This document shows, in pieces, positions 1 through 64,000 of a stretch of DNA of 64,000 nucleotides. The translations under genes were made by a program, and so were the position numbers. The notes beneath the pieces were generated by a model. It was not told where the DNA came from. It saw nothing but the letters and a program-made list of their open reading frames with translations, and did not search any database. Each line of letters starts with the position of its first letter. The stretch's first letter is position 1. The DNA lies in contig CM059432.1 of NCBI GenBank assembly GCA_030390025.1, positions 39,992,001 to 40,056,000 of the forward strand, read 5' to 3'. The DNA comes from Squalus acanthias. Taxonomy: Eukaryota.

Positions 1-486
1 ATGTCTGGCACCTTAAATAGAATGACAGACACCTTAGCCTAGGCCTTACAGCACGTCACTGATCTGCACCAAACTGCTCTCCATCAGAGTAGTAGGAGTG
101 AAGTGCAGCTGGCCCATGAGAGTGATGATGGTGAAAGGGGACATGGAAGTGGCGACTCCACTCAAAGCACTCCCACTTCTCAACCGTTGCTGTTTCCTCA
201 GTTAGTACCCGGCATGCTGCCTTCTATCCCGATGGCCAAGTCAGCCCCTGCACAGCTACAGGTGAAGCATTTTTTGGCAGGTTCCTCACAGGCTTCAAAG
301 CCCAGAGGTTATTGGCCAAGAGCATCTCAGCATTCAGAGCAGGGGTCTGAGCAGCCTGCCTCTACCTCTGCTCAAGCCACGGGGGTTGCACCACGTAGGA
401 GCAGTAGGAAAAGAGTAAAGCTTTGTAGTTGCACAAGGGTATGCACATGGGTGTATGAGAAAATGTTACATGTTTTCGTTCTTTAG
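1..486 (+). pseudogene. 3' part of Harbinger Myb/SANT accessory gene (remnant)
   Basis: Low-complexity ORF ending QPASTSAQATGVAPRRSSRKR, similar to the C-terminus of ORF 22340-23206 (QPSTSLAAATEVPLRRSSR); converges on a Harbinger nuclease. Confidence 0.7.
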
Positions 487-731
487 TAGAACCACATAAA
501 ATGTATTACTTTGCACCACTTCCCCGTGTTGGCCATTCTTGGTGTTGGGTGGCAACTCGTCGTTTCGGTTGTTTGTTGATGAATGGGAAGACATGAATTG
601 ACGGGAACCAATGGGGGGATGTGTAAAGGGTGGCTGTTTGGAAGCAGGACTGCTTTGTGTCTGTGGGATTGGCGGGGAGGGAATGACAGTGGCAGTTGGA
701 TGTGGTTGTTACATGGGTCTAGTGGTGGTAA

Positions 732-1887
732 CTAACTGAACCTTACAGCTAGAAGGGAATCCCTGGCATCCCAGGCAGCAATGTGAGCAGCTGGTGCTGC
801 GATGGGGTCGCCATCTTCCTCCTCCTCCATCTCCTCCTCGGATTCGTCCGCAGACGATGTGTGCTCAGCGCCTTGTTCCTCCTGTGGCTCCAATCCTTGC
901 TGCTGCGCAATGTGGTGCAGAGCACAGCATACCACGATCATTCTGGAGACACTGGCTGGTGAGAACTGAAAGGCGCCTCCAGATCTGTCCAGGCACCTGA
1001 AGTACATCTTGAGCATGGCGATCACTTGCTCAATGACACATCTGGTTCTCATTGTACTGCTCTTGGGCTTCCTTGGTTGGGTTTCTCACGGGTGTCATCA
1101 GCCAAATATGAAGGGGGTATCCTTTGTCTCCTAGCAGCCATCCCTTAAGTCTCTTTCCAGATCCAAAGAGCCGAGGGAGCTTGGACTGCCACAGGACAAA
1201 AGCATCATGGCAGCTCCTGGGAATCTGGCACACACCTACATAAACCTTTTCTTGTTGTTGCACACCAGCTGCATGTTGATGGAGTGGAACCCCTTGCGGT
1301 TAACGAATACTCCTGCTTGATCTGGGGTGCGCGGATAGCCATGTGTGTGAAGTCGATGACACACTGCACCTGTGGGCAGCCAGCCAGAGACACAAACCCA
1401 AGCGCCCACTCATTTTAACTGGTGCCATCACAGGCGACGTTGACAAATAGTTGCCAGCCCTGGCAAACAACCCATCAGTGACCTGCCTTATGGATTTGTG
1501 TGCAGCTGACTGGGAGATCCTGGATATGTCTCCAGCAGATCTCAGGAAGGATCTGGAGGCAAAAAAGTTGAGGGCAGTGGTGACTTTCACAGCCATTGGT
1601 AATGCGTGGCCACCAAGTCCAGCAGTGAGCAGGTCTTCGTCTAGGATGCTACAGATGTCGTCCACCACCTGACGTGACGACTTCAGCCTGGGGAAGCACA
1701 GCTCTTCCGAGAGGTCAAGGAAGCTGAGCCTCTGCCTGTACTCCCTGTTACACGGGTAGTGCCTCCTGCCAGCCCAACGCCTCTGCTGCTCCCCTCTATG
1801 CTCACCACCTGCAGGTCTCTCAGGTTGCTGCTGCTGATGATACTCATCTTGATCCTCATCTGAGGTCCAATGCGCCGCCATCCTCAT
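732..1887 (-). pseudogene. PIF/Harbinger DDE transposase (HARBI1-like), frameshifted
   Basis: Motifs VKVTTALNFFAS, VIDFTHMAIRAP, HDAFVL, GWLLGDKGYPL, LKMYFRCLDRSGG spread over several frames. Confidence 0.9.
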
Positions 1888-2065
1888 CTGAGGATGTCCA
1901 AACTGTAGAAACTAACCTCTCACCACAAGTACTGTGAACAAACCCTTTCCCAGTGGGAGGTAACAAAGCAGCTGTGAGCACTGGGTATTTATTGCACAAT
2001 GCTCACCAATGCTCAGTTTGGTTTCCGCTCCTCACTGCTGCTCAGTTTGGGTTCTGCCAGGACCA

Positions 2066-3300
2066 CCCGGCTCCAGACCTCATTACAGCCAAACATCGAC
2101 AAAGGAGCTGAATTCTAGGGTTGAGGTGAGAGTGACTGCCCTTGACATCAAGGCAGCATATAACAGAGTGTGGCATCAAGGAGCCCTAGTAAAACTAAAG
2201 TCAATGAGAATCAGGGGGAAAACTCTCCACTGGCTTGAGTTATACCTAGCACAAAGGAAGATGGTTGTGGTTGTTGGAGACTAATCATCTCAGCCCCAGG
2301 ACATCACTGCAGGAGTTCCTCAGGGCAGTGTCCTAGGCCCAACCATCTTCAGTTGCTTCATCAATGGCCTTCCCTCCATCATAAGGTCAGAAGTTGGCTG
2401 ATGATTGCACAGTGTTCCGTTCCATTCGCAACTCCTCAGATAATGAAGCAGTCCATGCCCGTATGCAACAAGAGACCTGGCCGACATTCAGGCTTGGGCT
2501 GATAAGTGGCAAGTAACATTCACACCACACAAGTGCCAGGCAATGACTATCTCCAACAAGAGAGAGTCTAAACACCACCCCTTGACATTCAACGGCATTA
2601 CTATCGTTGAATCGCCCACCATCAACATCCTGGGGGGTTACCATTGATCAGAAAATTAACTGGACCAGCCACATAAATACTGTGGCGACAAGAGCAGGTC
2701 AGAGGCTAGGTATTCTGCGGTGAGTGTCTCACCTCCTGATTCCCCAAAGCCTTTCCACCATCTACAAGGCACAAGTCAGGAGTGTGATGGAATACTCTCC
2801 ACTTGCCTGGATGAGTGCAGCTCCAACAACACTCAAGAAGCTCGACACCATCCAGGACAAAGCAACCCGCTTGATCGGCACCCCATCCACCACCTTAAAC
2901 ATTCACTCCCTCCACCACCGGCACACCATGGCAGTAGTGTGCACCATCTACAAGATGCATTGCAGCAACTCGCCAAGGCTTCTTCGGCAGCACCTCCCAA
3001 ACCCGCAACCTCTTCCACCTAGAAGGACAAGGGCAGCAGGCGCATGGGAACACCACCACCTCCAAGTTCCCCTCCAAGTCACACACCATCCTGACATGGA
3101 AATATATCGCTGATCCTTCATCGTCGCTGGTTCAAAATGCTGGAACCCCCTCCCTAACAGTACTATGGAAGTACCTTCACCACACGGACTGCAGCGTTCA
3201 AGAATGCGGTTCACCACTATCTTCTCAAGGGCAATTAGAGGTGGGCAATAAATGCTGGCCCTGCCAGTGAAGCCCACATCCCAAAAACGAATTTTAAAAA
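2066..3300 (+). mobile_element. 5'-truncated CR1-group (CR1/L2/Crack-like) LINE, family X, degenerate
   Basis: RT motifs ALDIKAAYNRVWH, GVPQGSVLGP; C-terminal IYKAQVRSVMEY; shared 3' UTR GGGCAATAAATGCTGGCC and A-rich tail. Confidence 0.85.
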
Positions 3301-3696
3301 ATTGCCTCTTTTTTAATGAGCCCCATGATCTTGCTTTGTGTTCTCGCCTTGGCTTCAATGTCGAGTTTCAGGAAGCCTGGGAAACCCATGGATGCACCGT
3401 TAAATCTGAAAGTACGTTGAAATATCGCTCCAATCCAGCAATTTACATATTTAAATTGCTAACCTGCCCCTCTCGAGGCGGTTACGCATAAATAGCTGAA
3501 TGTGCCCGAGTTAAACACGGAAATCAGCGGTTTGGAGCTGGCTTCCGGACGCGTTCACATTTTCCACAAACTTAACCTCCCACCCGCACCTCACCCCACG
3601 CTCTGCTCCTCGTTAAAATTACCCCCAATACTCCAGCTGAGGTCTAACCAGTGTTTTATAAAGGTTTAGCAAGTCTTCCTTGCCTTTGTACTCAAT

Positions 3697-4433
3697 GGGC
3701 GCGAAATTCGGTTACGCAGCGTTTGGGGGCGGTAACCGAGTTAAGGCCGGACATTTAGCGCCCGGCGCGGAAGTACCGCCCAAGCCGCTAAATTCGGCTT
3801 ACCGCACAGGATGTGGAGTGCAATCTCGGGCGCTCCACTTCCTAGTGGGGCAGTAACCGAGGCGATGTCAGGGCGTGATCGGCAGCACTCGGCAGAGGCT
3901 CCGTGGAGCGCTGCTGTGTTTCAACACCCCTCCCCTTCAGTTAAAGGGGAGGGCCACTGCGCACTCTCTCTGCAGGGCCTCCGATCGCCCCAACTAGGAC
4001 ACCAGGGCGGCGTGGTGCCATGGCAGCTGCCGGGCGCTGAGACGCGGCGCCGGGCTGCACGATGGCAGCCAGGACCATGCCACGGAGGGCCAATCTGGAG
4101 GTCGGCCATAAAAAGAAAATGGCGGCACAGGTCGCGGCCGCACCTCCCCTTTGAATATCACCCCGTGAGCGGAGGTCGGCCCGGTTCGCGACCCGCGAGG
4201 CTGGTGCTGACATCGCCCGCGGCAACCTCGTGGGGTGCAGCCGAATTTCGATAAGGGATCGCGGTACACGGCGATGGCATCATCAGTGGCAGTGCAGCAG
4301 CCCGGGGTAGCGCCTCAGCAATGCCCCGCCAAATTTCTCAGGAGGCACTTTTTCCACCCCCCCCCCCCCTTTGCACCCCATTAGCGTCCCCCGGAGGTGC
4401 TAACGGCAGGCACAAAGGAGCCGAATTATGCCT
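3697..4433. mobile_element. GC-rich non-autonomous Harbinger-like element inside a minus-strand CR1 fragment
   Basis: Ends GGGCGCGAAATTCGG / CCGAATTATGCCTC; subterminal GCTAACGGCAGGCAC resembles Harbinger ends at 25145 and 30955; CR1 sequence on both sides. Confidence 0.6.
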
Positions 4434-5249
4434 CTACTTATAAAGCCAAGGATCCCGTATGCTGTTTTTAACAGCTTTATCAACTTGTCCTGCCACCTTC
4501 AAAGTATGTGAACCCCGGATCTCGATGTTCCTGCACCCCCTTTAAAATTGTACCATTTAGCATAACAAATAAGCTTTCTGGCTTTCAAACATCTCAAATT
4601 CAGTATGGAAAAATTTGCATTTTCATCACACTAGTTTCCCCAGTTGATAACTATATAGGGTACGAATTTCTCTTGGTGATGTTATCATATAAATGTGTAA
4701 ATGGATTTATTTAGAACAGGATACTGCCTCCATTAAAATAACAACAATAAGAATTTGATACAAGCTCACTGAGCGTTCCTATGATAGTATCACCAACAGT
4801 AATTCCTACTCTCACTCGTGTTCTTCAGCAAAGCAAAATCTATACAACAGGGCATTCAATAGTCAACACACGGCCCTGAAGTTGTAAAGATTTAAAAGCT
4901 TATTCAATAAAATCATTTAAATTAGAGCTCAGATCAAGTAGGAGTTTGTTTAAAAAAAAACGAAACATTTCTATTTTGTATATTTGCATATCCTAAAATC
5001 TCTTTCTGCTTTAATCTCTAATTATTAACTCTTTACAACTTCAGACAGTCCCCACTCCCCCTATAAAGCATTAGATGGCGTGTTGGTCTATGTTGAGATA
5101 CCATGCGGTAGATTTCCAGCTTTACTGCCAGAGCATTATGAATCCCTGGGGCAGAGCGCAGAAAGGAAAATCTGGCGGGGAGGATCACATGTCTCTGACA
5201 GAACTTGCCTAATTTACCTTCAATGGTTGTTGGCAGGATATGGTGAGGG

Positions 5250-5492
5250 ATAATCTGTGGCTAGCACACTCGAAGTTCCCTGCTCTTCTTCAAATAGTAC
5301 CATGGAATATTTTATGTCCATCTGAGCAGGCAGACAAGGCCTTGGTTTGATGTCTGATCTGAAAGACAGCACCCCTGACAGTACAGCACTCCCTCAATGC
5401 TGCACTGAAGTATCAGCTTAGAATATGTGCTCAAGTACCTGAAGCAAACTCACAACTTTCTGACACAGAGACAGGAGTGCTACCTCTGACAC
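5250..5492 (-). mobile_element. Deu-domain tRNA-derived SINE fragment
   Basis: GACAGTACAGCACTCCCTCAATGCTGCACTG matches the fuller copy at 19225-19675. Confidence 0.65.
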
Positions 5493-6981
5493 TTAGCAAG
5501 TAGCATCATTGTTTCCACCACACGTATGGTATGAGATACAAGGGGTTACTTCTCCTGTATTATCCTGAAGTAATGCTGATGATTTGACAAGAGTTTGGCT
5601 TTTTCACACCACCAGTATCACTGAAGGAATGTAATTTATTCTATTATTGTACCACACACATGTCGTACATATAATTAGCCAACTTTTAACATTGGGAAGC
5701 ACATACCCATTCTTTCGGATCATAGAGTCATCCAGCACAGAAGGATGGCCCGATGGCCCATCGTGTCTGTGTCCGGTCTCTCTGTTCTTGCACCCACTTT
5801 AAATATGAATTATGTCTTTTTGATACCAATCAATGGATTACTTACTGTATCCCACAAATAGCCAATGGTTATGTACATACTCTGGCTGAAGTTCTCCAAC
5901 ACTTTACTGTGGGAAACCTTTGGTCTTCCTTTTATTTTTATTAATTTTCTTTCAGTCCACCTTACCCTTCGAATACTTTCTTTTGCCATTCCAAATCTGC
6001 TTCTCATTTCTGTTTGAATATTCCTTTAATAACTGGGTGGCTGTACTCCCCATATTGAGATTCTACAGCCCCTACTCCAGCCACCCAGTTGCCATTCTAC
6101 CCCCAATGAAACTTGCTATGAAAGTATATATCCCTTTCACATTATAGAGTGGCCCTGAGGGAGCAATGCTATGCTATTAACTTTTTTTTATGCTGTCACT
6201 GCTACTAAAGCCCAGAGACCAGTTGTTTCTATTAGTAAAAGGGAAGTTATCCAGCTCTGGCCTTTTATCTTTATCTGAAGGCCCAATAGCAGCTTATGAG
6301 ATTTGCAGAAATCATTTATTTTAATCATTGCCAGAGACCTCTCCTTCTCAGCCAGAGTTGGTGCTTGGCCCAGGAAGACCAGGGCAGGATAATGCCAGTG
6401 TCTCAATATCATTATAGATAGTGGCAATAGCAGGAATGGCCCTGTTTTATTTTTGTATTGCTCATTATTACAGAGTAGTCACTGGAGCACAAACATCATA
6501 GATATTTCAGCAATTCCTCTGCGCTTGTTTCCCTTAAATATTTGAAATGAAAATCTTATCAGCATCCTGTACAAATAGCTGATATGACATTTTCTTTCAT
6601 TTAATTTGTCAGATATCTATTAATTATAATATGAAGTCTATTTCAAAGGGAAGTGAAAGAAGAAGTAAAGCTTATCTTCTGTTTTATCGATCAATTTTTT
6701 TGCTATAATTATTTGAACTGTCTGCTGAAACTGTTTCCTTTGAGATGAGTAATTTGGCATTTTGAATTAAAAAACAAATTTTCTGCTCCGATCCAAGCAC
6801 CAACTCTGGATGAGGAGAGGTCTGTGACAATGTTTAAAATAAATGATTTCTGTAGGTCTCGTAAGCTGCTATTGGGTCTTCAGATAAAGATAAAAGCACA
6901 GAGCTAGAAAAAATGGTTTCTTTTCATGACACCGCCTTCGAAGACAAAATAATTAGAATGAAAATCAGGGTTCTCCTGCTC

Positions 6982-7140
6982 ATAAGAACATAAGAAATAG
7001 GAGCAGGAGTAGGCCATTTGGCCCTTCGAGCCTGCTCCTCCATTCAATAAGATCATGGCTGATCTTGTACCTCATCTCCACTTTCCTGCACTATCCCCAT
7101 ATCCCTTGATTCCCTTAATATTCAAAAATCTATCGATCTC
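6982..7140 (-). mobile_element. CR1 3' terminal fragment
   Basis: CATAAGAACATAAGAAATAGGAGCAGGAGTAGGCC tail and terminal stem-loop. Confidence 0.8.
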
Positions 7141-7249
7141 GTGGAAGCTATTTGTATCCTCTATTTGTAACCGTAATTGGAATAAAACTACTTTGTCTGA
7201 TTATGCTTTTATGAAGTGCCTTGGGATGTTTTGTAACATTAAAGGTGAA

Positions 7250-8875
7250 AAGTGACGTCAGAGTAAAAAAAGTGACATCGGCACAAGAGAAGGAGCTGAT
7301 TGGTGAGTAGCTGGGGAGTGTATTTTGTTAAGTTTTATGTTTATTTCTGCTGGGTTAGTTCTTAGTCTATTAAATAGGGGCATGGCAGGGCAGCTCAGTC
7401 CCATGGAGTGCACATCCTGTGCCATGTGGGAAGTCCTGGACGCTTCGCATAGCTTGGACGACCACATGTGCGGGAAGTGTCGCCAGCTACAGCAACTCGA
7501 GCTCTAGGTTTCGGAGCTTGAGCGGCGGCTGGAGTCACTGCGGTGCATCCGCAAGGCTGAGAGTTATGTGGATAGCACGTTGCTAGAGGTGGTCACCCCG
7601 CAGGTATGCAGGCAGAGAGGGAATGGGTGATCGCCAGACAGAAGAGAACCAGGCAGGTAGTGCAGGAGTCCCCGGAGTGCATCGCGCTCTCCAACCAGTA
7701 TTCTGTTCTGAGTACTGGTGACGGCGATGGTTCCTCTGGGGAGTGCAGAGAGAGTCAAGTCCACGGCACCACGGGTGGCTCAGCTGCACAGGGTGGGGAG
7801 AGGAAGAAGAGTGGAAGAGCAATAGTGGTAGGGGATTCGATAGTTAGGGGAGCAGACAGGCGTTTCTGCAGCCGTAGACGTGACTCCAGGATGGTATGTT
7901 GCCTCCCTGGTGCCAGGGTCAAGGATGTCACTGAGCGGCTGCAAGACACTCTGAGGGGGGAGGGTGAACAGCCAGAGGTTGTTGTCCATATCGGTACCAA
8001 TGACATAGGCAGAAAGAAGGATGAGGTCCTGCAGGCAGAGTTTAGGGAGCTAGGAGAGAGATTAAAAAGTAGGACCTCAAAGGTAGTAATCTCCGGATTA
8101 TTCCCGGTGCCACGTGCTAGTGAGTACAGGAATAGGAGGATCGAACAGATGAATGCGTGGCTGGACAGATGGTGCAGGAGGGAGGGCTTTAGATTCCTGA
8201 GGCATTGGGACCATTTCTGGGGAAGGTGGAACCTGTACAAGCCGGATGGGTTACACCTCAACAGAGCCGGGACCAATATTCTCGCGGGGAGGTTTGTTAG
8301 TGCTGTTGGGGAGGGTTTAAACTAACTTGGCAGGGGGATGGGCACCAGCATATAGGAGTAGAAAAGAGGAATAAGGTGCATAAAAGAGTGAGTGTGTTGG
8401 ATAGTACTAGAGAAGATAGTACTGGAGGCGGTAGTAGTGCCATATTAGATAGGAGCAGACATAGAAAGACTATGAAAAATTCAAAAATGTGCTTAGAATG
8501 CATGTACGTAAACGCACAAAGTGTGGTGAATAAGGTTGGTGAGCTACAAGCACAATTAGCCATGTGGCAATATGATGTTGTGGCAATAACGGAAACGTGG
8601 CTTAAAAACGGTGAGGACTGGGCACTTAATATTCAAGGGTACAAGGTATTCAGAAAAGATAGGGAAGGAACAAAGGGAGTTGGGGTGGCAGTGCTGATTA
8701 AGGAAGACATTGTAGTGTTGGAAAGGGAGGATGTTCTTGAGGGGACAAGGACAGAATCCATTTGGTTAGAGTTGAGGAACAAAAAGGGTATGATCACACT
8801 ATTGGGGGTATTCTATAGGCCTCCAAATAGTGAGAGGAAGGTAGAGGAGCAAATCTGCAGGGAAATCGCAGAGAT
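7250..8875 (+). mobile_element. CR1 LINE 5' part: ORF1 (CxxC zinc finger/leucine zipper + SGNH esterase) and start of ORF2 AP endonuclease
   Basis: CTSC..CGKC from ATG 7382; VVGDSIVRG, HIGTND, DGLHLN; YVNAQSVVNK, AITETWL, GVFYRPP; premature TAG near 7505. Confidence 0.92.
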
Positions 8876-9557
8876 ATTCTTGTTTGTCAACATTTTTGTT
8901 TTTAAAGACCGCAGTGGTTTTCTTTGACATACTGTGGTGTGAGTAAGAGCTTTATGCTTCCTTTATGATTTTGTTAACCTTTGCAAGATCACCTTGTATA
9001 GACCTTTTAATATAACAGTGCTTGATCTAATTTAATCACAAGTCAGGTATTTAATCACTTGAGAGATGTTTCTTAAAGGGAATTACAGGGAAAAAAACTC
9101 ATAAGCTCAAAAAAAATGTGATTTAAAATATTCAAAATCCAATTTTTTTCAATATTGGATTCTTGTTCTTGTACACAAAAAAATCTTTGTATTTTAAAGG
9201 CATTCAACATCCTAGTTTCTTCAGCTCATCATCATATTTCAAAATTAGATTGAGGAAATTTAACAAAAAGAAAAAAAAATGCATTTATTTGATAAGTCCT
9301 TCTTAAAGACCCTGATACTTCAAAATGTTTCCATAGATTAAGCTGAACGCTGCAAGATCTTACCTAAAATCCAGTTTTCTTTCCCTTTCCAGCCCCAGTA
9401 CATAATTCTAAACAAGTTTCTCATGATTGGCCTTTAACAAGACCTGGACAATTACAAAAGTTGGTTTTCTCACTAATTTCTGTGAACCCAGAGTGCTGCT
9501 ACAAACGGACCATTACTGCTTTCTACTGTTCTTGAATCCCTAGTTATACAAGTCTAC

Positions 9558-10210
9558 GGGGGGGCTAAATTAGACAGGGCCCGAAAACGGGCGTGGGGAT
9601 CGCAATGCTGGATTAATCCGCGCCTGTTGCTTCCAATGCAGGCAACACGCCAACTTTGTGCTGCCTGCTAATTAAAATGATTGCAGCATGCAGCCAGCGC
9701 TAACTGGGCTGTTGAGTGGCTACACACCTCAGCAGGGGGCCCAAAATTGTGCACCACTTAAAGCGAGCCTACACTACTTAAAGCCAGCCTACACCTCTTA
9801 AAAGGGAGGTGTATTGTGGCTGGAGCAGGTGGTGGGAGTCGTTGTGGAACGCATTCTGATGTGAAAAAAGACTGAATAATGGTACAACATGGCTGAAGCG
9901 GGCTCCAAGATTTTCCGAAGCTGCAGTGGAGTCCTTGGTGGAGGAGGTGGAGGGGAGGAGAGATGTGTTCTATCCACAGGGGGCCAGGAGGTCTTCCAGA
10001 CAAACTCGCAGAAGACAGTGGGACCAGATAGCTGTGGCGATCAATGCCAGGAGTCCAGCCCCAAGGACCTGGATGAAGTGCCGCAAAAAGTTCAATAACC
10101 TCACACGAGTGGTCAAGGTTAGTGATTGTACCTTCAAATGGAATATCCCACCAACTGCACCACTAGCCTCAGCAACTGCTCAATGCATCACACCCCCATC
10201 ACTCACCTAC
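9558..10210 (+). mobile_element. Harbinger left end with Myb/SANT exon 1 remnant
   Basis: GGGGGCTAAATT start; SLVEEVEGRRDVFYP...W..IA...PRTWMKCRKKFNNLTRVVK followed by GT donor. Confidence 0.8.
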
Positions 10211-10214
10211 CTAA

Positions 10215-10752
10215 TCCCTATAAAAGGACTCATATGCCTGTACTGCAGTATGTGGGAGTTTGTGGACAGCGAGACTGTCCCGAGCAAACACGTCTGCAGG
10301 AAATGTCTCCATCTTGAATCTTTCCGGCTCAGTCATTGAGCTGGAGTGTGAGTTGGAGACACTCCAACACATAAAGGAGGGGGAGGAATTTCTGGACAGT
10401 TTTATCCAGAATACAGTCACACCCCAGAGGAAAGCACAGGTTCAGGAAAGGGAAGGTGTGACTGTTAGGGAGCCGGGTAGCAGGGATTTAGGAGAGGTTG
10501 AGAAGGAGGTCCCGCAGACACTGCTCCTGTCCAACAGGTACAATGTACTTGCTACCTGTGGCTCAGAAGGCTGTCCAAGGGGTGGGGGGGGGGGGGGGGG
10601 GGGGGTGGCGGGGGCGGGGAAGGAGCACAATAGAAATGTTGTAGTGATAGGGGACTCTATTATTTGGGGGGATAGATAGCATCCTCTGCAGCCAAGAACC
10701 AGAAACTCTAAGGGTGTGTTGCCTACCCGGTGCCAGGGTAAGGGATATCTCA
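10215..10752 (+). mobile_element. Degenerate CR1 ORF1 fragment
   Basis: CLYCSMWE..HVCRKC, LSNRYNVL, VVIGDSII, CCLPGARV-type sequence. Confidence 0.75.
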
Positions 10753-10771
10753 TACAATAGCAAAATAATAG

Positions 10772-11569
10772 TAAACAAGGTAACATTCGTGCCACACAAG
10801 TGCCAGGCAATGACTATCTCCAACAAGTGAGAGTCTAACTACAACCCCTTGTCATTCAACGACATTACCATCACCAAATTCCCCACCAACAACATCCTGG
10901 GGGTCACCATTGACCAGAAACTTAACTGGACCAGCCACATAAATACTGTGGCAACAATAGCAGGTCAGAGGCTAGGTAGTCTGTGGCGAGTGTCTCACCT
11001 CCTGACTCCCCAAAGCCTTTCCACCATCTACAAGGCACAAATGAGGCGTGTGATGGAATACTCTCCACTTGCCTGGATGAGTGCAGCTCCAACAACACTC
11101 AAGAAGCTCGACACCATCCAGGACAAAGCAGCTCGCTTGATTGGCACCCCATCCACCACCTTAAACATTCACTCCCTCCACCACCGGCGTACCGTGGCTG
11201 CAGTGTGTACCATCTACAAGATGCACTGCAGCAACTCGCCAAGGCTTCTTCGGCAGCACCTCCCAACCTCGCGACCTCTTCCACCTAGAAGGACAAGGGC
11301 AGCAGGCGCATGGGAACACCATCACCTCCAAGTTTCCCTCCAAGTCACACACCATCCTGACTTGGAAGTATATCGCCGATCCTTCATCGTCGCTGGGTCA
11401 AAATCCTGGAACTCCCTCCCTAACAGCACTGTGGGAGTACCTTCACTACACGCACTGCAGCAGTTCAAGAAGGGGGCTCACCACCACCTTCTCAAGGGCA
11501 ACTAGGGATGGATAATAAATGCTGGCCTTGCCAGCGATGCCCACATCCCATGAACGAATAAAAAAAAAA
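10772..11569 (+). mobile_element. Family X LINE 3' end with poly(A)
   Basis: ORF 10849-11505 (ILGVTIDQKLNW, IYKAQMRRVMEY, SWNSLP); tail CCCATGAACGAAT(A)n. Confidence 0.88.
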
Positions 11570-11571
11570 TA

Positions 11572-12356
11572 CTGACCCTTCGTCAGAACTGGAAAAGGTT
11601 AGAGAAGTAACAGATTTTTAAGCAAGTGTAGGGACAGGGGCAGGGAAGAGGGGAGGAAAGAACAAAGGGAAGGTCTGTGATAGGCTGGAAGGCAAGAGAG
11701 ATTAAAAAACAAAAGGGATGATGGTGCAATGCAAAAGGAGATAGTAATGGGACAAGTTAAGAAACAAAAGATGACACTAGATGAGGTGCAAATGGCGACG
11801 GCAGAATCATCAACAGCTGCCATGTGAGAAAAAAAAGGGGGAAAAATGAAGGGGCCGAGGTTATGGTCTGAAATTGTTGAACTCGATGTTGAGTCCAGAA
11901 GGCTGTAAAGTGCCTAATCGAAAGATGAGGTGCTGTTCCTCGAGCTTACGTTGAGCTTCGTTGGAACAGGACTGCGTTTGGTCTCCCTGATATAGAGGAG
12001 ACCGCATCGTGAGCAGAGTATACAGTATACTAAATTGTAAGAAATACAAGTAAATCACTGTTTCACCTGGAAGGAGTGTCTGGGGCCGTGGACAGTAGGA
12101 AGGGAGGAGGTAAAAGTGCAGGTGTTGCATCTACTGCGCTTGCTTTTTGTTCTTTCTTCCCCTCTCCCTTTTTCCTGCCCCTGCACTTGCTTAAAACCTG
12201 TTCCATCTCCAACTTTTTCTAGTTCTGATGAAGGATCATCGACCTGAAACGTTAACTCTGTTTCTCTCTCCACAGATGCTGCCTGACCTGCTGCGTATTT
12301 CCAGCATTTTCTGTTTTTATTTCAGATTTCCAGCATCCGCAGTATTTTGATTTTGT
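11572..12356 (-). mobile_element. Penelope-like element: GIY-YIG endonuclease end, 3' UTR and inverted pseudo-LTR
   Basis: Minus strand encodes LVYCI..SRCGLLYIRETK and RKLEEQHLIFRLGTLQPSGLN; 11572-11670 is an inverted copy of 12144-12240. Confidence 0.85.
12221..12257 (+). ncRNA. Minimal type I hammerhead ribozyme motif
   Basis: AGTT-CTGATGA-AGG(ATCATCGA)CCT-GAAA-CGTT-AACT: stem I, core, stem II, palindromic stem III. Confidence 0.75.
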
Positions 12357-13923
12357 AGATGGTGGAAAGGTTTTGGGGAGTTAGGAGGTGAGACACTCGC
12401 CACAGAATACCTAGCCTCTGACCTGCTCTTGTTGCCATAGTATTTATGTGGCTGGTCCAGTTAAGTTTCTGGTCAATGGTGACCCCCCAGGATGTTGATG
12501 GTGGGGGATTCGGTGATGGTAATGCCGCTGAATATCAAGGGGCGGTGGTTAGACTCTCGCTTGTTGGCGATAGTCATTGCCTGGCACTTGTGTGGCATGA
12601 ATGTTAGCTGCCACTTATCAGCCCAAGCCTGAACGTCGTCCAGGTCTTGTTGCAAGCAGGCATGGACTGCTTCATTATCTGAGGAGTTGTGAATGGCACT
12701 GAACACTGTGCAGTCATCAGCGAACATCCCCATTTCTGACCTTATGTTGGAGGGAAAGTCATTGATGAAGCAGCTGAAGATGGTTGGGCCTAGAACACTG
12801 CCCTGAGGAACTCCTGCAGTGATGTCCTGGGGCTGAGATGATTGACCTCCAGCCATCACAACCATCTTCCTTTGTGCTAGGTATGACTCCAGCCAGTGGA
12901 GAGTTTTCCCCTCCCCGATTCCCATTGACTTCAGTTTTACTAGGGCTCCTTGATACCACACTCGGTCAAATGCTGCCTTGATGTCAAAGGCAGTAACTCT
13001 CACCTCACCTCTGGAATTCAGTTCATTTGTCCATGTTTGGACCAAGGCTATAATGAGGTCAGGAGCCGAGTGGTCTTGGCGGAACCCAAACTGGGCATCA
13101 GTGAGCAGGTTATTGGTGAGTAAGTGCCACTTGTCTTTTGCACTCACGTGCTGGGCTCCACCATCATTGAGGATGGGGATATTCATATAGCCACCTCCTC
13201 CCGTTAGTTGTTTAATGGTCCACCACCATTCACGACTGGATGTGGCAGGACTGCAGAGCTTTGATCTGATCCATTGATTGTGGGATCGCTTAGCCCTGTC
13301 TATAGCATGCTGCTTCCCCTTTTAAGCATGCATCTAGTCCTGTGTTGCAGCTTCCCCAGGTTGGCACTTCATTTTTAGGTACGCCTGGTGCTGCTCCTGG
13401 CATGCTCTTCTACACTCCTTATTGAACCAGGGTTGGCCCCCTGGCTTGATGGTAATGGTAGAGTGAGGGATATATCGGGCCATGAGGTTACCGATTGTGG
13501 TGGAATACAATTCTGCTGCTGCTGATGGCCCACAGCGCCTCATGGATGCCCAGTTTTGAGCTGCTAGATCTGTTCTAAATCTATCCCATTTAGCACGGTG
13601 GTAGTGCCACACAACACGATGGAGGGTGTCCTCAGTGTGAAGACGGGACTTCGTCTCCACAATGACTGCGCGATGGTCACTGCTACCAATACTGTCATGG
13701 ACAGATGCATCTGTGACAAATAGATTGGTAAGGACGAGGTTAAATAGGTTTTTCCTTCATGTTGGTTCTCTCACCACCTCTCGCAGGCCCACATTGGCAG
13801 CTATGTCCTTCAGGACTCGGCCAGCTCGCACAGTAGTGGTGCTACCGAGCCACTCTTGGTGATGGACATTGAAGTCCCCCACCCAGAGTATATTCTGTGC
13901 CCTTGCTACTCTCAGTGCTTCTT
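12357..13923 (-). mobile_element. Family X LINE ORF2 (endonuclease-RT), internally deleted
   Basis: LWVGDFNVHH, PWFNKECRRA, QFGFR, AFDIKAAFDRVW, GVPQGSVLGP, MFADD. Confidence 0.9.
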
Positions 13924-13929
13924 GTGGTC

Positions 13930-14672
13930 CAGCTTGGCCTGCAAGAGAAAGGAAAGTGTGTGAGTGAGTGTACAGCTGTGTGTTTGGGAGATATGCCTGC
14001 CATAGTTGAATAGCTGTGATTGTAGGCAAGGTGTGAGATGTGAATGTGAGTTTGAGTAGGTGGAGATGCTTGGTGGGTGAGTGTTAGGGGTGTGGTGGTT
14101 TGTGTACAGACTGAGGTTCAGATGCTGGTATGTAGGACTTGTTGAAGCATGTACTCACCCTGACCACCAGAGTGAGGTTGTTGAATTTTTTGCGGCACTG
14201 TGTGAGGGTCCTGTGGACCACACTGCTGGCCGAGACACCCTGGGCCACTTCCCTCCACATTGCCCTGAAGACCTGGGACAATGGCCTCCTGCCAGTGGCC
14301 GAGAACAGCACTGCCCTCCTTCTCTCGACTGCTACGACCAATGCCTCCAATGCCTGGTTGCTGAAATGGCGAGCTCTCTCCCTGGGACAGGGATCAGCCA
14401 TGAGGATAAGAGGTGTAACTGTTGAGTTGCTTGGAGGTCACCTCAGAGCCAGCAATGTTGGGAATGAGGTTGTGCAGAATGATTGAACCTCCCCTTTTAA
14501 GAACTGGAAGGAGCCAATGTGAATGATGAGTCCCGATTGGACTGCATCTGAAATTGGTTATCGTTCTGTGGGTAGCGCCCAGCTCTGTGTGTATTGCCCT
14601 ATGTTAGGTGATTACTGTTTGATTTAGCGCTCCAGTTCTCTCTCGGAGTGCTAACAATCAATTTAGTGGGAG
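13930..14672 (-). mobile_element. Harbinger end with Myb/SANT exon 1 and intron 1
   Basis: ORF 14084-14401 RARHFSNQALEALV...WREVA...QCRKKFNNL; closely similar to 61570-62290. Confidence 0.85.
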
Positions 14673-14682
14673 TTCAGAAGGA

Positions 14683-16291
14683 TTAGAATCATAGAATCAT
14701 AGAAAGTTACAGCACGGAAGGAGGCCATTTCGGCCCATCGTGTCCGCGACGGCCAACAAAGAGCTATCCAGCCTAATCCCACTTCCCAGCTCTTGGTCCG
14801 TAGCCCTGCAGGTTAGAGCATCCCAAGTGCACATCCAAGTACTTTTTAAATGTGGTTAGGGTTCCTGCCTCTACCACCCTTTCAGGCAGTGAGTTCCAGA
14901 CCCCCACAACCCTCTGGGTGAAGAAATTTCCCCTCAAACCCCTCTATACCTTCCACCAATTACTTTAAATCTGTGCCCCCTGGTTTTTAACCCCTCTGCT
15001 AAGGGAAATAGGTCCTTTCTATCCACTTTATCTATGCCCCTCATAATTTTATATACCTCAATAAGGTCTCCCCTCAGCCTCCTCTGTTCCAAGGAAAACA
15101 GACCCAGCCTATCCAGTCTTTCCTCATAGCTAAGATTCTCTACTCCCGGCAACATCCTTGTAAATCTCCTCTGTACCCTCTCTAGTGCAATCACATCTTT
15201 TCTGTAATGTGGTGACCAGAACTGCATGCGGTACTCTAGCTGAGGCCTAACTAGTGTTTTATACAATTGAAGCATAACCCCCCTGCTCTTGTATTCTATG
15301 CCACGACTAATAAAGGCAAGCATTCCGTATGCCTTCTTAACCAACTTATCTACCTGGCCTGCTACCTTCAGGGATCTGTGGACATGCACTCCAAGGTCCC
15401 TTTGTTCCTCTACACTACTCAGTGTCCTACCATTTAATGTGTATTCCCTTTCCTTGTTAGTCCTCCCCAAATGCATTACCTCACACTTCTCCGGAATCAA
15501 TTCCATTTGCCACTGTTCTGCCCACCTGACCAATTTATTGATATCTTCCTGCAGTCTACAGCTTCCTTCTTCAGTATCAACCACACAGCCGATTTTAGTA
15601 TCATCTGCAAACTTCTTAATCATACACCCTATATTCAAGTCTAGATCATTGATATATACCACAAAAAGCAACGGACCTAGTACTGAGCCCTGCGGAACCC
15701 CACTGGAAACAGCCTTCCAGTCACAAAAACACCCATCAACCATTACCCTCTGCTTCCTGTCTCCAAGCCAGTTTTGAATCCAACTTGACATTTTGCCCTG
15801 GATCCCATGGGCTTTTAACTTCATGACCAGTCTGCCATGTGGAACCTTATCAAAAGCCTTGCTAAAGTCCATCAAACGCACTACCCTCATCTACCCTCCT
15901 TGTTACCTCCTCAAAAAATTCAATCAAGTTTGTCAGACATGACCTTCCCTTAACAAATCCGTGCTGACTATCCTTAATTAATCCGTGTCTTTCTAAATGA
16001 AGATTTATCCTGTCCTTCAGAATTCTTTCCAATAATTTTCCCACCACCGAGGTTAGGCTGACTGGCCTGTAATTACTCGGTCTATCCTTTTCTCCCTTTT
16101 TAAACAAGGGTACCACATTAACAGTCCTCCAGTCCTCCGGCACCACACCTGAAGCCAGAGAGGATTGAAAAATGATGGTCAGAGCTTCTGCAATTTTCTC
16201 TTTTGCTTCGCTTAACAGCCTGGGATACATTTCATCCGGGCCTGGGGTTTTATCCACTTTTAAAGCTGCTAAACCCCTTAATACTTCCTCT
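14683..16291 (-). mobile_element. CR1 LINE RT and 3' end, 5'-truncated
   Basis: ORFs 15862-16257 and 14934-15890 (NYRPVSLTS, DFSKAFDKV, KFADD); (ATTCTATG)n tail. Confidence 0.95.
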
Positions 16292-17139
16292 CTCGCCTGG
16301 CGCTAATTCTTCAACTTTTTAAAATTTAGCACCCCAACCGGGGCAATGCCGAATTTCTAGTTCTTAATATTATCCTGAAATCAGGCCCCAGCTTTAGTTC
16401 CTTGAGAAAATACATTGGTCCAAAAATTGGAAAAACCTTTTAAAATAGAATGCAAACTTACCAAATGCATCCATATTTGGCTCTTGTGGTTTGTTTTGGC
16501 CGAGTGGATTAATACACAGGCTACCCTGTCTGTAGACAGTGCTACAGTTCATTAATACTTTAACTAGATTTAGGATAAGTTGGCCCAAGTGTGAAAAATA
16601 AAGAGAAGAGCTCTCTTGTTCATGGCCCTTTATAACGGTGAGAGTGGACTTCCTATTTTGCAGAAGAGGTGAATGTTTTTAGCAATACTTCTGGTAATGG
16701 AGTGGTGGAAATCAAGAGGTCACAATGTACCCTCTGAATTTCTGTACTTCACATTTAATTTTGGGTTGCTACGCAACACTTAAATTATTTTTAGATTTTC
16801 TTCTCTGGCTCTTGCAACCATTGTCTAGACTCACAAGAAAATTGTGCAAAACAAGTGATAGATGCACCCATGTCGAGGGTTGAGCCTCACATACACAAAT
16901 CCAGCCTACCTGGTCTGAAGCTTTGTGTTCAGTGACCTCCCATCACATGAAGGATGGCATTGAGGAAGTAAGTGACAGGACCAGTAGGAGAAAAGCTGCA
17001 ATGCTGTGACCCAAGGATTGGTTATTCTATCAAAAAAGGTGTTAAGAAGTAGTTGGCATTCAGGTTTCCAGCCCTCGGCCATGATCTGAGTAAGCAAAAA
17101 CAGAAATACGGAACCTCTGCAAAAACCTTAGAAGCGTAT

Positions 17140-17528
17140 TTTTTTTTATTCGTTCATGGGATGTGGGCATCGCTGGCAAGGCCAGCATTTATTGCCCATC
17201 CCTAGTTGCCCTTGAGCAGGTGGTGGTAAGCCGCCGCCTTGAACCGCTGCAGTCCGTGTGGTGAAGGTACTCCCACAGTGCTGTTAGGGAGAGAGTTCCA
17301 GGATTTTGACCCAGCGATGATGAAGGAACGGCGATATACTTCCAGGTCAGGATGGTGTGTGACTTGAAGGGGAACTTGGAGGTGGTGGTGTTCCCATGCG
17401 CCTGCTGCCCTTGTCCTTCTAGATTATGGGTTTGGGAGGTGCTGCCGAAGAAGCCTTGGCGAGTTGCTGCAGTGCATCTTGTAGATGGCGCACACTGCAG
17501 CCACGGTACGCCAGTGATGGAGGGAGTA
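17140..17528 (-). mobile_element. Family X LINE 3' fragment
   Basis: Reverse complement of the 11190-11569 region with poly(T). Confidence 0.85.
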
Positions 17529-17795
17529 TAAACCTTTGATATAGGCCTGTTTGAGCCATTATAATTGAACATCACAGTGCCATTAACACAGGAACTAAAA
17601 CAAATGGACGAGGCAATTGCCTTAGACCTTTAACGAATGCTGATTTAATCCACTGGTTTGAAAAACATTGTATTGTTATTTATTTTATTTGTTGCAGAGT
17701 TAACCTTTATCATAACAGTCTAATGTTTTACGTCATGTTTTCTCGTAATTTAAATGCATAGCATTACAGTAAAAAAAAGCAGTAACTGTGATTAT

Positions 17796-18235
17796 GGCCT
17801 ACACGGTGGCATAGTGGTTAGCACTGGTGCCTCACAGCGCCAGGGACCCGGGTTCGAATCTGACCTCGGGTGACTGTCTGTGTGGAGTTTGCACATTCTC
17901 CCCGTGTCTGCGTGGGTTTCCTCCGGGTGCTCCGGTTTCCTCCCACATTCCAAAAATGTGCGGGTTAGGTTGATTTGGCTATGATAAATTGACCCTTAGT
18001 GTTAGGGGGGGGATTAAATATGTGGGGTTATGGGGATAGGATGGGATATGTTAGGGGGAATTAAAATATACGTGGGGTTACGGGGGTAGGGTGGGATATG
18101 TGTACTGTGGGGATTAAAGCAGGGACAGGGTACTGGATTTGGATGATCAGCCATGATCGTATTGAATGGTGGAGCAGGCTCGACGGGCTGAATGGCCTAC
18201 TCCTGCTCCTAGATTCTATGTTTCTATGTTTCTAT
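17796..18235 (+). mobile_element. V-SINE (HE1-like): tRNA head, V domain, CR1 3' tail
   Basis: A box GGTGGCATAGTGG, B box GGTTCGAATC; V-domain TGTGTGGAGTTTGCACATTCTCCCCGTGTCTGCGTGGGTTTCCTCCGGGTGCTCCGGTTTCCTCCCAC; CR1-type tail. Confidence 0.9.
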
Positions 18236-18829
18236 TATTACTGTGTTAACAAGCATATTTGTGACACTAATCTGCATAACAATTTTAAAAGAAAAGAATT
18301 AACATTAATTTTAAAGTAAAATATGAGACACTGCAAACAATTGGTCACTAATTCACATAGAATAATAACATTTTAAAGGTCTGTATTTTCATGCATAATT
18401 GAGCTTTTCACTGAGTGACAACACCAATAACTGTTCCTGTTCTTGTGGAACACTCTTTTGATATTGTTATAGCTTGAATTTCAAAAGGTAGTATCAACAA
18501 AAGTTGCTTTACTTCATTTTTACCTCAGGCTATTTGCTGCTGTGTTCTCGTCTTACTTTCACTGGGGAGTTCCAGGAAGCCCGGGAAACCCCTGGACCCA
18601 AAGTTAAAGTGGAAAATCCATGTCAATATCGCTCTAATTGAACGATTAACATATGGTAATTGACAACCCGCCTCTCCCGAGGGGATTGCGCGCACGCAGC
18701 CTAACGTGCTCGAATGAAAGGCGGAAGTCGACGGGTTGGAGCTGACTTCCCGATGTGCTGTCAGTTTTGCCGGTTTTAACCCCCCCACCCACACTCAAAT
18801 CCACGCGCTCCTCAAGGTTAATATTCAGC

Positions 18830-19140
18830 CCCATCACTTTGGTCTTCCCAATATTTAATTTGAGGAAATTGCAGCTTATCCAAGACTGGATGTCGGATAA
18901 GCAGTCTGACAATACAAAGACAGTGAAGAGGTCAAGAGAGGTGGTGGTGAGGTAAGCTGTGTATTGTCAATGTACATGTGAAACCTGACCACATGTCTTC
19001 AGATGATCTCACCAAGAGACAGCATGCAGATGAGAATGAGGCCAAGGATAGATCCTTGCGGGACTTTCGAGGTATCAGTGCGTTGGCAGGAAGGGAAGCC
19101 ATTATTGGAGATGCTCTGCCTACAATTGAATCAGTAAGTT
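18830..19140 (-). mobile_element. L2 LINE RT fragment
   Basis: SDCLSDIQSWISCNFLKLNIGKTKV is typical of L2 ORF2. Confidence 0.75.
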
Positions 19141-19224
19141 AAATCAAGAACTGACTCCCCAAAAGGGGTTGGGAAATGGGGCACCAATTCATGGGATGTT
19201 GCCATTGCACCAAAAAGAAAAAAA

Positions 19225-19675
19225 ATAAAGAAAAGATTTGGATTTATTTAGCGCCTTTCACGACCCCAGGATGTCCCAAAGCGCTTTACAGCCATTGAAG
19301 TACTTTTTTGAAGTGTAGTCATTATTGTAATGTAGGAAGCATGGCAGAAAATTTGTGCACAGCAAGCTCCCATGGCAGATAATTTGCTTTTGTTATGTTG
19401 ATTGAGGGATAAATATTGGCCAGAACACCAGGGATAACTCCCCTGCTCTTCGTCAAAATAGTGCTATGGTACTTTTACGCCCACCTGAGAGCAGACGGCA
19501 CCTCGGTTTAACATCCCATCCAAAAGACGGCACCTCTGACAGTGCAGCACTCCCTCAGTACTGCACTGGAGCGTCAGCCTAGATTTTTGTGCTCAAGTCT
19601 CTGGAGTGGGACTTGAATCCACAAACTTCTGACTCAGAGGCGAGAGCGCTATCCACTGAGCCACAGCTGACACAT
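19225..19675 (-). mobile_element. Deu-domain SINE (SacSINE1-like)
   Basis: tRNA-like head TGTGGCTCAGTGGATAGC...GGATTCAAGTCCC; central GCAGTACTGAGGGAGTGCTGCACTGTC; tail AAAGGCGCTAAATAAAT. Confidence 0.8.
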
Positions 19676-21407
19676 AAAAAGCAGAAAACAGTTGCTTAAA
19701 CTCACTTAAATTAGGGGCTATTACAACCATGAAGAAGAGAGGACCTTCTGTCACCTCTTATCCCAGTTGAAATTGGATGTTTACTCCAGAAGTGAAAGTA
19801 CAATATTTAATTACACTGTACCATCCAATCCCCTGGAAGGAATTTATCAAATGGAACAAAACTGTAAATGCTTGTGTACTGGTATTAGAACTGAAAGTGC
19901 CAGGCTAGCTGCATGCAAACTAATAAAACAAGACAGCATGTATAGAGACAAAGACAGGTGACCATTTGCAGGTACAACACCAAATTACAGACGGAAGGGA
20001 TGATATCTGTAGATACCCTGACTGATGGCGTCATAGGATCACGATCCCAGCTTCAGACGGGTGCCTTTGACGCCTACTCAGAATAGCAGGTTAAAATGGA
20101 AGACAAAGGAATCCAGTCGGTAGGTCACCTGCTCAATTTTAACTGCCTACTGTAACATAAAAGTCAATTCAAAAGTCTTCTATAGGCAAATAAATAATAA
20201 ACGGGTAGTAAGAGGGGGGGTGGGACCGATTAGGGACCAAAAAAGAGACCTAATCATGGAGGCAGATGGCATGGCTGAGGTACTAAATTAGTACTTTGCA
20301 TCTGTCTTCACCAAGGAAGAAGATGCTGCCAAAGTCATAGTGAAAGGGGAGGTAGTGGAGATACGGGATGAGATAAAAATTGATAAAGAGGAGGTATTAG
20401 AAAGGCTGTCTGTACTTAAAGTTGATAAGTCAAAAGGACCAGATGGGATGCATCCTAGGATGCTGAGGGAGGTTAAGGAGGAAATCGCGGAGGTACTGGC
20501 CATAATCTTCCAATCCTCCTTAGATACGGGGCTGGTGCCAGAGGACTGGACAATTGCAAATGTTACACCCTTGTTCAAAAAAGGGTGTAAGGATAAACCC
20601 AGCAACTATAGGCCAGTCAGTTTAACCTCGGTAGTGGGGAAGCTTTTAGAAAGGATAATCAGGGACAAAGTTAACAGTTACTTGGACAAGTGTGGATTAA
20701 TTAAGGAAAGCCAGCATGGATTTGTTAAAGGCAAATCGTGTTTAACTAACTTGATTGAGTTTTTTGATGAGGTAACAGAGAGGGTTGATGAGGGCAATGC
20801 GGTTGACCTGGTGTATATGGATTTCCAAAAGGCATTTGATAAAGTGCCACATAATAGGCTTGCCAGCAAAGTTGAAGCCCATGGAATAAAAGGGACAGTG
20901 GCAGCAAGGATACGAAATTGGTTAAGTGACAAGAAACAGAGAGTAGTGGTGAACGGTTGTTTTTCGGACTGGAGGAAGGTATACAGTGGTGTTCCCAGGG
21001 GTCGATACTAGGATCACAGCTTTTGTTGATATATATTAAAGACTTAGGGGGAAAAGTTCAGTATCGCCCCATTTGGGGCGCAATTATCGGCCGGGCGCAA
21101 AGATTAGCGCCTGCCGCTAATTATCGCCACTGACTGCAAACTTGACTTTTAACGCCCCGGGAGGTGATTGGAGCGCTAAATCAGGCGCTGCTCACCTGTC
21201 TTAAGGCGCAAAGGCTGAGGAGTGAGGCGCTAACTCAGAGCGCGGGCGCAGCGCAGGTGATGTCAGTTAGCGATGGAACACAGACACACTGGCGCCGGCC
21301 AGTTCTTAAAGGGGAGGGTCGATCTTGCTCTCCAGCCACACCCTGCTCATTGGAGCCTTGAATCTCGACCTGGAGAGACCTGTGATTACATTTTCAAGCC
21401 AAGGACT

Positions 21408-23206
21408 ATGGAGAGGGTGAGAGAACGAGCTCAGCGCTTCAGCGAGCGGGCCTTGGATGCTCTGGTTGGCGCGGTGGAGCGCAGAAAATCTATACTCTTC
21501 CCTGAGAGTGGCAGGAGGCCTTTGCCCCGCGAGTACAGAAGAGTGTGGAGGGAGGTGGCTCAGAGCGTCTCCTGCAGGAGCATGGTGCCCAGGACCCATG
21601 AACAATGCCGAAAAAAGTTCAACGACCTCACTCGGGTCGTCAGGGTGAGTGGCTTTTTATCAATACCTCTCCATCCCTCCATCTCAACCTCACTCTATGG
21701 CCAGAGGGTCTTAAAACCCCAATTAACAACACTCATCCAACACCTATAGCCCTTTCATGAAACACACACACACATTCCACACTTTGCATACAGTAAGGGC
21801 TATTCACCTATGGGAGGCACATCAGGCAAGACCATGGCTGCATACAATAAGGGCTATTCACCTATGGGAGGCACATCAGGCAAGACCATGGCTGTATATT
21901 TACTCAGACGCCGTCCTTTTTCTTGCAGGCCAAGCTGTCTCATAATAGGAGACAGCAGCAACGGACGGGTGGAGGGCGGCCTCAGCTGCAACCCCTCAGC
22001 GATCTTGAGGAGCGCGTCGACAGGATTGTGGCAAGCCGGGTGATCGGTCCCGTCGCCACTGGAGACGCCGACCCCGTTCTGGACAGCAATGGTAAGGTCA
22101 TCACCTTTTTGTCCTCTGTCCTTCCACTTGTCCCTCACAACACCAGCCTTTGACACTTTCAATCCAACTTACTAAATCGCTGCACTTATTCCTCCCTTAC
22201 TGCCACCCTGTCCTCACGCTAAAGCCACTCTTGTACCTCCCTGCTTTCAGATGGTGATTCACCAGCTGAGGAGACGGGCCTTCAAGCTGCCAGTGGAAGT
22301 GAAGCTGCAGCCGAGGAGGAAGATGAAGGCGGAGCGTCAGTGCCACCCTCTCCCGAGGAAGCCCATGCCCACACTGGGAACACGCCTTCCCTGGAGGGGA
22401 GCAGGGGGGAAGGGTCTGATGAGGGTGAAGCTCCAGGACCCAGCGGGCTGCAGCAACGCCATGGGGGTAGGGAAGCTCGGGGGCCTTCTCCCCGGAGGGA
22501 GAGTAGGCCAGCGAGTCCTGCTGCACTGGACGCAGAGGAGGAGCGGCTCATCGCTGAAATGAACACCCAGGCGGTGGACATGCACACTGAGCTCATGGGT
22601 GCAGTGGGAAGGGTGCCCGAATGCATTGAAGCACTGGCAAGGAGTGTGGAGCACTTCGCTGTAGCACAGGCGGATGCCACGCTACAGCTTAGTGCTGCAA
22701 TTCAGTCTCAGACTGCTGTCATGCAGACTCAGATTGAGGCCATGCGAGCACTGACTGCTGCCATCCTCGATGGTTCGGACACATTTCCCCGGGGCTCTCA
22801 CCGCGCCGCAGCAGACCAGCAATCTGTGCTCCAGCAGATTGCTCCGGATGCTGAAGTGCTGCCCCGTGGGAGTGCCAGTGTGTCGGTCGAGCAGGGAGTT
22901 GCTGTCCTCTCTCAAGATGACAGCATTCCTGCTGCCACCACTGTCACTTCTCCACTGCACTTGCCACCGCCTGTAGGACAGACTGCTGCCGCCCATGCAG
23001 AGTTGGTGCAGTCTGCAGCCGGGCCCTCCAGGCCCAGAGCTGGTCGAGGCCGTCCTTCAAGGACATCTGCAGTCTCAGGTTATGAAAATCAGCAGCCTTC
23101 CACCAGCCTTGCTGCAGCCACTGAGGTCCCATTACGGAGGAGCAGTAGGGTGGGAAGGGGGGAAGTGCGCAAGGGAAGGAGATCACCCTCGAAGGGCAAA
23201 AAGTAG
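21408..23206 (+). CDS. Harbinger Myb/SANT-like DNA-binding protein, 3 exons (21408-21644, 21929-22091, 22251-23206), 451 aa
   Basis: RAQRFSERALDALV...WREVA...QCRKKFNDL; GT-AG sites with phases 0 and 1 join into one open frame. Confidence 0.88.
21787..21894. repeat. 54-bp tandem duplication in intron 1
   Basis: CATACARTAAGGGCTATTCACCTATGGGAGGCACATCAGGCAAGACCATGGCTG x2 with one mismatch. Confidence 0.95.
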
Positions 23207-23503
23207 GAGGTGTGACAAAATGTTTGTCAATTTTTTATTAAAGGCCGAGGTTCATGTTTAAACTTTTGTTTAGTGTTTTGGACATTATCTCCAGTTATGT
23301 TAATGACTGTTTTTTTGTATTTCTTTCTATTAGTTTGTCATGAAGAAATGACACACACAGAGTTTGTAAAATAAATAAGTTTCTGTATTCAAAATGTACA
23401 TGTTTGGTCTTTGGAATCATTACTGCCTTGGCCGGCTTAGGGGTTGCGGGTTGGTTTCATTCATGTTGTTCTCAATGTCTGAAGCCATTTCCTCAGCAGG
23501 GGC

Positions 23504-24589
23504 CTAGAAGCGGCTTGCTATCAGCTGTTGACGGACGGCCCTTGCAGTTTGACCATTGTGGGCCGCCCTCCCGCCTTGGTGCTGCTGATGATCATCCTCC
23601 TCCTCCTCTTCCTCCTCTTCCTCCTCCTCCTCCTCTGGTGGTGCTCCAAGGCCTGGTGGCATTGGCTGGGTCCTGACGATTGCCATGTTATGCAGCATGC
23701 AGCACACAACTACGAAGTGGGAAACTCGCTCAGGCGAGTACTGCAGGGCTCCTCCAGAATGGTCCAGACAGCGGAACCGTTGCTTCAGCACGCCGATTGT
23801 GTGCTCAACGATGTTCCTGGTAGCTTGATGGCTCTCGTTGTACCGCAGCTCAGCAGGGGTGTTGGGCGTACGGAGCGGTGTCATCAGCCAGGTGCTCAGT
23901 GGATACCCCTTGTCCCCGAGAAGCCAACCAACTGGCTGATGCGGTGCCTCGAAAAGTTCTGCCACAGTAGTCTGGCGCAGGATGAAAGCATCGTGGCAGC
24001 TGCCAGGATAGTGGGCATTGACAGCGAGTATCAGCTGTCTGTGGTCACAGACCAACTGAACATTCAAGGAATGGAACCCCTTTCTGTTCCGGAAATCCTC
24101 GGCATTCTCATGCGGAGCACGCAAAGCCACATGCGTGCAGTCAATGGCGCCCTGCACCATGGGGAAGCCCGCTATCCTCGCAAAGCCCAGAGCGCGTTCA
24201 TGCTGCTTGTCTGGGGTCATGGGGAAAGAGATGTACTCTCGTCTCCTTTTAAAGAGGGCATTTGTGACGTGACGGATGCAGCAATGCACCGCGAACTGGG
24301 AGATATTGGCGAGGTCCCCAGCAGCAGATTGAAATGAGCCAGTAGCATAAAAGTTCAGAGCCACTGTGATCTTCAGTGCCACCGACAGAGATGTCCTGGA
24401 CCTCAGTTGAGGCTGCAGATCTGGCTGCAGCAGGTGGCAGAGCTCAGTGAGCACCTCCTTGCTGAAGCGCAGCCTTCGCAAACACTGCTCATCAGACATA
24501 TGAATGTAGGAGAGCTGGTCACGATATACCCTGGGAGGGTAAGCTCTCCTGTACAGACGCCTGTTGGCCCTCCTCCGTCTGCCCATCAT
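23504..24589 (-). CDS. Harbinger DDE transposase (HARBI1-like), 361 aa from the in-frame ATG at 24589
   Basis: GAIDCTHV, HDAFIL, LLGDKGYPL, RNIVEHTIGVLKQRFRCL uninterrupted; probable original ATG at 24669 is out of frame. Confidence 0.93.
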   Translation of the reverse strand: MMGRRRRANRRLYRRAYPPRVYRDQLSYIHMSDEQCLRRLRFSKEVLTELCHLLQPDLQPQLRSRTSLSVALKITVALNFYATGSFQSAAGDLANISQFAVHCCIRHVTNALFKRRREYISFPMTPDKQHERALGFARIAGFPMVQGAIDCTHVALRAPHENAEDFRNRKGFHSLNVQLVCDHRQLILAVNAHYPGSCHDAFILRQTTVAELFEAPHQPVGWLLGDKGYPLSTWLMTPLRTPNTPAELRYNESHQATRNIVEHTIGVLKQRFRCLDHSGGALQYSPERVSHFVVVCCMLHNMAIVRTQPMPPGLGAPPEEEEEEEEEEEEEDDHQQHQGGRAAHNGQTARAVRQQLIASRF

Positions 24590-27364
24590 TGCCACTCTCT
24601 CTCTCTGCGTCTCTGTGTCCTCCGATTCAGCTGGCGCAGGACGACACCCCCAATCAGTGCAGCCCCCATAGTCTCTTAGCAAGCAAAGTTATGAAGGCCA
24701 AAAACCAAAGTACCAGCGAAGTTATGATCAGTAGCCAAAAGTACCTCACACAGCGTTGACTCAATGCAGAAGTCTCTCTTTCTCGCTCTCCGAATCTCTC
24801 TCTCTCTCTCAGAACGAGTGGTGCAAAAATGTCAACCACAGAGAAAGACAGGAAGAGGCCCCCTTTAAATAGCGCCCCCCCCAGCCCCACAGCGATTGAT
24901 AGCGTTCCAGTCTTCCGGTCGTTGGATGCGCCAGGCGGTAAGGATGGGGGCGCCACTCAATTTCTGCTCCGGGGTGCCACAAGGGCGTTGCACCCTCGTA
25001 TGACGTCAGAATCTGCGTGCGCAGGAGATCGCGGCGATTAAGTTTAGCGCCGCCGCAAAATGTCTAGTTAAGTTCGCGAGCGGCGCAAACTTCGGCGCGC
25101 CTGCGCGCTAGCTGCTTTGCGCCCCATTAGCGCCCTCTTAAGGCGCTAACGGGAGGCGCAACCAACTGAATTTTTAGCCCTTAGACTTGGGAGTACAGGG
25201 TGCAATTTTAAAATTTGCAGATGGCACAAAACTTGGCAGTATAGTGAACAGTGAGGAGGAGAGTGATAGACTTCAGGAAGACATAGACAGGCTGGTGAAA
25301 TGGGTGAACACCTGGCAGATGAAATTTAACTCAGTAAAGTGCAAAGTGATACATTTTGGTAGGAAGAACGAAGAAAGGCAATATTAACTAAATGGTACAA
25401 TCCTAAAGAGGGTGCATGAACAGAGAGACCTGGGGGTATATGTGCACAAATCATTGAAGGTGGCAGGGCAGGTTGAGAAAGCAGTTCACAAAGCATACGG
25501 GATACTGGGCTTCATAAATAGAGGTATAGAGTACAAAAGAAAGGAAGTTATGATGAACCTTTATAAAACACTGGTTCGGCCTCAACTGGAGTAGTGTCCA
25601 ATTCTGGGCACCGCACTTTAGGAAGGATGTGAAGGCCTTAGAGAGGGTGCAGAAAAGATTTACGAGAATGATTCCAGGGATGAGGGACTTCAGTTACGTG
25701 GATAGATTAGAGAAGCTGGGGTTGTGTACCTTAGAGCAGAGAAGGTTGAGAGGAGATTTGATAGAGGTATTCAAAATCATGAGGGGTCTAGACAGAATAG
25801 AGAGAAACTGTTCCCATTGGCGGAAGGGTCGAGAACCAGAGGACACAGATATTAGCAAAAGAACCAAAGGCGACATGAGGAAAAGTTTTTTTACACAGCA
25901 AGTGGTTAGGATCTGGAATGCACTGCCTGAAAGGGTGGTGGAGGCAGACTCAATCGTGGCTTTCAAAAGGGAACTGGATAAGTACCTGAAGGAAAAAAAA
26001 TTTAAGGGCTACAGGGAAAGGGCAGGGGAGTGGGACTAGCTGAAGTGCTCTTGCAGAGAGCCAGCACGGGCTCGAGGGGCTGAATGGCCTCCTTCTGTGC
26101 TGTAACCATTCTACGATACTTGCCCGAATGGGTAGGGTTAAAATCACCCCCAAAGAATGGCTATTTAGTTGAGGAACTGGAGGGAAACCAATGTCCATGG
26201 AACTGTACTCCAGAATAACTTATTGCTTCAGGAGAGGACAGGTACGAGAATAAGATAGAAAGAAAAAAAATGTCCACTATTCCTATCTCCACTTTGCCCT
26301 ATATTTGACCCTAGTGATTTCAATTCCCTTTCTGCACTATTTCTAGCAGAACCATTAATGCGTTCTCAAATTCCTGTCCATCCTATTTTAGCTTAGACAT
26401 TAACCTATTTATTTTAATCGGGATAATGTCTGTGTTAAAATAGTGCAGACAGAAATTTATGCAAATTCGTTAACAGATGCAGTAAAGATAGTCAGCAGTG
26501 AACAATCAAACTCAGCACATGGCAAGAAATCCCCAGTGTTGGAATTTGGTGCTCTCCTTGTTACATGTTATCACACTGTCTAGCACAAATTTTCCGCCAT
26601 GTTCTTCAATGGTTAAGCATTACTGGAAATTAAATCAGTTTGCTTACTTTCTTTTAAAGTGCTGTTATTAGTTTGGTTTTCAGAACATTATTTATGTTTT
26701 TGTTCATATTCATTTCCCTGTTAATTGTTTCCCATTAAATTAAATACTGAATCATATTTTTAATTAGACAGCAAACAAAGTGAAAACGGAGAAATTTTCA
26801 TTGCATGTAAAAAATACGAGAAATAAATTGGATTAGTCAATTATTTGAATGCAAGATTTTCCAATTTCCCATTTTAATTGGTGTCAGAAGGCTGCACTGA
26901 CACTGTGTTGAATCATAATTCTGCCTTTTAACTGTATCATACAGCTATCCCTTAGAGATACCACCTTGTTTGGTTAGACAGTAGTAATTATACCACACAC
27001 CAATATAAGAAAAGAAAATCCTTGTTCATTAAGTGAATCAAAGCTGCCTACAATTGCTACAATGCTTTCTATTATCACTGTGCATATGAAAACTTTTGCA
27101 GTGGCTAAAAATTAATCATGAAAGATGTGCTAAGAACTGAGCTATGATTGTCCTTTCAAATACAGTTCTCAAAGCCCACTAGAAACAATGAGATTTGCCA
27201 CAGCAGCCCTGAGCTAAAGAGGGGAAAAACCACTCAGGATCTACCGGGGGTAATTTTAACCCCCAAAAACAGTGGGTTAGGGTCAGGCAAGATGTTAAAA
27301 TATTAAAAATCTCAAACCTGACCCCCAACCCGCCTCCAACTCACCCACTTCCGGGTTTAACAGA

Positions 27365-27898
27365 GGGAACGGTAGCATAGTGGTTATGTTACTGGACTAG
27401 AAATTCAGAGACCTGGACTAATGATCTAGGGAAATAACAACAGAAAACGCTGGAAAGACTCAGCAGGCCAGGCAACATCCGTGGAGAGAGAAAGAGAGTT
27501 AACGTTTCAGGTCGAAACCCTTCGTCGGAATGACTAATGATCTAGGGATGTGAGTTCATATCCCACCACGGCAGCTGTGGAATTTAAATTTAGTTAATTA
27601 AATTAATTTTTTTTAAAAGCTAGTATCAGTAATGGTGACCATGAAACTACCAGATTGTTGTAAAAACCCTCTGGTTCACTAATGTCCTTTAGGGAAGGAA
27701 ATCTGCTGTCCTTACCCGGTCTGGCCTATTTGTGACTCCAGACCCACAGCAATGTGGTTGACTCTTAACTGCCCTCTGAAATGGCCTAGCAAGCCACTCA
27801 GTTGTCTCACCACTACTTTCCCAAGGGCAATTAGGGATGGGCAATAGATGCTGGCCTTGCCAGCGATGCCCACATCCCATGAACGAATAAATAAAAAA
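27365..27898 (+). mobile_element. tRNA-derived SINE carrying the family X LINE 3' tail
   Basis: GGTAGCATAGTGG A box, GAGTTCATATCCC B box; ends GGGCAATTAGGGATGGGCAATAGATGCTGGCC...CCCATGAACGAATAAA. Confidence 0.8.
27433..27531 (-). mobile_element. Short Penelope-like pseudo-LTR fragment with 17-bp TSD
   Basis: Reverse complement matches 12222-12320; flanked by GACTAATGATCTAGGGA at 27416-27432 and 27532-27548. Confidence 0.8.
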
Positions 27899-30160
27899 TG
27901 GGACAGGGGCAGGCAGCCAACCCGTTCCCAGGAGGCGGTTTGGCCATTTAAATATTATAATGAGGCTGGGTTAACCCTGGCTGGCCGGTTTTCCCAGGAC
28001 TCGGGAAACCCAGCAGCTCAAGGGAGGTGAGGACAGCTCACAATGAAGCTGTCGATATACCCTTCCAATACTGCATACTGCAGCATGGGGTGTGGCACAA
28101 GTAAGTGACATAAGTTCCAATCTGTCTAAAGTGTCATATGGGAAGGCAAGTGCGCTTACAGCACTATTGGTGAGCCAAGAGGAGCAGGAGTGCTACCGTC
28201 AGCTTCCCCCAAGCTTATCTGCTTCCCTGGGATTGGACACCCGCCCCCCCCCCCCCATTAGACCCCCCAATCCAAAGACCCCCCCCCCTCACCAATCGGG
28301 GATTGGACTCCGCCCACCCCCCGGGTCGGGATCAGACCATCCCCCCCCGATCAAACCCCACCAGGATCGGAGTCCCCCCCTACCCCGCCGTGGTTGGGGA
28401 TTGGAACCCCGCCCCCACTAACAGCAGCAGGCGTCTTATCTGCAGCTGCGGCCTGCTCCAGAGTGCTCCTCACCAATGTCCTCTCTAAGTTTGTTTGGGT
28501 GCGCAGCCTCTTTTACGGACTGCACGGCCCATTCAAATTTCCGAGCATGCGCAGATTTTTCATTTAAAAGCCATTGAGCGGCCTGCGTGGGTCCTTCAGA
28601 CGCAGCTTAACAGGAACATTGCTCCTCACCCGACTGGAAGCCAACCCTGTCAATCAGGCTGATTTCCGGGCGGGGATCCTGTTAAAAATAAGTCACACAC
28701 TGTGGAGCCAAAACTCCACAGCATGCAGGGAAGCCCGGCCTGGCCCAATCGAAACGCCGTCATACCGCATACCAACCCGCCTCCCCAACACCCCGTCAAT
28801 ATCGGGACCTGTGTTCCTGATTTGTTATCCATGAACTCCTGTTAGAAAGTGTGTGTGTCAGGTGACGACAGGATCAGGCCTCTTTTGGTTAAATAGTCTG
28901 ACAATGCTTACTGTCTGGGTTCACACCTAAAGAATGGGTACTTGAGTAGGGACTGGAACACTACACCAGCATAAGTCAGCAGCATCAGGAAAGGAGTGGC
29001 GAAAATTAGGAATCTAAATTTATTTTAGAAAGCAGTATCTTTATGGCACCACGGGTGGCTCAGCTGTACGGGGGGAGGAAGAAGAGTGGGAGGGCAATAG
29101 TGGTAGGGGATTCGATAGTTAGGGGAGCAGGCAGGCGTTTCTGCGGCCGCAGACGTGACTCCAGGATGGTATGTTGCCTCCCTGGTGTCAGGGTTAAGGA
29201 TGTAACTGAGCGGCTGCAGAACATTCTGAGGGGGGAGGGTGAACAGCCAGAGGTCATGGCCCATATTGGTACCAACAACATAGGTAGAAAGGGGAATGAG
29301 GTCCTGCAGGCAGATTTTAGGGAGCTAGGAAAGAGATTAAAAAGCAGGACCTCAAAGGTAGTAATCTCCGGATTACTCCCGGTGCCACACGCAAGTGAGT
29401 ATAGAAATAGGAGGATAGAGCAGATGAATGCGTGGCTGGAGAGATGGTGCAGGAGGGAGAGCTTCAGATTCCTGGGGCATTTGGGCTGGTTCTGGGGAGA
29501 TGGGACCTGCACAGGCCACACGGGTTGCACCTTAACAGGGCCAGAACCAATATCCTCGTGGGAAGGTTTGCTCGTGCTGTTAGGGAGGGTTTAATTTGGC
29601 AGGGGGATGGGCACCAGGATGTAACATTAGAAAGGGGAAATAAAGTGCTCAAAGGATTGGGAGAGGCAGAGAGCACTAAAGTAAGAAATGGTAAGGTAAT
29701 AGGTGGGGTCAAACTAAGAGAGAATACAGGATGGTCTAAGATGGGTTTACAGTGAATATATGTGAACGCACGAAGCATAGTAAACAAGGTAAGTGAGCTG
29801 CCGGCACAGATAGTCACATGGGAATATGATGTTGTGGCAATAACTGAGACCTGGCTCAAAAAAGGGCAGGATTGGGTATTAAATATTCCTGGTTATAAGG
29901 TGTTCAGGAAAGATAGAGAAGGAAAGATAGGAGGTGGGGTGGCAGTATTGGTTAAGGAAAATGTTACAGTGCTGGAGAGAGAACAGTGATCATAGTATCA
30001 TAAGGTTTAGATTAGCTATGGAAAAGGACAGGGAGCAATCTAGAGTAAAAATGTTTAACTGGGGGGAAGGCCAATTTCAGTGGGATGAGAACGAATCTGG
30101 CCTGGGTAAACTAGAATCAAAGATTGTCAGGCAAAACTGTAATGGAACAATAGGCTGCCT

Positions 30161-30198
30161 TCACCTGACGAAGGAGCAGTCGCTCCGAAAGCTTGTGA
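30161..30198 (+). ncRNA. Minimal hammerhead ribozyme motif (second Penelope-like family)
   Basis: TCAC-CTGACGA-A-GGAGC(AGTC)GCTCC-GAAA-GCTT-GTGA. Confidence 0.75.
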
Positions 30199-30216
30199 TT
30201 TCAAATAAAACTGTTG

Positions 30217-30989
30217 GGGGTAAAAATTGAGTCGCGCCCCATTTGGGGCGCTAACCTCGCCGGGGCGCGACTTTTAGCGCCCCGAAAAAATTAGCGGCCC
30301 CGCGCCGGAACTTCAGTGGTTGCGCCCCAAGAGGGAAGCGGGGCGCAACTGGAAGCACCCCGCATCCCTCTTGGGGCGCTGCGAGTGAATATCCTGGCGC
30401 TACGTGCCGCAGCGCCACGCGCTGCGGCACGTCGCGCCGCGGTATTGCAGGCCTTCCTCCCCTTCTTAAAGGGGAGGGGCCTTGCGCAGCGCGAACCCGG
30501 GCCCAGCTGGGCTCCCAGGGATCGGGAGTGCCGGCAAAAGAGCCCGGCACTCAAGAGAAGTGCCGGGCTCTTGGAGCGCAGCCGGCACTTCACGGTGGGG
30601 GGGCTTCACGGGGGCCGGGGACAGCAACGGGGGCAGGTGCTGGCAGGCGGCCAGCAACAAAAATGGCCGCCTGCCACCTCCCCTTTAAATATCGCCGCCC
30701 CGGCCGCACGTACGCCCCCCTGAACCCGTCGGACATAGCGTCTGGCGGTAAATCAGGGGGCGCGACTGAAGATCACGGCCGGGGCGCGAGCGGGGCGCTG
30801 CGCACGGCGATGACGTCATCGCCGGCGGCGCAGCGCCACAGGGCGCTACCGGCTGCCGCCGCCGCTAACCTCCCACTAAATTTTTCGGGAGGCGTGGGCG
30901 GCGCTGCGCCCGGGCGTTAGCTGCTTTACGCCCCATTAGCGCCCATTTAAGGCGCTAACGGGAGGCGCAAGCAGCTGAATTTTTCCCCC
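30217..30989. mobile_element. Harbinger-derived MITE (773 bp, very GC/CpG-rich)
   Basis: TIRs GGGGTAAAAATTGAG / CTGAATTTTTCCCCC; TTG duplicated at 30214-30216 and 30990-30992; subterminal motifs shared with element A. Confidence 0.9.
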
Positions 30990-32134
30990 TTGGACTATAA
31001 CCTGGTGTTGTGCGACTTCTCGCCTTTAAAGAAGAAATAGTTCAGGTACAGTTGAGGTACATTCCCACTAGGGGGAAAGGCAGGGCAACTAAAGTCAGGG
31101 CTCCCTGGATGATGAAACAGATAGAGAGAATATGATGCAGAAAAAGAGTGCGTATGACAGATTTCAGGTTGCAAATACATCTGAGAATCAGGCTATATAT
31201 AGAAAGGTCAGAGGAGAAGTGAAAAAGAAAATAAGAGGGGCAAAGAGAGGGTATGAGAATAGAATGGCAGCCAACATAAAAGGTAATCCAAAAGTCTTCT
31301 ATAGGCATATAAATAGTAAAAGGGTACTAAGAGGAGGGGTGGGGCCAATTAGGGACCAAAAAGGAGACCTATGCATGGAGGCAGAGGGTATGACTGAGGT
31401 ACTAAATGAGTACTTTGCATCTGTCTTCACCAAGGAAGAGGATGCTGCCCTAGACATAGTGAAGGAGGAGGTAGTGGAGACACTTGATAGGATAAAAATT
31501 GATAAAGAAGAGGTATTAGAAAGGCTGGCTGTACTTAAAGTAGATAAATCACCAGAAGCGGATGGGATGCATCCTAGGATGCTGAGGGAGTTGAGGGCGG
31601 AAATCACGGACGTACTGGCCATAATATTCCAAACCTCCATAGATACGGGGGTGATGCCAGAGGACTGGAGAATTGCAAATGTTACACCATTGTTCAAAAA
31701 AGGGTGTAAAGATAAGCCCAGCAACTACAGGCCAATCAGTTTAACCTCGGTAGTGGGGAAGCTTTTAGAAACAGTAGTCAGGGACAAAATTAACAGTCAC
31801 TTGGATAGGTGTGGATTAATTAAGGAAAGCCAGTACAGATTTATTAAAGGCACATCATGTTTAACCAACTTGATTGAGTTTTTTGATGAGGTAACAGAGA
31901 GGGTTGATGAGGGCAATGCGGTTGATGTAGTGTACATGGATTTCCAAAAGGCGTTCGACAAAGTGCCACATAATAGGCTTGCCAGCAAAGTTGAAGCCCT
32001 TGGAATAAAAGGGACAGTGGTAGCATGGATAGGAAATTGGCTAAGTGACAGGAAAAGAGAGTAGTGGAGAAGGGTTGTTTTTCGGACTGGAGGAAGGTGT
32101 ACAGTGGTGTTCCCCAGGGGTCGGTTCTAGGACC

Positions 32135-32754
32135 TTCTTGGGCAGTCCCTCGGAACCGAGGATGACTTGCTTCCACATTAAAAATGAGTTCTCGGGTGAC
32201 TGATGAGTCCAATGCGGGACCTACAGTCTCTGTCACAGGTGGGGCAGATGGTGGTTGAATGGGTGGGTGGGTGGGGTGCTTGGGTTGATGTGTGCTCCTT
32301 GCGCTGGGCTTCTGCTTGCTCCTGGCGAAGAGACTTGAGGTGTTCGGCGCCTTCCCGGATGCTTCTCCTCCACTTTGTGCGGTCTTGGGTCAGGGATTCC
32401 CAGGTGTCAGTGGGGATGTTGCACTTTTTCAAGGAGGCTTTGAGGGTGTCCTTGGAGCATTTCCTCTGCCCACCTGGGGCTCTCTTGCCGTGGCGGAGCT
32501 CCGAGTAGAGCGCTTATTTTGGGAGTCTCGTATCGGGCATGCGGACGATGTGGCCTGTCCATCGGAGCTGATCGAGCGTGGTCAAAGCTTCGATGCTGGG
32601 GATGTTGGCCTGAGCGAGAACACTGACGTTGGTGCGCCTATCTAGCTAATGGATTTGCAGGATCTTGCAGAGGCAGCGTTGGTGGTACCTCTCCAGTGCT
32701 TTGAGGTGCCTGCTGTACATGGTCCATGTCTCTGAGGCATACAGCAGGGCCTCT
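32135..32754 (-). mobile_element. RTE-clade LINE 3' fragment
   Basis: C-terminal CPTCDRDCRSRIGLISH zinc finger; same family as 50830-51450; GACC flanking duplication. Confidence 0.9.
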
Positions 32755-33072
32755 GACCACTGCTTTTCTTGATATATATTAATGACTTGGATGTGGGTGT
32801 ACAGGGCACAATTTCAAAATCTTCAGATGACACAAAACTTGGAAGTATAGTGAATAGTGAGGAGGAGATAGACTTCAGGAAGACATAGATAGGCTGGTGA
32901 AATGGGCAGACACATGGCAGATGAAATTTAACGCAGAAAAGTGTGAAGTGATACATTTTGGTAAAAAGAATGGGGAGAGGACATATAAACTAAATGGTAC
33001 AATCCTAAAGGGGGTGCACGAACAGAGAGACCTGGGGGTATGTGTGCATAATTCGTTGAAGGTGGCAGGGCA

Positions 33073-35178
33073 TAAGAACATAAGAAATAAGAGCAGGAGT
33101 AGGCCAATTGGCCCCTCGAGCCTGCTCCGCCATTCAATAAGATCATGGCTGATCTGATCCTAACCGCCAATCTACTATCACAGAACCATCTCCTGAACCT
33201 AACAGAATTGGACACACGAAATAGGAGCAGGATCAGGCTACACGGCCCCTGGGCCCGCTGCGCTACCCACAGGGCCATGACCGATCCGAACCTAGACTCA
33301 TGTCCAAATTCCTGCCCGCTCCCCGTAACCCTTAATTCCCTTTACTTCTAGGAAACTGTCTATTTCTGTTTTAAATTTATGTAATGATGTAGCTTCTACA
33401 GCTTTTTGGGGCAGCATATTCCATGGACCTACCACCCTCTGAGTGAAGTAGTTCCTTCTCATCTCAGTTTTGAAAGAGCAGCCCCTTATTCTAAGACTAT
33501 GCCCCCTAGTTCTAGTTTCACCCATCATCGGGAACATCCTCCCCGCATCCACCCGATCCAACCCCTTCACAATCTTATATGTTTCAATAAGATCGCCTCT
33601 CATTCTTCTGAACTCCAATGAGTAGAGTCCCAATCTACCCAACCTTTCCTCATATGTCCATCCCCTCATCCCCGGGATTAACCGAGTGAACCTTCTTTGT
33701 ACTGACTCGAGAGCAAGTATGTCTTTTCTTAAGTATGGACACCAAAACTGTATGCAGTATTCCAGGTGCGGTCTCACCAATACCTTGTACAACTGAAGCA
33801 ATACCTCCCTATTTTTATATTCTATCCCCCTAGCAATGAAAGCCAACATTCCATTGGCCTTCTTAATCACTTGCTGCACCTGCATACTAACCTTTTGAGT
33901 TTTGTGCACCAGGACCCCCAGATCCCTTTGTACTTCAGTACTTTGCAGTTTCTTGCCATTAAGATAATAACTTGCTCTACTATTTTTCCTGCCAAAGTGC
34001 ATAACCTCACACTTTCCAGTATTGTATTCCATCTGCCAAATCTCTGCCCACTTACTTAGCCTGTCTATGTCCCCTTGCAGATTTTTTATGTCCTCCTCAC
34101 TCACTACTTTCACTCCCATCTTAGTATCATCTGCAAACTTTGATATGTTACACTCGGTCCCCTCCTCCAAATCATTAATATAGATTGTAAAGAGTTGGGG
34201 ACCCAGCACTGACCCCTGCGGAACACCATTAGTTACTGATTGCCAGTCTGAGAATGAACCATTTATCCCAACTCTCTGCCTTCTGTTAGATAGCCAATCC
34301 TCTATCCATGCCAGAATATTACCCCTAATCCCGTGATTTTTTATCTTAAGCAATAATCTTTTGTGTGGCACCTTGTCAAATGCCTTTTGGAAGTCTAAAT
34401 ACATCACATCCACTGGTTCCCCTTTATCCACCTTGTATGTTACTTCCGCAAAGAACTCCAGCAAATTTGTCAAACGTGACTTCCCCTTCATAAAACCATG
34501 CTGACTTTGTCCTATTAAATTATGATTATCCAAATGTCCCGTTACTGTCTCCTTAATAATGGACTCCAAAATGTTACCTACCACAGATGTTAGGCTAACC
34601 GGTCTATAGTTTCCAGCCTTCTGTCTACTGCCCTTTTTAAATAAGGGTGTTACATTAGCAGTTTTCCAGTCTGCCAGGATCTTTGCTGAGTCCAGGGAGT
34701 TTTGGAAAATTATTACCCATGCATCCACAATCTCTACCGCCACTTCCCTCAAGACCCTAGGGTGTAAGCCATCAGGTCCAGGTGATTTATCCGCCTTGAG
34801 TCCCATTATTTTACCGAGTACCACTTCCTTAGTGATTTTGATCGTGTTTAGCTCCTCCCCCCCTATAGCCCCCTGTTTGTCCAGTGTTGGGATATTCTTA
34901 GTGTCCTCTACTGTAAAGACTGATACAAAATATTCATTCAGTGTATTTGCCATTTCCATATTTCCCACCATTAATTTCCCGGTCTCATCCTCTAAGGGAC
35001 CAACATTTACTTTAGCCACCCTTTTTCTTTTTATATTACTATAAAAACTCTTACTATCTGTTTTTATATTTTTTGCGAATTTACTTTCATAATCTATCTT
35101 CCCTTTCTTAATCAATCTTTTTGTTATTTTTTGCTGTCTTTTAAAGTTTTCCCAATCCTCTCTCCTCCCACTAGATTT
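33073..35178 (-). mobile_element. Young 5'-truncated CR1 with uninterrupted RT ORF (33298-35115, 605 aa)
   Basis: Complete RT motifs without stops; (TTCTTATG)n tail; GGCA repeated at both junctions. Confidence 0.95.
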
Positions 35179-35476
35179 GGCAGGTTGAGAATGCAGTTAA
35201 AAAGGCTTACGGGATTCTGGGTTTCATAAATAGAGGTATAGAGCAGCGGTTCCCAACCTTTTCCTTTATGCGGACCACTACATCGTCATCAACAGCTTTT
35301 ACGGACCACAACGTAAGCAAGCCGTTTAAAACATTTTCTGAATAATGTCACAACTTACCTCTGGCACTATTATGACCCTTCTCTTCACTTGCCATGTTCA
35401 ATGTGAACTTGTTCTTCGCCATTCTGTTGCAGTTTTTACATTCTTGTCTTGCTTTATGGTTTTGACGAAAGGTCTT

Positions 35477-35509
35477 CTGACGAAAGGTCTTCGACCTGAA
35501 ACGTTAACT
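35477..35509 (+). ncRNA. Hammerhead-like motif in a Penelope-like pseudo-LTR fragment
   Basis: CTGACGA-AAGGTC(TTC)GACCT-GAAA-CGTT-AACT; stem I disturbed by a 15-nt tandem duplication. Confidence 0.6.
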
Positions 35510-36617
35510 CTGTTTCTCTCTCCACGGATGCTGCCTGGCCTGCTGAGTTTTTCTAGTGTTTTCTGCTGTTATTTCTTATGGTTTTGAAGCCGCCTGAATT
35601 CTGTGCCATTTACCGTCATGGCCTTAAATCCCTTTTTCTCTTCTGGATGAATTGTTTGTTAGTTCCATTGAACCAGGCTGGACTGTAATGACGCTCAGTT
35701 CCTTTGCTTTGCATGGGTACACGTTGATCCATTGCATTCAGAATCACCTCCTTGAAGGAACTCCATAGAACAACTACAGCAACAACCTCCACATCTAGTT
35801 TAAACACTCACCACATTCTATCTGTCCTGCCTGCCAACACCTCAAACTATTTTGTTTCGGTGGAACCCATCAGGTCTCTATAAGCTCCCTCTATTCCGAA
35901 AGCTGTAGCAATGTTTCATGAAAGGAACCCCTGTTTCACTACAGCAAAGGCTCAGCGACGCTTGGACTGTCTAATTCCCCTCTGTCTCTCTTGACTAACA
36001 CATGACATGGGTAGTATTTCAGAACGTGCTAAAATTGACACAGTATTGGGGACTCACGGACAATCCTGGAGGGGTGTGTAAAGCATGTTTTGAAATTAGC
36101 TGGAGAGAAATGTGAGGTGACGGGTCTCGAGGGGCAGACTGAGGAGAGGGTCTGTACATTGATTGAGGACATGTCAAAAAGAGCCAGAAGAATTTGGGAT
36201 TCAGAAACACAAACCTCTCCGAAGGGTTACTTCCTCCCCGCCTGTTCCGAATTTTTGCCAGACACTTTTCAGGTGTAACATGAATGGTGCGGGGGCGGGG
36301 GGGGGGGAGTGGGGGCGGTGGTATTTGTGTCGTCACAGTCAATCCTCTGCCCGAACCAAACTCCCCCAGTCACAGGATTAGAATGGCGGAGGCCGGCAGA
36401 TTCCCCTTCACTGTTGGTGCAATCATTCTTTTCACAATTAAGTGCTCTATTTCTGTTACTTTCGATTTACATACTCGGTTTTTATCGAACAGTGATTATT
36501 TTATATCGGAATAATGTTTAAGGGATGTGGTGTTTTCATTGTCTGTACAATAACTCTGTGACCCAGTGTGAGAAGTAAAACACAAACCGCCCAGCGTGGG
36601 GCTCGAACAATCCGGAC

Positions 36618-36690
36618 AGCTGTTATCACAGTTGTTTAGAGCGTGGTGCTAATATCACTAAGGGCACGGGTTTAATCCCTGTACGGGTCA
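36618..36690 (+). pseudogene. tRNA-Ile(AAT) pseudogene
   Basis: CAGTTGTTTAGAGCGTGGTGCTAATA...GGGTTTAATCCCTGTACGGGTCA resembles vertebrate tRNA-Ile-AAT with many mismatches; preceded by a tRNA-Lys 3' fragment at 36588-36608 (-). Confidence 0.8.
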
Positions 36691-45354: not shown

Positions 45355-47703
45355 ATGTTCGGAGGCCTGATCTTGCTCGCCCTGTCTGGGCTGAGCCTCG
45401 CGAGAAGGGGCGACACCGAGGACCACCGCATCTTCGGATGCTCCGGAAGGACGGCGCCCCTAGCCCACGATGGAAGTGGCCTACGCGAGGCGGATGAAAT
45501 TGCCTCGTATACTCACGAGGGGAGCTGGCCTGGATGGCTGGGGTCAAACTCGACCCAGTACTCGAGCCAGACCGGTTTTACATATGGGGAGGCCTCCCTC
45601 CATTGCCCGAGGATACGGATCGTCACCCCAAGGATCAGCGTCACCGTGGGCAAAAGGATTTGTTTATCATGTAAGGGCAACGTTCCCCTGGATAGGTGGT
45701 GGTGGCTCAGAAAATTAAGCAAAGACATGGGGAACCCCAGGGTAGAATGGGAAAGGTTAGGGAACGACACCCACAGGACCATCACGGGGAGCCAGGGAGG
45801 GTTAAGTGTGCACTGAGACAAATGGTGGGAACCGGATCAGGGGATCTATGTCTGTATGTGGGGTTCAGAGAGAGTCTGCCCCACGGGCGTTTCCATCATT
45901 TTCCACAGCCAGTGGCAGGATAACGGGAGGGGGATGGACTGGGGGTCGCGCCTGGATGCATGCGCGATCCCATACTCCCCAATCTCGGTTAATGCCACTG
46001 AATTAGTGACCCGTCCCCGACAGCCCCTGCCCACGACCCCGACGTCACGGACTGTAGCAGAGGGATGCCCCGCCACCACCAAGGGACCAGGGAATGGCCT
46101 GGTGCTGGTACCCACAGACCAGGTGCTCTATCAAGGGGTGCATTACGCGGTGGCCTCGGTGATCTTAAATCTCACTGAGGTGCACTTGCCCGCGTGGTGC
46201 CCTGCAGAGACCGCTAAACTATATCAAGCCCTCTTAAGGGAAACATTTCAAAAGTTTTACGAATTCGATTTTGCGGAGATCGATAAGACCAAATTGTATA
46301 CACATAGCCACGAGGCTTGGGACGGGGTGGGGAGACAGAGAAGGGGTACTGTTAATGATGTTTTAACAGGTTTTAATGCAGGGTCTTCAGTTATTAATAG
46401 TTTAGACGACATTGAACTGCAGACGCAGATCAACGGTCTGAAGACCCAATTAAAGAAGGTCTTAACTGATGAGAATAAGGTAGTGGGTTCAGAACTGCAT
46501 GAAGACCAGGCCATGACTCTCCATCTAAAGGAGATCATAGCGGAGCTGGAGATACATGCAAAGACGGTGAATTCGCTCATTAGGGAGGATCGGAATGCGT
46601 CCGATCAAGCTGCGCAGAACGAGGTGTGCGTACTGTACGGGGCATGGTTGCTGGGCGAGGGCCGCAGAAATCTGGAGGACTTAAAACAGGGTTTGGTCCC
46701 CTCCTGGATCAGCAACAAGCACCTCACAGCCCTCCACCCTTTTGAGAACGCATTAAGCCCATGCCAGCTCCAACTAGCTTCCGAGGCCTACCCAGTCCCA
46801 GTGGACTGTGGACGTTCCAACCACACTATCATGGGGATAATAGTAAGGATGCCTGTCATGGGCGGGACGGCCCGACCCGCACCGGTATACAGGGTGGAGA
46901 ACATTGGTGTCATTCAGGGGGGTGTACACGTTCGTTTTACAGCGGTCCCGCCCTACGTCATAAAGTGGGATCACGCTATGACGGGTACTGACCTCTCGGG
47001 GTGCCGTAGCCGGGGAGCACACATCATCCTGTGTCCCCAGCACTTGAATGCCTATTCGAAACCACAATGCGGGTTCAGAGCTGCTTACGCAAAACCTATA
47101 AATTGTACCATGGAAGCCATGGCACAAGGCCATGTTCCCCCACAGGTAGCATATATAGGAGGTGGGACATATTGCGTCACCACAGGAGCGTCTCACTACC
47201 AGCACGGACAGCACAGCTGGTGCGCGGTGAGTGACAGCAGCTTCTGCTTTAAACCCAAGGCAGAAGTTCAAGTGGCCCAGGAACGAATTGTCCCCATTCC
47301 TGAACCATCCACGGTTCACCTAACTGTAAGAGAGAATTTCACCAACCTCCAAAAGTATGTGGCTCACTTCGGCTACCAGATTCCCCCTCTCCCAGAACAC
47401 CTCATTAAACTATTAAGGGCCGTAGTAGTGTCGCAAAAGCATTTTTATACACTGGAGCAGAAGACTATCCAGATAGGGGCCGATATTCTGGATATTACGA
47501 CCCCACCCTGGTGGGACATCTTTGAGAATATCGAGGTCCCCTCCTGGATTCGTCTGGCATCACACGCGCTCGTAATTTGTCAGCTCGGGATCGTCCTCTA
47601 CCTGGTTTACGTCCAGTGTCAGAAAAAGGGTCCCGAGGCAGTAGCAAGAACCCAAAGGGTCTGGAGGGACCAGTATGCTCGGGTAGACGAGACACTCGCG
47701 TGA
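45355..47703 (+). CDS. env: Envelope glycoprotein: signal peptide, Ig-like domain, F-type class I fusion protein; one in-frame TGA at 45814-45816
   Basis: ORFs 45355-45816 and 45856-47703 share a frame; MFGGLILLALSGLSLA; furin site RQRR (46333-46344); heptad repeat; Cys-rich region; C-terminal TM. Confidence 0.88.
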
Positions 47704-48040
47704 ATTCCGTGTCGCACCACTTACGAGTGATGGCGGCCTAATTTTATTATTTTTCATAAAGATGGTCCCCTCCGTTTGTTGTTTTTTTTTTGTTTGATTA
47801 AAAAAAAACTGTTTTATCCCAAGTGGTGCAGGGGTATGTTGGACCCCCTCCGTGCTGGGATTACTGGAAAAGAATTTGTTTTCCTATCTAAAATGCCTGC
47901 TGTACACTGCGGTTATTCTCCAAGTGGGGGAATGTACGTGTCGGGGGAATTGGGATAGGTAAATAAAGGGGAAGGTTGTTTGCGACAGTCAGAAATTTTG
48001 TTCACCTCGTATGGACACTTCAAGCAAGTTTAAGTCTCCA

Positions 48041-48050
48041 CAGGGGGGAC
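48041..48050 (+). promoter_or_regulatory. Polypurine tract
   Basis: CAGGGGGGAC immediately before the 3' LTR. Confidence 0.75.
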
Positions 48051-49066
48051 TGAAAGGATTCGCAAAATTTCATGTGTTCCCCCCCCCCCCAAAGATTTTT
48101 TGTTGGACTTATTAATAAGAAACCCTGGTCAGACTGAGTTTTAAAATCCAGGGCATAAAATGGCCGCGGTCGGACCTCGTGACCGAGAGCTTGGCAGTTT
48201 CATTTCAGACGCTGGGAAGCCATCAGTTTGTGTATTCCGGTGTCTGCAACAGGACAGGACCTTTCCTTATGCATTACAATCAGGTCTATGCATAAGGCTT
48301 TCAAGGTGTTTGCTCAAGTAATCGGCGGGGACATTGAGACGGGGCTGGGCCCATCAACGGAACTGTTCTGGACAATCATCCAACCTGTCGAACAATAGGG
48401 TGACAGTTGAAGAACTGGTATCACACAATTACTGGCCATCTAACATGATGGGCCGAGACCAGTACCTTTTGTTAAAATTCATCATGCCCAGATCAGACAA
48501 TAGAAATGTACTGATCGGTAGGAAGATTAGGGCGTCCGGGAGGGGTATAACTGGGAAGACCCAGCCATTTCTCGCTCTCTCTGCCTGGACCCGGTTCGCT
48601 CTGTCTGCCAGCAGCCCAGAAAGAAGACTACCAGAAACGCCACGTGTCGACGGCAGAAACAGAGCACAGGGCCAGGTTTTTCCATCCATTTCACCGGTGA
48701 GCATTATCTTTCTTCTGGCTGTCGCAAGACAATTTTAGTTAGGCATAAGGGTGGGGATTAATGGGGATATTGCTAAAACTGTAATTTTAGGATTTTCCCT
48801 CAATGTGTCCGTTCTCTTCCCATGCTAAGTGTAAAACCGTCTTCATATGATACAGTTTCTCTGTAGTTTTACTTCTGTAAATAAACATTGGTTTTCCTCG
48901 CACCAATCCACGGGTCTGTTCGTTTGTCCTTATCGCCGCTCGATAAGTCCTGGGCTCAGAACTAATAATAAGGGGATAGCGATTCGCAACCGCACAGTGG
49001 GCAGACAAGTCCAGGAAAACATAACTGGCTGACCTACAAATAAGCCCGAGACAAAAACCCCTTACA
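48051..49066 (+). repeat. 3' LTR (1016 bp)
   Basis: About 98% identical to the 5' LTR by eye (roughly 17 substitutions and 3 small indels). Confidence 0.97.
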
Positions 49067-50396
49067 GTCCTACCCCACTAAAGGCCAAGAATGGAGAGGT
49101 ACTCATCAAGGACAGGGAGGCAGTCAGTGCCCGCTGGAAGGAGCACTTCGAAGATCTCCTTAACCGAGACTCAGTCTTCGCCGCGAGTGTCCTCAACTCC
49201 ATCCCGCAGCATGCTACCCACCACCATCTCAGCACAATCCCAGCCTGGCATGAGGTTGAAAAGGCCATCCGACAACTGAAGAACAAGAAGACCTCAGGAG
49301 CAGATGGAATCCCTGCCGAGGCGCTAAAGCATAGCGGAGAAGCACTACTGGCGCGAATTCATGAACACATTTCTCTTATCTGGAAGGAGGAGAGCATGCC
49401 AGGGGATCTCAGAGATGCCGTAATTGTGACCATCTTCAAGAAAGGTGACAAGTCCGATTGCGGTAATTACAGAGGAGTTTCCCTGCTGTCTGCCACAGGG
49501 AAAGTCATCGCAAGAATCCTCCTCAATCGCCTTCTCCCAGTGGCTGAAGAGCTCCTCCCAGAGTCACAATGCGGATTCCGCCCACTAAGGGGCACAATGG
49601 ACATGATCTTCACCACGCGCCAATTACAAGAGAAATGCAGGGAACAGCGCCAACCGCTGTACATGGCCTTCTTTGACCTCACAAAGGCCTTTGACACGGT
49701 CAACCATGAGGGATTATGGGGTGTCCTCCTCAAATTCGGCTGACCTCAAAAGTTTGTCAACATCCTCCGCCTGCTTCACGACGATATGCAAGCCGTGATC
49801 CTGACCAACGGTTCCACCACAGACCAATTCATGTAAGGACCGGGGTCAAGCAAGGCTGTGTCATCGCACCAATGCTCTTCTTGATCTTCCTTTCAGCAAT
49901 GCTCCATCTCACCCTCAGTAAGCTCCCCGCTGGAGTGGAGCTAATTTACAGAACAAACGGGAAACGGTACGACCTCCGTCGCCTCCAGTCCAGATCCAAG
50001 GTCGTTCCTTCCTCTGTCATCGAATTACAGTATGCAGACGACACTTGCGTCGGCGCACACTCGGAGGTCGAACTTTAAACCATCGTTAACACCTTCACCG
50101 AAGCGTACGAGAGCATGGGCCTTACACTAAACATCCGTAAGACAAAAGTTCTCTACCAATCTGCCCCCACCACACAGTACTGCCCCCCGATTATCAAAAT
50201 CCATGACAAGGCCTTGGACAACGTGGACCACTTCCCATACCTCAGGAGCCTACTGTCAACAAGGGCAGACGTTGATGAGGAAGTCCAACACCGCCTTCAG
50301 TGTGCCAGTGCAGCCTTCGGTCGCCTGAGGAAGAGTGTGTTGGAAGACCAGGACCTCAAACCCGGCACCAAGCTCATGGTCTACAGAGCAGTAGTA

Positions 50397-50823
50397 GTGA
50401 GGATGTTCCCAATGATGGGTGAAACTAGAACTAGGGGACATAATCTTAGAATAAGGGGCTGCTCTTTCAAACTGAGATGAGGAGAAACTTTTTCACTCAG
50501 AGGGTAGTGGGTCTGTGGAATTTGCTACCCCAGGAAGCTGTGGAAGCTACTTCATTAAATAAATTTAAAACAGAAATAGACCGTTTCCTAGAAGTAACGG
50601 GAATTAGGGGTTACGGGGAGCGGGCTGGAAATTGGACATGAGTTTGAGTTCGGATCGGTCAAGGCCCTGTGGGTGGTGGAGCGGGCCCAGGGGCCGAGTG
50701 GCCTGGTCCTGCTCCTACTTCTTGTGTTCTTTAGAGTTGAGGTTGGATCAGATCAGCCATGATCTCATTGAATGGCGGAGCAGGCTCGAGGGGTCGATTG
50801 GTCTACTCCTGCTCCTATTTCTT
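50397..50823 (+). mobile_element. CR1 3' fragment inserted in the RTE
   Basis: RMFPMMGETRTRGH; same subfamily and double 3' end as 33073-35178. Confidence 0.88.
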
Positions 50824-51502
50824 AATACCCGCCCTCCTGTATGCCTCAGAGACATGGACCATGTACAGCAGGCACCTCAAAGCACTGGAGAGGTACCACC
50901 AACGCTGCCTCCGCAAGATCCTGCAAATCCATTGGCAGGATAGACGCACCAACGTCAGTGTTTTCGCTCAGGCCAACATCTCCAGCATCGAAGCTTTGAC
51001 CACGCTCGATCAGCTCCGATGGACGGGTCACATCGTCCGCATGCCCGATACAAGATTCCCAAAACAAGCGCTCCACTCGGAGCTCCGACACGGCAAGAGA
51101 GCCCCAGGTGGGCAGAGGAAACGCTTCAAGGACACCCTCAAAGCCTCCTTGAAAAAGTACAACATCCCCACCGACACCTGATCCCTGGCCCAAGACCATA
51201 CAAAGTGGAGGAGAAGCATCTGGGAAGGCGCCGAATACCTTGAGTCTCTTCGCCGGGAGCAAGTGGAAGCCAAGCACAAACAGCGGAAGGAGCGCACGTC
51301 AACCCAAGCACCCCACCCACCCGCCCCTTCAACCACCGTCTGCCCCACCTGTGACAGAGGATGTAGGTCCCGCATTGGACTCATCAGTCACCGGAGAACT
51401 CATTTTTAATGTGGAAGCAAGTCATCTTCAGTTCCGAGGGACTGCCTAAGAGAGAAGATAGTGGTCATGATGCGGAGATGCCGGTGTTGGACTGGGGTGG
51501 AC

Positions 51503-51756
51503 AAAAATGAGAAGTCGCACAACACCAGGTTATAGTCCAACAGTTTTATTTGAAATCACAAGCTTTCGGAGCTATCGATCGCCCCTTCCTCAGGTGAAGT
51601 AAAGAGATACAGAATCGCCAAAGCATATATAGATGCTTTGGCGATTCTGTATCTCTTTACTTCACCTGAGGAAGGGGCGATCGATAGCTCCGAAAGCTTG
51701 TGATTTCAAATAAAACTGTTGGACTATAACCTGGTGTTGTGCGACTTCTCATTTTT
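51503..51756. repeat. Perfect palindrome (124-bp arms, 6-nt spacer) with two opposed hammerhead motifs
   Basis: 51503-51626 is the reverse complement of 51633-51756; TCAC-CTGAGGA-A-GGGGC..GCTCC-GAAA-GCTT-GTGA at 51662-51703 (+) and 51556-51597 (-). Confidence 0.93.
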
Positions 51757-54464
51757 AAGAGAGAAGAAGAAGTCACCCGCCTCTGTTAAAATCAGAAGTG
51801 GGCACATTGGAGGTAGGTTTGCCTTTTTTGAATTTTTAACCCCCCCCCCCCCCCCCCCCCCACCAGCTTCCACACCTCCCCCCGCCACCCATCGTTGGGG
51901 GTTAAAATTCCCCCCAAAGATTCGGGCGCCTTCATCATTCTCCGTACAATATAGCCAAAAATGGGTCGCATCGTTGCTGTTTGCTGCATTCTGCACAACC
52001 TGCCAATACCAAGAGGATTGGAGTTCGAGAAGGCACAGCGACAAAAAGAGGCATCATCAGGCCATCTAGTACCTCTGTGAACTGGCGTGAACGTGGAAGA
52101 GTGACTGTTGATGTAACCTTTGGGAAAGTAATTGTCTGGTTGGTCTGCTGAAAATCCAAGTGCCACATTTAAGATTAAAATTGTATTCACTGCGAAATAA
52201 AAAATTCTTAAAACCATTTTTTCGGCTTAAAAATTGGTCTGCACCTGACTTAGGGCGTGAACCCAACGTCAACCACAAACCGCCACACAAAATTGGTCCT
52301 CTTGCGGCATCAGGATGCGACCAGCGTGCTGGGGATGTCCGACACAGCCCAAGATGCAGAGCACCAGTCGCATAGAGGATGAAGATCGTCCAGCAGAGAC
52401 CTGACCTACGATGAGGCTGGGGGTGGGGAGGGGGGCAAGTGGTGGCCGGCAGCAGCCCGCAGTTTTAATGTGGAGACAGGTGGAGCAGCACTTTTAAGAC
52501 CGTTGATTGGGTTGCTTGTCGCCTGAGAAACCTGACCGGAGAATGCATGACGCATACCTGACCGCTACACCATCCAATTTCTTGACCTATATTTATAATA
52601 TAAAAATTTTCTAGGGCAGCATTCTCTGGTACCCCCTAGGAAAGCACCACCAAATATTGTGCCTTTCAACATTTGGATTTCCCCTTCAGGTTTTCATGTA
52701 CTATTTTCTTTTTTTTTTGCCCCCTTTCAATACAGGTAAAGAAATGGTTAAACTACAAAGCCCATGTAACATACTTGTTTTCACATGCCAGGAGTGTTTT
52801 TGAGCTGTCTGCGATTGCAGCTGGGACACCTTTTTTTTTGAGGTTGTTGCTCAGGTTCTGCTAGTTTTCCGGGTCGACATCTACAATGAGTTCTACTAAG
52901 TTCTGAGCCAAGCAGCATTAGAGAGAACATCATCCGTGCTACTGGCTAATTAGATACAGACCGCAAAAATGTGCTGACCTGCTGGCCAGCACAGTTTCCA
53001 AGAAACTCAAAAGGTTGGGTTTGCCCAAAATGTAAACCACATCCCCACATTCCAGGTGGTTGTTCATAAAGTGTACATAACAAAAATCCTAATTTCCTCA
53101 CCAGCTCCCATTGCAGTATGTTTTTAATGAGCCTTCCCCCCTCTCCAAAGCGCATCCATATTGTGAACCCCACCACAAAACAACATTTCTGAATGGTGTC
53201 ATTTATAATCACAGAAACAGTCGTACACAAGTTCGACAGCCCCACTGGCATGACCTTTCTCTTCCAGAACCGTGATTTGAACAAGATTCGATAAGGGCTA
53301 GCAATTTCCGGGATTTTTGTTACTCCGTGTGAATTTTATTTTTGGCAAGTAGAGGAAGGACTGATGCTGTTTTTCCACTGTCGGTGCCAGTGGGAGTAGG
53401 CAGTTTACATGCCACAGCATGACTTCAGATCTGATCCTCCTCAATTTTCTAACAGAGGCTTCAGCATTACCAAGGTTACCCCAGAGGAGCTCACGTTCCA
53501 ATTCCAGCTCTGGAGTAACCAAATCAGAATATCTGAAATTGCAGACACACACAATCCCAGAAATACACTTTTAACCAGGGGAAAGAGGACTTTTCCAGGA
53601 ATTACAACTTTTTGTTAGTAAATCTCTTGGGTTGCTCCACATTTTGTAGCCAGTGCTCCCATAAATAATGGGAGCGGCTAATTGTTTTATTATGTTTCCA
53701 CGTTTGGTTTCCTTTTAAGCTTTTTAAAGTTTCTACTCCCGACCAGTGTCAGAAATGATGTTATGTGATATTAGTATATGACTAATTCTGTGGTGCTGTG
53801 CATTACTTGTACCATGGACATGGAGGAATTGGAGAATTGGGAGAACAGCTCCAGCACCCATTAGCAACTGGGCTACAGTTCTGTGGTCTGCTGCATTGTG
53901 TGTGCATTGCAAGAGTGGTGTTATCACATTTATAAATAAGTAGCACAATAGGAAGGAAGGAAGTTATTTATTTAGTTATTTATATAGCACTTTTCATCCT
54001 TTCCTTTCCTCCTACCTTTCCTTTCATGACCTTCGGATATCCCAAAGCGTTTTACAGCTTTTGAAGTGTAGTCTGGCTTTGCAAGAGTTTTTTCTGCAAT
54101 GTTTAGGGTACTCTGTTGTTTTTGTTAGAAAATTCATTCATATTTCTAAAAAAAAGTTTTATATTTTCATGAAGTTTTTGGGCCTTTTTTTTTTAAGTGC
54201 CTCAATTACTGTATTTCATGGTTGATGTGTTACAAGATAAAAGGAGGCACACCAGGCAGATCGGAGGACACCAGTCTCTGGGGCAGGAAGGTTTCCTCGG
54301 AGTTGTCACCAAATTAGTCCCAGGTAATTAACACCATTACAAATGTGGCAGTAGAACTGGATATAGCTTGGAGAAGGCAACTAGTTCGGGGGTGGGAGGG
54401 GAAATCCCACACTAAGTCAAAGCGTGTGAGGCAAAGATCAGCAGGACATATGGGCAAGGTAGGG

Positions 54465-54940
54465 ACAGTAACCCAGTTAAGAGTTCTGTACGCAAATGTA
54501 GCATAAAAACAAAACAAATGAGTTAGGAGCACAGATTCAGCTTAAAGGGGGTATGTTGTAGTCACCATTACAGAGAACAGACTAAAAGCTGGGTATGATT
54601 GGGAGTTAAATATTCCAGGGAAATTGGCAAAGGAGGGGGAGTAAAGACACAATTACAGCAGTAAAAAAGGGATTTCAGTATGGGTGATGAGGCAGAGAAA
54701 ACACTATAGGTAGTGTTAAGGAACAGCAAGGGATGCAATACTCTGGTAGGAGTTGTCTACAGACCTCCTGACAGCAGTGATGTTGTAGGGGGGATGTATA
54801 AATACGGAAATCAGGGAGCATGTAGCAAATCAAAGTGGTTATAATGGGAGATTCGAATTTCCATACAGACTGGGAGAAGCAGAACTGCTGAAGTAAAGGG
54901 AATGAATTCCTAGATTGTATTCGGGACAGTTTCTAGAACA
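54465..54940 (+). mobile_element. Old degenerate CR1 endonuclease fragment
   Basis: LYANV, ITE, GVVYRPP, IMGDSNF remnants. Confidence 0.65.
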
Positions 54941-57014
54941 ACGGGTACAGTTTCTGCTAGATTGCATCGGTTTTGCCAGTGCAATTTGCCCAAAATCCAC
55001 ATAACCAGAGTAAAAGATCGAGGAATTTCAAGCACAAGTTACGTCCAGTGCAATTCCAGTTTCCGTGAGCTTTTACGCTGGTTTAAAGCCCTCTTGATGG
55101 AAGCCGGCCCCGCCCACAAAACTGGCCCCAGATTGAATTAATGGGCAAGGCGAGTTTCCGCCAATTGCGCCCCTTCAAGGAGGCTCTTCAAATTAAGCTG
55201 GGTTTTTTTATGGGGCAAAGGCACGAGTAGGCACCTTTAAAAGTTTTTAAGCATTAAAAAATATTTAATTTACTAAGAATCTGACTAGTGTACACCAATG
55301 AAACTAGTAAATGGTTCTGTATAGTTTTTTAAAGTCATTTTTAGTTATTTAAAAATCAGGTTATTCACAGGTGGTGAACTCGACACTCTTATTGAAAATG
55401 CTTATTTTTGGCGATACTCATTTTCAGCTGAATTAATAAAACTGCACCAAGTTACCACTCTTAAATATATCAAGGAATATCTTTTAGTGCAAGGGAAAAA
55501 AATAAACAATTATGTTCTAAAACGCTGTCCGATTGGGCTGATTCATGGAAGATTACATTTGATTATGCAAATGAGTTTGAGCGAAAATTTGCACCAAAAC
55601 TTCACTTCAGAAAACCAGCGCAATTTGCGCCCTGATTGCCGATTGCGCCCAAAGCGGGACTCGGGAGCAAGAGTGCTTCCCTCGGCCCACATAGCAAACC
55701 TGTTAACCTCCCAATGATCAGACCCCCACCACTCCCGATGTCCTCCATGGCCTGCGATCTCCTCCCCGTCCCTCCCCCACCATGTCCTCCATGGCCCCCC
55801 CCCCCCGCTGGTGATCTTCTCCCCCTCCCCCAACCTGATCTCTCTAGGTCCCCTCGCAATCTTCTCTACGGGCTCCCCGCAATCTTTCCGCTCCCCCCAT
55901 CAATGTCACTCCCCACCTCGATCTCTCCGGCCCTCCCATCGATGTCCCGCTGACCCCCAATCTCTCCACCGCCCCCATCAATGCCCCACTGATCTCTCCT
56001 TTCCTCCTCTATATTCCCTGGCTGTGGCCAGGTGCAGCAGGCCTACCCACCTGACAGCCAGCCGGCCTCTCAATTTGGCTGGCTGTGGCCGGCAAATGGA
56101 TTCTAAAAACTGGTAATCGGGTCCTGTTCTTCCTCATTTCCTGCCCGCTAAACTGCACGGGGTCACTAACTGAAGCACAAATATAATTTAATGCAGCGTT
56201 CTTAATGTGTTAAAATACAATATTTATATTCTTTCAAGTATCTAAAATTATAGAACAAAACTGTAGTTGTGACAAGTTTAGTTAAATGTAATGTTTTTGC
56301 CTGAAATTATACAAATTTTAAAGAAGTAGAACATCAGACATATCACAGCATAAACCCATCATTTATACTTGGAAGAGCAGAGATTCAGGCAAGGTTTATT
56401 ATTCTCAAAGGATTTGTGCCTTAAGTAACATTGCAAGCACAATCATGACAAATGGCAAAAATCTGTAAACTATCACCTTTCTCTGAAAGATAAGCCTTAA
56501 TTGATGTCAGTGGAGAAGGAGTGTGAAATTTTAACTATCATCAATTTGTACCAAGAACTAGGGCATTGTGTTTTAGCATTCAATTATCTTAAAGAACTTC
56601 CACTTTATTCAAATTTTGACAGCAGATTGTTTACCTTTTAAAATGTGAACACAAGAAATAGTGGAATGAGAAAAGACCACTCATTAATGTTGAGCCTTGG
56701 TTGAGTCAAACACAGAACAATGAGCAGCTCTAATTCGTAATTGTTTACTTGGGGGAGGGGGGAGATTTTAACTGCCAGTGGGTTTCTGGCGGGAAGCTGC
56801 TGCCTGAAGTTTCCTGCCTGCCTGCTGAAGTATGATTCTATGATTCCACATTGATTTAACCACTGGGCCTCATTAACAAAGGAGGAAAAGGATTTAAAGA
56901 ATATATACTAGCATAAATAGATAGAAGAGCATAAAACCAAATAAGTTTACAGCACACAGAAGGCCAACCAACCAATCCATTGTGTCTGTGGAGGCCCTTT
57001 GCTACGGCCATCAA

Positions 57015-57683
57015 CAGCAAGCAATTAGGAAAGCAAATGGTATGTTGGCCTTTATTACAAGAGGATTTGAGTATAAGAGTAAAGATGTCTTACTGCAATT
57101 ATATAGGGCCCTGGTGAGACCACACCTGGAGTATTGTGAACAGTTTTGGTCTCCTTACCTAAGGAAGGATATACTTGCCATAGGGGGAGTGCAACGAAGG
57201 TTCACCAGACTGATTCCTGGGATAGGGGGAATTGTCCTATGAGGAGAGATTGATTAAACTAGACCTATATTCTCTAGAGTTTAGAAGAATGAGAGGTGTT
57301 CGCATTGAAACATATAAAATTCTTAGAGGGCTTGACAGGGTAGATACTGAGAGGATGTTTCCCTGGCTGGGGAGTCTAGAACCAAGGGTCACAGTCTCAG
57401 AATAAGGGGTCGGCCATTTAGGACTGAGATGAGGAGAAATTTCTTCACTCAGAGGGTGGTGAATCTTTGGAATTCTCTACCCCAGAGGGCTGTGGAGGCT
57501 CAGTCATCGAGTATATTCAAGACAGAGATCGACAGATTTTTGGATATTAAGGGAATCAAGGGATATGTGGATAGTGCAGGAAAGTGGAATTGAGGTCAAA
57601 GATCAGCCATGATCTTATTGAATGGCGGAGCAGGCTCGAGGGGCTGAATGGCCTACTCCTGCTCCTGTTTCTTATGTTCTTAT
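57015..57683 (+). mobile_element. CR1 3' end
   Basis: KANGMLAFITRG, LVRPHLEYC; TTCTTATGTTCTTATG tail. Confidence 0.92.
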
Positions 57684-59365
57684 GAATCCACAATCTTCTG
57701 ATTCAGAGGCAAAAGTGCTACCACTGACCCACGGCTGACACTTCTAATTGACAAATCTAATCCTACTACCCTACTCGCTCCCCATAGCCTTGTGTCTTCT
57801 TCAGCTTCATAGAGAAAGAGGAGAGAAGGAAAGAGAATACTATGAACATTTTTCTAAAATTTATAATTGGGGGCCAAAACTCTAGTTCTAGAATTAATTT
57901 TTCTTTTTAGAAATACTCATTTGCAAATAATTTGTATTCCTTAATCCATCTCAAGAGCGTAGGAATCGCACCTAACTCTATTTTCACAACATTGGGCCGA
58001 AACTTGATCCCGGGACGCGAGAGTACGCACTGCATACTCTCGCGTATTCCCACTCCAATTGCCGGTTTTCTGCATGCCCTGCGCATGCGCTGAAAACCGG
58101 CAATTGCTCTTCCGAAAAGGGGGCGGGGCCGGAGTGCATTGCGTGCGCGCTACAGGCTGCGCGCACGCTGTGCACTTCATGCTTTGGACGCGCAGGTAAG
58201 TAGGGAAGATTTTGGAAATGTAAAAAGGAGGAGTAAGACCCGCTTTTAAGAAGGTAAGTAGTGAATTAAGTATTTTTTTGAATTTTTTTTTACAGGTATA
58301 TCTTTTTTATAGACTTTAAAGACAGGTAAGTTTATTTTTATAACTTTTTAAAAGATTTTAAATTTTTTCAAAAATTTAATTTTTTATTTAAAATGGTTAA
58401 TTTAATTAACTATACTTATTTTATTAATGTGATGGGTTTTTTTTTAAATTTAATTGAGGTTTAGCTGTTATTTTGGGGGGGTGTAAGATTCATAAGTCTC
58501 TCAGCCATGCTGTGAGACTTATGAATGGAAGATGGTGTGCTGCCATTGGCTCTAACTGAGTCACGTGATCCCACAGCTCGCACGAATTAACTACGCCGCT
58601 GGGATACGCAAGCCCAGCACAGCTGATGTCTGGAACATCAATTTCGTGCGAGCTGGATCAGAAAAAGCATAAGCGAGGTGAGACATCGCGGGAAAGGCTT
58701 ACCCCCGCGGGAACAGAGCGAGATCAATTTCTGGGCCAATCTCTTTACAGCTTTCAAATATACTGAGCCCAGGAGTGGGTGCAATAATCACAGTATTGGT
58801 GTCAAAGAAAAAAGGAACAGACACATTAATTTGAGACTGCCAACAACTGGTTACTTGGAGGCCACGTTTACACTTTTTCTACTTTTAATTTGCCAGATAG
58901 CTAGTGACTCACAGCAATCCGACAAAAAGGTCAAGCTAGTCTTGCGTGTGTTTAGTTCAAATTCCCAATCTCAAACTTTGAATCAAAATCCTACCCCCTC
59001 CTCCCCCCGGAAGAAAAAGTTGTGCAATTTCCTACAGGGAATGAGTGAAAATCAAATATTCATCATCATACTTTTCATCTGGCGAAGTAGTGAGATAAAA
59101 CTCGAGGAGCTGATTTTAGTATTCAGTTATAAATCTGGCCGGCGATAGACAGCGCAAGATCTGTGCTCGCTCGCCTGAGGCAGTGGGGAACCCGGCTATT
59201 TTTCTGGGTTCCCCTCAGTTTCAGGTGAGCTGCTAGTGTGAAAGTACTTGAGATATGAAGCTCACCCCTTAAGAGTTGGAAATCGAGTACTGCAGTAGTT
59301 TAAAGGGAGACTTCATTTTCTTGTAAACGTCAATATCAGGAACATATGTCAGTAGATTTATAAAC

Positions 59366-59534
59366 ATGTCTGGGACCAGCAGGGCACCTAGGTTCTCAGA
59401 CATGGCCACGGGTCTCGTCGTGGAACACGTTGGGAAGAGGAAGGACATCCTCTTTCCTCTGATGTCTCATGGCGAGTTTGGGTGGACTAGGCAGGAGGTC
59501 ACAGAGCATGCCAATGTCAGCAGCATGACACCAG
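59366..59534 (+). pseudogene. Old Harbinger Myb/SANT exon remnant, target of element B
   Basis: RAPRFSD..LVVEHVGKRKDILFP..SMTP; resumes after 62358. Confidence 0.6.
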
Positions 59535-60000
59535 GGGCTAGAAATTGGGCTCCTTTGCGCCTCCCGTTAGTACCTCCAGGGGACGCTAACGGCGGCGCAA
59601 ATGGGTTTGCGACCAGGAGCAGCGATATCAACGCCTCCCACTAAATTCGGCAGGAGTAATACGTTGTGCCCCGATCTCCTGTGCCCGGAGATTGTGACGT
59701 CATTGCCGTCAGCGCCCCGGATGAAAAATTCCCTCTCGCCCCCCTGCTTGTGCACCTGCCATTGACGACGACAGGTAGAGGAGGCGGCTTTCAGTCAGAT
59801 GTCCCCTGGAGGAGCGCTATTTAAAAGCATCCACATCCAGTTTAGTTTACGTCGGCCAACAATGCTGCGTTGTTAGCTTCACATAGGCAAAGAGGCCTTT
59901 TGACCGATTTGAGCGTTTTGCATTTTAACAAGTGCTCTGGCACAAAGATTCTTCAGTTTCATTGAGGGGACATTTGAAAGTGCAATATTTGTATCCTTTC

Positions 60001-61097
60001 ATGGGGGCTGTACTGGCACTGGACCTCGCCCTCCAGCGTCAAAGTCGGAGGCAACTGAGGCACAGAAAGAGAGTGCAAAATGTGGCCAGAGGTAGGAGGG
60101 CCAACAGGGCTCTCAATAGTAGGCCTTACCCACCCAGGGTATTCCGGCAGCAGTTCTCCTACATGAATTTCACTGAGAACCAGTGTGTTAGAAGGCGCCG
60201 CTTCAGCAAGGACGTGGTCACACAGCTCTGCCACCTCCTGCAGCCAGACCTTGAGCCTCAGATCAGGGGTACCACGGCTCTCTCAGTAGCAGTCAAGGTC
60301 ACCGTCGCCCTCAATTTCTACGCCAGTGGATCATTCCAGTGTGCAACAGGCGACATCTCCAACATCTCCCAGTTTACCGTCCATTGCTCCATCCGCCAGG
60401 TCACAGATGCTCTGTACAGAAGGAGAAGGGACTACATTTCCTTCCCCATGACCAGAGAGAAGCAGCGCGAGCGTGCATGTGGCTTTGCCAGGATAGCGGG
60501 CTTCACCGTGGTGCAGGGCGCCATTGACTGCACCCACGTCACTTTGCGGGCACCTCATAACAATCCTGAGGTATTCTGTAACCGCGAAGGCTACCACTCA
60601 CTTAATGTGCAGTTGGTGTGCGACCCCACATAGCGCATCCTCACCGTCAATGCCCGCTATCCTGGCAGCAGCCACGATGCCTTCATTCTGTGCCAGCTAC
60701 TACATCAAGCTCGCAGCTGGGAGACAAGGGCTATCCGCTCTCCACCTGGCTCATGACTCCCCTCTGCAACCCCGACACTCCTGGCCAGCACTCATATAAT
60801 GAGAGCCACACTGCCACCAGGAACATCATTGAGCAGACCATCGGAGTGCTCAAGCAACGGTTCCACTGCCTTGACCGCTCAGGAGGATCCCTCCAGTAGT
60901 TGGCCGAGTGGGTGTCACTTTTCGTTGTCGTCTGCTACATGCTGTTCAACTTGGCCATTATGAGGTCGCAGCCATTGCCACCAGGCATAACTCCACCACC
61001 TCAGGAGGACGAGGAAGAGGAGGAAGAAGAGGAGCAGGAGAAACAGGAGGGTGGACAGCAGCGACGGAGGATCACCCAGTGCAGACCCCTCTACTAA
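60001..61097 (+). pseudogene. Harbinger transposase pseudogene
   Basis: GAIDCTHV, LGDKGYPL, RNIIEQTIGVLKQRF with stops at 60631 and 60897 and a frameshift. Confidence 0.9.
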
Positions 61098-62029
61098 ACT
61101 TGCCTCTAAAGATCGCGTAGTGTCGGTATCTGAGGTGGTGCCTGCGGGTGAGACATGCAGTGATGCGGTGCTTTGCTCCTCCTCCTCTTCTCCTTCCTCA
61201 CTCTCAGTGGGGGGGGGGGGGCTCAGGGATAGGCTGGTCATCTGTTTGCTGATTATCTGAAAGTATAAAGGCACAAGACTCGCATTAAGGTGAGGGCAGT
61301 GGGGCAGGAATGGAGCAAGGAATGCAGACATTCTCATGAGGTGGAAAGTGAGAAAGGTTTGTGGTGTGAGGGGGAAGTGGAATGAGAGGAGGAGAGGGAC
61401 TGAAGATACCGTTTTTTACCCCAACTGGGTCAACGTCGCCGACGGCCATGCGCCCACCACCTGCTGCCCAATGAGCGGCAGCACTCGCTCCTCCAGGTCT
61501 GAGAGCTGCTGGAGCTGCGCACCACCCCCGCCTGTTCTCTGCTGCTCCCTCCTATTGTGGGCCATCTTGGCCTGCAAGAGAAACAAATGTGTTTGAGTCA
61601 GAGTCCAGCTATGTGTTTGGGAGATATGCCTGCCGTCGTTGAATAGCTGTGATTGTAGGCAAGGTGTGAGATGTGGATGTGAGTTTAAGTAGGTGGAGAT
61701 GCTTGGTGGGTGAGTGGCACTTTGTGCAGTGTGTACAGACTGAGGTTCAGATGCTGGTATGTAGGAGCTGTTGAAGCATGTACTCACCTTAACCACCCGA
61801 GTGAGGTCGTTGAATTTCTTGCAGCACTATGTCAGGCTGCGTTCCACCACACTACTGGCCGAGACTTCCTGGGCCACTTCCCTCCACATTGCCCTGAACA
61901 CCTGAGGCGATGGCCTCCTTCCAGTGGCTGGGAGCAGCATTGCCCTCCTTCGCTCCACTCCAGCCACTAATGCCTCCAATGCCACGTCTGTGAACCACGA
62001 GCTCTCTCCCTGGGAGTGGGAACAGCCAT
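61065..62029 (-). pseudogene. Harbinger Myb/SANT gene, exons 1-2 and truncated exon 3
   Basis: AKMAHNRREQQRTGGGGAQLQQLSDLEERV matches exon 2 of element A; exon 1 matches 14084-14401. Confidence 0.85.
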
Positions 62030-62845
62030 CGCCATCAGGGGATTCACTTGCTCACAGGTCACCTCAAAGCCAGCAATGTTGAAAATGAGCATTTGCATAA
62101 TGATGCAACCTCCCCTTTAAGAGCTGGAAGGAACCAATGTGAAGGATCATTGCTGAATGCATTGCACCTGAAATTCATTAGCGCTCTGCTGGTAGCGCCC
62201 TTTAGTGCCCCATTGAGGTCATTAGCGCTCGATTTAGTGCCCCACTTCCTTCCTGGGGCGCTAACACACAATTTAGTAGAAGTTCAGAATCCTTAGCACC
62301 TGGCGCTAAAATTTCAAAAGTTAGCGCCCCAAACGGGGCAATACCCAATTTCACCCCCCAGGATTTATGGCATCACCCTAAACCTGACATTTCCAAACTG
62401 TTATTTCCTTGTCCGTTTCCCATGCTTGCCCATTAGGCAGCAGGAAAGACGTTACTGTGCTTCCTTTCTGCTTTTCCTCAAACTAATAAAAACTGCTACC
62501 CTTCGCAAATACTTCTATTTCTCAACTAAGCTTGATGCTTCTTCTTGTCATCATGTACACTATGTTCGGTAGGCTGATGCACAATGATGGCTTAAAGCCC
62601 TTTTGCCAAGGCAGTTATTGAATGCCTTCTACACCGCTTACAGGAGAAGGTTGTCCATAATAAAAGGGAGACAGGTTACACCCACCAACCATGGTCTCCC
62701 CGTGCAACCTGGCTCCCTTTTGTTATGCGTCCTTCTGCGCATGTGCCGTTCTGCTGGGGGCGGGTTGTTGTTTAGGTCCCGCCTCCCCATACGGGCACAT
62801 GCGCAGAAGGACGCAGAAAACTATGCAAATGATCAGTGTTAAATC

Positions 62846-63128
62846 TTTTTTTTTATATATTCGTTCCTGGGATGTGGCCGGCGCTGGCAAGGCCAGCATT
62901 TATTGCCCATCCCTAATTGCCCTCGAGAAGGTGGTGGTGAGCCGCCTTCTTGAACCGCTGCAATCCATGTGGTGAAGGTACTCCCACAGTGCTGTTAGGG
63001 AGGGAGTTCCAGGATTTTGACCCAGCAACAATGAAGAAACGGTGATATACTTCCAAGTCAGGATAGTGTGTGACTTGGAAGGGAACTTGGAGGTGGTGGT
63101 GTTCCCATCCGCCTGCTGCCCTTGTCCA
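62846..63128 (-). mobile_element. Family X LINE 3' fragment
   Basis: Same tail as 17140-17420. Confidence 0.85.
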
Positions 63129-64000
63129 TGGAGATGGTTAAATCTATTAACAAATGGGAGTTTCCACTGCTACAAAAATGTGCAACTGTCTAAAACAGTG
63201 GTGGGCAAAATACAGCTCGCCAATGGATTCAATGCGGCCCGCCATGACCTGGCTTCGAGGCTGAATGTTCGCCACACCTGACCCTGCCTCACGTAACGTC
63301 AAGAGGCGGGTCATTGTCGCCAAGGCAGCAGGGGAGTCATAACCAAAAATACTAAATGTGTCTGGCTCTGATCCATGGAGGAGCCGCCAGATTTCCAGTT
63401 TCACCACCCAGCCCCCCTCCTCCAATCTGCAAGCTACCTGTGAGCCCTGGTTTAGCAGCTGCAGCTGTATATTACACAGATGAGGCCCAGCCATCAAAAT
63501 GGCTCAGTCCTCTCGCCGAGGACATTGGACAGGCAGCACCATGGCACTGGTCACCCAATGTCCACCCAGAATGAAAATCAACCCCAAGAAGTCTAAGCTC
63601 AGCAATCTCACAGCAATGTCAAGCATATCCAAGATCCTAGATCAGCTGCAAGAGAAGTATATACATTCAATTCTTGCTGATGTGGCAGTGGAATTGAGTC
63701 TTCTTTGAAAGTGAGCATGACTGAATGATATGATCTGTGGTGTTTAATGTACTTGGGAAGCCAATCATATTTGAAAATATGCAACTGAACCCTGTATTTA
63801 TTGAAACTATCAAATCTACTTTATTCCGTTTACTGATGCATCTCAATGGTAAGAGCATTGCGATCATAAAGGTCTGCAAATCAGTGCTGAATTTGATATT
63901 TCCAATAAAAATCAACCTAAATGTTTCACAAATCCAAGATGTTTCAAGAGTTTTCACTGCAGAGGACAATACTAGCTTATGAAAAATATTTGGACATCTC

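Follow-up and report, generated by a model that had tools for sequence, protein, structure and literature searches.

A shark retroviral envelope gene with a predicted immunoglobulin-like domain ahead of a paramyxovirus F-type fusion core

RESULTS AND DISCUSSION

A provirus with an env gene and only a remnant of pol

We analyzed a stretch of 64,000 nucleotides of Squalus acanthias DNA (contig CM059432.1, positions 39,992,001 to 40,056,000), which we call the window and number from its first letter. An LTR provirus at positions 41068-49066 contains an env gene on the forward strand (45355-47703; Table 1). In a BLAST comparison of the two flanks, the LTR pair (41067-42081 versus 48050-49067) is 97.8% identical over 1019 columns. 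The LTRs of the window copy differ by about 2%. Residues 582-598 of the gag frame match the Pfam family zf-CCHC (E = 4e-4). The pol gene is reduced to a remnant without reverse transcriptase, tether, and most of RNase H, and no match to an integrase core was found in this remnant (44009-45100). Compared by BLASTP with the pol of a sibling subfamily (L053, 1076 aa), its residues 1-84 correspond to residues 1-90 and its residues 84-188 to residues 779-875; the remnant also has a weak match to RVP (Pfam). The pol of the sibling subfamily includes RVP, RVT_1, RT_RNaseH_2, RNase_H, Integrase_H2C2, and rve, with env downstream (L046). The list of open reading frames (ORFs) has no second envelope-like ORF between pol and the 3′ LTR of the provirus.

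Lokiretroviruses are retrovirus-like LTR elements of lower vertebrates (Wang and Han 2020, PMC7947760, main text). Their gene order, LTR-gag-pol-env with a tether (a degenerate RNase H) followed by a second RNase H, is found in the sibling subfamily, whereas the window copy has no reverse transcriptase. Overall, the provirus is young, resembles lokiretroviruses, and lacks the greater part of pol; the stretch first annotated (45355-46080) is the 5′ third of its env gene.

Table 1 Features of the provirus and its env gene (positions in the window)
Feature	Position	Strand	Remarks
Target-site duplication GTCC, 5′ copy	41064-41067	+	Identical four bases at 49067-49070
5′ LTR (TG...CA)	41068-42080	+	BLAST between flanks; ends read from sequence
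gag	42084-43904	+	Coiled-coil-rich N-terminal half, one CCHC zinc knuckle; open frame 42039-43904
pol remnant	44009-45100	+	Protease start fused to RNase H end; BLASTP
env	45355-47703	+	782 codons including one internal stop; same frame open in other copies
Signal peptide, residues 1-16	45355-45402	+	Hydrophobic N-terminus; predicted helix 2-15 (full-length model); cleavage point inferred
Pre-Ig segment, residues 17-84	45403-45606	+	Beta strands, one N-glycosylation sequon (N65)
Predicted Ig V/I-like domain, residues 85-185	45607-45909	+	Pfam Ig_3, CRTAM IgV, AlphaFold model, Foldseek/VIA-align
In-frame TGA, codon 154	45814-45816	+	At end of predicted E strand, before F strand
Linker, residues 186-237	45910-46065	+	Pro/Thr-rich 219-233, sequon N213; low pLDDT in both models
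F2-like part, residues 238-330	46066-46344	+	Ends in furin-type RQRR (46333-46344); distant relatives start aligning here
F1-like subunit	46345-47700	+	Model secondary structure; Foldseek to F proteins
3′ LTR	48051-49066	+	Purine run just before; flank BLAST, ends read from sequence
Target-site duplication GTCC, 3′ copy	49067-49070	+	Matches 5′ copy

The env frame is interrupted by a defect of the window copy

The env gene starts in frame 1 with an ATG at 45355 and runs for 153 codons to a TGA (45814-45816), beyond which 628 further codons precede the terminal stop codon (47701-47703); an ORF of 615 aa opens at 45856, the next ATG downstream of the TGA. Reading the frame confirmed the initial annotation in that the 153-aa and 615-aa ORFs share it and are divided by this TGA alone. 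When 30 genomic places, the window's included, were aligned across the same 786 bases, codon 154 was a stop only in the window and in a single further copy; of the 29 places besides the window's own, 28 have a sense codon there. Among the 146 best N-terminal matches that were scored, out of 6374 candidates, 108 are free of stops over a 262-residue stretch (hand count). We conclude that the ORFs at 45355-45813 and 45817-47703 are one env gene and that their arrangement is not due to chance. The TGA is a nonsense mutation and a defect specific to the window copy, because in 28 of the 29 other copies this position holds a sense codon; it does not hide the N-terminal domain by design. There is next to no probability that the TGA functions by programmed read-through, as a selenocysteine codon, or as a deliberate split of a secreted N-terminal protein from the fusogen: retroviruses do use stop-codon read-through between gag and pol, and one further copy shares the stop, but read-through and selenocysteine are ruled out by the sense codons in the other copies, the codon is open in all divergent subfamilies and in a related skate protein, the stop falls within a predicted beta sandwich, and the downstream ORF has no signal peptide.

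The C-terminal part of Env is predicted to be an F-type fusion core

At the end of the F2-like part, R327, R329, and R330 of the putative furin-type cleavage site are invariant in alignment A2, and the RQRR site (327-330) is retained in relatives, with a hydrophobic fusion peptide (331-350) immediately downstream. Along with this peptide, the F1-like subunit has a long helix (334-444), beta domains (about 477-645), a second helix (680-711), a membrane anchor (732-753; 47548-47613), and a tail. A model of the full-length protein is confident over residues 241-310 and 420-650, with pLDDT values of 78-92 over residues 241-300 of the F2-like part. A Foldseek search with the fusion core gave 236 matches at E ≤ 0.001. 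Only F proteins of paramyxoviruses and pneumoviruses occupy the top rows, led by hPIV3 F (E = 3.3e-11), with RSV, NDV, Nipah, and Langya F behind it. No retroviral TM is among the Foldseek rows listed for the core, and the list of cysteines has no adjacent pair in the C-terminal subunit. A gamma-type fusion subunit was not what lay behind the Ig-like domain; the core matches paramyxovirus F.

The likeness to paramyxovirus and pneumovirus F (1ztm, 3rki, 3maw, 8tve, and others) covers the predicted fold of residues of about 238-720, the furin-type cleavage ahead of the fusion peptide, and a long helix in the center, which postfusion F also has, at a sequence identity of about 10-14%. Viral F2 has roughly 100 residues, whereas the N-terminal subunit of the shark Env has about 314, with an extra Ig-bearing module of ~220 residues for which paramyxovirus F has no counterpart. 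PF00523 gave no row at E limits from 0.1 to 10 in the window's env, nine copies, and 17 relatives (Pfam), a profile search of the PDB with the F part gave no match, and Baculo_F matched weakly in one chimeric relative (E = 0.0011). We therefore predict a class I fusion core of the paramyxovirus/pneumovirus F type from its modeled fold, on which the assignment depends because PF00523 matches none of the copies or relatives scanned.

The lokiretrovirus Env has been described as similar to paramyxovirus and pneumovirus F, and its elements are a signal peptide, a cleavage site of the form R-x-K/R-R, a fusion peptide, a coiled coil, and a membrane anchor (main text of PMC7947760). The shark Env has all of these elements, as well as the F likeness, in common with it. 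In contrast to the shark copies and their relatives, which are linked to F by predicted fold, the lokiretrovirus Env matches PF00523 in sequence (E = 2.2e-7). The words immunoglobulin, cartilaginous, shark, and receptor are absent from the main text of that paper.

An Ig V/I-type domain is predicted in the N-terminal subunit

The initial annotation had recognized elements of an Ig fold on both sides of the TGA, and all of them are present: a B-strand cysteine (C106, within RICLSC, residues 101-106), a C-strand tryptophan run (W116-118, within RWWWLRK, residues 114-120), and an F-strand D-x-G-x-Y-x-C (D161 to C167). The Pro/Thr-rich stalk that it had described lies at residues 219-233, and the paramyxovirus-F-like fusion core found by Foldseek is next. 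An AlphaFold model was built for residues 17-242 with the sequence of a naturally open copy and an alignment of 14 closely related rows. Its mean pLDDT is 61.5 (core, 69-90), three of the five models are below 41, and in the full-length model the N-terminal region is below 60. The pre-Ig segment forms strands at residues 8-13, 20-23, and 32-43 of the construct.

The rows listed by Foldseek for the N-terminal model are V domains, the best being a shark IgNAR V domain (E = 2e-4). In a second look after Foldseek, VIA aligned the model with CD79b (Z = 9.1, rmsd of 1.9 Å, 87 of 88 residues), and a Foldseek-independent search of 48,161 chains listed 50 rows, all of them Ig V/I-type domains or entries containing antibodies or nanobodies (Z = 8.3 to 7.5); according to the tool's own note, VIA Z values of 8-9 are near the level that models without a true match can attain. 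The anticipated fold across the stop is thus predicted by AlphaFold: residues 85-185 would form an Ig V/I-type domain, a two-sheet sandwich that superposes on solved Ig domains.

The sequence support for this domain is weak. Pfam Ig_3 matches the domain in eight of eight copies, but with 18.2-18.6 bits (best E = 0.0026) these matches stay below the gathering cut-off of 30; the Pfam family ig scores 12.9 bits, and across the eight copies no curated Ig family model was reached above its gathering score. Among PDB sequences, the IgV domain of CRTAM aligns over the entire domain (E = 0.033), with the Cys, Trp, and D-x-G-x-Y-x-C in register, and the language-model neighbors of the region are Ig families (0.91). 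Chance motifs combined with a model artifact of the shallow alignment could also produce such a picture, as the sub-threshold sequence matches and the three poor models would allow. We consider this quite unlikely, given that Ig_3 recurs in every copy scanned, that the signature residues fall in register in a full-domain alignment, that the language-model neighbors are Ig families, and that two structure searches returned Ig domains only.

The Ig module is conserved among subfamilies and in a skate

The pN/pS values between subfamilies are 0.16-0.27 for the Ig domain and 0.12-0.17 for F1, compared to 0.27-0.36 for the pre-Ig segment and 0.35-0.65 for the linker, which has the highest values. 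Identity between subfamilies is 67-71% in the N-terminal part versus 77-80% in the F part, and the skate protein carries the Ig module at 65% identity. The Ig module is under purifying selection across subfamilies and has been kept in the skate.

The profile of the full env has 54 relatives among 1.84 billion representatives. The closest protein relatives of this envelope family, which is abundant in the S. acanthias genome, come from skates and sharks. The more distant full-length relatives are shark and frog proteins that can be aligned only over the F core, starting at about position 224-238, and one relative (P0044) has an F core without any N-terminal module. A comparison of the Ig module with the N-termini of six distant relatives by hhalign gave probabilities of 0.2-1.6%. 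Weak signs point to Ig-like N-termini in some distant relatives as well: UniRef gives P0013 the name "Ig-like domain-containing protein", and six of its nine weak PDB matches are antibody VH domains (E = 0.05-0.85); P0040 has a V-set match (E = 0.045); and the language-model neighbors of the P0019 N-terminus are Ig clusters, at only 0.84-0.86.

The Ig-bearing module may be a receptor-binding head

Paramyxovirus F requires a separate attachment protein, whereas the shark provirus has no separate attachment-protein gene. We propose that the Ig-bearing N-terminal module is a cis receptor-binding head of an F-type Env, a reading to which we assign a probability of roughly 0.6. In open copies, env would be translated into a single 782-residue precursor, from which the signal peptide would be removed and which a furin-type protease would cut after RQRR330. 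The N-terminal subunit (17-330) would remain attached to the F1-like C-terminal subunit, which has the putative fusion peptide, the heptad helices, and the membrane anchor. Within the N-terminal subunit, the first ~220 residues would form a beta-rich module around the predicted V/I-type core (85-185), connected to the F core by the Pro/Thr-rich linker. This module would bind the receptor in cis, as HN, H, or G does in trans for paramyxovirus F, a role that would parallel that of the IgV-like receptor-binding domain of gamma-type retroviral Env. In the window copy, the nonsense codon truncates the predicted Ig domain ahead of its F and G strands, and since the 615-codon ORF downstream lacks a signal peptide, a working Env cannot be made from this copy.

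The module could instead be a cap or shield, stabilizing the prefusion trimer or carrying glycans, with entry triggered otherwise, for example, by pH or a protease. The existence of P0044 suggests that an F core may work alone, and three N-glycosylation sequons (N65, N137, and N213) lie on the module and linker. However, a pure shield need not keep its Ig core under the constraint described above (pN/pS of 0.16-0.27), and receptor binding is the usual task of the N-terminal subunit in class I fusogens. We regard a cap or shield as unlikely and favor the receptor-binding head.

N-terminal IgV-like receptor-binding domains have been reported for gamma-type Env (RBD-C of MLV/FeLV, HERV-Pb1) and for alpha-like Env, where the domain was captured from host SIRP (available text of 10.1101/2024.03.17.585361). 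Like the shark module, these domains are of the Ig V type, form the N-terminal end of the surface subunit in a class I Env, and are followed by a proline-rich linker; they also resemble it in folding on their own and in varying between lineages. They differ in being mounted on gamma-type or alpha-like cores, while the core of the shark Env is F-type by predicted fold. No retroviral receptor-binding domain is among the 50 best rows for the N-terminal model in the viral structure library BFVD. The earlier remark that no standard description of this architecture exists thus stands for the F-type core behind the domain but not for Env-borne IgV-like receptor binders, which the available text of 10.1101/2024.03.17.585361 describes. 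An Ig-like domain on an F-type Env appears to be undescribed so far: we found no description of one on a retroviral Env in the literature searched, which covers part of the published main texts.

Lokiretrovirus-like elements have a single envelope gene, and the literature searched does not address the way in which they attach to cells. An Ig-type head on an F core would be a concrete, testable answer and, if true, a second, independent case of a retroviral Env with an Ig V-type receptor binder. It would also belong to an envelope family that is abundant in its genome and whose nearest relatives come from a host group, skates and sharks, unnamed in the main text of PMC7947760. More tentatively, we can imagine that F-type envelopes of sharks, skates, and frogs attach via swappable Ig-superfamily heads, that IgV receptor use arose independently on two unrelated fusion machines, gamma-type and F-type, and that the multiplication of the pol-less, env-bearing form in this genome reflects spread by germline reinfection, helped in trans. 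This wider picture is possible, though we would not bet on it.

Origin of the Ig domain

An exhaustive HMMER search of the 1.84 billion representatives with the full-env profile found no host donor; only env fragments and chimeric gene models (P0002, P0005, P0008, P0010, P0015, P0017, P0024, P0030, and P0047) matched its N-terminal 230 positions. When longer proteins were searched by words for the 111-aa Ig piece, three of 39 candidates were hits, all env-derived, and in the window's own genome the best 146 of 6374 candidates were provirus copies only. We estimate that a 90-residue Ig match needs about 45 bits to pass in a library of 1.84 billion, and the absence of a donor from these searches is weak evidence. 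The initial annotation had inferred a captured host Ig domain with a possible role in receptor binding or as an immune decoy. Host capture is unproven because no donor was found, and nothing specifically supports a decoy role. An origin by duplication of the Ig-like domain within F itself was rejected (hhalign probability of 0.4% between the Ig region and the F core).

The canonical signature does suggest descent from the cellular Ig superfamily, and SIRP capture by a retroviral Env offers a precedent with a known donor (available text of 10.1101/2024.03.17.585361), in contrast to the shark module. A recent capture from the host, serving as an immune decoy or ligand mimic as Ig-like proteins do in pox-, herpes-, and adenoviruses, nevertheless has little chance of being correct. 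All matches found for the region are env-derived or chimeric, and a capture would have to be old, since another species and subfamilies with an identity of only 67-71% have kept the domain; judged by these sequence comparisons, the Ig domain is old within the env lineage. Known viral decoys usually stand as separate proteins rather than within a fusogen. The best BFVD neighbors of the N-terminal model are indeed Ig-like proteins of large DNA viruses (poxvirus hemagglutinin, the CMV RL11 family, and adenovirus CR1), but all are weaker than E = 0.001, with nothing in that library at or below this value. Unlike the shark Env module, these Ig-like membrane proteins stand alone and are not fused to a fusogen.

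The immunoglobulin-like head of the envelope

Translation of 45355-47700 gives a single frame of 153 residues, a TGA (45814-45816) and 628 further residues, closed by a stop at 47701-47703. The initial annotation was correct in describing two ORFs in one frame split by this TGA, and its downstream ORF of 615 aa is explained by the first ATG after the TGA, at 45856. The Cys, Trp, D-x-G-x-Y-x-C and Pro/Thr motifs that it quoted are all found in the translation (Table).

Features of the provirus and of its envelope (Env) protein
Feature	Window position	Env residues	Remark
LTRs	41068-42080 and 48051-49066		TG...CA; ends read directly
Target duplication			4 bases, GTCC; flanks the LTR element; sequence at the ends
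gag frame	42084-43904		CCHC knuckle
pol remnant	44009-45100		363-codon frame; first ~84 protease residues fused to the end of RNase H
RICLSC		101-106	Ig B-strand Cys motif; read from translation
RWWWLRK		114-120	Trp run; read from translation
D-x-G-x-Y-x-C		161-167	read from translation
Pro/Thr-rich stretch		219-233	read from translation
Purine run			just upstream of the 3′ LTR

Sequence evidence for an Ig domain, although weak, is consistent. Eight of eight copies match Pfam Ig_3; the best E value is 0.0026, and the score of 18 bits falls short of the cut-off of 30. When the 111-residue region is used as a profile, it recovers the CRTAM IgV domain at E = 0.033; 91 of the 101 CRTAM residues align, and the Cys, Trp and D/E-G-x-Y-x-C positions coincide. 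The nearest language-model neighbors are Ig families at 0.91, a value that shuffled proteins reach 4 to 10 times per 100.

Structure prediction started from a naturally open copy, L004 (residues 17-242), aligned with 13 other rows; like the full-length model below, the result is a prediction from a shallow alignment. Three of the five models were poor; the best has a mean pLDDT of 61.5, with 69-90 at model residues 71-150 (Env 87-166). Among the Foldseek matches listed against the PDB there are only V domains (antibody VL and VH, shark IgNAR V, PD-1, CD8; best E = 2e-4, three matches at E ≤ 0.001). Over Foldseek's 996 alignable chains, VIA-align gives Z ≥ 8 for 145, among them CD79b (Z = 9.1, rmsd 1.9 Å, 87 of 88 residues). 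In a Foldseek-independent search of 48,161 chains, the 50 rows listed are all Ig V/I or antibody- or nanobody-containing entries, including CD79b, CD8, TCR V, IgNAR V, BTLA, titin, obscurin and NCAM2. Z is 8.3 at the top and 7.5 at rank 50; models without a true match also reach a best Z of 7-8 but typically fall to 4-5 at rank 50. We therefore put the probability of an Ig V/I-type fold at about 0.8, which leaves the complete absence of an Ig domain improbable. The V-set and the I-set are indistinguishable at these scores. The Ig fold proposed in the initial annotation is thus predicted structurally, while its Pfam match stays below the cut-off. Shark and skate IgNAR V score near the top in the structure searches (E = 2e-4, Z = 8.0-8.4), tied with many other V domains at 12-15% identity, and are a lead only.

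The B strand carries a C-x-x-C (C103 and C106; window 45655-45672) that is invariant in all aligned copies. The CXXC of gamma-type SU makes a labile bond to TM. The Cys positions of the C-terminal subunit of the window Env include no adjacent Cys pair to account for the extra B-strand Cys.

The predicted F-type fusion core

In the full-length Env model (45 rows, mean pLDDT 60.6), confidence is high for residues 241-310 and 420-650. A long helix spans 334-444 and another helix 680-711; the model also has beta domains and a membrane helix. All listed Foldseek rows are paramyxovirus or pneumovirus fusion (F) proteins (236 matches at E ≤ 0.001), led by hPIV3 F (3.3e-11) and postfusion RSV F (1.8e-10), followed by NDV, Langya and Nipah F. 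A basic site, RQRR (327-330), precedes a hydrophobic stretch and is kept as R-x-K/R-R in distant relatives. Env gives no match to Pfam PF00523, and no F protein turns up with a PDB sequence profile; the assignment therefore stands at the level of predicted fold.

The available text on lokiretrovirus Env describes an F-like protein with signal peptide, cleavage site, fusion peptide, coiled coil and anchor, and mentions neither an Ig domain nor receptor binding (PMC7947760, PMC9040795); the same silence holds for the available parts of a review and of an errantivirus study. IgV-like receptor-binding domains are well described on gamma-type Env, one of them captured from host SIRP (10.1101/2024.03.17.585361). 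The window family resembles gamma-type Env in its predicted head and lokiretrovirus Env in its predicted core. The window env appears to join two known traits, an IgV/I-like head and an F-type core. The initial annotation knew of no standard description of this architecture; that holds for F-type Env in these portions of the literature, but IgV-like heads as such are known.

Modularity, selection and proposed function of the head

When 1.84 billion representatives were searched by profile, 54 matched at E ≤ 0.001. Over the N-terminal 230 positions, every match is an env fragment or a gene model in which env pieces are fused to zinc-finger or other genes. Within the genome of the window itself, the search for a host donor of the Ig domain, with the best 146 of 6,374 candidates scored, yielded provirus copies alone. 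Distant full-length relatives from sharks (Mustelus, Chiloscyllium) and frogs (Pelodytes, Mantella, Bombina) align only from position ~224-238 on, the point at which the F core starts with a conserved Cys-Pro. Their own N-terminal parts of 149-188 residues have no profile similarity to the Ig module (hhalign probability, 0.2-1.6%), and one relative, P0044, passes from signal peptide directly to F core, lacking the module. Some of these parts may be Ig-like too: the Chiloscyllium protein bears the UniRef name "Ig-like domain-containing protein" and has weak antibody-VH matches, and P0040 has a weak V-set match. Env is conserved apart from its head, which varies and is exchangeable.

Gene models P0003, P0008, P0011 and P0034 join env pieces to Niban, C2H2 zinc-finger, cadherin or F-box genes; such models, from sharks and other species, may be annotation artifacts or env-derived exons.

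Synonymous sites are close to saturation, and for this reason pN/pS was computed from uncorrected proportions, for six between-subfamily pairs. F1 gave 0.12-0.17 and the F2-like core 0.19-0.22; for the N-terminal parts the ratio was 0.16-0.27 (Ig domain), 0.27-0.36 (pre-Ig segment) and 0.35-0.65 (linker). These ratios show that selection kept the N-terminal module during lineage divergence and that the module changed somewhat faster than the fusion machine.

Viral F proteins rely on a separate attachment protein, and the ORFs of this element include no second envelope gene. As the best reading, we infer that the head binds a receptor: Env would be a class I fusogen whose N-terminal subunit bears its own receptor-binding head. 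In support of this reading, the head lies N-terminally in the cleaved surface subunit and is carried by a flexible linker rich in Pro and Thr. The module could alternatively serve as a non-specific cap or as an immune decoy; we prefer receptor binding to both.

The in-frame TGA across genomic copies

In the 3.7-Gb genome, the F part yielded 12,327 first-look candidates (70 scored) and the N-terminal 262 residues 6,374 (146 scored). The best 30 N-terminal places, the window's own included, were aligned base for base. At 45814-45816, 28 of the 29 other places have a sense codon; the exception is one copy on C20 (L016/L003), which shares the position of the stop with the window and differs at the neighboring residue; either shared descent or recurrent mutation may account for it. 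The window residue immediately before the TGA itself deviates from a position identical in all other aligned copies. By hand count, 108 of the 146 scored matches have no stop within the N-terminal stretch and 38 have at least one; those checked (L015, L022, L031, L036) lie at other codons. Four more divergent subfamily copies, each read over its whole length (L039, L041, L042/L046, L047; N-terminal identity, 67-71%), are open here, and so is a skate protein of 516 aa (Rhinoraja longicauda; 65% identity). Because of these sense codons, open subfamilies and the open skate protein, the TGA is attributed to decay of the window copy and is no feature of the gene. A functional stop is correspondingly rejected, and the initial view of an Ig domain hidden by the TGA does not extend to the gene. 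The stop lies where the predicted E strand ends, ahead of strands F and G, and the ORF downstream of it has no signal peptide; the window copy cannot yield a working Env.

The provirus around env

Env belongs to an LTR element whose two direct repeats (41067-42081 and 48050-49067) share 97.8% identity across 1,019 columns; within it, gag is followed by the pol remnant and then by env. By BLASTP against the 1,076-aa pol of a sibling subfamily, residues 1-84 of the pol remnant correspond to pol 1-90 and residues 84-188 to pol 779-875. The window copy therefore lacks reverse transcriptase. This ~8-kb form is without RT, tether and most of RNase H, and no integrase core was detected in it. In the sibling subfamily, a single frame encodes RVP, RVT_1, RT_RNaseH_2, RNase_H, Integrase_H2C2 and rve, an arrangement with two RNase H domains as in retroviruses and lokiretroviruses. 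LTR-to-env spacing is nearly equal in at least one other copy (L051, on C12; 4,246 versus 4,288 bases), and therefore the pol-deleted form, keeping gag and env, has apparently itself multiplied, presumably aided in trans.

The N-terminal half of the gag frame (window 42300-42800) has long coiled-coil-like stretches that Pfam coiled-coil families match weakly; the lokiretrovirus paper notes that some members have an smc-like gene. An RVT_1 frame (49448-50078; Pfam, E = 1e-18) follows immediately after the 3′ LTR; it looks non-LTR and LINE-like, and the provirus may lie inside or beside an older retrotransposon.
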